Shown here: positions 1 through 64,000 of the stretch, in pieces
How positions within the stretch are numbered: the stretch's first letter is position 1
Layout: each line of letters opens with the position of its first letter
NCBI GenBank assembly: GCA_963751275.1
Contig: CAVVTZ010000011.1
Location: 160,001 to 224,000 of the forward strand
DNA: 64,000 nt
Direction of reading: 5' to 3'
Source of the DNA: an uncultured Gemmatimonadaceae bacterium
GTDB taxonomy: Bacteria; Gemmatimonadota; Gemmatimonadetes; Gemmatimonadales; Gemmatimonadaceae
Notes under the pieces: model-generated
Database searches by the model: none
What the model was told of the DNA's origin: nothing
What the model saw: only the letters and a program-made list of their open reading frames with translations
Made by a program: the position numbers and the translations under genes

Positions 1-327
1 GAGCGTCAGCCGCGAATCCTCGGGGATCGCCACCGTCTCGATCTGCTGGCCGTCGGGCAGCGCGAAGAGGAATTTCTGCGTGCCGTCGGACGAGACCTGG
101 TGCGCGGCGATCGTGAGCCGTGGCATGATGAAGTGCTCGTCGAGCTTCTTGCGGAAGGCGGCGGGCAGTTCCGTCATCGACGCGAAATCCGGCGCCGGAT
201 TCTTCCAGAGGCGGCGCGCGACCTGCCCGCCGCGGTAGGCGGGCTCGCCCTGCGCCACGGCGAATTCCCGGAGCTGCCCTTCGGCGACGTCGGGGAGGAG
301 ATCGAGAAGATTCGGTTTGTCGGTCAC
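1..327 (-). CDS. rlmN: 23S rRNA/tRNA adenine C2-methyltransferase RlmN, N-terminal part (runs off window start)
   Basis: Manual translation from GTG 327: MTDKPNLLDL...GEPAYRGGQV...FASMTELPAAFRKKL...QVSSDGTQKFLFALPDGQQIETVAIP, typical RlmN N-terminus; not in the ORF track because truncated. Confidence 0.9.
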   Translation of the reverse strand, partial: MTDKPNLLDLLPDVAEGQLREFAVAQGEPAYRGGQVARRLWKNPAPDFASMTELPAAFRKKLDEHFIMPRLTIAAHQVSSDGTQKFLFALPDGQQIETVAIPEDSRLTL

Positions 328-494
328 CCGGGCAATCTAGCGGGTCGGGCGGCGCGGCGCCGGGAGGTGGCAAGTGACCGCGCCACTTGGCTTTGGCGGG
401 CCCCGCCTCGCGCGCCTTGAAAAGCCGCTCGGCTACCGTGCACCCCCGCCGGAAGTTAACTTTATCGTTTGCCGTCTGAGACCCTGGAGACTCC

Positions 495-953
495 TTGTTG
501 CTCTCGGAACTGCTGTCGGCGGACCGGGTGAAAGTGCCGCTCGCCAGTCGCACGAAGAACGATGTCTTGAAGGAATTGGTCGACCTCGTTGCCAACGGAA
601 GCCACGCCCACGACGCCGCGCCCATTCTCGCGGCGGTGCGCGAGCGCGAGCTGGTGCTGAGCACCGGGATCGGCGCGGGCATCGCCATCCCGCACGGCAA
701 GACGCCGCACGTCGACCAATTGATGGTCGCCGCCGGCGTCGCGCACGACGGGATCGACTTCGACGCGCTCGACGGCAAGCCGGTGCGGCTCTTCTTCCTG
801 CTCGTCGGGCCCGAGAGCGCGGCCGGTGCGCACGTGAAGGTCCTGAGCCGCATCTCGCGGCTGCTGCGGCGCGATCCGCTGCGCCGCGATCTGATGACCG
901 CGCCCACCGCCGCGGCGTTCCTGGACATCGTCCGTTCGTCGGAGGCCGCGTGA
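495..953 (+). CDS. ptsN: PTS IIA (Ntr/fructose-type) protein
   Basis: RERELVLSTGIGAGIAIPHG phospho-His motif, IDFDALDGKPV, HVKVLSRISRLL; GGAG RBS before TTG. Confidence 0.85.
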   Translation: MLLSELLSADRVKVPLASRTKNDVLKELVDLVANGSHAHDAAPILAAVRERELVLSTGIGAGIAIPHGKTPHVDQLMVAAGVAHDGIDFDALDGKPVRLFFLLVGPESAAGAHVKVLSRISRLLRRDPLRRDLMTAPTAAAFLDIVRSSEAA

Positions 954-1306
954 TCGAACGCCGGTGGCTGCCGCCGCTCGTGTGGGCCGGATGCATCCTG
1001 ATCGCCACGTCCATTCCAGGCGCGCACATCCCGCGCGTGGACGTGCCGAACCTCGACAAGGTCGTGCACTTCACGTTCTACGGGGTGTTCGCGTGGCTGC
1101 TGCTGCCGGCAATGTCGGGCACGCGCGCGCGGCGCGTGGCGATGGTGCTCGCGTTCATCGCGGTGTTCGCGGCGCTCGACGAGTTCCACCAGAAATTCAT
1201 TCCAGGGCGCACCATGGACTTCGAGGATTGGGTGGCGGACATGTCGGGCGCGGTGACGGCCGTGCTGGTCGCGATCGCGGCGCGCCGCCGCGCGGTGGCG
1301 TCATGA
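950..1306 (+). CDS. VanZ-family membrane protein
   Basis: DKVVHFTFYGV and DEFHQKFIPGRT..FEDWVAD motifs; GTG start overlaps ptsN stop (GTGA). Confidence 0.85.
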   Translation: MIERRWLPPLVWAGCILIATSIPGAHIPRVDVPNLDKVVHFTFYGVFAWLLLPAMSGTRARRVAMVLAFIAVFAALDEFHQKFIPGRTMDFEDWVADMSGAVTAVLVAIAARRRAVAS

Positions 1307-3093
1307 GCGGCGGCGCTCCGTTCCGCACGGTGCACCGGACGCACCTGTGCGGCGCGCTCACGGCGGCCGATGCCGGCGCACGCGTGCAGCTCGGCGGCTG
1401 GGTGCAGCGCCAGCGGCCGATGGGCGGCATCGTCTTCCTCGACCTGCGCGATCGCAGCGGGCTCGTCCAGGTCTCGTTCGATCCGTCGTTCGTGGACGCG
1501 GAGACGATCCGCGCCGCCGGGTCGGTGGGGCGTGAGAGCGTGGTGCTCATCGAGGGCGAGGTGGTCGCGCGCCCGCCGGCGATGCGGAACGCCGAGATGG
1601 CTACGGGCGACGTGGAAGTGAAGGCCTCGTCGCTGCGCGTCGTCGGGCCGGCGGACACGCCGGCGATCCCCGTGTCGCTCGGCAAGGGCGAGACGCTGCC
1701 GGCCGAAGAGCTGCGCCTGCGGTATCGCGTGCTCGATCTGCGGCGCCCCGAGATGCAGCGGCAGCTCATCCTGCGGCACCGGCTGATGCAGGTGACGCGC
1801 CAGTACCTGAGCGAGCTCGGCTTCCTCGAGATCGAGACGCCGATCCTCACGAAGCCGACGCCGGAGGGCGCGCGCGACTACCTCGTGCCCAGCCGCGTGC
1901 ATCCGGGCGAGTTCTACGCGCTGCCGCAGTCGCCGCAGCTGTACAAGCAGATGCTCATGGTCGCCGGCTACGACCGCTACTTCCAGATCGCGCGCTGCTT
2001 CCGCGACGAGGACCTGCGCGCCGACCGGCAGCCGGAGTTCACGCAGATCGACATCGAGATGTCGTTCGTCGGCCCCGAAGATGTGTACGCATTCACGGAG
2101 GGCATGGTCGCGGCGCTGTGGGCGGAAGGCGGCGCGCCGGTGAGCCCGCCCTTCGAGCGGATGCGCTACGCCGATGCGATGGAGCGTTACGGCTCCGATC
2201 GCCCCGACCTGCGCTACGGCCTCGAGCTGTACGATGCGAGCGCGCTCTTCCGCGCGACGGACTTCTCGATCGCGCGGACGGTGCTCGACGCGGGCGGCCG
2301 CATCCGCGGCTTCTCGATCCCCGGTGGCGGCGCGCTGTCGCGCAAACAGGTGGATGAGCTCGAGGCGGTGGCGAAGAGCGCGGGCGCGAGCGGATTGCTG
2401 CGCGTGAAGCGCGAGGCCGGCGCGCTCACGGGGCCGGCGGCGAAGTTCCTTGGCGCCGGCGCCGCCGAGGCGCTCTCATTGAACGACGGCGACCTCGCAC
2501 TGCTCGTCGCGGGGCCGGAGCACGTGACGAACCCGGCGCTCGATCGCGTGCGCCAGGAAGCGGCGCGCGTCATGCGGATCGTGCCCGAGGGAGCACGGCG
2601 CTTCGTGTGGATCACGGATTTCCCGGCGTTCGCGAAGGATCCGGCGACGGGCGCGCTCGGGGCGGTGCATCATCCGTTCACGTCGCCGAACCCGGAAGAC
2701 CTGCCGCTCCTCGACACGGCGCCGGAAAAGGCGCGCGCGCTCGCGTACGATCTCGTGCTGAACGGCACCGAGCTCGGCGGCGGCAGCATCCGCATCGCCG
2801 ATCCGGCCCTGCAGAACCGCGTGTTCACGCTGCTCGGCATCGACGACGAAACGGCGCAGCGGCGGTTCGGCTTCCTGCTCGAGGGGCTGCGCTCGGGGGC
2901 GCCGCCGCACGGCGGGATCGCGTTCGGTTTCGACCGCATCGCGATGATGCTGTCGGGTGCGACGTCGCTGCGCGAGGTGATCGCCTTCCCGAAGACCACC
3001 GCCGCGCGCGCCCTGTTCGAGGGATCGCCGGGTCCCGTGCCGGCGGAGGAGCTGCGCGACCTGCATCTGCGCATCGAGGACGGTCCGGCGTGA
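1303..3093 (+). CDS. aspS: aspartate-tRNA ligase
   Basis: RTHLCG, FLDLRDRSG, TPEGARDYLVPSR, YALPQSPQLYKQ, CFRDEDLRADRQPEFTQID, GAPPHGGIAFGFDR; ATGA coupling at 1303. Confidence 0.97.
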   Translation: MSGGAPFRTVHRTHLCGALTAADAGARVQLGGWVQRQRPMGGIVFLDLRDRSGLVQVSFDPSFVDAETIRAAGSVGRESVVLIEGEVVARPPAMRNAEMATGDVEVKASSLRVVGPADTPAIPVSLGKGETLPAEELRLRYRVLDLRRPEMQRQLILRHRLMQVTRQYLSELGFLEIETPILTKPTPEGARDYLVPSRVHPGEFYALPQSPQLYKQMLMVAGYDRYFQIARCFRDEDLRADRQPEFTQIDIEMSFVGPEDVYAFTEGMVAALWAEGGAPVSPPFERMRYADAMERYGSDRPDLRYGLELYDASALFRATDFSIARTVLDAGGRIRGFSIPGGGALSRKQVDELEAVAKSAGASGLLRVKREAGALTGPAAKFLGAGAAEALSLNDGDLALLVAGPEHVTNPALDRVRQEAARVMRIVPEGARRFVWITDFPAFAKDPATGALGAVHHPFTSPNPEDLPLLDTAPEKARALAYDLVLNGTELGGGSIRIADPALQNRVFTLLGIDDETAQRRFGFLLEGLRSGAPPHGGIAFGFDRIAMMLSGATSLREVIAFPKTTAARALFEGSPGPVPAEELRDLHLRIEDGPA

Positions 3094-4055
3094 GCGACGA
3101 GATCGTCACGCAGCGCGTCAGCGCCGAAGGCGCGGACATGCTCACGCTCGCGGGTGTCAACGACTCCAATCTCGTGGAGCTCGCGCGCCTCTGCAGCGTG
3201 AAGGTCGCGCTGCGCGGTGACACGCTCTCGATCAGCGGCCCGGCGGAGATGGTGGAGCGCGCGATGCCGGTGGCCGTGAAGATGGTCGAGACATCGCGGC
3301 AACAGCTGCCGCTCACGCCGGACGACGTCCTGCGCCTCACGCTCGAGGGACCGGACGCCGGCAACGGGAACGGCGGGCAGCCGGGCGAGCGGCGCATCGT
3401 GCTGCCCGGCCTGCGGCGCGTCATCCAGCCGAAGTCGCCGGGGCAGGCCGAGTATCTGCAACAGATCGCCGACAACGACATCGTGATCGGCATCGGACCG
3501 GCGGGCACCGGAAAGACCTACCTCGCCGTCGCGATGGCGGTGGATGCGCTCTCGCGGAAGCGCGTGCGCCGCATCGTGCTCGCGCGCCCCGCGGTGGAAG
3601 CCGGCGAGAACCTGGGCTTCCTCCCCGGCGATCTGCAGGCGAAGGTGGATCCGTACCTGCGCCCGCTCTACGACGCGCTGGATGACATGATGCCCGTGGA
3701 GCGCGTGCAGAAGCTCCTCGAGACGCGCACGATCGAGATCGCGCCGCTCGCGTACATGCGCGGGCGCACGCTCGCCGATGCGTTCGTCATCCTCGACGAG
3801 GCGCAGAACGCCACGAGCGCGCAGATGAAGATGTTCCTCACGCGCCTCGGCGTGAACTCGAAGGCGGTGATCACCGGTGACACGACGCAGATCGACCTGC
3901 CGTCCACCGAGCGATCGGGATTGCTCGAGGTGGAGCGCGTGCTGAAGGGGATCGACGGGATCGGCTTCCACTATTTCACCGAGGCCGACGTGATCCGCCA
4001 CCGGCTGGTGCGCGAGATCGTGAAGGCGTACGCGCGCGACGGCGGCGCGGCGTAG
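3090..4055 (+). CDS. phoH: PhoH-family ATPase (YbeZ-like)
   Basis: [11 protein letters not shown]alker [34 protein letters not shown]. Confidence 0.93.
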
Positions 4056-4058
4056 CCG

Positions 4059-6278
4059 ATGGCGACCCGGGTCGGCCCCGAACGGGGGAATGGCGGCGGC
4101 TCCGCGCCCGCGCCGGCGACGCGCGCGTCCCGCGTCGCGTTCCATGCGAAGCGCATTGGGTTGCTCCTGGGCCTCGCGGTCGGGACCTATCTGCTCTTCC
4201 CGGTGGGCGCCGCTGTCGACTCGCCGATCTTCGAGGTCGGCTCGGTCGCCACGCGCGACGTGATCGCGCCGTTCGCGTTCGCGGTGCCGAAGCCGCCCGC
4301 GGATCTGGCGAAGGAGCGCGACGACGCGGCGCGCACGGTGAGCGTGATCCTCGCGTACGACCCGACGGCGCTCGACAGCGCCGATCGCGCGCTCGAGCAG
4401 TTCATGGATTCCCTGAACGCCGCGGCCGTGAAGGCGCCGGGCAGCGCCGAGGCGATCCAGCAGGCGGCGGCACGATCCGGCTCGCCGCTCACGCTGGCCG
4501 AGGCGCAATACCTCGCGTCCGCCGCGCGCCGGCGCGCGATGCGGGACGCGGCCCGGCGCGTGCTCGACCGTGAACTGCCGGCGGGCGTGGCGGGCGCGGG
4601 ATCGCTCGCCGGCGTGCACGGTGAGGTGGTCGTGCACCGCGCCGATGCCGAACGGTCGATGATCGCCGACAGCGTCGCGACGTTCGGCACGCTCCTCGCC
4701 CGCGCGCGCAAGGACCGCCCGGAGTCCGACTCACCGGCGGGGGACAGCGCCTACGTGAAGATCCTCGCGGCAGCGTTCCAGCCGTCGCTCGTACTGGATC
4801 GCGCCGCGACCGAGCAGCGGCGCGCGGACGTGCGCGCGTCGATCTCGCCGTACCTGATGCAGGTGCGCGAGCAGGAGAAGATCATCGGCGCGCACGAAGT
4901 GGTCGGCCGCGCGGAGTACGACAAGATGCGCGCGCTGCACGACGCCACGCAGGGACGGCAGCGCGGCGAGGCGGCGCTGTCGCGGTTCCTGGGCGCGATC
5001 CTCTACAACGCGCTCGTGCTCGCGATCTTCTGGGTCGCGATCGTGCTCTTCCGGCCGGCGCTGTACGACTCGGTGCGCTCGCTGGCGCTGTTCGCCGCGG
5101 TCTTCCTGATCGTGATCGGCGCGTCCGCGGCAGCGGCGCATTGGGCGCCGGGGCGCCCCGAGCTGGTGCCGGTGGCGTTCGCCGCGGTGATCTTCTGCAT
5201 CGTCTTCGATCCGCGGATCAGTTTGATCGCGGCGATGACCCTCGCGGTGCTCGTGGGCGGCCAGGGCGCGTATCGCGGCACCAACGCGCTCTTCATGAAC
5301 CTCATTGGCGGATCGGCGGCCGCCCTGAGCGCGCGCGTCATGCTGCGCCGGACGCAGACCTATCAGTACGTGATCACGATCGCCCTCGCGTATCTCGCGG
5401 CGGCGCTCGCGATCGGCCTCGCGCTCGGCTGGAGCGCGGCGGACATTGGGCGGAGCGGCCTGTTCGGCGTGCTCAACGCCGTCGTCTCCGTGGTGTTCGC
5501 GGTGTTCCTCATCCCGCTCGCCGAGCGGATGACCGGTGTGACGTCGCATTTCACGCTCATCGAATACTCCGACCTGAACCGCCCGCTGCTCAAGCGGCTG
5601 AGCGTCGAAGCGCCGGGCACCTACGCGCACACAATGGCGATGGCGAATCTGGTCGAGGCGGCGTGCAATGCGATCGGCGCGAACGGCCTGCTGGGCCGCG
5701 TGGGCACGTACTATCACGACATTGGCAAGCTGAAGAAGCCGCAGTACTTCGTAGAGAACCAGGCGGGCGGCCGGAATCCGCACGACAAGCTGAAGCCGGG
5801 CACCAGCGTGCAGATCATCAAGGGGCACATCCGCGAAGGGCTCGAGCTCGCGGCGGAACACAAGCTGCCCGCGGCGATCACGTCGTTCATTCCCGAGCAC
5901 CATGGCACCGCGCCGATCACGTATTTCTACGAGAAGGCGAAGGAGCGTGACGGTGCGAACGGCCTGAGCGCGGCCGAGTTCCAATATCCGGGGCCGACGC
6001 CGCAGTCGGCGGAGACGGCGATCGCGATGCTCGCGGATGGCGTCGAGGCATTGGTCCGCGTGCTGAGCGATCCGACGCCGGCGCGCATCCGCGATGTGGT
6101 GGATCACATCGTGCGCCAACGGATCGACCAGGGACAGATGCGCGACGCGCCGCTCACGCTGCGCCAGATCTCCGTGATCAAGGACCAGTTCGTGCGCGTG
6201 CTCGTCGGGATGCACCACGCGCGCATTGAGTACCCGGCGTCGGCGGGCGGTGTGTCGGCGGAATTCACCGCGACGTGA
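4059..6278 (+). CDS. 7TM-HD (HDIG) phosphohydrolase, PgpH-like
   Basis: N-terminal TM, large extracellular domain, several TM helices, then APGTYAH, YYHDIGK, YFVENQ, EHHGT, YPGPTP, MLADGVEA; usual phoH-ybeY position. Confidence 0.9.
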   Translation: MATRVGPERGNGGGSAPAPATRASRVAFHAKRIGLLLGLAVGTYLLFPVGAAVDSPIFEVGSVATRDVIAPFAFAVPKPPADLAKERDDAARTVSVILAYDPTALDSADRALEQFMDSLNAAAVKAPGSAEAIQQAAARSGSPLTLAEAQYLASAARRRAMRDAARRVLDRELPAGVAGAGSLAGVHGEVVVHRADAERSMIADSVATFGTLLARARKDRPESDSPAGDSAYVKILAAAFQPSLVLDRAATEQRRADVRASISPYLMQVREQEKIIGAHEVVGRAEYDKMRALHDATQGRQRGEAALSRFLGAILYNALVLAIFWVAIVLFRPALYDSVRSLALFAAVFLIVIGASAAAAHWAPGRPELVPVAFAAVIFCIVFDPRISLIAAMTLAVLVGGQGAYRGTNALFMNLIGGSAAALSARVMLRRTQTYQYVITIALAYLAAALAIGLALGWSAADIGRSGLFGVLNAVVSVVFAVFLIPLAERMTGVTSHFTLIEYSDLNRPLLKRLSVEAPGTYAHTMAMANLVEAACNAIGANGLLGRVGTYYHDIGKLKKPQYFVENQAGGRNPHDKLKPGTSVQIIKGHIREGLELAAEHKLPAAITSFIPEHHGTAPITYFYEKAKERDGANGLSAAEFQYPGPTPQSAETAIAMLADGVEALVRVLSDPTPARIRDVVDHIVRQRIDQGQMRDAPLTLRQISVIKDQFVRVLVGMHHARIEYPASAGGVSAEFTAT

Positions 6279-6721
6279 CGCTCGTGGTGGAGGTCACGAA
6301 CGATGGCGGGCGCATCCCGCTCACCCGCGCCGATGCGCGGGCGCTCGCCGAACGTGTGCTGCGGGCGGAGGGCGTGCGCGATGCGATGCTCTCGCTGGCG
6401 TTCATTCCGCGGCGCGAGATCAGCGCGATCAACCGGAAGCACCTCCACCGCGCCGGCGCCACCGATGTGATCGCGTTCGGCTTCGCGCCCGCGGGCGCGC
6501 GCGGGCCGGTGATCGGCGATGTGTACGTGTCGCCGGAGGTCGCGCGCGCCAACGCGCGGGAGCTCGGCGTGCCGGTGCGCGAGGAGCTGATGCGCCTCGT
6601 GGTGCACGGAGCGCTGCACATCCTGGGGCACGATCATCCGGAGGGCGCGGATCGCGTGGCGTCGCCGATGTGGCGGCGCCAGGAATCGCTGCTCGCCCGG
6701 TTCGGCCGGAGGACGCGATGA
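6275..6721 (+). CDS. ybeY: rRNA maturation endoribonuclease YbeY
   Basis: TDVIAF, GDVYVS, HGALHILGHDH zinc motif. Confidence 0.93.
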   Translation: MTLVVEVTNDGGRIPLTRADARALAERVLRAEGVRDAMLSLAFIPRREISAINRKHLHRAGATDVIAFGFAPAGARGPVIGDVYVSPEVARANARELGVPVREELMRLVVHGALHILGHDHPEGADRVASPMWRRQESLLARFGRRTR

Positions 6722-7975
6722 CGTTCCTCGCCGCGTTGATCGCGGTGCTGTCGGCCCTGGTCGCGGCGTGCTGCGCGGCGGCGGACGGGGCGCTCCTCGC
6801 GGCCGGCGGCGCGGCGGCGAGCCTCGCGGGCTCGGGCGAGGGGAGCACGCTCCCGCACGGCGATGCGCGTGACCGCACCCACCGCGCGCTCTCGATCGTG
6901 CGCGTCATCATGCACCTGGTCACGGGCATCGCCGGCGCGCTCGCGCTCGGGCTCGGCGACGGCAGCCGCGTGCTGGCGCCGCTGCTCGCGCTCGTGCTCG
7001 CGCTGGTGATCGTGTATGTCTCGGAATCGGCGCCGCGCGCGTACGGCGAGCGCTCGGCCGCGGCGACCCTCGAGCGGATGGGCAGGTTCGTGCGCGTCAT
7101 CGAGCAGGCGGCGGCGCCGTTCAGCCTCGCCGGCGCGTGGCTCGACGGCCGCCTGATCAAGCTGCTGCCGGTCGCGAAGGCGGACCGCGGCGCGGTGGAT
7201 CCGGGAACCGAGCCCTTCCGAATGGTGTTCGCGACGCAGACCGCGCTGCCCACGGTGCAGCGCGACATCCTGCGGCGGTACTCGTCGCTCGCCGACACCG
7301 AAGTGCAGGAAGTCATGGTGCCGCGCGTGGACATCGTCGGCATTGAGCGGCACACGCCGTGGTCCGAGGTGGTGGACCGCGTGCGGAGCTCACAGCACGC
7401 GCGGCTGCCCGTGTACGACGAGACGCTCGACCAGATCACCGGCATCCTCTTCGCGAAGGACATCCTGCTGCCCGTGATCGATGGCGCCGAGCCGGCGGAG
7501 GGATGGGAGACCAGGGCGCGGCCCGCCGCGTTGATCCCCGAGGGGAAGTCGGCGGAGGCGCAGCTGCGCGACTTCAAGTCGTCGCACAACCACCTGGCCA
7601 TCGTCGTCGACGAGTACGGCGGCACCGCCGGTCTCATCAGCATTCGAGGACATCCTCGAGGAGATCGTCGGCGACATCCGCGATGAGAACGATCGAGACG
7701 AAGCGCCGATCCGCGTGCAGGACGATTCGCGGTTCTGGGTGTCCGGCAAGGTCACGCTCGACGAGCTCTCCGAGGCGCTCGGCCACCAGTTCACGGCCGA
7801 GGATGTCTCCACGGTCGGCGGTCTGGTCTTCCTCCAGTTCGGCAAGGTGCCGAAGCCGGGCGACAGCACGACGATCGACGGTTTCGAGTTCACCGTGGAG
7901 CGCGTGGTGCGACGGCGCGTGGACCGCGTGTTCATCGAGCGCCCGGCGAGCGAGGAGGAGGAGAGCGAAGCATGA
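6718..7975 (+). CDS. hemolysin/CNNM-CBS-CorC family protein (frameshift near 7645)
   Basis: TM N-terminus, EVMVPRVDI, HARLPVY, AIVVDEYGGTAGL; continues in another frame as EDILEEIVGDIRDE and CorC domain TVGGLVF. Confidence 0.85.
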
Positions 7976-9222
7976 GTCTCCACTGGCCGTTCGTGTTCGG
8001 TGCGGTGCTCGTCGTGGCGTTCCTCAGCGCGGCCGCGATGACGCTGCGCGCGATGACGCGGATCTGGGTGCGGCACTGGGTGGAGGCGCAGCTCGCGCCG
8101 GGCGCCGGCGGCGGCGCGCGCGCCGGCGGGTATCTCGCGCAATCGCATCACCTGCTCGCGGTCGCGACGGCGGCGGTGGCGTTCGTGATCGCGCTCACCG
8201 GCGCGCTGCTCGGCACGCAGGCGGAAACCGTGGACGCGCGGTTCATCCTGCGGGCCGCGCTCGTCGCGGCCGCATTCCTGGTGCTCGGCCAGGCGCTCCC
8301 GCGCGCGATCGCGCGCCACTGGGCGCCGCGCCTCGCGTCGCCGCTGCTCCCGATCCTGCGTCTGGCCGCGTGGTCGCTCGCGCCGGTCATGTGGCTGTCG
8401 CGCGCGGCGAGCCGGCGCGGCCAGCGGAACGGCGCGGCGCCGGGCGACCAGCGCGACGAGATCGAGGGGCTGCTGCGCGAGGGGGACATTGAAGGGTTCA
8501 GCGAGCGGAAGGAGCTCGCGTTCATCTCCGAGGTCGTGGAGTTCGGCGAGAAGCAGGTGAGCGAGGTGATGACGCCGCGCACGGCGATCACGGCCGTCGA
8601 TCGCGATCTGCCCGCCGAGGCGATGGCGCGCGCGGTCGCGGAATCGGGCTTCAGCCGCGTGCCCGTGTACCGCGGGTCGCCCGATGAGATCATCGGGATC
8701 GTGCATGTGTACGACGTGCTCGCCACCGCCGGCGAGGTCTGGCCGGAGCTCCGCCCGGTGGCGCACGTCCCGTCGGGGAAGCGTTGCAGCGAACTGCTCT
8801 TCGAGATGCTCGCGGGGCAGCAGCATCTGGCGGTGGTGCTCGATGAACACGGCGGCACGGTGGGCGTCGTGACGCTCGAGGATCTGCTCGAGGAGCTGGT
8901 GGGCGACATTCGCGACGAGCACGATGCGGCGCCGGCATCGATGGCGGCCGGAGCCTCGCCGGTGGTGATCGACGCCTCGACGCCGGTGTTCGACGTGGCG
9001 GCGCGCTTCGACGCGCCGATCGTGCCGGAACCGCACGAGCGCGCCGAGTCGATCGGGGGGCTGCTCGCGCGGCGGCTCAAACGGATCCCGGTGGTGGGCG
9101 AGCGTGTGCGGCTCGCGGGTCTCGAGATCACCGTGGTCGAGGCCGGGCCGTCGCGCGTCGTGCGCTTGCTGGTGCAGCGCGCCGGCGCGGGCAACGCGAT
9201 CGACCTGGACGCGCCGAAGTGA
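7972..9222 (+). CDS. hemolysin/CNNM-CBS-CorC family protein (second paralog)
   Basis: EVMTPRT, GFSRVPVY, VVLDEHGGTVGVVTLEDLLEELVGDIRDE. Confidence 0.88.
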   Translation: MSLHWPFVFGAVLVVAFLSAAAMTLRAMTRIWVRHWVEAQLAPGAGGGARAGGYLAQSHHLLAVATAAVAFVIALTGALLGTQAETVDARFILRAALVAAAFLVLGQALPRAIARHWAPRLASPLLPILRLAAWSLAPVMWLSRAASRRGQRNGAAPGDQRDEIEGLLREGDIEGFSERKELAFISEVVEFGEKQVSEVMTPRTAITAVDRDLPAEAMARAVAESGFSRVPVYRGSPDEIIGIVHVYDVLATAGEVWPELRPVAHVPSGKRCSELLFEMLAGQQHLAVVLDEHGGTVGVVTLEDLLEELVGDIRDEHDAAPASMAAGASPVVIDASTPVFDVAARFDAPIVPEPHERAESIGGLLARRLKRIPVVGERVRLAGLEITVVEAGPSRVVRLLVQRAGAGNAIDLDAPK

Positions 9223-10309
9223 GCGCCAAGGCGCCGGCGGCGATGGCCGCCCTGCTCGCGGACTTCGGCGCCCGCAGGCCGGCGGCGCTCGCGCGCGCGG
9301 TGTCCATCGTGGAGAATCACCGCGCAGGGAGCGATGCGCTGCTCGGTGCGCTCCACGCGAAGGTCGGCCGCGCGCGCCGAATCGGCATCACGGGGCCGCC
9401 GGGCGCGGGCAAGAGCACGCTCGTTGTGCGCCTCGCCGCGCTCTGGCGCCAGCAGGGGCTCACCGTGGGCATCATCGCGGTGGATCCCACGTCGCCCTTC
9501 ACCGGCGGCGCACTACTCGGCGACCGGATCCGCATGGAGGAAGTCGCGCTCGATCCCGGCATCTTCATCCGGTCGATGGCCACGCGCGGCGCCCTCGGCG
9601 GGCTCGCCGCCACGTCGCGTGAGACGGCGGATGTCCTCGACGCGTACGGGTTCGACCGGATCATCCTCGAGACCGTGGGCGTCGGCCAGAGCGAGCTCGA
9701 TATCGCGCGCACGGCCGATTCGAGCGTCGTGGTGCTGGTGCCCGAGTCCGGTGATGCCATCCAGACGATGAAGGCTGGCCTCATGGAGATCGCGGACCTC
9801 TTCGTCGTGAACAAGGCGGATCGGCCGGGCGCCGATCGGCTGCGCAACGAGGTGGAGCTGATGCTCGGGCTGCGGCTCGGTCAGATCTTCAAGGACGTGC
9901 CCGCGCATCACGGCGTGCAGATGAAAAGCAAGAATCCCGCCTATGCGGCGCGCAAAGCGGCGCACGTCGACGACGACGCGCGCTGGACGCCGCCGGTGCT
10001 CGCGACCGTGGCCGCGAAGGGCGAGGGCGTGGCCGAGCTCTCCGCCGCACTCGACCGCCATTTCGACTATCTTCAGCGGAGCGGCGGGTTGCGCGACCGC
10101 CGCCGCCAGCGTCTGCGGGAACGGGTGGTGGATGCGGCCGAGCGCCAATTGCGCGCCCGGCTGTGGGACGACGGAGCCGTGAACGCGTGGCTGGAGTCAC
10201 AACTCGACGCGCTCGAGGCCGGTAGTCTCACGCCGTTCGCGGCGGCGGAAGCGCTGCTCGCACGCGGCGCACAGCGGTTGGCCGGTGAAGGAACGCCAAG
10301 GAGCCCGAC

Positions 10310-10313
<4 letters not shown>
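9219..10313 (+). CDS. meaB: B12 mutase-associated GTPase chaperone MeaB/ArgK
   Basis: [47 protein letters not shown]. Confidence 0.95.
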
Positions 10314-12007
<1,694 letters not shown>

Positions 12008-12029
12008 GCCGGCCGGGTCCACTCCGCGC

Positions 12030-12794
12030 GAGTGGTGGGAGACCCACTTCGACGCGCACTATCTGCGCGAGTACGAGCCGCTCTTCACCGCCGCGCGCGA
12101 CCGTGCCGAGGTCGCGCGGCTCGTCGAGGTGCTGGGCCTCCCGATCGGCGCCCACATCCTGGACGTCCCGTGCGGCCAGGGCCGCCACGCGCACCTGCTC
12201 GCCGAGGCGGGCTATGACGTCACCGGGCTCGACTTCTCCGCCGCGCTGCTCAAGATCGCCCGCGCGCGCGGCACCGGGCCCGGCCTCCGATACGTGCGCG
12301 GCGACATGCGCCGCCTCGACGCGCGCTGGACCGGCCGCTTCGACGCCGTGGTGAATCTCTTCACGTCCTTCGGATTCTTCATCAATCCCGCCGATGACGC
12401 ACGCGTGATCGCGGAGTTCGCGCGCGTCCTCAAGCCGAGCGGCGCGCTCATCTGGCACGGCGGCAGCCGCGACGGCGTCATGGCGCGCTTCCTTGCGCGC
12501 GATTGGTGGCGCAGCGGCGACGGCACGATGATCGCCCACGAGCGCGAGTTCGACCCGCTCAGCGGCATCCTCACTGTGCACGCCGAGTGGCGCGGTCCCA
12601 AGGATCATGGTGCACGCGACCACCGCATCCGGCTCTTCACGGCGAGCCGTCTGGCTGAATTGTGTGCGGCTGCCGGCCTCATCGTGGAGCAGGCGTTCGA
12701 GGGATGGAGCGCTGCGCCGCTCACCCGCCGCTCGCCGGAGATGCTCCTCGTCGCGCGCAAGGATGAGTTGCCGCGCACGCCGCGCAGACGCTAG
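12030..12794 (+). CDS. class I SAM-dependent methyltransferase (start uncertain)
   Basis: [12 protein letters not shown]..., [34 protein letters not shown]; coding-like frame extends upstream of the ORF-track start 12129. Confidence 0.85.
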
Positions 12795-12837
12795 ACTTAG
12801 AGGCGCTTGCACCCGCCCACTTCCCACACTGCCTGAG

Positions 12838-13251
12838 ATGCCGCGACCCATTCGCGTCCTGGTCGCCAAGCCCGGCCTCGATGGCCACGACCGGGGCGCC
12901 AAGGTCGTCGCCGCCGCGCTGCGCGATGCCGGGCATGGAGGTCATCTACACCGGCCTGCACCAGACGCCGGAGATGATCGCGAACGCGGCCGTCCAGGAG
13001 GACGTGGACGTGGTGGGCCTCTCGATCCTGAGCGGCGCGCACATGACGCTCTTCCCGCGCGTGCTCGAGCTGCTGCGCAGCGCCGGACGCGACGACATCC
13101 TGGTCACGGGCGGCGGCATCATCCCGCAGGAGGACATTGACGAGCTGCAGCGGCGCGGCATCGGGAAGCTCTTCGGGCCGGCACGAGAACGTCCGACCTC
13201 GCGGACTACATCCGCGAGTGGTTCGCCGAGCGCCAGCGGCAGGACGCGTGA
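12838..13251 (+). CDS. acyl-CoA mutase small cobalamin-binding subunit (frameshifts near 12930 and 13180)
   Basis: [20 protein letters not shown] (DxHxxG), [29 protein letters not shown]. Confidence 0.9.
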
Positions 13252-14862
13252 CCGCTCGGCTCCGCGCGCTCGCCGGCGAGGTCCGCGCGCTCGAGTCCAA
13301 GCTGCGGCAGGGGGGCGGCGTCGAACGGATCGCCCGCCAGCATGCGCAGGGGAAACTCACCGCCCGTGAGCGCGTCGCCGGTCTCTGTGACCCGGGCGCG
13401 CGCTTCATCGAGATCGGGCTGCTCGTCGCCTACGACCAGTACGACGGACAAGCGCCGGGCGCCGGCGTCGTCACCGGCGTCGGGCTCGTGCACGGACGCG
13501 AGGTGGTGGTGGTCGCGAACGATGCGACGGTCAAGGCCGGCTCGTGGTGGCCCGAGACGATCCGCAAGATCCTGCGCGCGCAGGAGATCGCGATGCGCTG
13601 CCGGGTCCCCATTGTGTATCTCGTGGACTCCGCCGGCGTGAACCTGCCATACCAGGGCGGCGTATTCCCGGGGCAGTATGGTGCGAGCCGGATCTTCTAC
13701 TACAACTCGCTCATGCGGCGCTACCTGCACATCCCGCAGTTCGCGGCGGTGATGGGGCAGTGTGTCGCGGGCGGCGCATATCTGCCCGCACTCTCCGATG
13801 TCATTCTCATGGTGGAGGGCAGCTCGTTCATGGGGCTCGGTGGTCCGAACCTTGTGAAGGGCGCCACCGGGCAGGTGGTCGACTCCGAGACGCTCGGCGG
13901 CGCGGTGATGCACACGGAGATCTCCGCCGTCGCGCATTATCGCGAGAAGGATGACGCCACCTGCTTGGCGCGATTGCGCGCGCTGATCGAGCGGCTCCCC
14001 GCGCCGGTGCGCCGCGCGCCGCGCGCATCGCTGCCGCCGGCCGCGGATCCCGAGACGATCTACGACATCCTGCCCGCGGATCACCGCAACTCGTATGACA
14101 TGCGCGCGGTGCTCAAGGCGATCGTGGATGGTGGCGCGCTCGATGAATTCCAGCGCGACAACGCGCGCGAGATCCTCTGCGCGGACGCGACGATCGATGG
14201 CATCGCGGTGGGGATCATTGCGAATGCGCGCGGCCTCGTGAAGTCGCCGCCCGACACGCCCTCGCGCTTCGGCGGGATCATCTACGCCGAGAGCGCGGAG
14301 AAGGTCGCGTACTACATCGACCGTTGCGATCGCCAGGGATTGCCGCTGCTCTTCGTGCAGGATGTATCGGGATTCATGGTGGGCCCGGACGCCGAACGGG
14401 GCGGGATCATCCGCGCGGGCGCGCGGTTCGTCGAGGCGATGGCCACCGCGACCGTACCGAAGATCGTGCTCACGGTGAATCACGCGTCGGGGGCGGGCTA
14501 CTACGCGATGGCGGGGCAGGGCTTCGATCCCGACTTCATCTTCAGCTGGCCCACCGGGCGCATGGGCGTGATGGAGGGCGAATCGGCGGTGCAGGCGGTG
14601 CACGGGCCCGCGCTCGACGAGGCGAAGAAGAAGGGGAAGAAGCCGGGGCCCGAGGTCGAGGCGGCGACGGAATCGATGCGCGCCGACTACGAGCACCAGC
14701 TCGACGCGCGCTACGCCGGCGGCGCGCGGCTACGTCGACGCGATCATCTATCCCGAGGAGACGCGCGACGTGCTCGCGATGGCGTTCCGCACGTCGCTGC
14801 AGAATCCCGGACCGCATCTCGGCGCCTTCGTGCTGCCCGCGCACCTGGGAGAGCGCGCGTGA
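13248..14862 (+). CDS. acyl-CoA carboxylase carboxyltransferase (methylcrotonyl/geranyl-CoA carboxylase beta-like); frameshift near 14720
   Basis: [54 protein letters not shown]-terminus [12 protein letters not shown] lies in a shifted frame ending at TGA 14862. Confidence 0.88.
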
Positions 14863-16223
14863 AGAGCGTCGTGCGCGTCGCGGCGGGGCAGGGCTTCTGG
14901 GGCGACTGGCTCGAGGCGCCGCGCCGCCAGGTCGATGGCGGGCCCATCGACTATCTGATGCTCGATTATCTCGCCGAAGTGACGATGTCGATCCTCCAGA
15001 AGCAGAAGGAGCGCGACCCGGCCGTGGGCTACGCGCGCGATTTCGTCGGCGCGATGGAGAGCATCTACGCGGGCGTCGCGGAGCGCGGCGTGAAGGTGAT
15101 CGCGAACGCGGGCGGCGTGAATCCGGTGGCGTGCGCCGCCGCGGTACGGGAGTCGGCGCGCGCGGCGGGCGTCGCGGGCAGGATCCGGCTCGGCGTCGTC
15201 ACCGGCGACGATCTGCTCCCGCGCCTCGATGAATTGTTCGCCGCCGGCCACCCGCTCAAGAACATGGAGACGGGCGAGCCGCTCTCCACGATCCGCGCGC
15301 GCGTGCTCTCGGCGAACGCGTATCTCGGATCGACGCCCATCGTGGAAGCGCTCGCGAAGGGCGCGAACGTCGTGATCACCGGCCGCTCGACGGACACGGC
15401 GCTCACGATGGCGCCGCTGCGCCACGAGTTCGGCTGGGGCGCGACCGACTGGGACCGTCTCGCCGCGGGCATCGTCGCGGGCCACATCATCGAATGCGGC
15501 GCGCAGAGTTCCGGCGGCAACCGCCTGCGCGACTGGCGCAGCGTGCCCGATCTCGCGAACGTGGGCTATCCGATCGTCGAGGCGTCCGCGGACGGGACCT
15601 TCGTCGTGACGAAGCACGCGGGAACGGGCGGCATCGTGGATGTGCCCGGGATCACGGAGCAGCTCGTGTACGAGATGGGCGATCCGCATTCGTACATCAC
15701 GCCGGATGTCATCGCCGACTTCGCGACGATCCAGCTCGCGCCGGCGGGGAAGGATCGCGTGCGCGTGAGCGGCATCAAGGGACGCCCGGCGACGGAGTTC
15801 CTCAAGGTCTCGATCGCGTACCGCGCCGGCTACAAGGCGGTGGGCACACTCGTGTATGCGTGGCCCGACGCGCTCGAGAAGGCGCAGCTCGCCGGGCGGG
15901 TCCTGCGCGAGCGCCTCGACAACCTGGGTCTCACGTTCGACGAGGTGCGCACCGAGTTCGTTGGCGCGTCGGCGACGCATGGTGCGCTCGCGGGCACGCC
16001 GCCGGACCTGCCCGAGGTCCAGCTGCGCGTCGCGGTGCGCGGCCAAGACCGCAAGATGGTGGAGCGCTTCGGTCGCGAGATCGTGCCGCTCGTCCTGAAC
16101 GGGCCGCCCAGCGTCACCGGATTCGCCGGCGGGCGTCCGAAGACGGAAGATGTCGTGGCGTACTGGCCGGCGCTCATCGACAAGCGCGTCGTCACGCCCG
16201 CCGTGCAGGTGGACGCGCCATGA
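14859..16223 (+). CDS. acyclic terpene utilization AtuA family protein (DUF1446)
   Basis: [69 protein letters not shown] coupling at 14859. Confidence 0.9.
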
Positions 16224-16576
16224 GGGTGCGCCTGCTCGACATCGCGCACGCGCGCTCGGGCGACAAGGGCGACACGGCCAACGTCGGCGTCATCGCGCTG
16301 CGCGCGGAGTGGTACCCGGTGCTGGTGGAGCACGTGACCGCCGAGCGCGTCGCGAAGCATTATGGCGCCGAGATCACGGGGCCGGTGAACCGGTTCGAAC
16401 TGCCCAATCTCACAGCGCTGAACTTCCTCCTCCATGGCGCGCTCGGCGGCGGCGGCACGGTGTCGCTCAAGACGGATGCGCAGGGGAAGGTCTTCTCCAC
16501 GTCGCTGCTGCGTCTCGTGATCGATGTGCCCGACGCCGTCGCGAAGCAGCTCGCGCTCCCCGAGGCGCCGCGATGA
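16220..16576 (+). CDS. AtuA-related small (C-terminal domain) protein
   Basis: [19 protein letters not shown] ... [16 protein letters not shown] motifs. Confidence 0.88.
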
Positions 16577-17343
16577 GCCGCGTCCGCGCCGCGACCGCCG
16601 CGGGCATCGCGCGGATCACGCTCGCGCGCGCCGACAAGCGCAATGCGCTCGATCAGGCGATGGTGCAGGCGCTGCTCGACGCGGTGCGCGCCGCCGGCGC
16701 CGACGCCTCGGCGCGCGTGGTGCTGATCGATGCGGAGGGCCCCGACTTCTGCGCCGGCGCGGACCTCGAGGCGTTGGCGGCGATGCTCGACGCCGCGCCG
16801 GATCTCCAGCGCAAAGATGCCGATCTGCTCGGCGAGCTCTTCATCGCCATACGGGCGCTCCCGAAGCCGGTGGTGGCCGCGGTGCGCGGCCGCGCGCTGG
16901 CGGGCGGCGCCGGACTCGCGACCGCCTGCGACATCGTGCTCGTGCACGAAGAGTCGCGTCTCGGTTATCCCGAGGTGAAGGTCGGCTTCGTGCCTGCGAT
17001 GGTGATGACGATGCTCCGCCGCACGGTGGGTGAGAAGCCGGCGTTCGAGCTCGTCGCCACGGGACGCCAGGTGGACGCGCGCGAGGCGCTGTCGCTCGGA
17101 CTGGTCAGCCGGGTGCTGCCGGCCGCCACCTTCGACGCCGACGTGGACAAGTTCGCCGCTTCGCTGGCGGCGACGCCGCCCGCTGCGCTGCGTCTCACGA
17201 AGAAACTGTTCTATGCGCTCGACACGCGCGGATTCGAGGCCGGGATCTCCCTCGGCGCGCAGACGAACGTCGAGTCGCGCGGGACCTCCGATTTCCGCGA
17301 GGGCGTCGTGAAGTTCGCGCGCGGCGGCAAGGAGGGCGCGTGA
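16573..17343 (+). CDS. enoyl-CoA hydratase/isomerase (methylglutaconyl-CoA hydratase-like)
   Basis: DKRNALD, FCAGADL, ALAGGAGLATACD, GYPEVKVGFVPA. Confidence 0.88.
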   Translation: MSRVRAATAAGIARITLARADKRNALDQAMVQALLDAVRAAGADASARVVLIDAEGPDFCAGADLEALAAMLDAAPDLQRKDADLLGELFIAIRALPKPVVAAVRGRALAGGAGLATACDIVLVHEESRLGYPEVKVGFVPAMVMTMLRRTVGEKPAFELVATGRQVDAREALSLGLVSRVLPAATFDADVDKFAASLAATPPAALRLTKKLFYALDTRGFEAGISLGAQTNVESRGTSDFREGVVKFARGGKEGA

Positions 17344-17513
17344 AGCCGCTCGACGCCGTGAAGGTGACGCTGCTGCTCGTCGCGCTCGCGGTGTGGTTCG
17401 TCGGCATGAAGACGGATTCGCCCCGCGTGATGTACGCGGCCATCGGGATCATGGTGGTCGCGTTCCTCTTGCGCTTCGTGAAACCGCGCCCGCCCGTGGG
17501 AACGCTCACGTGA
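17340..17513 (+). CDS. small 57-aa two-TM membrane protein
   Basis: MKPLDAVKVTLLLVALAVWFVGMKTDSPRVMYAAIGIMVVAFLLRFVKPRPPVGTLT; GTGA overlaps at both ends, GGAGG upstream; below ORF-track cutoff. Confidence 0.75.
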   Translation: MKPLDAVKVTLLLVALAVWFVGMKTDSPRVMYAAIGIMVVAFLLRFVKPRPPVGTLT

Positions 17514-19996
17514 GCACGCTCCGGGTGCCCGAGCTCCTCGCGCCCGCCGGCTCGCTCGACGCCGTGCGCGCCGCCGTCGCCAACGGCGCCGACGCCGTGT
17601 ATCTCGGCGCCGAGAAGTTCAACGCGCGCGACGAAGGCGCTCAGCTCACGCTCGACGAGGTGGCGGCGGCATGCCGGATGGCGCACGAACGGTCGGCGAA
17701 GATCTACCTGACGCTGAACACGCTGCTGAAGCCAGCGGAGCTCGAGGATGCGCTCGAATTGCTCGGCGAGTGCATCGACCGCGGCATCGACGCGGCCCTC
17801 GTGCAGGACGTGGGCGCGGTGCGACTGATCCAGGCGGTCTTCCCGGGATTCCCGATCCACGGCTCCACGCAGATGACCGTGCACGACGCGAGCGGCGCGC
17901 GCCTGGCGCAGCGGCTGGGGATCCAGCGCGTGGTGCTCGCCCGCGAGAACACGCTCGACGACGTGCGCGCGATCCACACGGCGGTGCCCGATCTCGAACT
18001 CGAGACCTTCGTGCACGGCGCGCTCTGCATCGCATATTCGGGACAGTGCCTGATGTCCGGGATGATCAGCGAACGCAGCGCGAACCGCGGCTCGTGCGCA
18101 CAATCATGCCGCAAGGGCTATGCGCTGAAGGACGCGCGCACCGGCGACATGCTCGACGAGGGATTCCTGATCTCGGCGAAGGATCTCGGCGCCACGGAGC
18201 ATCTCGCGGAGCTCGCCGAGATCGGCATCAGCACGCTCAAGATCGAAGGGCGCAAGAAGAAGCCCGAATATGTCGCGACCGTCACGCGCAGCTATCGCGA
18301 ACTGCTCGGGAAGGTGTCGCGCGGTGAGCAGGTGCTGCCGCCGGCGAACGAGCACTCTGACCTCGTCCAGATCTTCAGCCGCGGCTTCACCGGCGGCATG
18401 TTCGGCGGCCGCGCCGGGCGCGACTACATCACGCGCCTGCAGCCGGACAACCACGGTGTGCTGCTGGGCACCGTGACGTCGGTGGGCGACGGCGAGGTCA
18501 CCGTCGAGGTCTCGTCGCCGATCGCGCCGGGCGACGGGCTCGGCTTCGAACCGCCGCCTGGCACCGGCGGCCGGTCGGTGGGCTTCTCGGTCGCGCGCGT
18601 GCGCAATCTCTCCTTCGTGAAGGGGATCACGCGCCAGGTGATCCCGGCGCGCGAGCGCGTGCCGGCGGGGTGGAAGGTGTACCGCACGTCGCAGCCTTCG
18701 CTGAACGAGCGGGCGCGCGCGAGCTTCGCGAACGTCGCGGCGCCACCGGCCGCGCATGCCGTTCGGTTGGATGTGCGCGCCATCGGCGGCGCGGGCGCGC
18801 CACTCACGCTCCTCTTCACGGCCGGCAACGATGCGGTGAAGCTGCAGAGCACCGTCACACTCGCACCCGCATCCAAGCGCGCGCTGGACCAGGCGCAGCT
18901 CCGAGAACAGCTCGGCCGCCTCGGCGGCACGGCCTTCGTGCTCGGCGCCGTGGATGACTCGGCGCTCGCGCCGGGGATGTTCCTGCCGGTGTCCGAGCTG
19001 AACGAGCTGCGCCAGCGCGCCGTCGCACAGCTCGGCGAATCGCGCGCCGGCGCGTCGGAGATCCACGCCGCGGCCCGCCGCGTTCGCATCGCGGCCGCCG
19101 TGGCGGCGCTGGACACCGCGCCACGCGCGCCGGCCGCGCCGTTCATGCTGGCGGCGGATGTCTACAACACCGACGATGCGCGCACGGCCGCCGATGCCGG
19201 CGCCACGGAGATCGCGCTCGATCCCTTCCTTCGCCATCCGATGCCGCCGGTGTCGCGCGTGCGCACGCTCGCGGAGGAGCTGAAGGGGCGCGGGATCGCC
19301 TTCCGGCTGCGCACGCCGACCATCGTGCGCCCCGACGACCGCGGCGCCATCGAGAAATGGCTCGAACTCGACGTCCCGTTCCTCTCGGGGCACGCCGGCC
19401 TCGTCGCCGAGATGGCGGCGGAAGGGAAGGACGTCGTCGCGGATTACGCGCTGAACGTCTTCAACCAACACACGGCTGCCGAGTATTTCAGGCTCGGCGC
19501 GCGGCGGCTCGTGCTCTCGGTGGAGCTCACCCTCGACGAGATCGCCGCGGTCACCGCGCCGTGGGCCGGCGCCGGTTTCGATGTGCTCGCCTATGGCCGC
19601 CCCGAGGGAATGACCATCGAGCATTGTGTGCTCTCGGCCGCCTTCGACCGGGTGGTCACCACGTGCCGCGACCTGTGCGTGCAGAAGCATCCCGAGGTCG
19701 AGCTGACCGATCCGGCCGGGTACACCTTCCCGGTCGCCACCGACGGGCAGTGCCGCAACCGGCTGCTCCATTCGCGCCCGATCGAGGCGTCGGAATTCCT
19801 GCCGCGGCTCTGGCGCACGGGGATCCGCGGTTACCGTTTGCTGTTCAACGTGCCGCGCGACCCGGTGGCCGACACGGTGAAGCGCTGGCGCACTGCGCTC
19901 GACGAACTCGCGCGGGGCGAGGCGCCCGAGACGGCGCCGATCCGCGCGCTCGTGGGCGGCGAGTTCACGCGGGGGCATTATGTGCGCGCCGTCTAA
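17510..19996 (+). CDS. U32-family Fe-S protein, RlhA-like (23S rRNA C2501 hydroxylase)
   Basis: PELLAPAG, GADAVYLG, ETFVHGALCIAYSGQC, RSANRGSCAQSCR, KIEGRKK; long central region and a second Cys-containing U32-like C-terminal domain. Confidence 0.8.
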   Translation: MSTLRVPELLAPAGSLDAVRAAVANGADAVYLGAEKFNARDEGAQLTLDEVAAACRMAHERSAKIYLTLNTLLKPAELEDALELLGECIDRGIDAALVQDVGAVRLIQAVFPGFPIHGSTQMTVHDASGARLAQRLGIQRVVLARENTLDDVRAIHTAVPDLELETFVHGALCIAYSGQCLMSGMISERSANRGSCAQSCRKGYALKDARTGDMLDEGFLISAKDLGATEHLAELAEIGISTLKIEGRKKKPEYVATVTRSYRELLGKVSRGEQVLPPANEHSDLVQIFSRGFTGGMFGGRAGRDYITRLQPDNHGVLLGTVTSVGDGEVTVEVSSPIAPGDGLGFEPPPGTGGRSVGFSVARVRNLSFVKGITRQVIPARERVPAGWKVYRTSQPSLNERARASFANVAAPPAAHAVRLDVRAIGGAGAPLTLLFTAGNDAVKLQSTVTLAPASKRALDQAQLREQLGRLGGTAFVLGAVDDSALAPGMFLPVSELNELRQRAVAQLGESRAGASEIHAAARRVRIAAAVAALDTAPRAPAAPFMLAADVYNTDDARTAADAGATEIALDPFLRHPMPPVSRVRTLAEELKGRGIAFRLRTPTIVRPDDRGAIEKWLELDVPFLSGHAGLVAEMAAEGKDVVADYALNVFNQHTAAEYFRLGARRLVLSVELTLDEIAAVTAPWAGAGFDVLAYGRPEGMTIEHCVLSAAFDRVVTTCRDLCVQKHPEVELTDPAGYTFPVATDGQCRNRLLHSRPIEASEFLPRLWRTGIRGYRLLFNVPRDPVADTVKRWRTALDELARGEAPETAPIRALVGGEFTRGHYVRAV

Positions 19997-20050
19997 CGTG
20001 CCGGCGCCGCGCATTTCGATGCTGCGCCGCGCGCCGCGCCGGTGCAGCGT

Positions 20051-22151
20051 ATGCCGATGAGCACCGTTCCGCCCACGCTCGACGACGTTCGCCAGCTCCT
20101 GCACGACCGGCTCGGCTTCGCCGGCTTCCGGCCGGGACAGGAGCGTGCGATCACGTCGGTGCTGGCCGGGAGGGACACGCTGGTCGTGTTGCCCACCGGC
20201 GGCGGGAAGTCGTTGTGCTTCCAGGCGCCGGCGCTGTTGCTGCCGAAGCTCACGGTGGTCGTGTCGCCGCTGATCTCGCTCATGAAGGACCAGGTGGATG
20301 CGCTCACCGCGCGCGGACTCCCGGCGGCGTTCCTGAATTCCACGCTCTCGAGCGGCGAGATCAGCGACCGGCTCGCGCGCGCCGAGCGCGGCGAACTCAA
20401 GCTCCTCTACGTCGCCCCGGAGCGCTTCGATCTCGGCCGCGCCCTCGACCGCATCGCGGCGATCGGCGTGTCGCTGCTCGCCGTGGATGAAGCGCACTGC
20501 ATCTCCGAATGGGGGCACGACTTCCGCCCCAGCTACCTTCGCGTGCGCCAGGTGCGCGAGCGGCTCGGGCTGCCGCCGACGATCGCGCTCACCGCGACCG
20601 CCACACCCGAAGTGCGCAAGGACATCATCCGCCAGTTGGGCCTCAAGGATCCCGAGATCATCGTCACCGGCTTCGACCGCGCGAATCTCGGCTATCACGT
20701 GATCCGCACGCGCACCGAGGCGGACAAGGACGGCGCGCTGGTGCGCGCGCTCAAGGAATTCCCGGGGCAGGCGATCGTGTACGCCTCCACGCGCCGCGCC
20801 GTGGAGAAGATCACCGAGGTGCTCGAGCACGCGAAGATCCGCGCGCTCGCGTATCACGCGGGCCTCGACGACGACCACCGCCACAGCGTGCAGGACGCGT
20901 TCATGAACGAGGAGGTGCGCGCGATCGTCGCCACGAACGCGTTCGGCATGGGGATCGACAAGTCGAACATCCGGCTCGTGATCCATCATGCGATGCCCGG
21001 CACGCTCGAGGCGTACTACCAGGAGGCCGGCCGCGCGGGGCGCGACGGGCTGCCCAGCGAATGCGTGATGCTGCACGCCTTCCGCGACCGCTTCACGCAC
21101 GAGTTCTTCATCAAGAGCGCCTACCCCGAGCGCGACGTGGTCGAGAAGGTCTACGCCGCGATCATCCGGGCCACCGATGAGAGCGGCATGGCGCGCATCG
21201 CGCCCGCCGACCTCGCCTCGCGCGCCGGCGGCAAGGTCAAGGAGCGCGAAGCGGAGTCGGCGCTGCGCATCCTGATCGATGCCGGCGCCGTCTCCGCCGA
21301 GAACGGCAGCGCGCAGCGGCTCACGGTTCGCCTGCTCGCGGCGCCGGAGCGCATCCGTGCCGAGCTCGGTCCCGGCCACGAAGCGGAGCTCGAGCTGCTG
21401 CGCGCGCTCTGGCGCGCCGTGGGCTCGCGCCTCGAGACCGGCGCGGTGATCGATCCCGACGGTCTCCCTCCCGGCTTCGGCGGCGCGATGGGCGTGCCCA
21501 CGCTCCTCGCGGCGCTCGAGTCGCGGCAATTCCTCGTGTGGGAGCGCACCGGCGTCGGCCTGCGCGCCACCGATCCGCGCGCGCCGCTCGCCAAGTACAA
21601 GGTGGATTGGGACGCGATCGCGCGACGCCGAAAGGCCGAGACCGCCAAGCTCGACGCGGTGCAGAAGTACGCCTACACCGAGAAGTGCCGGCGCGGTTTC
21701 CTCCTCCGCTATTTCGGCGATCCCGCGGCGCGCGACCGCTGCACGGGCTGCGACATCTGTCTCGGCACGCATTGCAAGGACACGGAGACCGAGGTCGCGC
21801 GGCCGTATGCGCACGAGCCCGGCACACCGCGCAAGCCGCGGCCTGCGCGCGCCGAAGCGCGGGGCTCGCGAGCGGTTCGTCGCGCCGCCGTCCGATGATC
21901 CGGATCTCTCCGCCGCGGACCCCGTGCTCGTCGGCGCGCTCAGGCGGCTGCGTCTCACGATCGCCAAGTCGGAACATGTCCCGGCGTACGTCGTATTCCC
22001 TGATAGGACGCTCGTCGAGATCGCGGTGCGCCGGCCGCGTTCCCTCGACGCGCTCGGCGCGGTGCACGGCGTGGGCCCCGCCCGCCTGGAGAAATACGGC
22101 GAGCGCCTGCTCGCCGTCCTGCGCGAAGACAACGGCACCGAGGCCGCCTGA
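20051..22151 (+). CDS. recQ: ATP-dependent DNA helicase RecQ family with HRDC (frameshift near 21860)
   Basis: LPTGGGKSLCFQ, VDEAHCISEWGHDFRP, ATNAFGMGIDK, YYQEAGRAGRDG, Zn CRR..C..CD; HRDC PAYVVFPDRTL in a shifted frame. Confidence 0.9.
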
Positions 22152-22153
22152 CG

Positions 22154-23372
22154 ATGACCCGCTCTCCGTTCCTGACCGAGCACCATGACGCCGTGCGCGC
22201 AGCGGTGCGCGAATTCGCGGAGGCCGAGATCCGGCCGATCGCCGCGAAGGCCGACGCCGAAGCGAAGTTCCCCTGGGAGACGGTGAAGCGCATGGCCGAG
22301 CAGGGCTTCCTTGGCGTGCCCTGGGACGAAGAACTCGGCGGCGCCGGCCTCGACTATCTCAGCTACATGATCACGATCGAGGAGATGGCGCGGGTGGACG
22401 CCTCGCACGCGATCACGATCTCGGCGCACACCACGCTCGGCACGTCGCCCATCGTGCGTTTCGGCACCGACGCGCAGCGCAAGCAATACGTGCCGCTGCT
22501 CGCCAGCGGGAAAGTGATCGGCGGCTTCGGTCTCACCGAGGAGACCGCCGGCAGCGACGCCGGCGGCACGCGCACCACGGCCGTGCGCAAAGGCGACCGC
22601 TACGTGCTCAACGGCGCGAAGCGGTTCATCACGCACGGCGGCGTCGGCGAGATCTTCGTGGTCACCGCGGTGACGGACAAGTCGAAGCACGCGCGCGGGA
22701 TCTCGTCGTTCATCCTCACCAAACACACCAGCGAGCCGGAGCGCGCGCGGGCCGCCGGCATCGGTCACGATGATTCGATCGTCGCGATGAAGGGTTTCAC
22801 GTCGGGGCGCAAAGAGGACAAGCTCGGCTGGCGCGCGTCCGACACCTGCGAGCTCATCCTGCAGGACGTCGAGGTGCCCGCCGAGAATCTTCTCGGCGCC
22901 GGAGGGGGAGGGCTTCGTCAACTTCATGAAGACCCTCGACTCCGGGCGCGTCGGCATCGCCGCATTGTCGCTCGGCCTGGCCGAGGGCGCGCTCGAGCTG
23001 TCGGTGAACTACGCGCTCCAGCGGAAACAGTTCGGCAAGCCGATCTCCGAGTTCCAGGCGATCCAGTTCCAGCTCGCCGATCTCGCCACCGAGATCGAGG
23101 CCGGCCGTCACCTCCTGTACAACGCGGCCTGGCTCGCCCAACAGGGACAGCCATATGGTCCGCAGGCGGCGATGGCCAAGCTCTTCTGTTCCGAGCTCGC
23201 GATGCGCGCGACGCATCGCGCGGTGCAGGTGCACGGCGGCTACGGCTATACCCGCGACTTCCCGGTGGAGCGCATGATGCGCGACGCCAAGATCTGTGAG
23301 ATCGGGGAAGGGACGTCCGAGATCCAGCGGATCGTCATCGCCCGGAACCTGCTCAAACAGGCGTCCGACTAG
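22154..23372 (+). CDS. acyl-CoA dehydrogenase (frameshift near 22900)
   Basis: [57 protein letters not shown]. Confidence 0.92.
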
Positions 23373-23442
23373 CGCAGGGGACGATCGACCGATCGAGCCG
23401 GTCGACCGACCCCGTAGCACCAGGCACCGAACGGGCTCGGCC

Positions 23443-24606
23443 CTAGTTCCGCGCCAGCAGCCAAGGCGGCACGTCGATCGAACCGATCACGCCGGCATGG
23501 TCGGACGGCCAGAGGCCGCCGGCCGTCCGGTCCGATGGCCGCGCGCCGACGATCTCCTCATCGAACAGCCCGTGCATGCGGCCCAACACTCGCCGGCCGG
23601 CGCTCCCATCGCGCACCAGCACGAAGTCGATCCGCTGGTCGAGCTGTGAGGGCCCCTTCAAACTCGGATCCTGGCAGCAGGTGACGCCGGTCGCGCCGCG
23701 CGGCTGATTGGACGCGATCCACACATCCGTGAATCCGGCGTTCAGGAGATTCCCGTAGGTGGCCGTCCACGTCGGCGTGCCCTGTTTCGCCGCCGCATTG
23801 GAATTGAGATCACCGGCGAGGATGGTGACGCCGTCCAGCCCCGCGAGGACCGCCTGGAGTTCGATCGCCTGCGCGTCCTGCACCGACGTGGCCGGCGGGG
23901 TCTCGAGATGCGTCGTGATGAACTGGTAGGGCGTGCCGTCGCGGTCGATCGTCAACCGTGCCCAGCCGCGCACGAGCGTCACCGGACCGAGGCTGAGCCG
24001 GGCGTTGAACTGTGCGTGCGCGCTGTCCAGCACCTTCACGTCGTTCCGCCGGATGATCACGTCCCGGTCCGTGAAGTTGAGCCACTGCGAGATGCCGCCC
24101 GTGTGCGGATCGAATGCCAACGGCAGTGTGGAGGACGTCTCTTCCTGCACGAGCGCCACCTGGTACGGCATGCCGCGCCGCGTGATCTCGGCCTGCACCG
24201 ACGCGAGGAGATCGGCGCCGCCGATCGGATGGAACGAACCATCCAGCACCACGAAGCGCAGCGCCTCCTGGAACGAGACGACGTCCGGACGGGCCGCGTC
24301 GATCTGGTCCACGAACTTCGCGGCGCGCGCCGGGATATTGCTCGCCTGCACGTCGTTCCAGAACTTGCCGGTCGCCGCGAGCACGGCGCCGATGTCGGTG
24401 AAGTCCAGCGTGAAGAGCGGACCGGTATCGCCTCCCAGGTACATGTTCTGCGTGTAGATCTTGAAGTCGTGCCGGCGCATGCCGACGCGACTCGCCTCGA
24501 CGCCGGGCGCGACGGGCGCTGTCGCGTCGTTCTCGCACGCGGTCGCGGCGAGTGCCATGAGGGCCAGCGCAGCGAGCGCGCGCGTGGCAGCTGGTGATGC
24601 GGTCAT
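23443..24606 (-). CDS. endonuclease/exonuclease/phosphatase-family lipoprotein
   Basis: Lipobox-like ATAC after a hydrophobic signal; TQNMYLG, SFQEA, TTHLE, AGDLNS, RIDFVL, PSDHAGV; GGAGGG RBS. Confidence 0.85.
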   Translation of the reverse strand: MTASPAATRALAALALMALAATACENDATAPVAPGVEASRVGMRRHDFKIYTQNMYLGGDTGPLFTLDFTDIGAVLAATGKFWNDVQASNIPARAAKFVDQIDAARPDVVSFQEALRFVVLDGSFHPIGGADLLASVQAEITRRGMPYQVALVQEETSSTLPLAFDPHTGGISQWLNFTDRDVIIRRNDVKVLDSAHAQFNARLSLGPVTLVRGWARLTIDRDGTPYQFITTHLETPPATSVQDAQAIELQAVLAGLDGVTILAGDLNSNAAAKQGTPTWTATYGNLLNAGFTDVWIASNQPRGATGVTCCQDPSLKGPSQLDQRIDFVLVRDGSAGRRVLGRMHGLFDEEIVGARPSDRTAGGLWPSDHAGVIGSIDVPPWLLARN

Positions 24607-24766
24607 CGGTCCCTCCGTGTCGCAGGTTGCCGCCTGGCCGGTTGCCGGCGGGTGCATCGACGCGGACAACCTGGAGGGAGCGCATCAACCGAATCTCAAT
24701 CGACGGGGCGCCGGGGGAGGGAACTGCTGTCGTGGGAGCCACCTAGCCCGCGTCTCCGTCACCCCC

Positions 24767-25105
24767 TATACTTCTTCGCGCAGCACCATTCCGACTGGTT
24801 GGATCTCTGCGCCCGGTCCGTCGCGCGGCTCGCGATGTCCGGGCGCGTGTAACACCCCGGGGGCGTTCGCGCCCCTGACGCGACACCGTACCACCAACGG
24901 CTTCCGATCGCTCGCCGTTCCGTCGTTCCTCCCGTTCCGGGCCGTGACCCGAGAGCGCGCGAGGCGGCAATGGCGTGCACGATCTCAGTGGAATTCCCGT
25001 TCGGGACCCGCTGGCCGCGCGAGGACACGGACGCGCCACATCGAACTCGCAGGGAGCCCTCCCTTGGCACGCCGAGCCGCCGTGCCTGGGAACGGGCGCC
25101 AGGCA
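24767..25105 (+). promoter_or_regulatory. putative -10 box (TATACT) and ~330-nt structured 5' leader of the RNase E/G gene
   Basis: TATACT at 24767-24772; no convincing ORF before ATG 25106; several GC hairpins. Confidence 0.45.
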
Positions 25106-26692
25106 ATGAAACGAGAGATACTGATCAACGCCGGCGCGCGGGAAACGCGCGTGGCGATGCTGGAGGATGACCAGCTCGTCGAGCTGATGATGGACCGCCC
25201 CGACAACCGCCGCATGGTAGGCGATATCTACCTCGGCCGCGTGGACGCCGTGCTGCCGGGGATCCAGGCCGCCTTCGTCGACATTGGCACCGAGAAGAGT
25301 GCCTTCCTGCACGCGTCCGACCTCGTCTTCCCCGAAGACGACGACAAGGATGACGACGACGCAGCCGACGCCCCCGCCAATGGCGAGGGCGACGAGAGCG
25401 AAGAGAGCGAGGAGGAGAGCCCAGGCCGCCGCCCGCGCCGCGCCAAGGCGCCGCCCATCCAGGACATGCTCAAGCGAGGCCAGGAGATCCTGGTGCAGGT
25501 GTCCAAGGAGCCGATCTCCACGAAGGGCCCGCGCGTCACCGCGCAGATCTCCCTCGCGGGACGCTTCCTGGTCTATCTCCCCTTCGCGTCCCGCGTGGGA
25601 GTGAGCCGCAAGATCGGCGAGCGCGCGGAGCGCCAGCGGCTGCGCGAACTGGTCACGGCCGCGCTGCCGGACGAGTCGGGCGGCGTGATCGTGCGCACCG
25701 TGGGCGAGGATGTCACGCAGGAGACCTTCCGCCGCGAGCTGGTGTCGCTGCAGGCGCAATGGAAGAAGATCCAGCGCAAGACGCACTTCCAGAAGGCGCC
25801 CAACCTCGTGCACCGCGAGACGTCGCTCACGCGCGGACTGATCCGCGATGTGTTCAGCGCCAAGGTCGATGCGCTGCAGGTGGACTCGAAGCAGGTCTAC
25901 AACGAGATCATCGAATACCTCAAGGCGATCGCGCCGGAACTCATCGAGCGCGTGCAGCTCTACGCCGATCCGCAGCCGCTGTTCGACAAGGCCGAGGTGG
26001 AGTCCGAGATCCGCGATCTGTTCAAGCGCCGCTGCGACCTGCCGTCGGGCGGGTATCTCATCATCGAGCAGACGGAAGCGCTCGTCTCGGTGGACGTGAA
26101 CTCGGGCCGCTACACCGGCAAGAAGGATCCCGAGAAGACGATCCTGCGCACGAACACCGAGGCCGCGAAGGAAGTGGCCCGCCAGCTGCGGCTGCGCGAC
26201 ATCGGCGGCATCATCGTCTGCGACTTCATCGACATGGAGACGCGGCAGAATCGCGAGAAGGTGCTGCAGGAGCTGCGCACCAACCTCTCACGCGACCGCG
26301 CGCGCACGAAAGCCTACGCGGTAAGCGAGCTCGGCCTGATCGAAATGACCCGCCAGCGCGTGCGGGCCGGCCACTACCACAGCATGACCGAACCGTGCAC
26401 CGTGTGCGGTGGCTCCGGGCGTGTGTTCAGCCCGGAGAGCACTGTGCGCCGGCTGGAGCGGTCGGTGCGGCGCATGGCGAGCGAGGGACGCAAGGACGCG
26501 ATCATCGTGAAGCTGCACCCCGACGTCGCGATGTACGTGCTGGAGAACGAGCACGACTTCGCGCGGAAGCTCGAGAAAGCGCTGGGACTGCACCTGGACG
26601 TGCGCGACGATCCGCTGCTGAAGCCCGACGAGTTCAAGCTGGTGCTGAAGGGCGCGGAGCGCGACGTGACGCAGCAGTACGCCGTGGCCTGA
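25106..26692 (+). CDS. Rne/Rng family ribonuclease
   Basis: ETRVAMLED, GDIYLGRV..VLPGIQAAFVDIG, QVSKEPISTKG, VDVNSG, RQLRLRDIGGIIVCDFIDM, Zn-link CTVC. Confidence 0.95.
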   Translation: MKREILINAGARETRVAMLEDDQLVELMMDRPDNRRMVGDIYLGRVDAVLPGIQAAFVDIGTEKSAFLHASDLVFPEDDDKDDDDAADAPANGEGDESEESEEESPGRRPRRAKAPPIQDMLKRGQEILVQVSKEPISTKGPRVTAQISLAGRFLVYLPFASRVGVSRKIGERAERQRLRELVTAALPDESGGVIVRTVGEDVTQETFRRELVSLQAQWKKIQRKTHFQKAPNLVHRETSLTRGLIRDVFSAKVDALQVDSKQVYNEIIEYLKAIAPELIERVQLYADPQPLFDKAEVESEIRDLFKRRCDLPSGGYLIIEQTEALVSVDVNSGRYTGKKDPEKTILRTNTEAAKEVARQLRLRDIGGIIVCDFIDMETRQNREKVLQELRTNLSRDRARTKAYAVSELGLIEMTRQRVRAGHYHSMTEPCTVCGGSGRVFSPESTVRRLERSVRRMASEGRKDAIIVKLHPDVAMYVLENEHDFARKLEKALGLHLDVRDDPLLKPDEFKLVLKGAERDVTQQYAVA

Positions 26693-26700
26693 ACGGCGCG

Positions 26701-27138
26701 CTAGAGCGCCTTCCCGAAGATGAGCCCGAAGAGCAGCACCCCAAGGACGAATGTGGCGATCGCGACGTAGATCTGGTCGCGCTCGATGATGAAGATCAGG
26801 ATCGTCAGCGCGACCCGCACCACCGGCAACAGGATCAGGAGGATGATCCCGAGGCTGATGAGCACGAGCGGGTCCGCGTAGGATGCGCCGTGCAGGAAGG
26901 TGCCAAGCGAAGCCGGCGGGGCGGCGGCGCCCACCAACGCCCCCCGCGTGAGCTGCGGCAACACTTCGCTCATAGAGGCGCCCGCCCGGCTCGGGCGCGC
27001 CGCCGCCAGCGCGACGCCCGCAATGATCACAAGCGCACAGAGCAGCACACCGTATCGCAGGACATTGCCGATGAGCACATCCACCTGGTCGCGCGACAGC
27101 GGGGGCGATGCCCGGCCGGTCCGCCCGCGGCCGCTCAC
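26701..27138 (-). CDS. DUF1634-like membrane protein
   Basis: IGNVLRYGVLL ... LGIILLILLPVVRV; coupled by GTGA to the TauE/SafE gene, a common pairing. Confidence 0.75.
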   Translation of the reverse strand: MSGRGRTGRASPPLSRDQVDVLIGNVLRYGVLLCALVIIAGVALAAARPSRAGASMSEVLPQLTRGALVGAAAPPASLGTFLHGASYADPLVLISLGIILLILLPVVRVALTILIFIIERDQIYVAIATFVLGVLLFGLIFGKAL

Positions 27139-27995
27139 TGCATCCCCCAGGCGCGCAGCCCCATCTCCACCGCGACGGCGATGAGCACGAATACGAAGGC
27201 GATCCGGATGTGGCGGCTCGGCGCGATCATCATGAGCCGCGTCCCGATCCACGAGCCGCCGAGCACGCCGAGCGCGATCGGCGCCGCCAGCGCCGGCAGA
27301 ATGTCGCCGCGCATGAAGTAGGTGCCGGCGCTCGCCGCCGCCGTCACGCCGATCATGAAGTTCGACGTCGCGCTGGACACCTTGATCGGCAGCCGCATCG
27401 CCCGGTCCATCGCGGGGACCTTCAGCACGCCGCTCCCCACCCCGAGGAGACCCGAGACCATGCCGGCGCCGATCATGAGCAGGAACCCGAGCTTGACGCC
27501 GTGCACGGTGTACGGGACGTCGCGGCCGAGCGCCTTGTCGGGATAGTGCGAATTCAGGCCGAGGCGTGCCGCGAGCGGATCCGCCGGCGTGGGCGCGTGC
27601 GGCAGATCCTGCCGCCGCGCGCGGACCATCGCGATCGCCGAATAGGCCAGGATCGCCGCGAACACGGCGAAAAGGAAACGGGTGTGCACGTACCCCGCGA
27701 TGAGGGCGCCGCTGAGCGCGCCGCACGAGGTCGCCACTTCGAGCAACATGGCGACGCGGATGTTGGTGATGTGGTCCCGGACGTACGTCGCGGCGGCCCC
27801 GGACGACGTCGCGATCACCGAGACGATGCTTGCGCCAATGGCATACCGGATGTTGATGCCGAACCCGAGGGTGAGCACCGGGACGAGGATCACGCCGCCG
27901 CCGAGCCCGAGGATCGCGCCCAGGGTGCCCGCCGCCACCGATATGACAAAGAGCACGGCTTCGAACGCGACCGGGTTGGTGATCCACTGATGCAT
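27135..27995 (-). CDS. sulfite exporter TauE/SafE family protein
   Basis: GAILGLGGGVILVP, SVIATSSG, SGLLGVGSGVLKVP, SSATSNFMIGVT. Confidence 0.9.
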   Translation of the reverse strand: MHQWITNPVAFEAVLFVISVAAGTLGAILGLGGGVILVPVLTLGFGINIRYAIGASIVSVIATSSGAAATYVRDHITNIRVAMLLEVATSCGALSGALIAGYVHTRFLFAVFAAILAYSAIAMVRARRQDLPHAPTPADPLAARLGLNSHYPDKALGRDVPYTVHGVKLGFLLMIGAGMVSGLLGVGSGVLKVPAMDRAMRLPIKVSSATSNFMIGVTAAASAGTYFMRGDILPALAAPIALGVLGGSWIGTRLMMIAPSRHIRIAFVFVLIAVAVEMGLRAWGMQ

Positions 27996-28101
27996 GGCGC
28001 CAATCTACAGGCTGTCCCGACGGCCGTAAGTCATGCCCCCACGCGACGATGGTCCGCCAAAGGGAGCGCGGCGTTGCCGGCCATTCACGAATGCGCGCGA
28101 G

Positions 28102-28130
28102 TTGACACCCGCCCGCCGAGCGACTAAGTT
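28102..28130 (+). promoter_or_regulatory. sigma70-type promoter of rplU-rpmA
   Basis: TTGACA (28102-28107), 17-bp spacer, TAAGTT (28125-28130). Confidence 0.75.
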
Positions 28131-28171
28131 GCTCAGTCTATATCAGTTACCCTGACACACCTTCCGTGCCC

Positions 28172-28489
28172 ATGAACTACGCCATCATCCGCACTGCCGG
28201 CTTCCAATTCAAAGTCGAAGAGGGCAAGACACTTCGGATCCCCAGCCTCGAGGCCGAGGTGGGCTCGAAGGTCACCTTCGATGAGGTGCTCCTGAGCTCC
28301 GATGGCACCAAGGTCCGCGCCGGTACCCCCACGGTGAAGGGCGCCAAGGTGACCGCCGAGATCACCCGCCACGGCAAGGCGGACAAGATCGTCGTCTTCA
28401 AGATGAAGCGCCGCAAGAACTACGCGAAGAAGCAGGGACACCGGCAGGGCTTCACGGAAGTGAAGATCAACGACATCACACTCGGCTGA
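28172..28489 (+). CDS. rplU: 50S ribosomal protein L21
   Basis: YAIIRTAGFQFKV ... FKMKRRKNYAKKQGHRQGFT. Confidence 0.96.
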   Translation: MNYAIIRTAGFQFKVEEGKTLRIPSLEAEVGSKVTFDEVLLSSDGTKVRAGTPTVKGAKVTAEITRHGKADKIVVFKMKRRKNYAKKQGHRQGFTEVKINDITLG

Positions 28490-28498
28490 GATCGACCA

Positions 28499-28777
28499 AT
28501 GGCTCATAAGAAAGGCGTAGGCTCCAGCCGGAACGGCCGCGACAGCAATCCGCAGTACCGCGGCGTGAAGAAGTACGGCGGCGAGCGCGTGCGCGCGGGC
28601 AACATCATCATCCGCCAGTGCGGCACCAAGGTCCACCCGGGCCGCAACGTGGGCGTCGGCTCCGATTTCACGATCTTCGCCCTGATCGACGGCGTCGTGA
28701 AGTTCGAGCACAAGAATAAGCTGCGCATGAAGGTCAGCGTCTACCCGGCCGAGGGCGAGAAGGTCACCGCCGCGTAG
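28499..28777 (+). CDS. rpmA: 50S ribosomal protein L27
   Basis: [16 protein letters not shown]. Confidence 0.98.
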
Positions 28778-28799
28778 CCGCACCGTTCGTGCTGTTCCG

Positions 28800-28836
28800 G
28801 AACGCCCCTGCGCATCGCGCGGGGGCGTTCTTCGTC
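28800..28836 (+). terminator. probable intrinsic terminator after rpmA
   Basis: GAACGCCCC...GGGGCGTTC stem followed by a short pyrimidine run. Confidence 0.6.
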
Positions 28837-28838
28837 TC

Positions 28839-28937
28839 ACTGCTTTGACATGATTAACATGATGAGCATGATGTAAACCGCTCACGCGTGTCGTTGTTCA
28901 TAATCATGTTCATCGTGCTAATCCTGTCCAAAGCAGT
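28839..28937. repeat. 9-bp-periodic palindromic element, copy A
   Basis: ACTGCTTTGACATGATTAACATGATGAGCATGAT ... ATCATGTTCATCGTGCTAATCCTGTCCAAAGCAGT. Confidence 0.85.
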
Positions 28938-29008
28938 TGCCGTACACGAAACCCACCGTGACGCGTGGCGTACTATTATTCAGTACAGTATCTCACCACG
29001 GGGATCCC

Positions 29009-29323
29009 ATGACCGTCTGGACCAGACTCAAGGAAGAACTCGACCGCGCCGGCCGCATGGCGCAGGTCGCGATGGATGAAGGGAAGATCCGGCTCGAGTT
29101 GATGCGCACCCGCCAGCTCGCCGACCGCGCCGCACAGACGCTCGGCTACGAATACTTCCGCGCGAAGCAGGCGGGGAAGGAGATCGACGCCGAGGTCCAC
29201 ACGCGCCTGATCACCGCGCTCGACGCGCACCTCGTCGAGATCGCGCGGCAGGAAGCGACGCTCGCGAGCATGGTCGCCTCGCGCCAGCCGCCTGCATCGG
29301 AGCCGCCGGCGCCGACGAACTGA
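29009..29323 (+). CDS. hypothetical helical protein
   Basis: MTVWTRLKEELDRAGRMAQVAMDEGK...; 104 aa, GC-rich third positions. Confidence 0.75.
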   Translation: MTVWTRLKEELDRAGRMAQVAMDEGKIRLELMRTRQLADRAAQTLGYEYFRAKQAGKEIDAEVHTRLITALDAHLVEIARQEATLASMVASRQPPASEPPAPTN

Positions 29324-29372
29324 TCGACCGACGCATGATCGGTCGCCGCCTCGAGGCGCGCCGTGCAGTTGC

Positions 29373-29405
29373 GCGTCCCGCGGCGCATCCCGCGTCCCGC
29401 GTCCC
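29373..29405. repeat. short heptamer tandem repeat (GCRTCCC, four units)
   Basis: gcgtccc gcggc gcatccc gcgtccc gcgtccc between convergent genes. Confidence 0.5.
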
Positions 29406-29485
29406 GAACGCGACCAAGCTTGATGCAGAACGGGCGCGGAGGAATTGACCTCCGCGCCCGTCCAGTTGATGCTCCCAATCCGACC

Positions 29486-30769
29486 TTAGGGCTTAGTATA
29501 ATCCGCCGGCAGATTCTTGTACCGCTGCGTCAGCAGATCCTGACGTGACGGCGTCGTATTCTCCACGCCGCGAATGTACACATGCTCCGCGCGCGTCGCG
29601 AACTCGAACGGGTCGCCGTTCCAGATCACGACGTTCCCCTCCATGCCGGGCTTCAGCGCACCCACCCTGTCGCTCACGCCGAACACGACCGCCGGCGCCC
29701 ACGTGATCGCGGCGAGCGCATCGTTCCACGACATGCCATAACCCACCGCATTGCCCGCCTCATAGCGGATGTTGCGGATGTTGAACGCATCCTCGTCGCC
29801 GCCGCCGGCGTTGCCGATGAGCACGACGGTCACGCCCGCCTTCTTCAGCATCGCGGCGTTCTCCTGCCGCGAATTGAGCATGGTGAAATTGTACGGGATG
29901 TTGCTCATTGCGCCCGCCAGCACCGGCACCTTCGCCGCCGCGATCCGATCCGCCACCATCCAACCTTCCGCGGCTCCCGAGAGCACGATCTTGATGTGAA
30001 AGTCACTGGTGAGCCGGAGCGCCTGCACAATGTTCGACGCGCGATCCACGTCCAGCACGAGCGGGATCTTCCCTGTGACCACCGGGATCATCGCCTCCAT
30101 GTCCTGCCGGCGGAAGGCGAACGGCAGCATCTTCGCGCCGTTGTACTCCGCCTTGTGCGCCATGTACGTACTCGTGTTCTCGATCAGCTCGCGCAGCTTC
30201 GCGATCAGTTCGCCCTCGGCGCCGACCCCCGCGTTCCGGTTGCCCTCGAACGAGGCGGACATGCCCACCGGTCCCTTGAGCAGCATGCTCGCCAACGAGC
30301 CGCTGCCGAGATCCACGAACGCGCCCTGACCCGCGACCAGATTGCCGCGCGGCCAAATGCCGGCCGTCGTGACGCCGTACTCACGATTGTTCGGGATGAG
30401 CACGTTCTCCGGATCGTACGCGAGCCACGGCTGGAAGCTCGCCGAGATGTGGTCCGCGCCCTCGGCGTGGGATTCATTCGCATCCGCGCCGAAGCCGACG
30501 TCGAACAGGCCGACGGCCGTCGCCGCGTTCACCAGCCCCGGCGTCACCCACTTGCCGGTGGCATCGATCTTGGTCGCACCCGCGGGGATCGCGACGTTCG
30601 CGCCCACGGCGGTGATCTTTCCCTTGGTGATGATGACCGTGCCGTTCTTGATGACGGGACCGCTCACCGGATACACCGTGCCGCCGGTGATGGCGATCGT
30701 CTGCGCCGGCAGCGCGAACGCGGCCAGGACAGTAGCGAGGGCAACGAGCCCGAAGTGTGAGCGGCGCAT
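29486..30769 (-). CDS. secreted amidohydrolase-family protein lacking the HxH metal motif
   Basis: Signal peptide, IDATGKWVTPGLVNAAT, VGALKPG..GNVVIWNGDPF. Confidence 0.85.
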   Translation of the reverse strand: MRRSHFGLVALATVLAAFALPAQTIAITGGTVYPVSGPVIKNGTVIITKGKITAVGANVAIPAGATKIDATGKWVTPGLVNAATAVGLFDVGFGADANESHAEGADHISASFQPWLAYDPENVLIPNNREYGVTTAGIWPRGNLVAGQGAFVDLGSGSLASMLLKGPVGMSASFEGNRNAGVGAEGELIAKLRELIENTSTYMAHKAEYNGAKMLPFAFRRQDMEAMIPVVTGKIPLVLDVDRASNIVQALRLTSDFHIKIVLSGAAEGWMVADRIAAAKVPVLAGAMSNIPYNFTMLNSRQENAAMLKKAGVTVVLIGNAGGGDEDAFNIRNIRYEAGNAVGYGMSWNDALAAITWAPAVVFGVSDRVGALKPGMEGNVVIWNGDPFEFATRAEHVYIRGVENTTPSRQDLLTQRYKNLPADYTKP

Positions 30770-32197
30770 TAGTTGCTCCCTCCCGCGGTATGCACGAAGC
30801 CGAGTTCGAAGTCAGTCCGCCAATCCGCCTTCGGATCCGCGCGGTTGTACAGCATCGCACCGTCGATCCAGACGTTCTCGGCGTGCGTGTACACGCTGAA
30901 CGGATCGCCCGACCAGAGCACGACGTCGGCGTTCTTGCCGACCTCGATCGAACCGATCTTGTCGTTGAGGCCGAGCGCCCACGCCGGATTGATCGTGTTC
31001 CACTTGATGGCCTGGTCTTCCGGAGATGTCGAGGCCGATCGCGCGGCCCGCCGCCATCGCCTTCGCCGTCTCCTGGTTCAGGCGCTGCTCACCCGACGCG
31101 TCGTCCGAGTGCGTCATCGCGATCCCGCCCGCATGGTCGAGGAGCGCGAGGTTCGCCTCGATGCCGTCGAGCGCCTCCATCTTGAAGCCGCCCCAGTCGG
31201 CCCAGAGCGCGCCAGCGATCGAGTCCTTCGCGAGCACGTTCGCGATCTTGTACGCTTCCACGCCGTGGTGGAACGACCGGATCTTGTAGCCGAACTCATT
31301 CGCGATGTCGATGATCTGCATCATCTCGTCCGCGCGGTAGCAGTGCATGTGGACGAGGATGTTCCCGCGCAGCACCTCGGCGAGCGTCTCGATGCCGAGA
31401 TCGCGCTTCGGCGGATCGCCCTTCGACGGATCCGCGAGATACTTGTCCCACGCGCGGCGGTACGCTTCGGCATCGATCCACGCCTGCCGGTAGCCGGCCA
31501 CGTTGCCCATGCGGGTCTGCGGTCCGCCGCGGTTGCCGTACACACGCTTCGGATTCTCACCGCACGCCATCTTGAGGCCGTACTTCGCGCCGGGGAACTT
31601 CATTCCCTGCACGGACGCCGACGGCACGACCTTGAGTACGACGCTGCGGCCGCCGAAGAGGTTCGCCGAACCCGGCAGCACCTGGAGCGTCGTGATGCCG
31701 CCCGCCAGCGACCGCGGGAACTGCGGATCCTGCGGCCACACCGAATGCTCGGCCCAGACGTAGGCCGTGTTCGGGCGCACCGCTTCGTTGCCATCGCTGT
31801 TGGCCTCCACCCCAGGCGCGGAATACACGCCGAGGTGTGAGTGGATGTCGATGAAGCCCGGCGTCACGAACTTGCCGGTGCCGTCGATCACGACCGCATC
31901 GGCGGGCGCGGCCACGTTCGTGCCTACCGCCACGATCTTGCCCCCCTGCATCAGCACCGAGCCGCCCACAATGCGCGGGCCGGCGGCGGTGAGGATCGTC
32001 GCGTTCTTGATGAGCGTCGTCTTCGACGGGAAGGGCTTGTAGGTGCTGGGGAACGGATCCGCGAGCGGAAGCGCGACGGCTCCCTTGCCCGGCGGGGTCC
32101 TCTTGACGCTGTCACTCGTGCCGGACGTCTTGGCGGGCTGCTGTGCCGAGACCGTGCCGGCGAAAACGAGTGCGAGCGCGACGGCGAACTGGCGCAT
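30769..32197 (-). CDS. secreted amidohydrolase-family protein (frameshift near 31022)
   Basis: Signal peptide, TPGFIDIHSH, KMACGENPKRVYG, HMHCYRAD, FHHGVEAYK, HSDD; TAATG coupling to the next gene. Confidence 0.88.
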
Positions 32198-32368
32198 CGC
32201 TATGCTGTCCTCCTGAAAGGGGATCCTGGGGAGAGGGCGAAATTACGAGCGGGGAACGCCCGTCGCTAGTGCGTGATCGCCCCCGCGCGCCGTACGCACG
32301 AGGGGGCGCCTTCGTTGCGCGGCTATCGTCTGCGCACGCGGTTGCTGCTCTATGCGTGTGTAGAAACT

Positions 32369-32491
32369 AGTACCGCTGGAACAGCGCGTCTGGCAACCAA
32401 GCGTATAGTACTCCTCTGCGCGACTGGGGCGACCACTCACGCCCAGGAGTACCAGACGCTCAGTTGCCAGACGCGCTGTTCCAGCGGTACT
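32369..32491. repeat. 123-bp palindromic element (MITE/REPIN-like)
   Basis: Perfect 29-bp inverted repeat AGTACCGCTGGAACAGCGCGTCTGGCAAC (32369-32397 / 32463-32491) extended by an imperfect inner 18 bp. Confidence 0.85.
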
Positions 32492-32508
32492 TGTTGCTAG
32501 ACGCGCTC

Positions 32509-33369
32509 TTATGGTAAGAGCCGCTCGGGGTTCGTTTCGAGCGCCGCGCGCTTGACCGATTCGGCCAGCGGCAGGGCGAGGAACTGGTCGACGTTCTTGC
32601 GCATGCTCTCCACGCCGGGACTCGGCCAGTCGGTGCCCCAGAGCAGCTGGCGCTCGAGCTCGGCGATGCGCGGGAAGTACTCGAGCAGGGACTTCGGCGG
32701 AATGCCCGACAGGTCCAGCATCATGCGTTTGTGGCGGCGCAGGACGAAGAAGGCCTCTTCCATGTAAAGCGGCCGCCCGCCGTGCGCCATGATCAGCGGC
32801 AGATCGGGGAAATCGATGGCGACGTCATCCAACTCCATCGGGTTGCCGAACTTGCTGCGCGCACCGGGGAAGATGCTCGTGCCGGTGTGGACGAGCACCG
32901 GCAGGCCGCGCGCCTCGCATGTGCGATAGATGGCGGCGAGCGAATCGAGCCCGCGCGTGTAATCGTTGGCCGCGAAATTCTGGTGCGGGGGGTGCAGCTT
33001 GAGCACGCGCGTGCCAAGGCCGATCAAGCGCTCGACCTTCGCCGCCGCCGTTTTCGGGTCGGGCGTGGTCATCGGATCCACGCCGCCGTACGGCAGCAGC
33101 CGCTTCGGATCGGCGGCGGCGTACTGCGCCGCGAAGTCGTTGGTGCTGTCATCGAAGCCCATGATGTTCGGGCTCGGATAGTTCACCATCCCGACACGCT
33201 GGATCCCCTGTTCGTCCATGACGCGCAGCAGCAGCTTCGGATCATCCATCAGCGCGATCAGGAAGTCGAAGTGCTGCTCCTTCCCACGCCGCATGACTTC
33301 CATGACAGCAGGCTTCAGCTGACGGAAAGGTTGCACGTGGATGTGAAAATCCGTGATGCGATACGTCAT
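32509..33369 (-). CDS. amidohydrolase_2 family protein
   Basis: DFHIH, KLHP, LVHTG, MAHGG, LWGTDWP. Confidence 0.88.
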   Translation of the reverse strand: MTYRITDFHIHVQPFRQLKPAVMEVMRRGKEQHFDFLIALMDDPKLLLRVMDEQGIQRVGMVNYPSPNIMGFDDSTNDFAAQYAAADPKRLLPYGGVDPMTTPDPKTAAAKVERLIGLGTRVLKLHPPHQNFAANDYTRGLDSLAAIYRTCEARGLPVLVHTGTSIFPGARSKFGNPMELDDVAIDFPDLPLIMAHGGRPLYMEEAFFVLRRHKRMMLDLSGIPPKSLLEYFPRIAELERQLLWGTDWPSPGVESMRKNVDQFLALPLAESVKRAALETNPERLLP

Positions 33370-33380
33370 GAAACGCACGG

Positions 33381-33543
33381 CTCAAACTGCGTAGTTGGTC
33401 CCCCAAACTCCGCAATTGGCGGTTGGCGTGTGGTAAGAGCTCGGGCGCTATTGGCACCGGCGGCCGCACGCCAGGAACGCTTTAGCCGTGACCACACGTC
33501 ACCCGCCATCACGGCGTTCGGGGGACCAAGAACGGAGTTCGGG
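33381..33543. repeat. ~163-bp imperfect palindromic element
   Basis: Arms of about 54 bp: TTGGTCCCCC..TGGCGGTTGGCGTGTGGT pairs with ACCACACGTCACCCGCCA..GGGGGACCAA. Confidence 0.75.
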
Positions 33544-33559
33544 GTGCCACTTTCGCGAC

Positions 33560-34339
33560 TCATCGCCCCTTGAAGTCGGCCGGCCGTTTTTCAAGGAATG
33601 CCCGCACTCCTTCGATCTTGTCCTCGCTCGAGAAGCACAGAGCGAACAGCGCCCGTTCGGCGCGCAGTCCATCCTCCAGCGGCAGACTCAACGCCGCGCG
33701 CGTCGCTTCCTTCGCGGCGGCCACGGCCACCGGGCTCTTGGACGCGATCGTCTCCGCGATCGCCATCGCGCGCGTCATGAGCTCCGCCGGCTCGGTGACT
33801 TCCGACACGATGCCGAGCCGCAGCGCCTCCGCGGCGTCGATCATGTCTCCCGTCAGGATGAGCCGCAGGGCGGCGCCCAGCCCCGCCACGCGCGGCAGCC
33901 GCTGCGTGCCGCCGCCGCCGGGGATGATCCCGAGATTCACCTCGGGCTGGCCGAACTTCGCGGCGCTGCTCGCGATCCGGATGTCGCACGCCAGCGCGAT
34001 CTCCATGCCGCCGCCCAGGCAGAATCCGTTCAGCGCGGCGATCACCGGCTTCGGGCAGCGCTCCGGCGCATCGAACACCGGGCCGGTGCTCATCGAGCGC
34101 CATTGGTCCACCGGCGTGCGCCCCTCGAACTCGCCAATGTCCGCGCCCGCGATGAAGGCCTTGTCGCCGGCGCCGGTGAGCAGCACCACCCGCACGCCCG
34201 CATCGGCCCGGGCACGCTCGAAGGCGGCAAGAATGCCGGCGCGCACCTCCTGGTTCAGCGCGTTGCGCTTCTCCGGCCGGTTCACGGTGACCACGGCCAC
34301 CCGGCCGCGCACCTCGTACAGCACCACGCTGTCGCTCAT
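33560..34339 (-). CDS. enoyl-CoA hydratase (crotonase, PaaF-like)
   Basis: NRPEKRNALN, AFIAGADI, CLGGGMEIALACD, FGQPEVNLGIIPGGGGTQRL (both catalytic Glu present). Confidence 0.92.
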   Translation of the reverse strand: MSDSVVLYEVRGRVAVVTVNRPEKRNALNQEVRAGILAAFERARADAGVRVVLLTGAGDKAFIAGADIGEFEGRTPVDQWRSMSTGPVFDAPERCPKPVIAALNGFCLGGGMEIALACDIRIASSAAKFGQPEVNLGIIPGGGGTQRLPRVAGLGAALRLILTGDMIDAAEALRLGIVSEVTEPAELMTRAMAIAETIASKSPVAVAAAKEATRAALSLPLEDGLRAERALFALCFSSEDKIEGVRAFLEKRPADFKGR

Positions 34340-35202
34340 CGTGCGTTCTCCCACCGGTAGAAGCCCTGTCCCGATTTCTTGCCCAAGTGTCCCTCGCGAA
34401 CCTTCTGGCGGAGCAGTTCGGGCGCCGCGTACGTCGCGCCGCCGAGTGTGGCGTGCAGGTGATCGGCGATCGCGAGCCGCACGTCGAGTCCCACGAGATC
34501 CGTGAGACGGAGCGGCCCCAGCGGATGGTTGTAGCCCAGCTCCATCGCGCGGTCGATGTCCTCCGCGCTCGCCACGCCCTGCTCGAGCATCCGGATCGCC
34601 TCGAGGCCGAGCACGACGCCGAGCCGGCTCGTCGCGAAGCCCGGCGAGTCGCGCACCACGATCGGCGTCTTGCCCAGCAGTGCGGCAAGTGCGCGAGCGG
34701 ATTCGACCACGGCATCGCTCGTCTCCGGCCCGCGTACGATCTCGAGCAGCTGCATCACCGGCACCGGATTGAAGAAATGCAGGCCGAGCAGACGTTCACG
34801 GTGCTTGAGCGCCGCGCCGATCGCCGCGATCGAAAGCGAGCTGGTGTTGCTCGCGAGCATCGCCGTGTCCGACACGAGCGGTTCGATCTGCGCGAACAAC
34901 CCCTGTTTGAGCGCGAGCCGTTCGGGCACGGCCTCGATCACGATGTCGGCGCCGCGCACCGCCTCGGTGACCGACGCGACCGCGGCGAGGCTCGACATGC
35001 CGGTGTCGCGCTGCTCCACGGTCGCCTTGCCGCGCTCGATCGCCTTCGCAAAGGCCGCGTCGATCGCGGCAATGCCGCGCTGCAGCTGGCCGGCGTCGGC
35101 ATCGGTGAGCGACACGAAGCAGCCGGCGCGGGCGCACACATAGGCGATCCCGTGTCCCATCGTGCCGGCGCCGATCACGGCCACGCGCGGCGGGCCGGTC
35201 AT
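34336..35202 (-). CDS. 3-hydroxyacyl-CoA dehydrogenase
   Basis: GAGTMGHGIA, IEAVPE, ASNTSSLS, GLHFFNPVP, DSPGF, HPLGPL..TDLVGLDV. Confidence 0.93.
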   Translation of the reverse strand: MTGPPRVAVIGAGTMGHGIAYVCARAGCFVSLTDADAGQLQRGIAAIDAAFAKAIERGKATVEQRDTGMSSLAAVASVTEAVRGADIVIEAVPERLALKQGLFAQIEPLVSDTAMLASNTSSLSIAAIGAALKHRERLLGLHFFNPVPVMQLLEIVRGPETSDAVVESARALAALLGKTPIVVRDSPGFATSRLGVVLGLEAIRMLEQGVASAEDIDRAMELGYNHPLGPLRLTDLVGLDVRLAIADHLHATLGGATYAAPELLRQKVREGHLGKKSGQGFYRWENAR

Positions 35203-35913
35203 CCGCCCAGCGCTTCGCGCAGATCCAGGAGGGTGTCGGTGCAGAGCGCGTCCACGCCGAGCGCCGCGAGCGATTGCGCCCGTTCCGGCTTGTTCACCGT
35301 CCACGCGAGCACGCGGCCGCCGGCGCCGTGCACCGCGCCCACGAGCGCCGCGTCGATCAGGTCCTCCCGCGGCCACACGTCGCGCGCATCGGCGTGCCGC
35401 ATCGCGGCCACGACGTCGCCGGGCGCCGTGTCGAACAGGATGCCGCCGCGCACGCTCGGCGCCACCGACCGGCAGCGGCGGATCGCCTCGTGATCGAAGC
35501 TGTGCACCGCGCAGCGGGCCGGGGCGGGGGAGTCGTGGATCACGTCCAGCACCGGCCCTTCGATGCCGGCCGCCTTCAGCTCGACGAAGACATCGAGCCG
35601 GCCGCGGAGCGCGGCGAGCACTTCGGCCAAGGTAGGGATGAGCGCTTTCCCGTCCACGGAGAAGCCCTGCAGCTCATCGAACGTCAGCGCATCGATGCGC
35701 TTGCCCGCGAGCGCCTTGCTGGGCGCCTTCGCCTTGGGGATGTCGTCGTGATGCACGACCACCACGCCGTTCTTCGTGCAGTGCACATCGAGCTCGAATG
35801 CCGTCGGCGCCGAGTTCGAGGGCGCGCAGGAACGCCGGCAGGGTATTCTCCGGCCGCTCGCGGGAGATCCCGCGATGCGCGATCAGTCGGGGGCGCTCGA
35901 AGCTAGTCGTCAC
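35199..35913 (-). CDS. glycerophosphodiester phosphodiesterase family protein (frameshift near 35797)
   Basis: IAHRGISRERPENTLPAF, ELDVH, VVHHD, VELK, AWTVN, CTD. Confidence 0.88.
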
Positions 35914-37025
35914 TCTTCTTGGGCTGGATCCAGTCGTTCTCCTTGAAGATGTTGCGCAGGAGTTCGCGGTCTTCGCTAGTGGGGAGCACCGAGGCAACGT
36001 AGGCCTCGTACTTCGACGCCTCGATCGGCTCGCCGTGTACGTCGAAGTGCATCTTCTTGTACTCGCCGATGCGCCGGTTGAACTTCACGCTCGGGATCAT
36101 GAGCTTCTGCTGATCCTCGCCCACGTAGGTGTTCAGCCGGTCGATCAGCCCCTGGACCTCCTGGCGGTACAGCTCGCGCGACGCCTCGTTGAGCCGCGCC
36201 GCGTCGCGCCGGCTGCGGATTCGTCCGCTCGTCGAAGCGGCCCTTGAGCCCCCACTCGTACGCCCACTGCGCCGAGCTCGAGCGGTCGGTGCCGAACAGA
36301 TCGAACGCCGTCGGACACCCACTTGTTGAAGATAGCGCTGCATCACCGGCGTCGGGATCTTGCCGGCCTTCGATGATCCGCAGCAGGCCGTTGTTCCCGG
36401 TGCCCAGGTGGAACGACTCCTCCTTGAGCATGGGCTCCATCGAGCGCGCCAGCGGTGCGAACGCCGAGGTGGACATCATCTTGCAGCTGGAACTTGCCGT
36501 CGCGGTCGATGAACTCGGTGTACGTGAAGAAGTCGAGCCAGTTCTCGACCGCGCTCGTTGAACGAGCCGAGCAGGCGCTCGTGCTCGTCGGCGCGCCGCG
36601 CGAGCAGCTTCTCGCGCCTCGCGCTTCCCCTCGTCGCCGAAGTGCGTCACGAGCAGGTAGGACATCTGCCAGCCGTGGCGCATCTCCTCCGCCATCACCC
36701 GGTAGATGGACATCAGGTCGTAGTCGCACGGCGCGTTCTGCAGCAGCGCGCGCTGCTGCTCGACCGACGCGAATTCCGTGTCGCCCTGGAAGACGATGAG
36801 GTTCTGGAGCGCGTCGCGGATGCGCTGGTCGGGGATGTGCATCACCGTCTTCCACTTCGCGCCGCCGGCGTAGTGCCCGAACTCGATCTCCGGCACGTCG
36901 AGGTCGCCGAACTTCACCTCGAACTTGTAGTCCTTCAGTTCGGAGGCATCGACGCCGATGTCGTTCTGCCAGACCTGGAACAGGTCGATCCAGTCGTCGA
37001 AGTTCGTGATCTTCGTGAGTGCCAT
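35903..37025 (-). CDS. diiron aryl-CoA epoxidase, BoxB-like (PaaA/BoxB family), short form; several frameshifts
   Basis: QGDTEFASVEQQ, EEMRHGW, NWLDFFTYTEFIDRDGKFQL, PLARSMEPMLKEESFHL, DLFG, GLKGRFDE match BoxB motifs as recalled. Confidence 0.8.
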
Positions 37026-37035
37026 GATGGCTCCG

Positions 37036-37829
37036 TCAGGTGGCGGTGGAGAACGTCGGTGCGCGCTTCTCGGTGAACGCGGCGATCCCTTCCGCGCGTC
37101 GCCGCTCTGGAAGCAGCGCGATCTGCGCGTCCAGTTCGTAGTCGAGCATCTCGGGCAGCGTCTTGCGTGAGCGAGTCGTACACGGCGCGCTTCGCCATCG
37201 CGATGGAAAGCGCGGGCTTCGCGGCGAGCGTGCGCGCGAGCGCCGTCGTCTCGGCGGCCAGCGCTTCGGGCGCGCACCACGCGGTTGAACAGCCCGAGCC
37301 GCAGGCACTCGTCGGCGTCGATCACGTCGGCGAGCCAGAAGAGTTCGAGCGCCTTGGCCGGCCCCACGAGGCGGGGCAGGAAGTACGTGCCGCCCCAGTC
37401 GGGGTGCAGGCCGATGCGATTGAACGTCTGGCCGAGTTTGGCATCGCGGCTCGCGATGCGCAGATCGCAGGCGAGGGCGAGGTTCGCGCCGCCGCCCGCG
37501 GCCACGCCGTTGACGGAGGCGATCACGGGCTTGGTGGATTCGCGGATCACCGTGACGACGCGCCGGCCGGCCTCGATCAGCGGCCGTCATCGCCGGCACA
37601 TTCTCGGTCGCGACCAGCTCGCCCATGTAGCCGACGTCGGCGCCGGCGCAGAAGCCGCGTCCCGCGCCCGTGATGACGATGACGCGCACGGCTTTGTCGG
37701 CCTCGAGCTCCTCGAGCGCGTCGCCCAGCTCGCGCCGCATCTCGCCCGCGAAGGCGTTGAGCTTGTCCGGGCGGTTGAGCGTGAGCGTGCCGACGCCGCC
37801 CTCGCGCGCGAGCAGGATGTTCTCGTACT

Positions 37830-37833
<4 letters not shown>
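37036..37833 (-). CDS. enoyl-CoA hydratase/isomerase (PaaG-like); frameshifts
   Basis: [44 protein letters not shown] (single-Asp isomerase type). Confidence 0.85.
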
Positions 37834-39045
<1,212 letters not shown>

Positions 39046-39049
<4 letters not shown>

Positions 39050-40537
39050 GACAGGTCCACCCACACCGACTTGATCTGCGTGTAGCCGTCGATCGCGTAC
39101 ATGCCGAGCTCGCGGCCGAAGCCGCTCTGCTTGTAGCCGCCGAACGGCGACGCCGCGTCGTACATGTTGTACGTGTTCACCCACACGGTGCCGGCCTCGC
39201 ACGGCGCGCGCGATGCGCAGCGCCTTGCTCGATGTCGCGCGTCCAGATCCCCGCGGCGAGCCCGTAGATCGTCTCGTTCGCGAGCGCCACCGCGCCGTCG
39301 AAGCCGCTCGTCGAAGGTCGATCATCGCGAGCACGGGGCCGAAGATCTCCTCCCGCGCGATCGTCATCTTCGGCGTCACGCCGTCGAAGATGGTCGCCTC
39401 CACGAAGTAGCCCTTGCCGTTCACCGGCGTGCGCTCGCCGCCCGCGAGCGAGCTGTCGCGCCCTCGTCGCTGCCCCTTCTCGATGTAGCCGAGCACGCTC
39501 TCCATGCTGCGTCTTGGAGACGATCGCGCCGAGCCGCGTCTTGGGATCGATCGGATCGCCCGGCGACCATCTTCTTCGCGCGCTCGAGCGATCTTGGCCA
39601 TCAGCTCGTCGTGGATCGTGTCCTCCACGAGCAGCCGCGAGCCCGCCGCGCAGACCTCGCCCTTGCCGTAGAAGATCGCCGTTGAGCGCGCCGCGCGCCG
39701 CGGCATCGAGGTCCGCGTCGGCGAACACGATGTTCGGCGACTTGCCGCCGAGCTCGAGCGACAGCTTCTTCACCGTTGCCGCGGCCTCGCGCATGATCCA
39801 TCTTGCCCGATCTCGGTGCTCGCCGGTGAAGGCGATCTTGTCCACCTCCGGGTGCCGCACGAGCGCCATGCCCGGCTGTCTTCGCCCTGGCCGGGCACGA
39901 CGTTGAACGCGCCCGGCGGGGAGCCCCGCCTCCAGCGCCAGCTCCGCCATGCGGATCGCCGTGAACGGCGTCTGCGTCGCCGGCTTCAGCACCACGGTGT
40001 TCCCGCACGCGAGCGCCGGCGCGATCTTCCACGCCGCGAGCGACAGCGGGAAGTTCCACGGCGTGATCGCGCCGATCACGCCGAGCGGCTCGCGCAGCGT
40101 GTAGTTGAAGTAGTTCCCGTCCACCGGGATCGTCTCGCCCGTGGATCTTGTCCGCCCAGCCGCCATAGTACTTGAACGTCTCGGCGGTGAGCTTCACGTC
40201 GATGTGCGACTCGAAGAGCGGCTTGCCGTTGTTCTGCGTCTCGAGGCGCGCGAGTTCATCGGCGTGCGCCGTGATCAGCTCGCCCAGCTTGTACACCATC
40301 GCGCCCGCGCTGCCGCGCGCTGATCTTGCGCCACGCCTCGCTCTCGAACGTCGCGCGCGCGTTGGACACCGCGCGCTCCACGTCCGACGCGTCGGCCTCC
40401 GCCACCTTGGCGATGATCTCCTCGGTGGCCGGATTCTCCACGTCGAACGTGCGGCCGCCGGCGGCGTCCACCCGCTCGCCGCCGATCACCAGCTGCGTCG
40501 GGTACCGCTCCGCCGCGGCGGTCACCGTCGCGCTCAC
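39046..40537 (-). CDS. aldehyde dehydrogenase (BoxD-like by context); many frameshifts
   Basis: [48 protein letters not shown]. Confidence 0.9.
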
Positions 40538-41353
40538 TTCCCCTTGAAGTTCGGCTGCCGCTTCTCGACGTACGCGGCCGATCCCTTCCTTCGCATCGCC
40601 GCTCTGGAAGAGCAGCTCTGCAGCTCGCGCTCGATGGCGAGTGCCGTACTCGAGCGGCACTTCGCCGCCGCTCTGCACCGCGCGCTTGATGTGGCCGACC
40701 GCCATCGCCGCCTTGTCCGGCGGCGTGAACTGCTTCGCGTACAGCATCACGCTGCTCCCAGAACTCGTCCGTTGCGGTCGCACACCTCGTTCACGAGCCC
40801 GATCGTCCTGCGCTTCCTCGAAGCTGAACGTGCGGCCGGTGACCATGAGCTCGATCGCCTTCGACTTGCCCACGATGCGCGAGCAGCCGCTGCGTGCCGC
40901 CGGTGCCGGGGAGCACGCCGAGGTTCACCTCGGGGAGTCCGATCTTGCCCGCGTCCTGGCGCGCGAGGCGGATGTCCGCGGCCATGGCGATCTCGAGTCC
41001 GCCGCCCACGCAGTGGCCGTTCAGCGCCGCGATCACGAGCTTCGGCGTCTGCTCCAGCCGGCTCAGCGTCTCGTTCGCGTGCAGGCAGAAGTAGTACTTG
41101 AACACCGGGTCCACGGTGTTCAGCATGTTGATGTTCGCGCCGGCCGAGAAGAACTTCTCGCCCGCGCCGCGCAGGATGATCACGTGCACGTCGTTGTCGA
41201 AGCGCGCCTTGAGGATGCCTCGTCGAGCTGGCGCATCATCTCGTGCGTGTAGGTGTTCGCCGGCGGATCGTTCAGCTCGAACACCGCGATATTGCCTTCC
41301 TTCCGGTAGGTCACCAGCGTCGCGGCGGCTTTCTCATTCATCGTGGCGGTCAT
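40534..41353 (-). CDS. crotonase resembling the N-terminal domain of BoxC; frameshifts
   Basis: PANTY, ARFDNDV, FFSAGANINML, FKYYFCLHANETL, CVGGGLEIAMAAD, LPEVNLGVLPGTGGTQRL. Confidence 0.8.
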
Positions 41354-41403
41354 AGGTGTTCCTGGTAAAGAGTTGGACGGTAGTCGTTAGCCGTTGCTTC
41401 CGA

Positions 41404-41491
41404 CATCATGTTCATCATGTCAATCCTGTCAAAGCAGTTTCTCGTAGCGAGTGGGAAGAGCATCTGACAGGATGAACATGATTGACATGAT
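41404..41491. repeat. 9-bp-periodic palindromic element, copy B (arms in swapped order)
   Basis: CATCATGTTCATCATGTCAATCCTGTCAAAGCAG ... GCATCTGACAGGATGAACATGATTGACATGAT. Confidence 0.85.
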
Positions 41492-41499
41492 TGAGCCAC

Positions 41500-42123
41500 T
41501 CAGCCGGCGGATGTGCGCGGAAGCGACGCGATCGCGACCGGGAGCCCCACATAGCCGCCGAGGAAGATCCGGCCCACGTTCTGCGCGAGCAGCTCCACGC
41601 CGAGATCGCCGTTCGGGTCGTACCAGTTGTAGATCCAGTTCATCATGCCGAACAGCGAGTACGCGGCCACGCGCCGGTTGGCGTGCGCGGGGCCATGTGT
41701 TTCCTCGATGCCCGCGAGAATGTCCATCAGAGCGCGGGTGTACTCGCTCTTCATTTCGTTCACGGTATGCAGGGGGGCTCCGGTGAGGGCGCCGGCCTCG
41801 TGCGACAACACCTTCATCTCCGCCATGTGGGTGGCGAAGTAATCCAGGTGGTTGTCGATGAATTTCATGAGGCGGTCCACCGGATCGGTGGTCCCGGCGA
41901 GGCTCTCGCGCATTCCGGCGATCACCCGCTCGAAATTGCGCTGCTGGATCAGGAAGAGCAGCTCCTCCTTGCTCTCCACATAATAGTAGAGGCCCGCCAG
42001 TGACACTCCCGACGCCCGCGCCAGGTCGCGCATGCTCGTCTGATGGTAGCCGCGCTCCGCGAAGACCCGCGCGGCCGCGGAAAGCAGGGCATCCAGCTTC
42101 TGGTCCTTGGTCGCGATCGCCAA
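41500..42123 (-). CDS. TetR/AcrR family regulator (PaaR/KstR2-like)
   Basis: AARVFAERGYHQTSMRDLARASGVSLAGLYYY..SKEELL; FGMMNWIYNWYDP; TTG start with GGAGG upstream. Confidence 0.9.
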   Translation of the reverse strand: MAIATKDQKLDALLSAAARVFAERGYHQTSMRDLARASGVSLAGLYYYVESKEELLFLIQQRNFERVIAGMRESLAGTTDPVDRLMKFIDNHLDYFATHMAEMKVLSHEAGALTGAPLHTVNEMKSEYTRALMDILAGIEETHGPAHANRRVAAYSLFGMMNWIYNWYDPNGDLGVELLAQNVGRIFLGGYVGLPVAIASLPRTSAG

Positions 42124-42141
42124 TAGGCCTCCCCCGGGCTT

Positions 42142-42189
42142 CGAACGAACGTTCGGACTCAACCTACGGGGCGGGGGAATGACCGTCAA
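42142..42189 (-). promoter_or_regulatory. sigma70 promoter of the TetR gene with an adjacent palindromic operator
   Basis: Minus strand: TTGACG (42189-42184), 17 bp, TAGGTT (42166-42161); CGAACGAACGTTCG at 42142-42155. Confidence 0.7.
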
Positions 42190-42237
42190 GATTGACCTTA
42201 ACGTTCTGCCCGGCCTGGCGTCTCATACCGTGACGGA

Positions 42238-42789
42238 ATGACTCAGCCCACCCGATCGCCGGACGATCCGGACGACAGCGTGCTCATCAGGCGCTGGCAG
42301 GCCGGGGACGAACGGGCCGCAACGCTGCTGGTGGAGCGCCATGCGCCGTCGGTCTCGCGCTATGTCGCGAGCATCGGCGTGCGGGAGGATGTGGAGGATG
42401 TCGTGCAGGATACGTTCGTCCGGGCGTTCGGGAGCCTGGAGAGTTTTCGAGGGGACAGCGCGCTGCGAACATGGCTGTGCACGATCGCGCGGAACCTCGT
42501 GAGGGATCGAGTTCGCAGTCTCAAGTTCGAACGGAAGATGGTAGAGATCGAAGAGCAGCACGCGGTGACCGAGCACGATGCATTGGACGACTCGGTGGCC
42601 GACGAAACGGAGGGACGCATGATGGAAGCCGTGGGGAAGCTCACTCCCATGCAGCGCGAGGTGTTCACCTTGCGCGTGGCCGAGGGGATGTCCTACAAGG
42701 ACATCGCGAAGGTGGTGGGGAGCAGCGAGGGCGCGGCCCGGGTCCATTACCACAACGCGATGCGCGCGATCAAGGAGTTGCTCACATGA
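42238..42789 (+). CDS. ECF RNA polymerase sigma factor
   Basis: EDVVQDTFVRAF, FRGDSALRTWL, REVFTLR..EGMSYKDIA. Confidence 0.93.
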   Translation: MTQPTRSPDDPDDSVLIRRWQAGDERAATLLVERHAPSVSRYVASIGVREDVEDVVQDTFVRAFGSLESFRGDSALRTWLCTIARNLVRDRVRSLKFERKMVEIEEQHAVTEHDALDDSVADETEGRMMEAVGKLTPMQREVFTLRVAEGMSYKDIAKVVGSSEGAARVHYHNAMRAIKELLT

Positions 42790-43400
42790 CCGACTGCCAG
42801 CAGAACGAGATCCGCGACCGGCTGCCCGAGTACGTGCATGGCACGCTCGGCGCGGCGGAGCGCGCGCGCGTGGAGGCGCACCTCGCGGGATGCGCGGCGT
42901 GCCGCGGCGAGGCGGCGTTGCTGCGCTCGATGAGCGCGGCGATGGCGCGGAGCGCGCCGGCGGTGGATGTGAAGCGCATCGTGACCGCGGCCAAGGCGGC
43001 GCGCGCGGTGCCGAAGACGCGGCCCGAGCTGGCGCAGATGCGCCGGCCGGTGCCGCAGGTCGTGTGGCGTGCGGCGGCGGCGGTGTTGTTCATGGTGGTG
43101 GGCGCGGCGGGGTACTATTTCGGCCGCGCGAATCCCGTGGGGACGTCGCCCGTGCAGGTGGCGGCGAATCCGACCGTCCAACTCTCGCGGCCGATGCCGC
43201 AGGCGCCGGCGCCGGTTCCGGCCGTTGCGCCGGCTCCCGCCCCCGCGCACGTTCAGCCCGCACCGGTGGGACTGAGTTTCGGCGGCGGCGAGGAGTTGTC
43301 GCCGGCGCAGGCGAGCAAGTTGATCAGCGATCTGGAGAAGAGTGCGCCGGCGATCGATCCCGAACCGGCGGCGGTCATCGATATCGAGGGCACGCGATGA
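42786..43400 (+). CDS. zinc-finger (zf-HC2) anti-sigma factor with TM helix
   Basis: EAHLAGCAAC (HxxxCxxC), a TM segment, ATGA coupling to the sigma gene. Confidence 0.85.
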   Translation: MTDCQQNEIRDRLPEYVHGTLGAAERARVEAHLAGCAACRGEAALLRSMSAAMARSAPAVDVKRIVTAAKAARAVPKTRPELAQMRRPVPQVVWRAAAAVLFMVVGAAGYYFGRANPVGTSPVQVAANPTVQLSRPMPQAPAPVPAVAPAPAPAHVQPAPVGLSFGGGEELSPAQASKLISDLEKSAPAIDPEPAAVIDIEGTR

Positions 43401-43918
43401 TGCGAACTTGGCGGCAAGCGTTCACGCTCCTCGCACTCGGCGGCGCCCTCGTGGCGCCGCTTGGCGCGCAAGCGAGCGACTCCGGCGCGGCACCGGGAGC
43501 GGGGGCCTCGCAATTCCGGCAGCGGATGGCGCAGATGGTGAAGCGCCAGCTGGGGCTCACCGACTCGCAGCTGGTGCTGCTGGGCGCCGTGAACCAGAAG
43601 TACGAGCAGAAGCGCTTCCTGCTGCTGCAGCAGGAGCGCGAGCTGCGCATCACCATTCGAGCTGAAGTGCTGCGCGGCGACCAGGCGGATCAGAAGCTCA
43701 TCGCGAAGCTGCTCGACCAGATGATCGGCGTGCAGCAGCAGCGGCTCCAGATACTGCAGAGCGAGCAGAAGGATCTCTCGGCCTTCCTCACGCCATCGCA
43801 ACGCGCGCAGTACCTCGGCATCCAGGAGCAGGTGCGCAAACGGCTCGCGAACATGCAGGGGGAGGGAGGCCAGGGGCGCCGCCGCCAGCCGCCGCCCCAG
43901 GGGGCACCGCCGCAGTAA
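43397..43918 (+). CDS. periplasmic Spy/CpxP-like helical protein
   Basis: Signal peptide; LGLTDSQ and FLTPSQ (LTxxQ motifs); Gln-rich helices. Confidence 0.75.
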   Translation: MMRTWRQAFTLLALGGALVAPLGAQASDSGAAPGAGASQFRQRMAQMVKRQLGLTDSQLVLLGAVNQKYEQKRFLLLQQERELRITIRAEVLRGDQADQKLIAKLLDQMIGVQQQRLQILQSEQKDLSAFLTPSQRAQYLGIQEQVRKRLANMQGEGGQGRRRQPPPQGAPPQ

Positions 43919-43929
43919 CAACGAGAACA

Positions 43930-44057
43930 GCATTTGACAGGATGAACATGATGGACAGGATGACAGCGCTTGCACACAGCGCTCACTCGCGTGAAGCGAA
44001 GTGAGCGCTGTGTTCGTTTGCAGTCATCATGCCCATCATGTTCATCCTGTCAAATGC
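43930..44057. repeat. 9-bp-periodic palindromic element, copy C
   Basis: GCATTTGACAGGATGAACATGATGGACAGGATGAC, inner hairpin, GTCATCATGCCCATCATGTTCATCCTGTCAAATGC. Confidence 0.9.
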
Positions 44058-44120
44058 GGTTTCCCACTCACGCTCCCCACTCGCGCGCGATGCGAGTTGT
44101 GACTCGGCATCCGATGCCAC

Positions 44121-45248
44121 ATGTTCACCGTCGCCATGCCGAGCCCGCCGAAGACGGAAAGACTGGTCGCCGCCGGCCTGCTGCTCGCGTCGCTGCTCGC
44201 GTTGCCTGGGGCGACACTCGCTCAAGAGGCGCGTGGCGTCGTCGTCTCTGCGCCCGCCGAGCTTCCGGTCGCGAGCGGGATCGTCGAGTTGCTCGACAGT
44301 GCCACGACCGTGGTCGCTCGAACGCTGTCCGGATCGGATGGGAGCTTCGCCGTCCTGGCGCCGCACGCCGGCGCATATCGCATCCGCGTACGCCGTGTCG
44401 GATTCCGGAGCACCGTGAGCGCGCCGTACGCGATCGGCGCGGGAGAAGTGATTCAGATCCGCCTTCAGGTGGCTGAACTTCCGATCGAGCTGGCTCCCGT
44501 CGTGGTCCTGGGGCAGCTCGAATGCAAGGCGGATCAGGGCGCATCGTCCGAGACGGCCGTGGTGTGGGAGGAAGCCCGGAAGGCGCTCACGCTCACCGCG
44601 CTCGCGAAGACCCAACGGCGCCTGGCGGTCACGTCGCGGCGCTATGCGCGCGACGTCACGGTCAGGGGAATGCGGATCAGCAACGAGCAATCGATGGTGA
44701 CCACCGGCGACAGCAGCGCGCTCTTCCGCACGGCAACGGCCGCGGTGCTGGCGCGTGACGGCTACATCCAGCAGCGCGACAGTTCGACGGTCTATTTCGC
44801 GCCGGACGCCGACGTGCTCCTGGACGACGTGTTCGCATCAACTCACTGTTTCCAGCTGGTGCCGGGGCCTCGAGGCGACCCGGAGACGATCGGCCTCGCC
44901 TTCACCCCGGGCGCCAATGACACGCTCGCTGAGGTGCGTGGCGTCCTGTGGCTCGATCGACGCACGGCGGCGCTCCGTTCGCTGACCTTCGGCTATGCGA
45001 ATCCCCCGCCCGGTGTGCCGGATGACTCGCTGATCGGGGGCCGTATCGACTTCTCGAAATTGGAGTCGGGCTGGTGGGTGGTGAGGAGCTGGGAACTTCG
45101 GATCCCCCTCGAAGTGGACGGCCGGAAGAAGCTGGTGATCAGCGCCGGCAAGGCGAAATGGATCTCCGCGTACAAGGCGACGCGCTACCGGCAGGTTGGC
45201 GGGGATTTGCTGGAGGCGAAGGAGATGAATGGCGCCCCTGATCACTGA
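44121..45248 (+). CDS. secreted protein with carboxypeptidase-regulatory-like domain
   Basis: Signal peptide; DGSF..LAP.AGAYRIRVRRVGF; YFAPDADVLLD, HCF, GVLWLDR. Confidence 0.75.
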   Translation: MFTVAMPSPPKTERLVAAGLLLASLLALPGATLAQEARGVVVSAPAELPVASGIVELLDSATTVVARTLSGSDGSFAVLAPHAGAYRIRVRRVGFRSTVSAPYAIGAGEVIQIRLQVAELPIELAPVVVLGQLECKADQGASSETAVVWEEARKALTLTALAKTQRRLAVTSRRYARDVTVRGMRISNEQSMVTTGDSSALFRTATAAVLARDGYIQQRDSSTVYFAPDADVLLDDVFASTHCFQLVPGPRGDPETIGLAFTPGANDTLAEVRGVLWLDRRTAALRSLTFGYANPPPGVPDDSLIGGRIDFSKLESGWWVVRSWELRIPLEVDGRKKLVISAGKAKWISAYKATRYRQVGGDLLEAKEMNGAPDH

Positions 45249-45290
45249 GTGGTCCCGCAGCGCGCGCTGCCGCAGTGAGAGCAAAGCAAA

Positions 45291-45417
45291 GCTTTGACAG
45301 GATGAACATGATGGACGGGATGACTGCACTTGAACATGTCGCTCACTTCGCCTCGCGCGAATCAGCGACATGTTCAAGCGCAGTCATCCTGTCCATCATG
45401 TTCATCCTGTCAAATGC
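45291..45417. repeat. 9-bp-periodic palindromic element, copy D
   Basis: GCTTTGACAGGATGAACATGATGGACGGGATGAC, inner hairpin, GTCATCCTGTCCATCATGTTCATCCTGTCAAATGC. Confidence 0.9.
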
Positions 45418-45481
45418 AGTTCCCTACTCACCATCCACGCCCGTTGAGCTACGTCGCCACGCGTCGTAGATTGCCCACCAC

Positions 45482-45565
45482 GCCCGGGTGGTGGAACTGG
45501 TAGACGCAGGGGACTCAAAATCCCCCGAGCTTCGGCTCTTGCGGGTTCGACTCCCGCCCCGGGCA
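45482..45565 (+). tRNA. tRNA-Leu(CAA), CCA not encoded
   Basis: Acceptor GCCCGGG/CCCGGGC+A, D-loop GGAACTGGTAGAC, anticodon arm GGGGA-CTCAAAA-TCCCC, long variable arm, T-loop GTTCGACTC. Confidence 0.96.
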
Positions 45566-45623
45566 CTCTGTTCGACGCAGGTCTCACATCCTGTCCGGAG
45601 CGTGACCCGGTGGCCCACCGATC

Positions 45624-48291
45624 ATGATCGACTCGATCGCCCAACTCACCGCGGCGCTCGCCGATCGGTATGTCATCGAGAAGGAGATCGGGGCCGGCGG
45701 CATGGCCACGGTCTATCTTTCGCGCGATCTGAAGCATGATCGCCCGGTCGCGCTCAAGGTCCTGAACCCGGAACTCGGCGCCATCCTGGGCGTCGAGCGG
45801 TTCCTCTCCGAGATCCGCGTCACCGCGAATCTGCAGCATCCGAATCTGCTCCCGCTCTTCGACAGCGGTGAGGCGGCGGGGCTGCTCTTCTACGTCATGC
45901 CGTTCGTCGAGGGCGAGTCGTTGCGCGTGCGGCTCGACCGCGAGAAGCAATTTCCGGTGGAAGACGCGGTGCGCATCTCCGTCGCCGTCGCGAACGCACT
46001 CGACTACGCGCACGCGCATGGCGTGATCCACCGCGACCTTAAGCCGGAGAACATCCTGCTGCAGTCCGGGCAGCCGATGATCGCGGATTTCGGCATCGCG
46101 CTCGCCGTGAGCAAGGCCGGCGGCAACCGCATCACGCAGACGGGCCTCTCGCTCGGCACGCCGCAGTATATGTCGCCCGGAACAGGCGACCGGCGACCGC
46201 GTGATCGATGGCCGCAGCGACATCTACTCGCTCGCCGCCGTCACGTACGAGATGCTCACCGGCGAGCCGCCGCACATCGGCAACACCGCGCAGGCGATCA
46301 TAGCGCGCGTGCTCACCGACCGGCCGCGCCCCATTCGCGCGACGCGGAGCGCGGTGCCCGAGAACGTCGAGGAGACGCTGTCGCGCGCCCTCGAGAAGCT
46401 CCCGGCCGACCGCTTCGGCACCGCGCATGAGTTCGCCGCATCGCTCGAAGGGCGGAGCGCCACGAGCGGCACGCGCGCCGCGGCCGCCGCTCCTCCGCCG
46501 GCGATGAGTTGGCGCGCGCGGCTGAGCGATCCGCTGGTGCTGGGACTCGGCGCGGCGCTCGTTGCGTCGCTTGGCGCGGCCGGATTCGCCATGCGCCGCG
46601 GCGACGCACCGGCGCCGTCCACGCGCGCGGTGCGCTTCGTCGTGTTCGCCGGCGACAGCGTGCGCCCCGCCAGCACCTTTCCGTGGCCGGCCGCCATCTC
46701 TCCCGATGGCGGCACGATCGTCTTCAGCGCCGTGCGTCCGCCCAAGGATCCAATGCTCTACGCGCTGCGCACCGATCAGCTCGAGGCGCAGCCGATCCCG
46801 GGCACCGAGGCGGCATTCCAACCGCTGTTCTCCCCCGATGGCCAGTGGGTGGAATTCGAGGTCACGGGCAAGGAGAAGAAGGTCCGTCTGGACGGCAGCG
46901 CCCCGGTGAACATCTCCGGCGGCGGATCGGCGAACGGTGCCGACTGGTCCACGCAGAACGAGATCATCGTCGGCTCACAGGGATCGATACGAGGCCTCGC
47001 GCACGTGAGTGCGGCCGGCGGCGATCTCGCGGTCCTCACGCATCCCGACAGCGCGCACGGCGAAATCGGTCACGCCTGGCCGATCGCCTTCCCTGACGGC
47101 AAGGTAGTCGCGTTCGTCATCTGGTACGGGGAGCTTTCGGCGTCGCAGCTGGCGCTCGCCTCCGTGGATGATGGCAAGGTCGTGCCCCTCGGCCTCAAGG
47201 GTGTGCGGCCGCTCGCCGTGTTGGACGGCCGGCTTGTCTACGTGCAGGCCGACGGCGCCGTCATGGCGGTGGCGATCGACGAGCGCGGCAAGCGCGCGGT
47301 CGGCCTCCCCGTTCCCGTCCACGACCCGGTGAACGTGCTCTCCGGGAACAACGGCAATTCGGACATCTTCGTCTCGAAGGGCGGCGCGCTCGTGGTCGCG
47401 CGCGGTGCGGACGCGGGAGAGCTCGGATGGTTCGATCGCGATCGCACCTTCCACCCGATCGTGAGGGATGCACGGGCCTTCTCCGAGCCGCGGCTGTCTC
47501 CCGACGGGAAGCGGGTGGCGGTCCTGATACAGAGCGGACAGGCCACGGACCTCTGGATCGAGGATCTCACGACGGCCACGCTGTCGCGCATCACATCCAT
47601 GGGATCGGTGAGTTGCGCCGAGTGGCGCCCCGATGGCAAGGACATCTTCCTGGTGAACTCGCGCAGCGAGTTCTACCTCCAGCCGGCGGAGGGCGGCACG
47701 CCGCCGCGCCAAGTGGGTCGGATGTCCGACCTCGCCACGTGCGGCACGATGAGCCCCGACGGCCGCTGGATCGTGGCGGATGCCTTGATCCAGAACACCT
47801 GGGACCTCTGGACCGTCGCTCGTGATTCCGGCGTCGCTCCGCGCGCGTACGTCACCTCACCGGCGACGGATTGGGGTGCGCATTTCTCGCCGGACGGCAA
47901 GTGGGTGGCGTTCAGCTCGGACGAATCCGGAACGTCGGAGGTATACGTTCGCTCCTTCCCTGACCCGTCCGCCAAAGTCCAGATCTCCGCCGGAGGCGGC
48001 TTGGCACCGATCTGGTCCCGCGACGGGAAGAGCGTCACCTACACGTTTGGCGAGGCGGTGATCCGAGCGCGCACCAGCGGGGCACCGAGCTTCCAGATCA
48101 TCTCGCGCGACACGGTCCTCACCACGGGCGGGAACATCGCCTTCGCCGCCGGGAACACGAACATCGACCTTTCCCCCGACGGGAACCGCATCCTCGGCGT
48201 TCGCCCGCTGCGCCGGGGGTCGCAGCTGATCGCCGTGCCCAATTGGATCGTCGAGTATCGCGAGCGGATCGCGGCCGCGGGGAAGAACTAG
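45624..48291 (+). CDS. Hanks-type Ser/Thr kinase with TM helix and TolB/PD40 beta-propeller (frameshift near 46180)
   Basis: GAGGMATVY, VALK, HRDLKPEN, DFG, GTPQYMSP; repeated SPDG propeller motifs. Confidence 0.92.
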
Positions 48292-48401
48292 CGAGGCGGC
48301 GCGCTTGCCGCCGTATCGTGAGCGAACTTAACTTCTCTTGTTCGCACTGAGACGTTCGCCGGCGAAGTCCGCCGGACATACATAGTACGGAGCACCGCCT
48401 C

Positions 48402-49877
48402 ATGCCGCTTCGCCTTTCCGCGCGCCAGGCCGACCTCGCGTCGCTGGACGTTGCCATGCTCGCCATCGCGCTGCCCGCCGGCGCCACGATCGCCGGCCCG
48501 CTCGTCCCGCTCGACGCATCGCTGGGCGGCGCGCTCGACCGGTCGCTCACGCGGCGTGATTTCCGCGGCGGGCGCGATGAGGTCTTCCATCTCGTGGGCG
48601 CGAAGACGGGGCCGCAGCGCATCGTGCTCGTCGGCACGGGAACGCCAACTGACGCCACGGCCGCGCTCCGGCGTGCCGCTGCGATCGCCGCGCGCCAGGC
48701 GCGCGCGGCGGGTGCGACGTCGCTGGCATGGTACGACGGATCGACCAACGGCGCCGCGATCGAAGCGGTCGCCGTCGGCATCCAGATGGGCGCATGGGAA
48801 TTCAATGAGACCAAGACGCCGCCCCCCGAGGCCGACCGCCGCGCGAATCTAGAGAGCGCGGTGATCATCGCCGGCGGCGACGCGGCGAAGGCCGTCGCGA
48901 GCGGCGACGCGTTCGGCGAAGGGATCTCCCTCGCGCGGCGCCTCGCGATGATGCCCGGCAATCTCTGCACGCCCGAGTATCTCGCCGACACCGGCCGCGA
49001 GATCGCGAAGCGCCACGGGATGACGGTCACGATCCTCGGCCGCGCCGAGATGGAGAAGGAGAAGATGGGATCGTTCCTCTGCGTGGCGCAGGGGATGCCG
49101 GAGCAGGACCCGAAGCTCATCGTGCTCGAGCACCGCAAAGGCCCCAAGGGCGGCAAGCCGGTGGTGCTCGTGGGGAAGGGGCTCTGCTTCGACACCGGCG
49201 GCATCTCGATCAAACCCGCCGACAAGATGGAATACATGAAGTTCGACATGTGCGGCGGCGCCGGCGTGCTCGGCGCCATGGAGACGATCGGCCGGCTGAA
49301 CCTGCCGGTGAACGTGGTGGGTCTTGTGGGCGCGACCACCAACATGCCGAGCGGCACCGCGGTGAAGCCCGGCGACGTCGTGCGCAGCCAGCTCGGCAAG
49401 TACATCGAGATCATCAATACGGATGCCGAGGGCCGACTCGTGCTCGCCGATGTGTTGAGCTACGCGCGCCGCTTCACCCCCGCGGCGGTGGTCGACGCGG
49501 CCACGCTCACCGGAGCCTGCGTCATCGCGCTCGGTCACACGGCGAGCGGCGTGATGGGGAACGATGAGAAGCTCGTGCAGGAAGTGATCGCGGCCGGCAA
49601 GCGCGCGGGCGAGACGGGCTGGCACCTCCCGCTGTTCGATGAGTACAAGGAACTCATCAAGAGCGACGTCGCCGACATCAAGAATTCCGGCGGCCGCCCC
49701 GCCGGCGCGAGCAGTGCGGGAATGTTCCTGAAAGAGTTCACCGAGGAATATCCGTGGGTGCATCTCGACGTGGCCGGCACCGCGTACTCCGAGAGCGATC
49801 TCACCTGGCTGCCGAAGGGCCCGACGGGCGTTCCGGTCGGCTTCTTCGTGGAATTCGTCCGAGGGAGGGCCGGCTGA
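48402..49877 (+). CDS. pepA: leucyl aminopeptidase (M17)
   Basis: VGKGLCFDTGG, MKFDMCG, NTDAEGRLVLAD, ATLTGA, HLDVAG. Confidence 0.95.
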   Translation: MPLRLSARQADLASLDVAMLAIALPAGATIAGPLVPLDASLGGALDRSLTRRDFRGGRDEVFHLVGAKTGPQRIVLVGTGTPTDATAALRRAAAIAARQARAAGATSLAWYDGSTNGAAIEAVAVGIQMGAWEFNETKTPPPEADRRANLESAVIIAGGDAAKAVASGDAFGEGISLARRLAMMPGNLCTPEYLADTGREIAKRHGMTVTILGRAEMEKEKMGSFLCVAQGMPEQDPKLIVLEHRKGPKGGKPVVLVGKGLCFDTGGISIKPADKMEYMKFDMCGGAGVLGAMETIGRLNLPVNVVGLVGATTNMPSGTAVKPGDVVRSQLGKYIEIINTDAEGRLVLADVLSYARRFTPAAVVDAATLTGACVIALGHTASGVMGNDEKLVQEVIAAGKRAGETGWHLPLFDEYKELIKSDVADIKNSGGRPAGASSAGMFLKEFTEEYPWVHLDVAGTAYSESDLTWLPKGPTGVPVGFFVEFVRGRAG

Positions 49878-51790
49878 CCGACACTCACCGCCCGCGGCGC
49901 CTCGCCGCGGGTCTGGTGTTCCTGGGCGCGTTCTTCTTCGCCGCGGTCGCGCAGGCGCAGGTGTCGCCGCCCGCGCCGCCCCCGGCGACTCCGCCGCCGC
50001 TCGTCCCCGCGCCGCCGTCGATCAATCCGGCGGAACCCGCATCGGTGCCGCACGACACCGCCGCCAAGGACACGACGGCGGACAGCCTGAAAGTGAAGAA
50101 GGATTCCATCGAGGCGCGCTTCGCCCAGGCCGAGAGCCCACAGCCGTTGGAGATCGGCGAGTCGTTCACCTGGGATCGCGCGCAGCTGTTCAACACCGGC
50201 GCGCTCACCCTCGTGGACATCCTCAATCGCGTGCCGGGCCTCACGGTGTTCCAGTCGGGGTGGATCGCGTCACCCCAGTACGTCGCCTATCTCGGCAACC
50301 CGGCGCGCGTCCGCATCTTCTATGACGGCGCCGAGATGATGGCGATCGGCAACAGCGTGAGTTATCCGCTCGACCTGGCCACGGTGCCCATCTGGTCGGT
50401 GCAGCAGATGACCGTCGAACGCGGCGCCGATGAGATCCGCGTGTATCTCACCACCTGGACCGTCACGCGCACCACCACGCAATCGCGCATCGACATCGTC
50501 ACCGGCGACCTCGGCACGAACATGCTGCGTGGCTTCTTCGGCACGCGCTTCCAGAACGGCATGGGCGTGCAGTTCGGCGGCCAGGTATTCGGGACGATCA
50601 ACAACGTCGTCATCGGCGGCGGTTCCGGGAACGACCTGATGCTGCGTGTGGGATGGGCGAAGTACGGCTGGAGCATCGAAGGATTCATCGAGCGCGCGCT
50701 CGCGACGCGCGATCCACAGATCGCCAGCGGCATCCCCATCTACGATTATCCGTTGCAGCTGGCCAACGGGATCCCGGGACAGAATGGCAACCGGACGTTC
50801 AGCTACGTGCGTGCGGGATTCGGGCAGCCGGACAGCGGACGGTGGTTCGCGCAGGTCACCGGCAACCAGCAGCAGGTCTCGCAATTGCTGGAGCCATCGC
50901 TTACCACTGGATATATCCCGACCGATTCGGTGCGCGTGTTCCAGTTGGCCTCGCAGATCATCGGCGCCGCGGGCGTCACGCTCGGGCCGACGCAACTCAG
51001 CGGGTCGGCGCGCTATCGCTGGCTGCCGCTCGGCACGAGCACGGAGTACACGGGGCGCCTCGGCTTCGGCACCAAGTTCCTCTCGCTGTCGGCATTCGCC
51101 GACTACGTGACCGACAGTGGCGGCATCACCGATCTCGCCGCGCGGATCAACCCGACGTCGTTCCTCGCGTTCGAGGGAGCGATCGGGTACCGGAGTGCCG
51201 CCGACAGCCTGGGGGGGGACGGCGTCTCCGGCCGCATCACCGCGGGCGTGCGGCTCGGGCGGGTCTGGATCCAGCTGGGCGCGATGCAGCGCGACGCCAC
51301 GGTGGTCCCCGGACTCGTCGCCTACGACACGGCGTACAAGTCGGCATCGGCGGCGTCCGCCACGGGGGAGATGATCTCCGTGCGGGGGAAGGTCGTGGAG
51401 GACGTCGGCGTCAACGCGTGGGTGGTGCGGTGGAGCTCGCCGGGGTGGTACCGCCCGCAGCTCCAGGCGCGCGGCGAGGTATTCCTCGATTCCGACTGGC
51501 TGAGCAAGTTCCCGAGCGGCCACTTCGGCTTCAAGGGTGCGTTCGGGGCGATGTACCGGAACGATGTGCTCTTTCCGACCGCGGCCGCGGTGGAAGTGAT
51601 CGACCCGGCCACGGTGATCGCGGTGCACAGCGCCGTGCTCTACACGAACGTCGAGGTGCGGATCATCGACGCGACGCTCTACTTCACCGCCACGTGGGCG
51701 CTCACGCCGCGTCCATACGAGTTGGTGCCGCAGTACGTGCAGCAGGCGCAGGTATTCACGTACGGGCTGCGCTGGCCCTTCTGGAATTGA
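49874..51790 (+). CDS. outer-membrane beta-barrel protein with TonB-plug-like domain (start uncertain)
   Basis: Signal peptide ending AQA, Pro-rich linker, DILNRVPGL plug motif, amphipathic strands, C-terminal YGLRWPFWN. Confidence 0.75.
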   Translation: MTDTHRPRRLAAGLVFLGAFFFAAVAQAQVSPPAPPPATPPPLVPAPPSINPAEPASVPHDTAAKDTTADSLKVKKDSIEARFAQAESPQPLEIGESFTWDRAQLFNTGALTLVDILNRVPGLTVFQSGWIASPQYVAYLGNPARVRIFYDGAEMMAIGNSVSYPLDLATVPIWSVQQMTVERGADEIRVYLTTWTVTRTTTQSRIDIVTGDLGTNMLRGFFGTRFQNGMGVQFGGQVFGTINNVVIGGGSGNDLMLRVGWAKYGWSIEGFIERALATRDPQIASGIPIYDYPLQLANGIPGQNGNRTFSYVRAGFGQPDSGRWFAQVTGNQQQVSQLLEPSLTTGYIPTDSVRVFQLASQIIGAAGVTLGPTQLSGSARYRWLPLGTSTEYTGRLGFGTKFLSLSAFADYVTDSGGITDLAARINPTSFLAFEGAIGYRSAADSLGGDGVSGRITAGVRLGRVWIQLGAMQRDATVVPGLVAYDTAYKSASAASATGEMISVRGKVVEDVGVNAWVVRWSSPGWYRPQLQARGEVFLDSDWLSKFPSGHFGFKGAFGAMYRNDVLFPTAAAVEVIDPATVIAVHSAVLYTNVEVRIIDATLYFTATWALTPRPYELVPQYVQQAQVFTYGLRWPFWN

Positions 51791-51827
51791 TTACCGCGTT
51801 GCGGGAGGCTAAGTTACAGGCTTGCGT

Positions 51828-52703
51828 ATGATACGGAGCATGACCGGATTCGGGAGCGCGACCGGCAAGGTCGGATCGCGGCCCGTCACGGTGGAAGTCC
51901 GCACCGTGAACCATCGATTCTTCAATCCGAGCATCAAGCTGCCGTCGCTCCTCGCCCGGTGGGAGGGCGAGACGCGGGAGTTGCTTCGTCAGGCGGTCAC
52001 CCGGGGGCACGTCACGCTGGTGGCGCGCACGGAGCGCGGGGCGGAGAATGCGCTCCAGATCGACGAGGCGCGCTTCGCGGATTACGTGTCGCGGTTGAAG
52101 GCGCTCGAGAAGAAGCACGGCTTGAACCCGACGCTCGACGTCGCGACGGTGCTGCGCTTGCCGGACGTACTCGCCTCGGACGCGCCGGAAGAGGAAGCGG
52201 GGAGCGGTGAACAGCTGCAGGCGGTGGTGCGGGAGGCGCTCAAGGCGCTGACTGCGATGCGGGAAGCCGAAGGAGCGCGGCTGGCGTCGTTGCTGGCCGA
52301 GCGGCTCGCGGTGGTGGCGGCGGCGTTCGAGCGGATCGCAGCGCGTGCGCCGGCTCGTCTCATCGCCGAGCGGGAGCGTCTGCAGGCGTCGGTGAAGGAA
52401 TTGGCGGGGGGTGTGGCGCTCGATCCCGCGCGGCTCGCGCAGGAGATCGCGCTCCTCGCCGACCGGCTGGATGTGAGTGAGGAGATCGACCGGTTCCGTG
52501 CGCATGTGCATGCCTTCCGCGACACGCTGTCGGGAGCGAGCGGGCCCGGCGTCGGGAAGCGGCTCGGGTTCCTGCTGCAGGAGATGCTGCGCGAGACGAA
52601 CACGACGGGCAGCAAGGCGCGCGACGCGGCGATGCTGCACGAGGTGGTGGCGGTGAAGGAGGAGTTGGAGAAGATCTCCGAGCAGGTGGAGAACGTCGAA
52701 TGA
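51828..52703 (+). CDS. yicC: YicC/YloC family endoribonuclease
   Basis: MIRSMTGFG, RTVNHRF, DVSEEIDR, GKRLGFLLQEM.RETNTTGSK, EQVENVE. Confidence 0.93.
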   Translation: MIRSMTGFGSATGKVGSRPVTVEVRTVNHRFFNPSIKLPSLLARWEGETRELLRQAVTRGHVTLVARTERGAENALQIDEARFADYVSRLKALEKKHGLNPTLDVATVLRLPDVLASDAPEEEAGSGEQLQAVVREALKALTAMREAEGARLASLLAERLAVVAAAFERIAARAPARLIAERERLQASVKELAGGVALDPARLAQEIALLADRLDVSEEIDRFRAHVHAFRDTLSGASGPGVGKRLGFLLQEMLRETNTTGSKARDAAMLHEVVAVKEELEKISEQVENVE

Positions 52704-53335
52704 ATCCGGCGTTCCCGGTGATCCTCTCCTCGCCTTCGGGCGGCGGCAAGACGACGATCGCGCGCGCGCTGCTGGAGCGGCGTTCGGATGTGGGGTACTC
52801 GGTGAGCGCGACGACGCGCGCGCCGCGGCCCGGTGAAGTGGATGGAGTCGATTATCATTTCCTCTCGCCCGCCGAGTTCGCGGCGCGGCGCGAGGCCGAT
52901 GCGTTCGCGGAGAGTGCGCAGGTGCACGGGATGTGGTACGGCACGCTCCGCGCGGAAGTGACGAGAGTGCTGGCACAGGGCAAGAAGGTGATCATGGACA
53001 TCGACGTGCAGGGCGCGGCGCAGTTCCGCCGCTCCTTCCCGCAGACGGTCATGATCTTCGTGCTCCCCCCGAGCGGCGATGCGTTGCTGGCGCGGCTGCG
53101 GGAGCGGGGAACCGAGAGTGCGGCGAGCCTGCAGCGCCGGTTGAACAGCGCGCTCGCGGAACTGCAGGCGGTGCCGGAATACCAGTATGTCGTCGTCAAC
53201 GATCAGTTGGAGCGGGCGATCGAGAAGGTCTCGGGCATCCTGGATGCCGAGGCGATGCGGCGGGAACGGCTCACCGGATTGGAACGGGACCTGCGCTCGA
53301 TCGTCGAGCGATTGGAGAAGGAAATCAACGCGTAG
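52700..53335 (+). CDS. gmk: guanylate kinase
   Basis: SPSGGGKTT, SVSATTRAPRPGEVDGVDYHF, DIDVQGA. Confidence 0.96.
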   Translation: MNPAFPVILSSPSGGGKTTIARALLERRSDVGYSVSATTRAPRPGEVDGVDYHFLSPAEFAARREADAFAESAQVHGMWYGTLRAEVTRVLAQGKKVIMDIDVQGAAQFRRSFPQTVMIFVLPPSGDALLARLRERGTESAASLQRRLNSALAELQAVPEYQYVVVNDQLERAIEKVSGILDAEAMRRERLTGLERDLRSIVERLEKEINA

Positions 53336-53353
53336 CTGGCAAGGAGCTCACCG

Positions 53354-53560
53354 ATGCAAGTGTTCACCCCGATCGAAGTCGCGAAGCGTACGGCCAACAA
53401 ATACCTCGGCGTGCTGGTGGCGGCGAAGTACGCGCGCATCATGAACGAGTTCCCGCGCATGGGCGGCGGCGGGTACGAGAAGAAGCTGACGACGAAGGCG
53501 CTCGAGGCGCTGACCACCGACGAGATCGATTTCCAGGTCCGCACGCGCGTCGAACGCTAG
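53354..53560 (+). CDS. rpoZ: RNA polymerase omega subunit
   Basis: NKYLGVLVAAKYAR, KLTTKALE; gmk-rpoZ-coaBC order; AAGGAG RBS. Confidence 0.85.
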   Translation: MQVFTPIEVAKRTANKYLGVLVAAKYARIMNEFPRMGGGGYEKKLTTKALEALTTDEIDFQVRTRVER

Positions 53561-53572
53561 CGCGCACTGACC

Positions 53573-54775
53573 GTGCGACCCTTCGACGGCCGCCGCATTG
53601 TCCTCGGGATCACCGGGGGGATCGCCAGCTATAAGTCGGGCTGGCTGGCGCGGCTGCTCGTGCAGGCGGGCGCGGAGTTGCACGTGGTGATGACCCGCGG
53701 CGCGCGGGAGTTCGTCGCGCCGGCCACCTTCGAAGCGATCAGCGGCCACCCGGTGCAATCGGACATCTTCGCGCCCGGGCACGCGCTCGATCACATCCAT
53801 ATCGCGCGCGCGGCCGACGCGGTCGTGGTCGCCCCGTGCACCGCCGACTTCCTCGCGCGCGCGACGCAAGGGCGCGCCGACGATCTGCTCGCCGCGATCC
53901 TGCTCGCCACGCGCGCGCCGGTGCTGCTGGTGCCGGCGATGAACGATCGCATGTGGTCGCATCGCGCCACCGTGCGCAACGCGGCCACCGCGGCGGGATT
54001 CGGTTATCACGTGATGGAGCCCGCGACCGGGCCGCTCGCCGAAGGCGACGCGGAAGGGCCGGGGCGGATGCCGGAGCCCGAGGCGATCTTCGCACACCTC
54101 GGCCGCGTCCTCGAGAAGCCGACGCTCGCCGGGAGACGCGTGCTCGTGACCGCGGGCCCGACGCGCGAGCCGGTGGACGCGGTGCGCTTCCTCTCGAACC
54201 GCTCGAGCGGCCGCATGGGCGTCGCGGTCGCGGCAGCGGCCTGGCGGCGCGGCGCGGATGTGACGCTCGTCGCGGGCCCACTCGCGGTCGAGGCGCCCGC
54301 GGGCACGCGCGTGATCCGCGTGGAGAGCACCGAGGAGATGGCGCGCGCCGTGGCGGCCGAGCTGCCGGAGGCGCATGCGCTCGTGATGGCCGCGGCGCCG
54401 GCGGATTTCCGCGCCGCCGCTCCGGCGAGCAACAAGATCAAGAAGAGCGCCAAGCCCGACGCGGTGGCCCTCGCGCCGACGGTGGACATCCTCGCCGAGA
54501 CGCGCGCGCTCCGGAGGAAAGGCGCCGTGATCGTCGGCTTCGCGCTCGAGACCGACGACCTCGCGAAGAACGCGCGCGCGAAGCTCGAAGCGAAAGGGCT
54601 CGACCTCATCGTGGTGAACGACGCGAAGGAGCCGGGCGCCGGCTTCGAGGTGGAAACGAATCGGGTGACGCTCATTGCGAAGGACGGCCGTTCGGAGCCG
54701 CTCGCGCTGATGACGAAGACCGCGCTCGCCGAAGTCCTCCTCGACCGCGTCGAGGCGCTGCTCGGTGCGCGCTGA
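53573..54775 (+). CDS. coaBC: phosphopantothenoylcysteine decarboxylase/ligase
   Basis: GITGGIASYK, PAMN, VTAGPTREPVDAVRFLSNRSSGRMG, VGFALET. Confidence 0.95.
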   Translation: MRPFDGRRIVLGITGGIASYKSGWLARLLVQAGAELHVVMTRGAREFVAPATFEAISGHPVQSDIFAPGHALDHIHIARAADAVVVAPCTADFLARATQGRADDLLAAILLATRAPVLLVPAMNDRMWSHRATVRNAATAAGFGYHVMEPATGPLAEGDAEGPGRMPEPEAIFAHLGRVLEKPTLAGRRVLVTAGPTREPVDAVRFLSNRSSGRMGVAVAAAAWRRGADVTLVAGPLAVEAPAGTRVIRVESTEEMARAVAAELPEAHALVMAAAPADFRAAAPASNKIKKSAKPDAVALAPTVDILAETRALRRKGAVIVGFALETDDLAKNARAKLEAKGLDLIVVNDAKEPGAGFEVETNRVTLIAKDGRSEPLALMTKTALAEVLLDRVEALLGAR

Positions 54776-55661
54776 GGAGCTGCTCCGCCGCTATCTCGAA
54801 CAGCGCCGCGACATGGGCGAGCGCGAGCTGGTGCTGGACGATCTCACGGTGGAAGAAGTGATGAAGCTCATCGGCGCGAAGAGCGGCGCGAGCGCGGAGG
54901 CGAAGAGCGCGCCGCCCCCCGCCGGCGACTGGCGGGAGACGCTGAAGGCCGCGGGCGCCGCGTCCGAACCGGCTCCGGTCGCTCGCAGAGATTTTCCCAC
55001 GCACGCGGCGTCCGCGTCGTCCGCGCCTGCGGTTCCGATGGGCCCCGGTCTCACCGTGGGAGGCAGCGACCGTGAGCTCTTCGCCGGCGCCGTCGGCAAC
55101 GCCACGACGATCGACGAGGTGAACGCGCTCGTGCGCGCGTGCACCGCGTGCGATCTGCACCGGACCGCGAAGAACGCGGTGCCCGGCGATGGCTCGCCGC
55201 GTGCGCGCCTCATGTGCATCGGCGAAGGACCCGGCGCGAATGAAGATGAAACGGGATTGCCCTTCGTCGGCCAGGCCGGCCAGCTGCTCACCAAGATCCT
55301 CGCCGCCATCGATCTCAAGCGCGAGGACGTGTACATCGCCAACGTTGTCAAGCACCGCCCGCCCGGCAATCGCGTGCCGCTGCCGGCGGAGGTTCAAGCG
55401 TGTCTTCCCTATTTGGTGCGCCAGGTAGAGATTATCCGCCCCGCCGTGATTCTGGCGTTGGGGCTCTCCGCCGCGCAGGCGCTGCTCGAAACGACGGAAG
55501 CCCTTGGCAAGCTGCGGGGACGGGAGCATCACTATCACGGTATTCCCGTGATCGTCACCTATCACCCGGCAGCGCTTCTCAGGAATCCCGCCTGGAAGCG
55601 GCCTACGTGGGAAGATGTCCAGCTCGCCCGTCGAATTCTCGATCGCCCCACCGGCGCCTGA
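54765..55661 (+). CDS. uracil-DNA glycosylase family 4
   Basis: CTACDL, GEGPG..ED..GLPFVGQAG, RPPGNR, TYHPAALLR. Confidence 0.92.
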   Translation: MRAEELLRRYLEQRRDMGERELVLDDLTVEEVMKLIGAKSGASAEAKSAPPPAGDWRETLKAAGAASEPAPVARRDFPTHAASASSAPAVPMGPGLTVGGSDRELFAGAVGNATTIDEVNALVRACTACDLHRTAKNAVPGDGSPRARLMCIGEGPGANEDETGLPFVGQAGQLLTKILAAIDLKREDVYIANVVKHRPPGNRVPLPAEVQACLPYLVRQVEIIRPAVILALGLSAAQALLETTEALGKLRGREHHYHGIPVIVTYHPAALLRNPAWKRPTWEDVQLARRILDRPTGA

Positions 55662-57025
55662 TGCCTTCCGCGACCGCCGGCCTCCGTATTCCGAAGAGGC
55701 CGAGACGGCGGTGATCGCCGCGATGCTCATGGACCAGGACGCGATCCTGCGCGCCATCGAGCATGTGGACGACACGATGTTCTACCGCGAGGGCCACCGC
55801 CGGATCTTCCGCGCGATGGCGTCGATCGCCGAGCGCGGCGACGTGGTGGATCCGCTCACGCTCATGGAGGAGCTCTCGCGCCATGGCGAGCTCGAGGGCG
55901 CGGGCGGCAAGGACTACATCGGCTTCCTGCTCGACGCGGTCCCCACGAGCGCGAACGTGGAGTACCACGCGCGCATCGTGAAGGAGAAGGCGCTCCAGCG
56001 CCGCCTGATCGAGACGTGCACCGCGCTCATCGGCGAAGCGTACGCCGGCACGTCCACCGCCGCGGAGCTGCTCGACGAAGCGGAGCACCGCGTCTTCCAG
56101 GTGAGCCAGCAGCGCGGCACGCAGGGCTTCATGCGCGTGAAGGAACTGATGTGGCCCACGATGGAGCGCATCGAGGCGCTGCAGCGCGGCGGCAAGACGA
56201 TCACCGGCGTCGCCCACCGGCTTCACCGATCTCGACGAGCTCACGTCCGGCTTCCAGAACTCCGATCTCGTGATCGTCGCGGCGCGCCCGTCCATGGGCA
56301 AGACGGCGTTCGTGCTGAACGTCGCGCAATACGCTGCGATCGAGAAGAATATTCCGGTGGCGGTCTTTTCCCTGGAAATGAGTAAAGAAGCACTCGTGCA
56401 GCGCATGCTCACCGCGGAAGCCCGCGTCGATGCGCAGAAGCTCCGCAAGGGACTCCTGCGCGATGACGACTTCCCGCGCATGGCGCGCGCGGCCGGCGTG
56501 CTCTCGAGCGCGCCGATCTGGATCGATGACTCGGCCGCCATCACGCTCCTCGAGATCCGCTCGAAGGCGCGGCGGCTCAAGGTGGACGCCAACATCGGAC
56601 TCGTCGTCGTGGACTATCTGCAGCTCATCCAGGGACCGCCCAGCTCGGAGAACCGCCAGCAGGAGATCAGCCAGATCTCCCGCTCGCTCAAGGCGCTCGC
56701 GAAGGAATTGGACGTGCCGGTCGTCGCGCTCTCGCAGCTCTCGCGCGCGCCGGAACAGCGCACCGCCGAGCACAAGCGGCCGCAGCTCTCCGACCTCCGC
56801 GAGTCGGGCGCGATCGAGCAGGACGCCGACCTCGTCATGTTCATCTACCGCCCCGAGATGTACGAAGGGCCCGACGCCACCGACAAGGATGGCAACGCGG
56901 TCGCGGGGCGCGCCGAGATCATCATCGGCAAGCAGCGCAACGGGCCGATCGGCACCGCGCATCTCTTCTTCCACAAGGCGTACACGCGGTTCGAGAACTA
57001 CACCGCGCGCTCGCAGGGCGCGTGA
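55615..57025 (+). CDS. dnaB: replicative DNA helicase (frameshift near 56212)
   Basis: [54 protein letters not shown]. Confidence 0.95.
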
Positions 57026-58418
57026 GCCCCAAGACCAAAACGGTCTATCGCTGCACCGAGTGCGGCGCCGATCATCCGAAGTGGGCGGGGCGCTGCGACG
57101 CGTGCGGCGAATGGAATACGCTCGTCGAGGAAATGCTCACGGCCCCCGCGGCCACGAGCGCCGCGCGGCGCCGCGCCGGATCATCGCAGTCTCGGTGAAG
57201 GCGGGTCCGTCGCGAAGACGCAGCGCGTGGGCGCGGTGCAGGGTTCCGAATCGCGGCGGTGGAAGACCGGCATCAACGAATTCGATTTCGTGCTCGGCGG
57301 CGGGATCGTGCCGGGTTCGATGGTGCTCGTAGGCGGCGAGCCCGGCATCGGCAAGTCCACGCTGCTGCTCCAGGTGGCCGCGCGCCTGCAGCAGGCGGGC
57401 CACACCACGCTCTACGTGAGCGGCGAGGAATCGCCGCTGCAGGTGAAGCTGCGCGCCGACCGGCTCGCCGAGAAGGCGGACGATGTCGAGCTGCTGAGCG
57501 AGACGCAGCTGGAGACGATCCTCGCGACCGGCGCCGCGATGGAGCCGCGCGTGCTCTTCGTCGATTCCATCCAGACTGTGTTCACCGGCGATCTCGAGGG
57601 CGCGCCGGGGAACGTCGGGCAGGTGCGCGAGTGCGCGGCGCGGCTCATGCGCTTCGCGAAGGACTCGCGGCACGGCGGTGTTCGTGGTGGGCCACGTCAC
57701 GAAGGGCGGCGGCATCGCGGGCCCGAAGACGCTCGAGCACATCGTGGACACCGTGCTCTACTTCGAGGGCGAGGGCACGCTCGACCAGCGCGTGCTGCGC
57801 GCCACCAAGAATCGGTTCGGCGGCGTGGACGAGATCGGCGTCTTCCGCGATGACCGCGGGCGGGCTCATCGCGGTGGAGAATCCCTCGGCGCTCTTCCTC
57901 TCGGACCGCGCATCGACCGCGAGCGGCAGCGCGGTCACCGCGCTCATGGAGGGCACGCGCCCGCTTGCTCGTGGAAGTGCAGGCGCTCGCCGCGAAGGCG
58001 GGGTTCGGCACGCCGCAGCGCGTGGCCACCGGATTCGACTCGCGCAAGCTCGCGCTGCTGCTCGCGGTGCTCGACAAGCGCGCCGGACTCTCCTTCGCGC
58101 AGCTCGACGTGTTCGTGAACGTCGTGGGCGGACGTGCGCGTGCAGGAGCCGGCGGGCGATCTGGCCGTCGCGGCCGCGCTCGCCTCGAGCGTGTACGACC
58201 GCGCGCTGCCGCACGACGCGGTGTTCCTCGGCGAGGTCGGACTCGGCGGCGAGGTGCGCCCGGTGTCGCAGGCCGAGCGGCGCATCGCGGAGGCCGCGAA
58301 GATGGGCATGCGCACCGTGTACGTCGGCGCGCGCGCTGTGCCCAAGCGCGCGGCGGCCGGCGTGAAGCTCGTCGGCGTCAAGACCGTGGCGGACCTCTTC
58401 GCTGCGCTCTTCCCGTGA
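57022..58418 (+). CDS. radA: DNA repair protein RadA/Sms (several frameshifts)
   Basis: Zn finger [46 protein letters not shown]. Confidence 0.93.
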
Positions 58419-59118
58419 GCGCCACGCCGGTGCGGGACGTTGGCGTGGTGATCGTGGCCGCGGGCAAGGGCACGCGCACCGGCAGCGCGGAAGCTCAAGC
58501 AGTTCCGCTGGGTGGCGGGGAAGCCGATGCTCCTCCATTCGCTGCAGACGTTCATGGCGCGAAGCGATGTGGCGATGGTCGTGTGCGTGCTGCCGCGCGA
58601 CTACTGCGCCGATCCGCCGCCGTGGATCTTCCAGTGCGACATCGACCGGCTGCTGCTCGCCGCCGGCGGACGCGAGCGCGGCGACTCGGTGCTCGACGGG
58701 CCTCGAGGACATGCCGCCCGAGGTGAAGATCGTGCTGGTGCACGACGCCGCGCGCCCCTTCGTGGACGCACGCGATGATCGTCGCGCGTGATCGACGCGG
58801 CGCGCGCGGGCGAGGGCGCCGTGCCCGCGCTGCCGGTCCCCGACACCGTCAAGCGAGTGGATGAGTCCGGGCTCGATCGCCGAGACGATCGAGCGCGATC
58901 GAGCTCTGGCGCGCGCAGACCCCGCAGGCCTTCCCGCGCGACATGATCGAGCGCGCGTACCGTGAAGCGCGGAGCGTGAACGCGCACGCCACCGACGACG
59001 CCGCGCTCTGCGAGCGGCTCGGGCTGCCGGTGCGGGTCGTGCGCTGGCAGCGCGCGCGCGTTCAAGATCACCGACGAACGCCGACTTCGCGCGGGCCGAC
59101 GCGCTGCCGCTCGCATGA
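58415..59118 (+). CDS. ispD: 2-C-methyl-D-erythritol 4-phosphate cytidylyltransferase (several frameshifts)
   Basis: IVAAGKGTR, LVHDAARPF, DTVK, AQTPQAF, TDDAAL, FKIT. Confidence 0.88.
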
Positions 59119-59790
59119 CCAGCGCCGCACCGCCGTCCCGTTCTGGTCGCCGGCCGAGATCGAGGCGAGCGATCCCCGGCACGCGTCGCGCATCTCGCGG
59201 CGCGCCGCGTGCTCGCCTACCCGACCGAAACGGTGTACGGCTTCGGCGGCGCGATCGATGAACCCGTCGGTCGAGCGCCTCGTCGCGCTGAAGCAGCGCG
59301 AGCCCGGCAAACCGTTCCTGATCCTCGTGGCGTCGCAGCGAGATGGTCGCGCGCCTCGGATCTCCAGCTGGCCGGCGACGCCGCGCAGCTCGCTGCCCGC
59401 CTCTGGCCCGGCCCGCTCACGCTCGTGCTCCCCGGCGGCGAACGGCGCGTGCCCGCGCGCCTGCGCGGCCCCGAGGGCGGCATCGCCGTGCGCTGGACGT
59501 CGCATCCCGGCATCGCGCGGCTGCTCGTGGCGCTATGGCGAGCCGATCACCTCCACGAGCGCGAACCGCCCCGGCAGCCCGCCCGCGATGAGCGCCGGCG
59601 AGGTGTGCGACCGTGGGCCGCCGCGGTGATCGGCGGAGCGCTCCGCGTGCTCGACGGCGGCCGCCTTCAGCCGTCGGCGCCGTCGACGGTCGTAGATTGC
59701 ACGGGTAAGCGCCTGCGCGTGGTCCGGCCGGGCGCGATCCCGTCCGCCACGTTGCGCGCGAGCGTGCCCGACCTGATCGGAGACCAGTGA
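59115..59790 (+). CDS. tsaC: L-threonylcarbamoyladenylate synthase TsaC/YrdC (frameshifts)
   Basis: YPTETVYG, LKQR, WPGPLTLVL, STSAN, PSTVVD. Confidence 0.88.
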
Positions 59791-60268
59791 GCCGCATGCG
59801 CGTGCTCTTCGTCTGCACCGGCAACACCTGCCGCAGCGCGATGGCCGAGGCGATCGCGCGCCGGCTCGCGCCGGAGCAGGGGCTCAACGACCTGGACATC
59901 GGCTCCGCCGGCACCGCGGCCTGGGACGGCGCGCCCGCGTCCGATGGCGCGCTGCTCGTCAGCCTCGAGAACGACATCGATCTGTCGGGGCACCACGCGC
60001 GCCAGCTCACGCGCGATCTGGTCGACCGATCGGATCTGATCCTGGCGATGGGCCCGCATCACCTCGAGCGCATCGAGGCGCTCGGCGCGCGCGGGAAGAC
60101 GCATCTGCTCACGTCGTTCAGCTCGCGCGGCACCGACCGACCGCCCCATCGGCGACCCCTTCGGCGGCGAGCTCAGCCTGTATCGCGAGACCTTCGACGA
60201 GCTCGTGCGCGAGATCCGGCGCGCGTTCGCGCGCCTCGCCGGCCGAGCGCACGCCGGGACTCTCCTGA
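59787..60268 (+). CDS. low-molecular-weight protein phosphatase (YwlE-like); frameshift near 60140
   Basis: VLFVCTGNTCRSAMAE, SAGT, DLILAM, DPFGG. Confidence 0.88.
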
Positions 60269-61093
60269 TGCGCCGACCGAGCCGGCTGGTCCTGCTCGGC
60301 CACCCCGTGGATCATTCGTTGTCGCCGGCGTTCCAGAACGCGGCGCTCCGGCGCGCGGGGATCCCGCTCACGTACGGGACGCTCGACGTGCTCGCGCCCG
60401 ATCTCGCCGGCACCGTGCGGCTCCTCGCGGAGGACCGCGCCGCGGGGAACGTGACGATCCCGCACAAGGAAGCGATGGCCGCGCTGTGCGACGTGCTCAC
60501 GCCGCTCGCGGAGCGTGTGGGGGCGGTGAACACATTCTGGGTGGATGACGCCGGACAATTGCACGGGCACAACACCGACGTCGGCGGTGTGACCGCGTTG
60601 CTCGACCAGCTGCTCGGCGCGCCGCCGTCGGGGCGCATCGCGTTGCTCGGCGCCGGCGGCGCGGCGGCGGCGGTGCTCGCGGCGCTCGATGACCGGCCGG
60701 CCTGCGCGGTGACGCTGTACAACCGGAGCCCCGTTCGGTCCGCGAAGCTCGCCGAGCGCTTCCCGGTGGTGACGCGCACCACGGAGTCGCCGGAGGATGC
60801 GGTGCACGACGCGACGCTCGTGATCAACGCGTCGCCGGCGGGACTGGAGGATGACGAGCATGCCGGTGGCGATCGAGGCGCTGCCCTTCGACACCGCCAT
60901 CGCCGACCTCGTGTATCGGCGGGGCGAGACGCCGTGGGTGCGCGCCGCGCGCGCATGCGGGCACCGCGCGGTCGATGGGCTGCCGATGCTCATCGAGCAG
61001 GGTGCGCTCGCGTTCGAGTCGTGGTTCGGTACCCCCGCGCCGCGCGACGCGATGTGGGATGCCGTGACCATGGAGGCCACCAATGCGCACTGA
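60268..61093 (+). CDS. aroE: shikimate dehydrogenase (frameshift near 60850)
   Basis: GHPVDHSLSP, NVTIPHKE, GAVNT, NTD, GAGGAA, DLVY, DGLPMLIEQG. Confidence 0.9.
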
Positions 61094-61832
61094 GTGGGCG
61101 CCCGCGGCGGCGCGCGGCTGGCTGGACTTCCTGCTGCCGCGCGCCTGCGTCGTGTGCGCGCGCCTCGTGGATCCCGCCGACAAGCGACTCGCGTGCGCGC
61201 ACTGCTGGACGAAGGTGCGGCGGCTGTCCGCGCCACGGTGCGAGCGCTGCGGACATCCCGGCACACGCAATGCGTGCGCCTGGTGCGCGTCGCTGCCGCC
61301 GTTCGTGCGCGCCGCGCGCTCGGTGTGCTGGATCCCCGGCGGCACCGGCGGCGCGATCGTCCACGCCTTGAAGTACGGCGGGTGGCGTGCGACCGCGACG
61401 GAGATGGCCGCGGCGATGGCACGGCTCTCGTGGCCGGCCGACGTCGGCGCCGAGCGGAGCGCGCTGGTGCCCGTGCCGCTCGCCGCCGACCGCGAGCGGG
61501 AGCGCGGCTACAACCAGAGCGCGCTGCTCGCGCGCGCGCTCGCGCCGCACTGGAACGTGCCGGTGTGGGAGGATCTCCTACAGCGGACGCGCGCGACCGG
61601 CACGCAAACCCGATTGACACCGGAGGAGCGCCGCCGCAACGTTTCCGGCGCGTTCGCCGCGCGCGCGAACGCCGCTCCGCGTCTTCGCGGCGCGCACGTC
61701 GTGCTCGTGGACGACATCATCACGACCGGTGCGACCCTCGCCGCGTGCGCCGACGCGCTCTTCGCGGGCGGCGCGCGCATCATTAGTCTTGTCACCTTCG
61801 GACGCGCGCCGGCCATCGGCGACCGCGTCTGA
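61083..61832 (+). CDS. comF: ComF family protein
   Basis: Double Zn ribbon, LKY, PVPL, RGYNQS, VLVDDIITTGAT. Confidence 0.9.
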   Translation: MRTEWAPAAARGWLDFLLPRACVVCARLVDPADKRLACAHCWTKVRRLSAPRCERCGHPGTRNACAWCASLPPFVRAARSVCWIPGGTGGAIVHALKYGGWRATATEMAAAMARLSWPADVGAERSALVPVPLAADRERERGYNQSALLARALAPHWNVPVWEDLLQRTRATGTQTRLTPEERRRNVSGAFAARANAAPRLRGAHVVLVDDIITTGATLAACADALFAGGARIISLVTFGRAPAIGDRV

Positions 61833-61853
61833 CCCTCAGGAGCGATCAACGCG

Positions 61854-62867
61854 ATGACGATCAAGGTCGGGATCAACGGATTCGGCCGCATCGGCCGGCA
61901 GGTGGTGCGCGCGGCCAAGGAGCAGGGCGTCGCCGATCTCGATTTCGTCGCAGTCAACGATCTCACCGACACGAAGACGCTCGCCCATCTCTTCAAGTAC
62001 GATTCGGTGCACGGCATCTTCGACGGCGACGTGACCGGCGGCGCCGGGAGCCTCACCATCGACGGCGACGAGATGGAGGTCCTCTCGCACAAGGATCCCG
62101 CGCTCCTGCCGTGGAAGAAGCTGGGCGTGGACCTCGTCCTGGAATCCACCGGCCGGTTCACGAACGCCGACGACGCGCGCAAGCACATCGCCGCCGGCGC
62201 CAAGCACGTGATCATCTCCGCGCCGGCCAAGGGCGAGGACATCACCGTCGTCATGGGCGTCAACCACGACAAGTACGACGCGGCCAAGCACACGATCATC
62301 TCGAACGCGACCTGCACCACGAACTGCCTCGTGCCGATGGTGAAGGTCGTTCGGGACAGCTTCGGCTTCAAGCACGCGTCGATGACCACGATCCATAGTT
62401 ACACGAACGACCAGTCGATCCTCGACCTGCCGCACAAGGACCTGCGGCGCGCCCGCGCGGCCGCCATCTCGATGATCCCCACCACCACCGGTGCCGCGAA
62501 GGCCACGGCGCTCGTCATACCGGAGGTGAAGGGGAAGATCGATGGCATCGCCGTTCGCGTGCCGACCCCCGATGTCTCCTTCACCGATCTCGTCGTGGAA
62601 GTCGAGCGCGCGACCACCGTGGATGCGGTGAACGCCGCGTTCAAGAAGGCCGCCCAGGAAGGGCCGCTCATCGGCATCCTCGACTATACGGAAGAGGAAC
62701 TCGTGTCCGTGGACTTCATCGGCAATCCGTTCTCCTGCATCGTCGACGCCAAGAGCACGGCCGTGATCGACGGCACGCTCGTGAAGGTGTCGGGCTGGTA
62801 CGACAACGAGTGGGGCTACTCCTGCCGCTGCGTGGACCTCCTCCGGTACATCGGCGCGCGGCAGTGA
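61854..62867 (+). CDS. gap: type I glyceraldehyde-3-phosphate dehydrogenase
   Basis: [27 protein letters not shown]. Confidence 0.98.
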
Positions 62868-63136
62868 GCCGGGCGCCGAACGCGGTCGACCGGCGGCGCG
62901 ACCGGATCGCACTCGGCTTCCTCGCCGGCGGCGCGTTCCTGTACGGCGCGGCGTTCCTCGGCATGCACACGCTGGCCGTGGTGCCGATCGTGCCCGTGCC
63001 CGGCCATCCAGCCGTCGCGCGCTTCACCCGGCTCTGGCTGATGTCCCTGGCCGGCCTCGCGCTCATCGGAGTCGGCGGCATCGCCATGGCGTGGTCCTTC
63101 GGGCGCTTCCACGCGCGGCGGCACGAGGCGCCCTGA
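62864..63136 (+). CDS. small two-TM hypothetical membrane protein
   Basis: GTGA overlap with gap and TGATG overlap with pgk; two hydrophobic segments. Confidence 0.7.
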
Positions 63137-64000
63137 TGGCGAAGCGCACCATCACGGATCTTCCGCACGCCACACTGCGCGGCCAACGCGCGCTGGTGCG
63201 CGTCGACTTCAACGTCCCAATGGAAGGGGAGCAGGTTTCCGACGACACGCGGATCCGCGCCGCGCTCCCCACGATCGAATCGCTCGCGAACGCCGGCGCG
63301 CGCGTGGTGCTGCTCTCGCATCTCGGCCGCCCCAAGGGGAAGCCGGAGGCGAAGTACTCGCTCGCGCCCGTCGCGAAGCAGCTCGCGACGCTCACCACGC
63401 GCACGGTGCGTTTCGTCCCCTCCACCGTGGACGATGCAGCGGTCGCTGCGTCGAAGGCGCTCGCGAACGGGGAGATCCTGCTGCTCGAGAATACGCGATT
63501 CCTTGCCGGTGAGGAGAAGAACGAGGAGGCGCTCTCGCGGCAGCTCGCGATGCTCGGTGACGTGTACGTGAACGACGCCTTCGGCTCGGCGCACCGCGCC
63601 CACGCGTCCACCGAGGGCGTCGCGCATTTCGTGAAACCGGCCGTGGCCGGATTGCTCATGGAGCGCGAGCTCGCCTACCTCGGCGATGCGCTCGCGACCC
63701 CCAAGCGCCCATTCATCGCGGTGCTCGGCGGCGCGAAGATCTCCGGCAAGATCGATGTGATCGCCGCGCTGCTGCCCAAGGTGGATCGCCTCATCATCGG
63801 CGGCGCGATGGCGTGCACCTTCTTCAAGGCGATGGGACTCGAGACGGGGAAATCGCTCGTCGAGGCCGACCGCGTGCCGATGGCCAAGGAGCTGCTCGCG
63901 AAGTCCGGAGCGAAGCTGCTGCTCCCCGACGACGCGCTCGTCGCGCCCGCGCTCGGTCAGCCCGCGAAGGCGCACGCGGTGGCGCGCGACGCGATCCCGG
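63136..64000 (+). CDS. pgk: phosphoglycerate kinase (partial, runs off window end)
   Basis: VRVDFNVP, DDTRI, SHLGRP, LLENTRF, NDAFGSAHRAHAS, LGGAKISGKI. Confidence 0.97.
   Translation, partial: MAKRTITDLPHATLRGQRALVRVDFNVPMEGEQVSDDTRIRAALPTIESLANAGARVVLLSHLGRPKGKPEAKYSLAPVAKQLATLTTRTVRFVPSTVDDAAVAASKALANGEILLLENTRFLAGEEKNEEALSRQLAMLGDVYVNDAFGSAHRAHASTEGVAHFVKPAVAGLLMERELAYLGDALATPKRPFIAVLGGAKISGKIDVIAALLPKVDRLIIGGAMACTFFKAMGLETGKSLVEADRVPMAKELLAKSGAKLLLPDDALVAPALGQPAKAHAVARDAIP

Follow-up and report, generated by a model that had tools for sequence, protein, structure and literature searches.

A short BoxB-like oxygenase operon likely marks an oxygen-dependent aromatic degradation route in Gemmatimonadota

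Which aromatic ring is degraded, and by what chemistry, by a nine-gene minus-strand run of an uncultured Gemmatimonadaceae bacterium that resembles both the Box (benzoyl-CoA) and Paa (phenylacetyl-CoA) clusters? The run lies in a 64,000-nt stretch of DNA (the window) and extends from a TetR gene to a third crotonase, in the order given by the initial annotation and supported by open reading frames and Pfam/NCBIfam matches. The reading we favour, with a probability of about 0.6, is that the operon epoxidises benzoyl-CoA and cleaves its ring, receives this substrate from an Hcr-like dehydroxylation and probably serves tyrosine and phenylalanine catabolism. The annotated span of 33560..42189 contains all nine genes, but it leaves out a conserved amidohydrolase at 33378-32509, and the most likely TetR start is TTG 42123 rather than 42189. 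The features are as follows.

42142..42155, no strand: palindromic operator of the TetR gene, CGAACGNNCGTTCG (fits the Thermus PaaR consensus)
41500..42123, minus: 207-aa TetR repressor that probably responds to aryl-CoA (family match)
40534..41353, minus: crotonase 1, single-domain and BoxC-N-like, frameshifted (motif K-xx-F-C-xxx-N-E-T, both Glu)
39046..40537, minus: aldehyde dehydrogenase, predicted BoxD role, frameshifted (profile matches)
37830..39049, minus: thiolase, frameshifted (best model 3-oxoadipyl-CoA thiolase)
37036..37833, minus: crotonase 2, PaaG-related, predicted delta3-delta2 isomerase, frameshifted (profile score)
35903..37025, minus: short BoxB-like di-iron oxygenase, predicted epoxidase, frameshifted (profile, alignment, tree, model)
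35199..35913, minus: GDPD-family protein, frameshifted (Pfam/NCBIfam)
34336..35202, minus: 3-hydroxyacyl-CoA dehydrogenase, intact (profile matches)
33560..34339, minus: crotonase 3, PaaF-like enoyl-CoA hydratase, intact (profile score)
32509..33378, minus: Amidohydro_2 protein, conserved cluster member (Pfam and locus comparison)

The genes are tightly packed, as first described, with overlaps at six of the eight junctions: four bases (GTGA/ATGA) at five of them and 11 nt between oxygenase and GDPD. Crotonase 2 and the oxygenase are separated by 10 nt, and TetR and crotonase 1 by ~146 nt. The GDPD-family protein, confined to Gemmatimonadales-type loci, is probably a lineage-specific passenger; the Amidohydro_2 protein may act as a lactonase.

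The oxygenase was initially called a short BoxB-type enzyme, and its ligands and phylogeny bear this out. It comprises ~371 aa in intact relatives, compared with 475-480 aa for canonical BoxB, and is 38-39% identical to BoxB and 16-17% to PaaA; intact relatives score 250 and 230 bits with the canonical BoxB model TIGR03225, under its cut-off of 499. As in the monomeric BoxB of the Azoarcus/Aromatoleum evansii Box pathway (PDB 3PER/3PM5), all six di-iron ligands (E120, E150, H153, D211, E240, H243) are kept, in 27/27 short types. Five of the seven benzoyl-pocket residues named in PMC5489048 (Q116, T119, S123, F193, F203, F206, T210) are conserved, the first five in 27/27 short types, whereas F206 is replaced by Tyr in 24/27 and T210 by Ile or Val (Val is also the PaaA residue) in 27/27. 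P121 is likewise altered. In PaaA, positions 116/119/123 are H/S/G in 7/7 sequences. In the tree, the short types group with BoxB to the exclusion of PaaA (99/99), and inside that group canonical BoxB is a separate 100/100 clade on a long branch with the short types outside it, either sister to it or paraphyletic around it (p-AU 0.3 for short-type monophyly). The AlphaFold model has a pLDDT of 86.5. In the favoured scheme this single-subunit enzyme would epoxidise benzoyl-CoA.

Crotonase 1 would then open the ring. The enzyme had been described as half the size of BoxC and is indeed a 269-aa single domain, whereas canonical BoxC (PDB 2W3P) has two; the two proteins share the N-domain motif and both Glu residues. 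A PDB search with BoxC at 1e-15 returned only BoxC itself and 2PPY, a member of the crotonase-1 family. The motif was counted in 111 copies, and its FC-NET core is absent from Thermus and haloarchaeal crotonase matches. From these sequence features, crotonase 1 is predicted to be the epoxide ring-cleaving dihydrolase. Aldehyde dehydrogenase, isomerase, hydratase, dehydrogenase and thiolase would subsequently yield succinyl-CoA and acetyl-CoA.

The lower enzymes are Paa-related, but the description of the operon as a Box/Paa hybrid is overstated. Both routes require an isomerase, a hydratase, a dehydrogenase and a thiolase after 3,4-dehydroadipyl-CoA, so that 'hybrid' is mostly a matter of labelling. 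The aldehyde dehydrogenase and the β-oxidation-type lower steps are common to this operon and the Box pathway, although the aldehyde dehydrogenase is closer to StyD/BADH models than to its Box counterpart. None of the lower enzymes reaches the PaaG, PaaF, PaaH or PaaJ cut-offs: crotonase 2 scores 225 against 345 for PaaG and crotonase 3 scores 252 against 371 for PaaF, while the thiolase of an intact relative scores 560 against 605 with the 3-oxoadipyl-CoA thiolase model. The cluster fits neither textbook arrangement, with its short BoxB-type oxygenase, half-size BoxC-like crotonase and no reductase or ligase, and the combination of canonical BoxB/BoxC clades with a boxA elsewhere was not found.

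The window lacks BoxA/PaaE, PaaB/C and a CoA ligase, as first reported. A profile search of the whole host genome (a Gemmatimonadaceae-type MAG of 3.1 Mb, 83% complete, frameshifted) found no boxA, paaE, paaB/C, PaaK or benzoate-CoA ligase and no PaaA/B/C subunits over cut-off; PaaZ is also lacking here, unlike in the Paa pathway. The same 83%-complete, frameshifted genome gave no matches to FNR, GctAB, HppD-family, HmgA-like or HGD-D proteins. BoxA was found in 0/50 carriers of the system and is also missing, at its cut-off, from two canonical-boxB Gemmatimonadota. Electrons may instead come from a housekeeping ferredoxin: the host encodes a 7Fe ferredoxin as well as a KorC/KorAB-like locus, and a NuoE/NuoF-like pair adjoins the oxygenase in some Deltaproteobacteria-type loci. 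PaaK exceeds its cut-off in 0/50 carriers and comes near it in two. Benzoate-ligase-family genes exceed their cut-off in 33/50, 22 of these 33 scoring 376-518 bits, and the two inspected both lie within an anthranilate-type cluster. In one marine archaeal carrier (1.24 of 1.60 Mb covered) we found no enzyme forming a benzoyl or 4-hydroxybenzoyl thioester, and comparison of this region with the host genome did not reveal the missing C8-to-C7 step; nor was a step from an arylpyruvate or phenolic acid to a C7 thioester found in the carriers examined. That no thioester-making enzyme was found, together with the changes at F206, T210 and P121, counts against benzoyl-CoA as substrate. The single ammonia lyase of the host genome was set aside, its neighbours reading as hut-like genes.

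Benzoyl-CoA would arise from 4-hydroxybenzoyl-CoA via an Hcr-like enzyme, which the initial annotation missed and which is encoded apart from the operon in the host (C9:362169-366071). Across 250 Gemmatimonadota genomes, of which 120 are carriers (49 with the short BoxB and 71 with a four-subunit oxygenase), its alpha subunit occurs in 46/49 and 68/71 of these two groups (114/120 carriers) and in 11/130 others. It is also present in 4/4 marine archaeal carriers and in 14/80 loci with the crotonase-1 motif, and an acidobacterial cluster itself contains it (1042 versus a TIGR03194 cut-off of 994.55). The nearest structure is HcrCAB (PDB 1RM6; 587 versus 273 bits), with the same gamma-alpha-beta order; the beta-subunit 4Fe-4S motif was seen in four carrier loci and was not found in one single frame of the host genome. 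In HcrCAB the partner is a benzoyl-CoA reductase, whereas here, in contrast to the Box pathway as well, the Hcr-like enzyme is associated with an oxygenase. None of the 250-251 Gemmatimonadota genomes reaches the TIGR03194 cut-off, most carriers scoring ~800-900 bits; this low alpha score also counts against the benzoyl-CoA reading, as do the missing beta motif in the host and a PaaK-family ligase that adjoins one Hcr-like locus. In G084, linkage of Hcr genes to the oxygenase cluster was ruled out, as they lie on another contig.

The four-subunit PaaADBC-like oxygenase is an uncharacterised, swappable substitute that was likewise overlooked. It shares crotonase 1 with the short-BoxB operon and, in G084 and G194, also its locus, flanks and operator, but forms a separate clade (17-19% identity to short BoxB) and scores 124 against the PaaA cut-off of 280. 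It occurs further in Longimicrobiales-type genomes, Geobacillus-like loci, and Thermus and haloarchaeal plasmids. The Geobacillus-like loci join it to a benzoate-CoA ligase and a PaaX-like regulator. Loci with a crotonase nearly identical to 2PPY combine it with a benzoate-CoA ligase over cut-off (618 and 592 bits), and strong ligase matches are present in 13/34 such loci on 10 contigs.

The short BoxB, the four-subunit oxygenase and canonical PaaA (45 genomes) show zero overlap among the 250 genomes; kinship among these genomes makes all such counts overstate independence. The phylum's HmgA-like gene occurs in 105 non-carriers and 0/120 carriers, one carrier having another HmgA type; it was surveyed with a single-protein query since TIGR01015 and PF04209 each matched only 1/251 genomes and missed it. 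Carrier and HmgA-like states are both present, without overlap, in families f1, f2, f3 and f8. This homogentisate/Paa exclusion, absent from the initial annotation, suggests a role overlapping with that of the Paa pathway. Since carriers have this system where other genomes have HppD/HmgA or Paa, its physiological source is probably tyrosine and phenylalanine or phenolic acids. Exclusion of PaaA in 45/45 genomes fits a phenylacetyl substrate equally well.

The proposed PaaR-type operator, CGAACGAACGTTCG at 42142-42155, is a palindrome that fits the Thermus PaaR consensus given in PMC9493321, and pattern CNAACGNNCGTTNG has two matches in the 3.1-Mb genome, one being this site. It lies, with 0-1 mismatch, 5′ of 28/29 TetR genes in this cluster family. 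The TetR is 36-39% identical to TetRs at the phylum's canonical boxCB and benzoyl-CoA-reductase-like (bcr-like) clusters, where the TetR family and operator recur, in support of benzoyl-CoA; neither was found at five canonical paa loci inspected, even though the Paa pathway has this operator consensus in common. The operator was not found at nine carrier Hcr loci or at the host's own, so that no shared operon/Hcr regulon is demonstrated.

A rather unlikely alternative takes phenylacetyl-CoA as the substrate, with a 2-oxoacid dehydrogenase converting phenylpyruvate straight to it. Crotonase 2 would then fill the PaaG role, oxepin hydrolysis would fall to crotonase 1, and tyrosine would enter through dehydroxylation of 4-hydroxyphenylacetyl-CoA by the Hcr-like enzyme. 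This scheme requires no ligase or α-oxidation enzyme, neither of which was found, and accounts for the PaaA and HmgA-like exclusions together. E1/E2-like genes of such a dehydrogenase were read in the phylum's canonical paa loci, an E1 of this kind is common to the host and the marine archaeon, T210V is shared with PaaA, and the operator fits the consensus of PaaR, a regulator that responds to phenylacetyl-CoA. However, the oxygenase resembles BoxB in both pocket and phylogeny, the F206Y change would make the pocket smaller, not larger, and crotonase 1 resembles BoxC and is linked, in Geobacillus-like loci, to a benzoate-CoA ligase. Hcr chemistry is also thought to need a thioester conjugated para to the hydroxyl. 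Phenylacetyl-CoA is reportedly no substrate of BoxB (PMC4498308).

It is improbable that the system scavenges phenolic or substituted benzoates from its surroundings (4-hydroxybenzoate, coumarate, anthranilate), with unlinked ligases or CoA-transferases activating them and a substituted benzoyl-CoA possibly being epoxidised. A GctAB-like CoA-transferase in 8/80 crotonase-1-motif loci, the ligase-family genes of 33/50 carriers and the pocket changes at 121/206/210 are all compatible with this reading, but 17/50 carriers and the marine archaeal region examined have no such ligase, and the HmgA exclusion, which this reading would put down to lineage, holds within four families that contain both states.

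Frameshifts break crotonase 1, the aldehyde dehydrogenase, thiolase, crotonase 2, oxygenase and GDPD in the window, but decay into a non-functional pseudogene cluster is rejected as highly improbable, since relatives such as G017, G008 and G026 carry intact genes, short-read contigs show one-base differences at the affected sites, and unrelated host genes are also broken. Most likely these are long-read assembly errors: 12 listed sites (e.g. 36312, 36553, 37119, 38590, 41216) are single-base indels relative to short-read contigs of relatives 85-95% alike.

A wider, more tentative proposal, to which we give somewhat less than even odds, is an undescribed tyrosine/phenylalanine route. In it, a molybdenum dehydroxylase of 'anaerobic' type would supply a CoA epoxidase that draws on ferredoxin and comes in two distantly related, interchangeable versions of one or four subunits. 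The route would stand in for HppD/HmgA and Paa in roughly half of the Gemmatimonadota and would also operate in soil Acidobacteria and Marine Group II archaea. Its boldest form has the dehydroxylase acting on 4-hydroxyphenylacetyl-CoA, which, if true, would be new chemistry. To judge from the genes, the operon likely marks an oxygen-dependent aromatic degradation route, possibly for aromatic amino acids. If so, three abundant, uncultured lineages (soil Gemmatimonadota, soil Acidobacteria and marine MGII archaea) would share one unstudied ring-degradation route joining a reductive with an oxygenolytic step. Routine automatic annotation of these genes as PaaA or BoxB leads surveys of aromatic degradation to misassign them. 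In Geobacillus, the four-subunit form may also supply the genes so far missing for benzoate use via benzoyl-CoA; a structure, 2PPY, exists for the crotonase of cultured Geobacillus-type strains.

The initial annotation read nine genes in the order TetR, crotonase, ALDH, thiolase, crotonase, di-iron protein, GDPD, HADH and crotonase, mostly joined by overlapping starts and stops. This layout is correct: the genes occupy the minus strand at 33560–42123, and six of their eight junctions overlap. Three further features belong to the analysis:

42142–42155, operator, matching the Thermus PaaR consensus
33378–32509, amidohydrolase downstream of the operon, a conserved neighbour of the cluster in both Gemmatimonadota and Acidobacteria
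C9:362169–366071 (a contig of G000, the window's own genome), Hcr-like genes, related to 4-hydroxybenzoyl-CoA reductase

Named homologues at 79–85% identity are from Gemmatimonadaceae or Gemmatimonadota. The frameshifts in six operon genes of the window are most likely assembly errors, because the genes are intact and in the same order in relatives, single-base differences appear at such places in short-read contigs from related strains, and unrelated G000 genes are similarly broken. A tRNA-like stretch (45402–45573, seen by eye in ORF translations alone) immediately precedes a gene for a serine/threonine kinase.

The operon is genuine and widespread, and represents an uncharacterised form of the Box kind. 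It is a member of neither canonical Box nor canonical Paa, as the initial annotation held in stating that it fits neither textbook pathway, and no description of the arrangement was found in the open-access literature. Intact oxygenase orthologues (the short type, ∼371 residues) match only TIGR03225, at 230–250 against a cut-off of 499. The nearest solved structure is BoxB 3PER (E = 1.7e-58), with PaaA at ∼5e-4, and the predicted model is confident (pLDDT 86.5). Judged by the BoxB residues listed in an excerpt of PMC5489048, all 27 short types retain the six iron ligands, together with Q116, T119, S123, F193 and F203, and uniformly replace P121 with F and T210 with I or V, the valine being common to PaaA; F206 is Y in 24. 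Positions 116, 119 and 123 are H, S and G in 7/7 PaaA. Two oxygenase trees were built, a quick one of 62 rows and a careful one of 23 sequences. In the latter, canonical BoxB groups with the short types (99/99), a Sulfolobales 255-residue protein is sister to this group and PaaA lies outside. Canonical BoxB forms a separate long-branched clade, and the tree neither demonstrates nor rejects short-type monophyly (p-AU 0.3). At two loci (L080:6552–8053, L095:4395–5912) a NuoE/NuoF-like pair, a candidate alternative reductase, stands right behind the short BoxB. Pfam-less proteins of 178–197 residues directly follow it in archaeal loci (L087:7568–8161, L138:9942–10478, L091:7558–8151), with MoaE/MoaC genes nearby.

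The first crotonase, predicted to open the ring, has as its best structure match 2PPY, which we take to be a Geobacillus protein. Like the BoxC N-domain, it has the motif K-xx-F-C-xxx-N-E-T, whose cysteine presumably has a role, and both glutamates. Full BoxC matches only 2W3P and 2PPY in the PDB at 1e-15, and crotonase 1 falls on BoxC's side of the tree and is separated from the PaaG-, PaaF- and Dch-like crotonases (FastTree, 97, with long-branch caveats). According to an excerpt of PMC4498308, the BoxC N-domain alone is catalytic.

The operator, compared with the Thermus consensus as excerpted from PMC9493321, has two matches in the whole genome, one being the window site. It precedes 28 of 29 TetRs of the window family with 0–1 mismatch. 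Canonical boxCB and benzoyl-CoA-reductase-like clusters, whose TetRs are 36–39% identical to the window protein, bear the same operator, and it is absent at the five canonical paa loci inspected. Such clusters include boxCB under TetR in G208 and G170 (L051, L052; no BoxA over cut-off in either genome) and Gemmatimonadales reductase-like clusters with fused HcrCA in G007 and G063 (L239, L242).

Among 250 phylum genomes, each at least 90% complete, 49 carry the short type and two canonical BoxB; G012, a genome flagged as unpublished, is among the 49, and no claim hangs on it alone. Another 71 have a four-subunit PaaA/D/B/C-like oxygenase in its place, at the same locus in G084 (L062:8069–10400) and G194. 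The large subunit reaches 124, below the PaaA cut-off of 280, and no reductase gene was seen beside the oxygenase (L062, L063, L245–L256). Weak PaaA-type matches alone occur in 45 genomes (true PaaA in 5/5 tested), and no genome belongs to more than one of the three sets. Crotonase 1 is present in 119 genomes (48 short, 70 four-subunit, one other). An HcrA-like gene (E ≤ 1e-150, all under the family cut-off) is found in 114 of 120 carriers of either oxygenase versus 11 of 130 others, two of these 11 within benzoyl-CoA-reductase-like clusters by our reading. The protein encoded next to HppD, which we take to be HmgA-like, has no NCBIfam match at 1e-30; its gene occurs in 105 genomes, none of them carriers, including 44 of the 45 PaaA-type genomes, and 24 genomes have neither. 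One carrier, G175, is an exception with a TIGR01015 HmgA. HppD is absent from the five carriers checked and G000. Both states occur within four families, and these counts include kin genomes that are not independent. The HmgA-like protein (e.g. L258:12818–14008), adjoining HppD in the 105 genomes, was missed by TIGR01015 and PF04209 searches.

Four-subunit loci bear on the substrate. Scanning metagenomes for the 2PPY-type motif yielded 34 loci, 13 with strong ligase matches, and the crotonase of one is nearly identical to 2PPY. Geobacillus-like loci combine a four-subunit oxygenase, 51% identical to the G084 form, with a benzoate-CoA ligase over cut-off; an excerpt of PMC6043799 cites Zaar 2001 for aerobic benzoate catabolism by a novel pathway in Bacillus stearothermophilus. 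Three such metagenome clusters (L209, L211, L212) contain two near-identical crotonase 1 copies ∼5.5–6 kb apart, with MBL hydrolase, thioesterase and adenine-deaminase-like genes. Haloarchaeal plasmid loci with a related oxygenase encode a 2Fe-2S ferredoxin and acyl-CoA synthetases scoring 399 and 370 against the benzoate-ligase cut-off of 375. Further relatives on Thermus, haloarchaeal and Agrobacterium plasmids (L065–L071) have UbiD decarboxylases, CoA-transferases and, once, a formate dehydrogenase; their substrates may differ.

Partner genes were sought in 50 short carriers, namely G017, G032 and all but one of the 49. BoxA is over cut-off in none, nor in the two canonical BoxB carriers; PaaK is over cut-off in none and near it in two. 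The benzoate-ligase family exceeds cut-off in 33, in 11 of these at ≥550 bits, and both mid-score genes inspected lie within an anthranilate-type cluster. G000 has no BoxA, PaaK or benzoate-ligase-family match and does have a 7Fe ferredoxin and a KorC/KorAB-like locus.

A short-type motif scan of genome contigs gave at least 120 stretches, of which 80 with flanks were examined. Among the matches listed, most titles name Acidobacteriota, followed by Gemmatimonadota, Poseidoniales-type archaea and a small number of other groups; 60 of the 80 loci have crotonase 1, 14 Hcr-like genes and 8 a GctAB-like CoA-transferase, and none has BoxA, PaaK or benzoate ligase save a weak ligase match in an Acidianus locus. 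A single HcrA-like gene is present in each of four marine archaeal carriers. In one, over 1.24 of 1.60 Mb, a 7Fe ferredoxin and a 2-oxoacid dehydrogenase are present and HppD, HmgA-like, aryl ligase, GctAB and KorAB are absent.

We propose, with a probability of about 0.6, a route from 4-hydroxybenzoyl-CoA through benzoyl-CoA and its 2,3-epoxide to ring opening and the lower enzymes. The Hcr-like enzyme would produce benzoyl-CoA, short BoxB would epoxidize it with ferredoxin as putative donor, and crotonase 1 would open the ring with loss of formate, followed by ALDH, isomerase, hydratase, dehydrogenase and thiolase. That the system excludes HppD/HmgA-like and Paa genes points to Tyr/Phe as the aromatic source. 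The step that would give the C7 thioester was not found in the genomes searched, and it is mainly this gap that supports phenylacetyl-CoA as substrate, which requires no extra enzyme. That substrate is nevertheless unlikely, since it demands unprecedented Hcr chemistry and runs counter to the pocket, crotonase and ligase evidence.

Gemmatimonadota canonical paa clusters (L258, L260, L261, L262) contain 2-oxoacid dehydrogenase E1/E2-like genes, which suggests that phenylacetyl-CoA is formed there straight from phenylpyruvate. Possible bin contamination is represented by contig-end genes of actinobacterial look in G000 (L232, C2:114000–123953) and, in G004 (L028), by a canonical boxBC region that is degraded.
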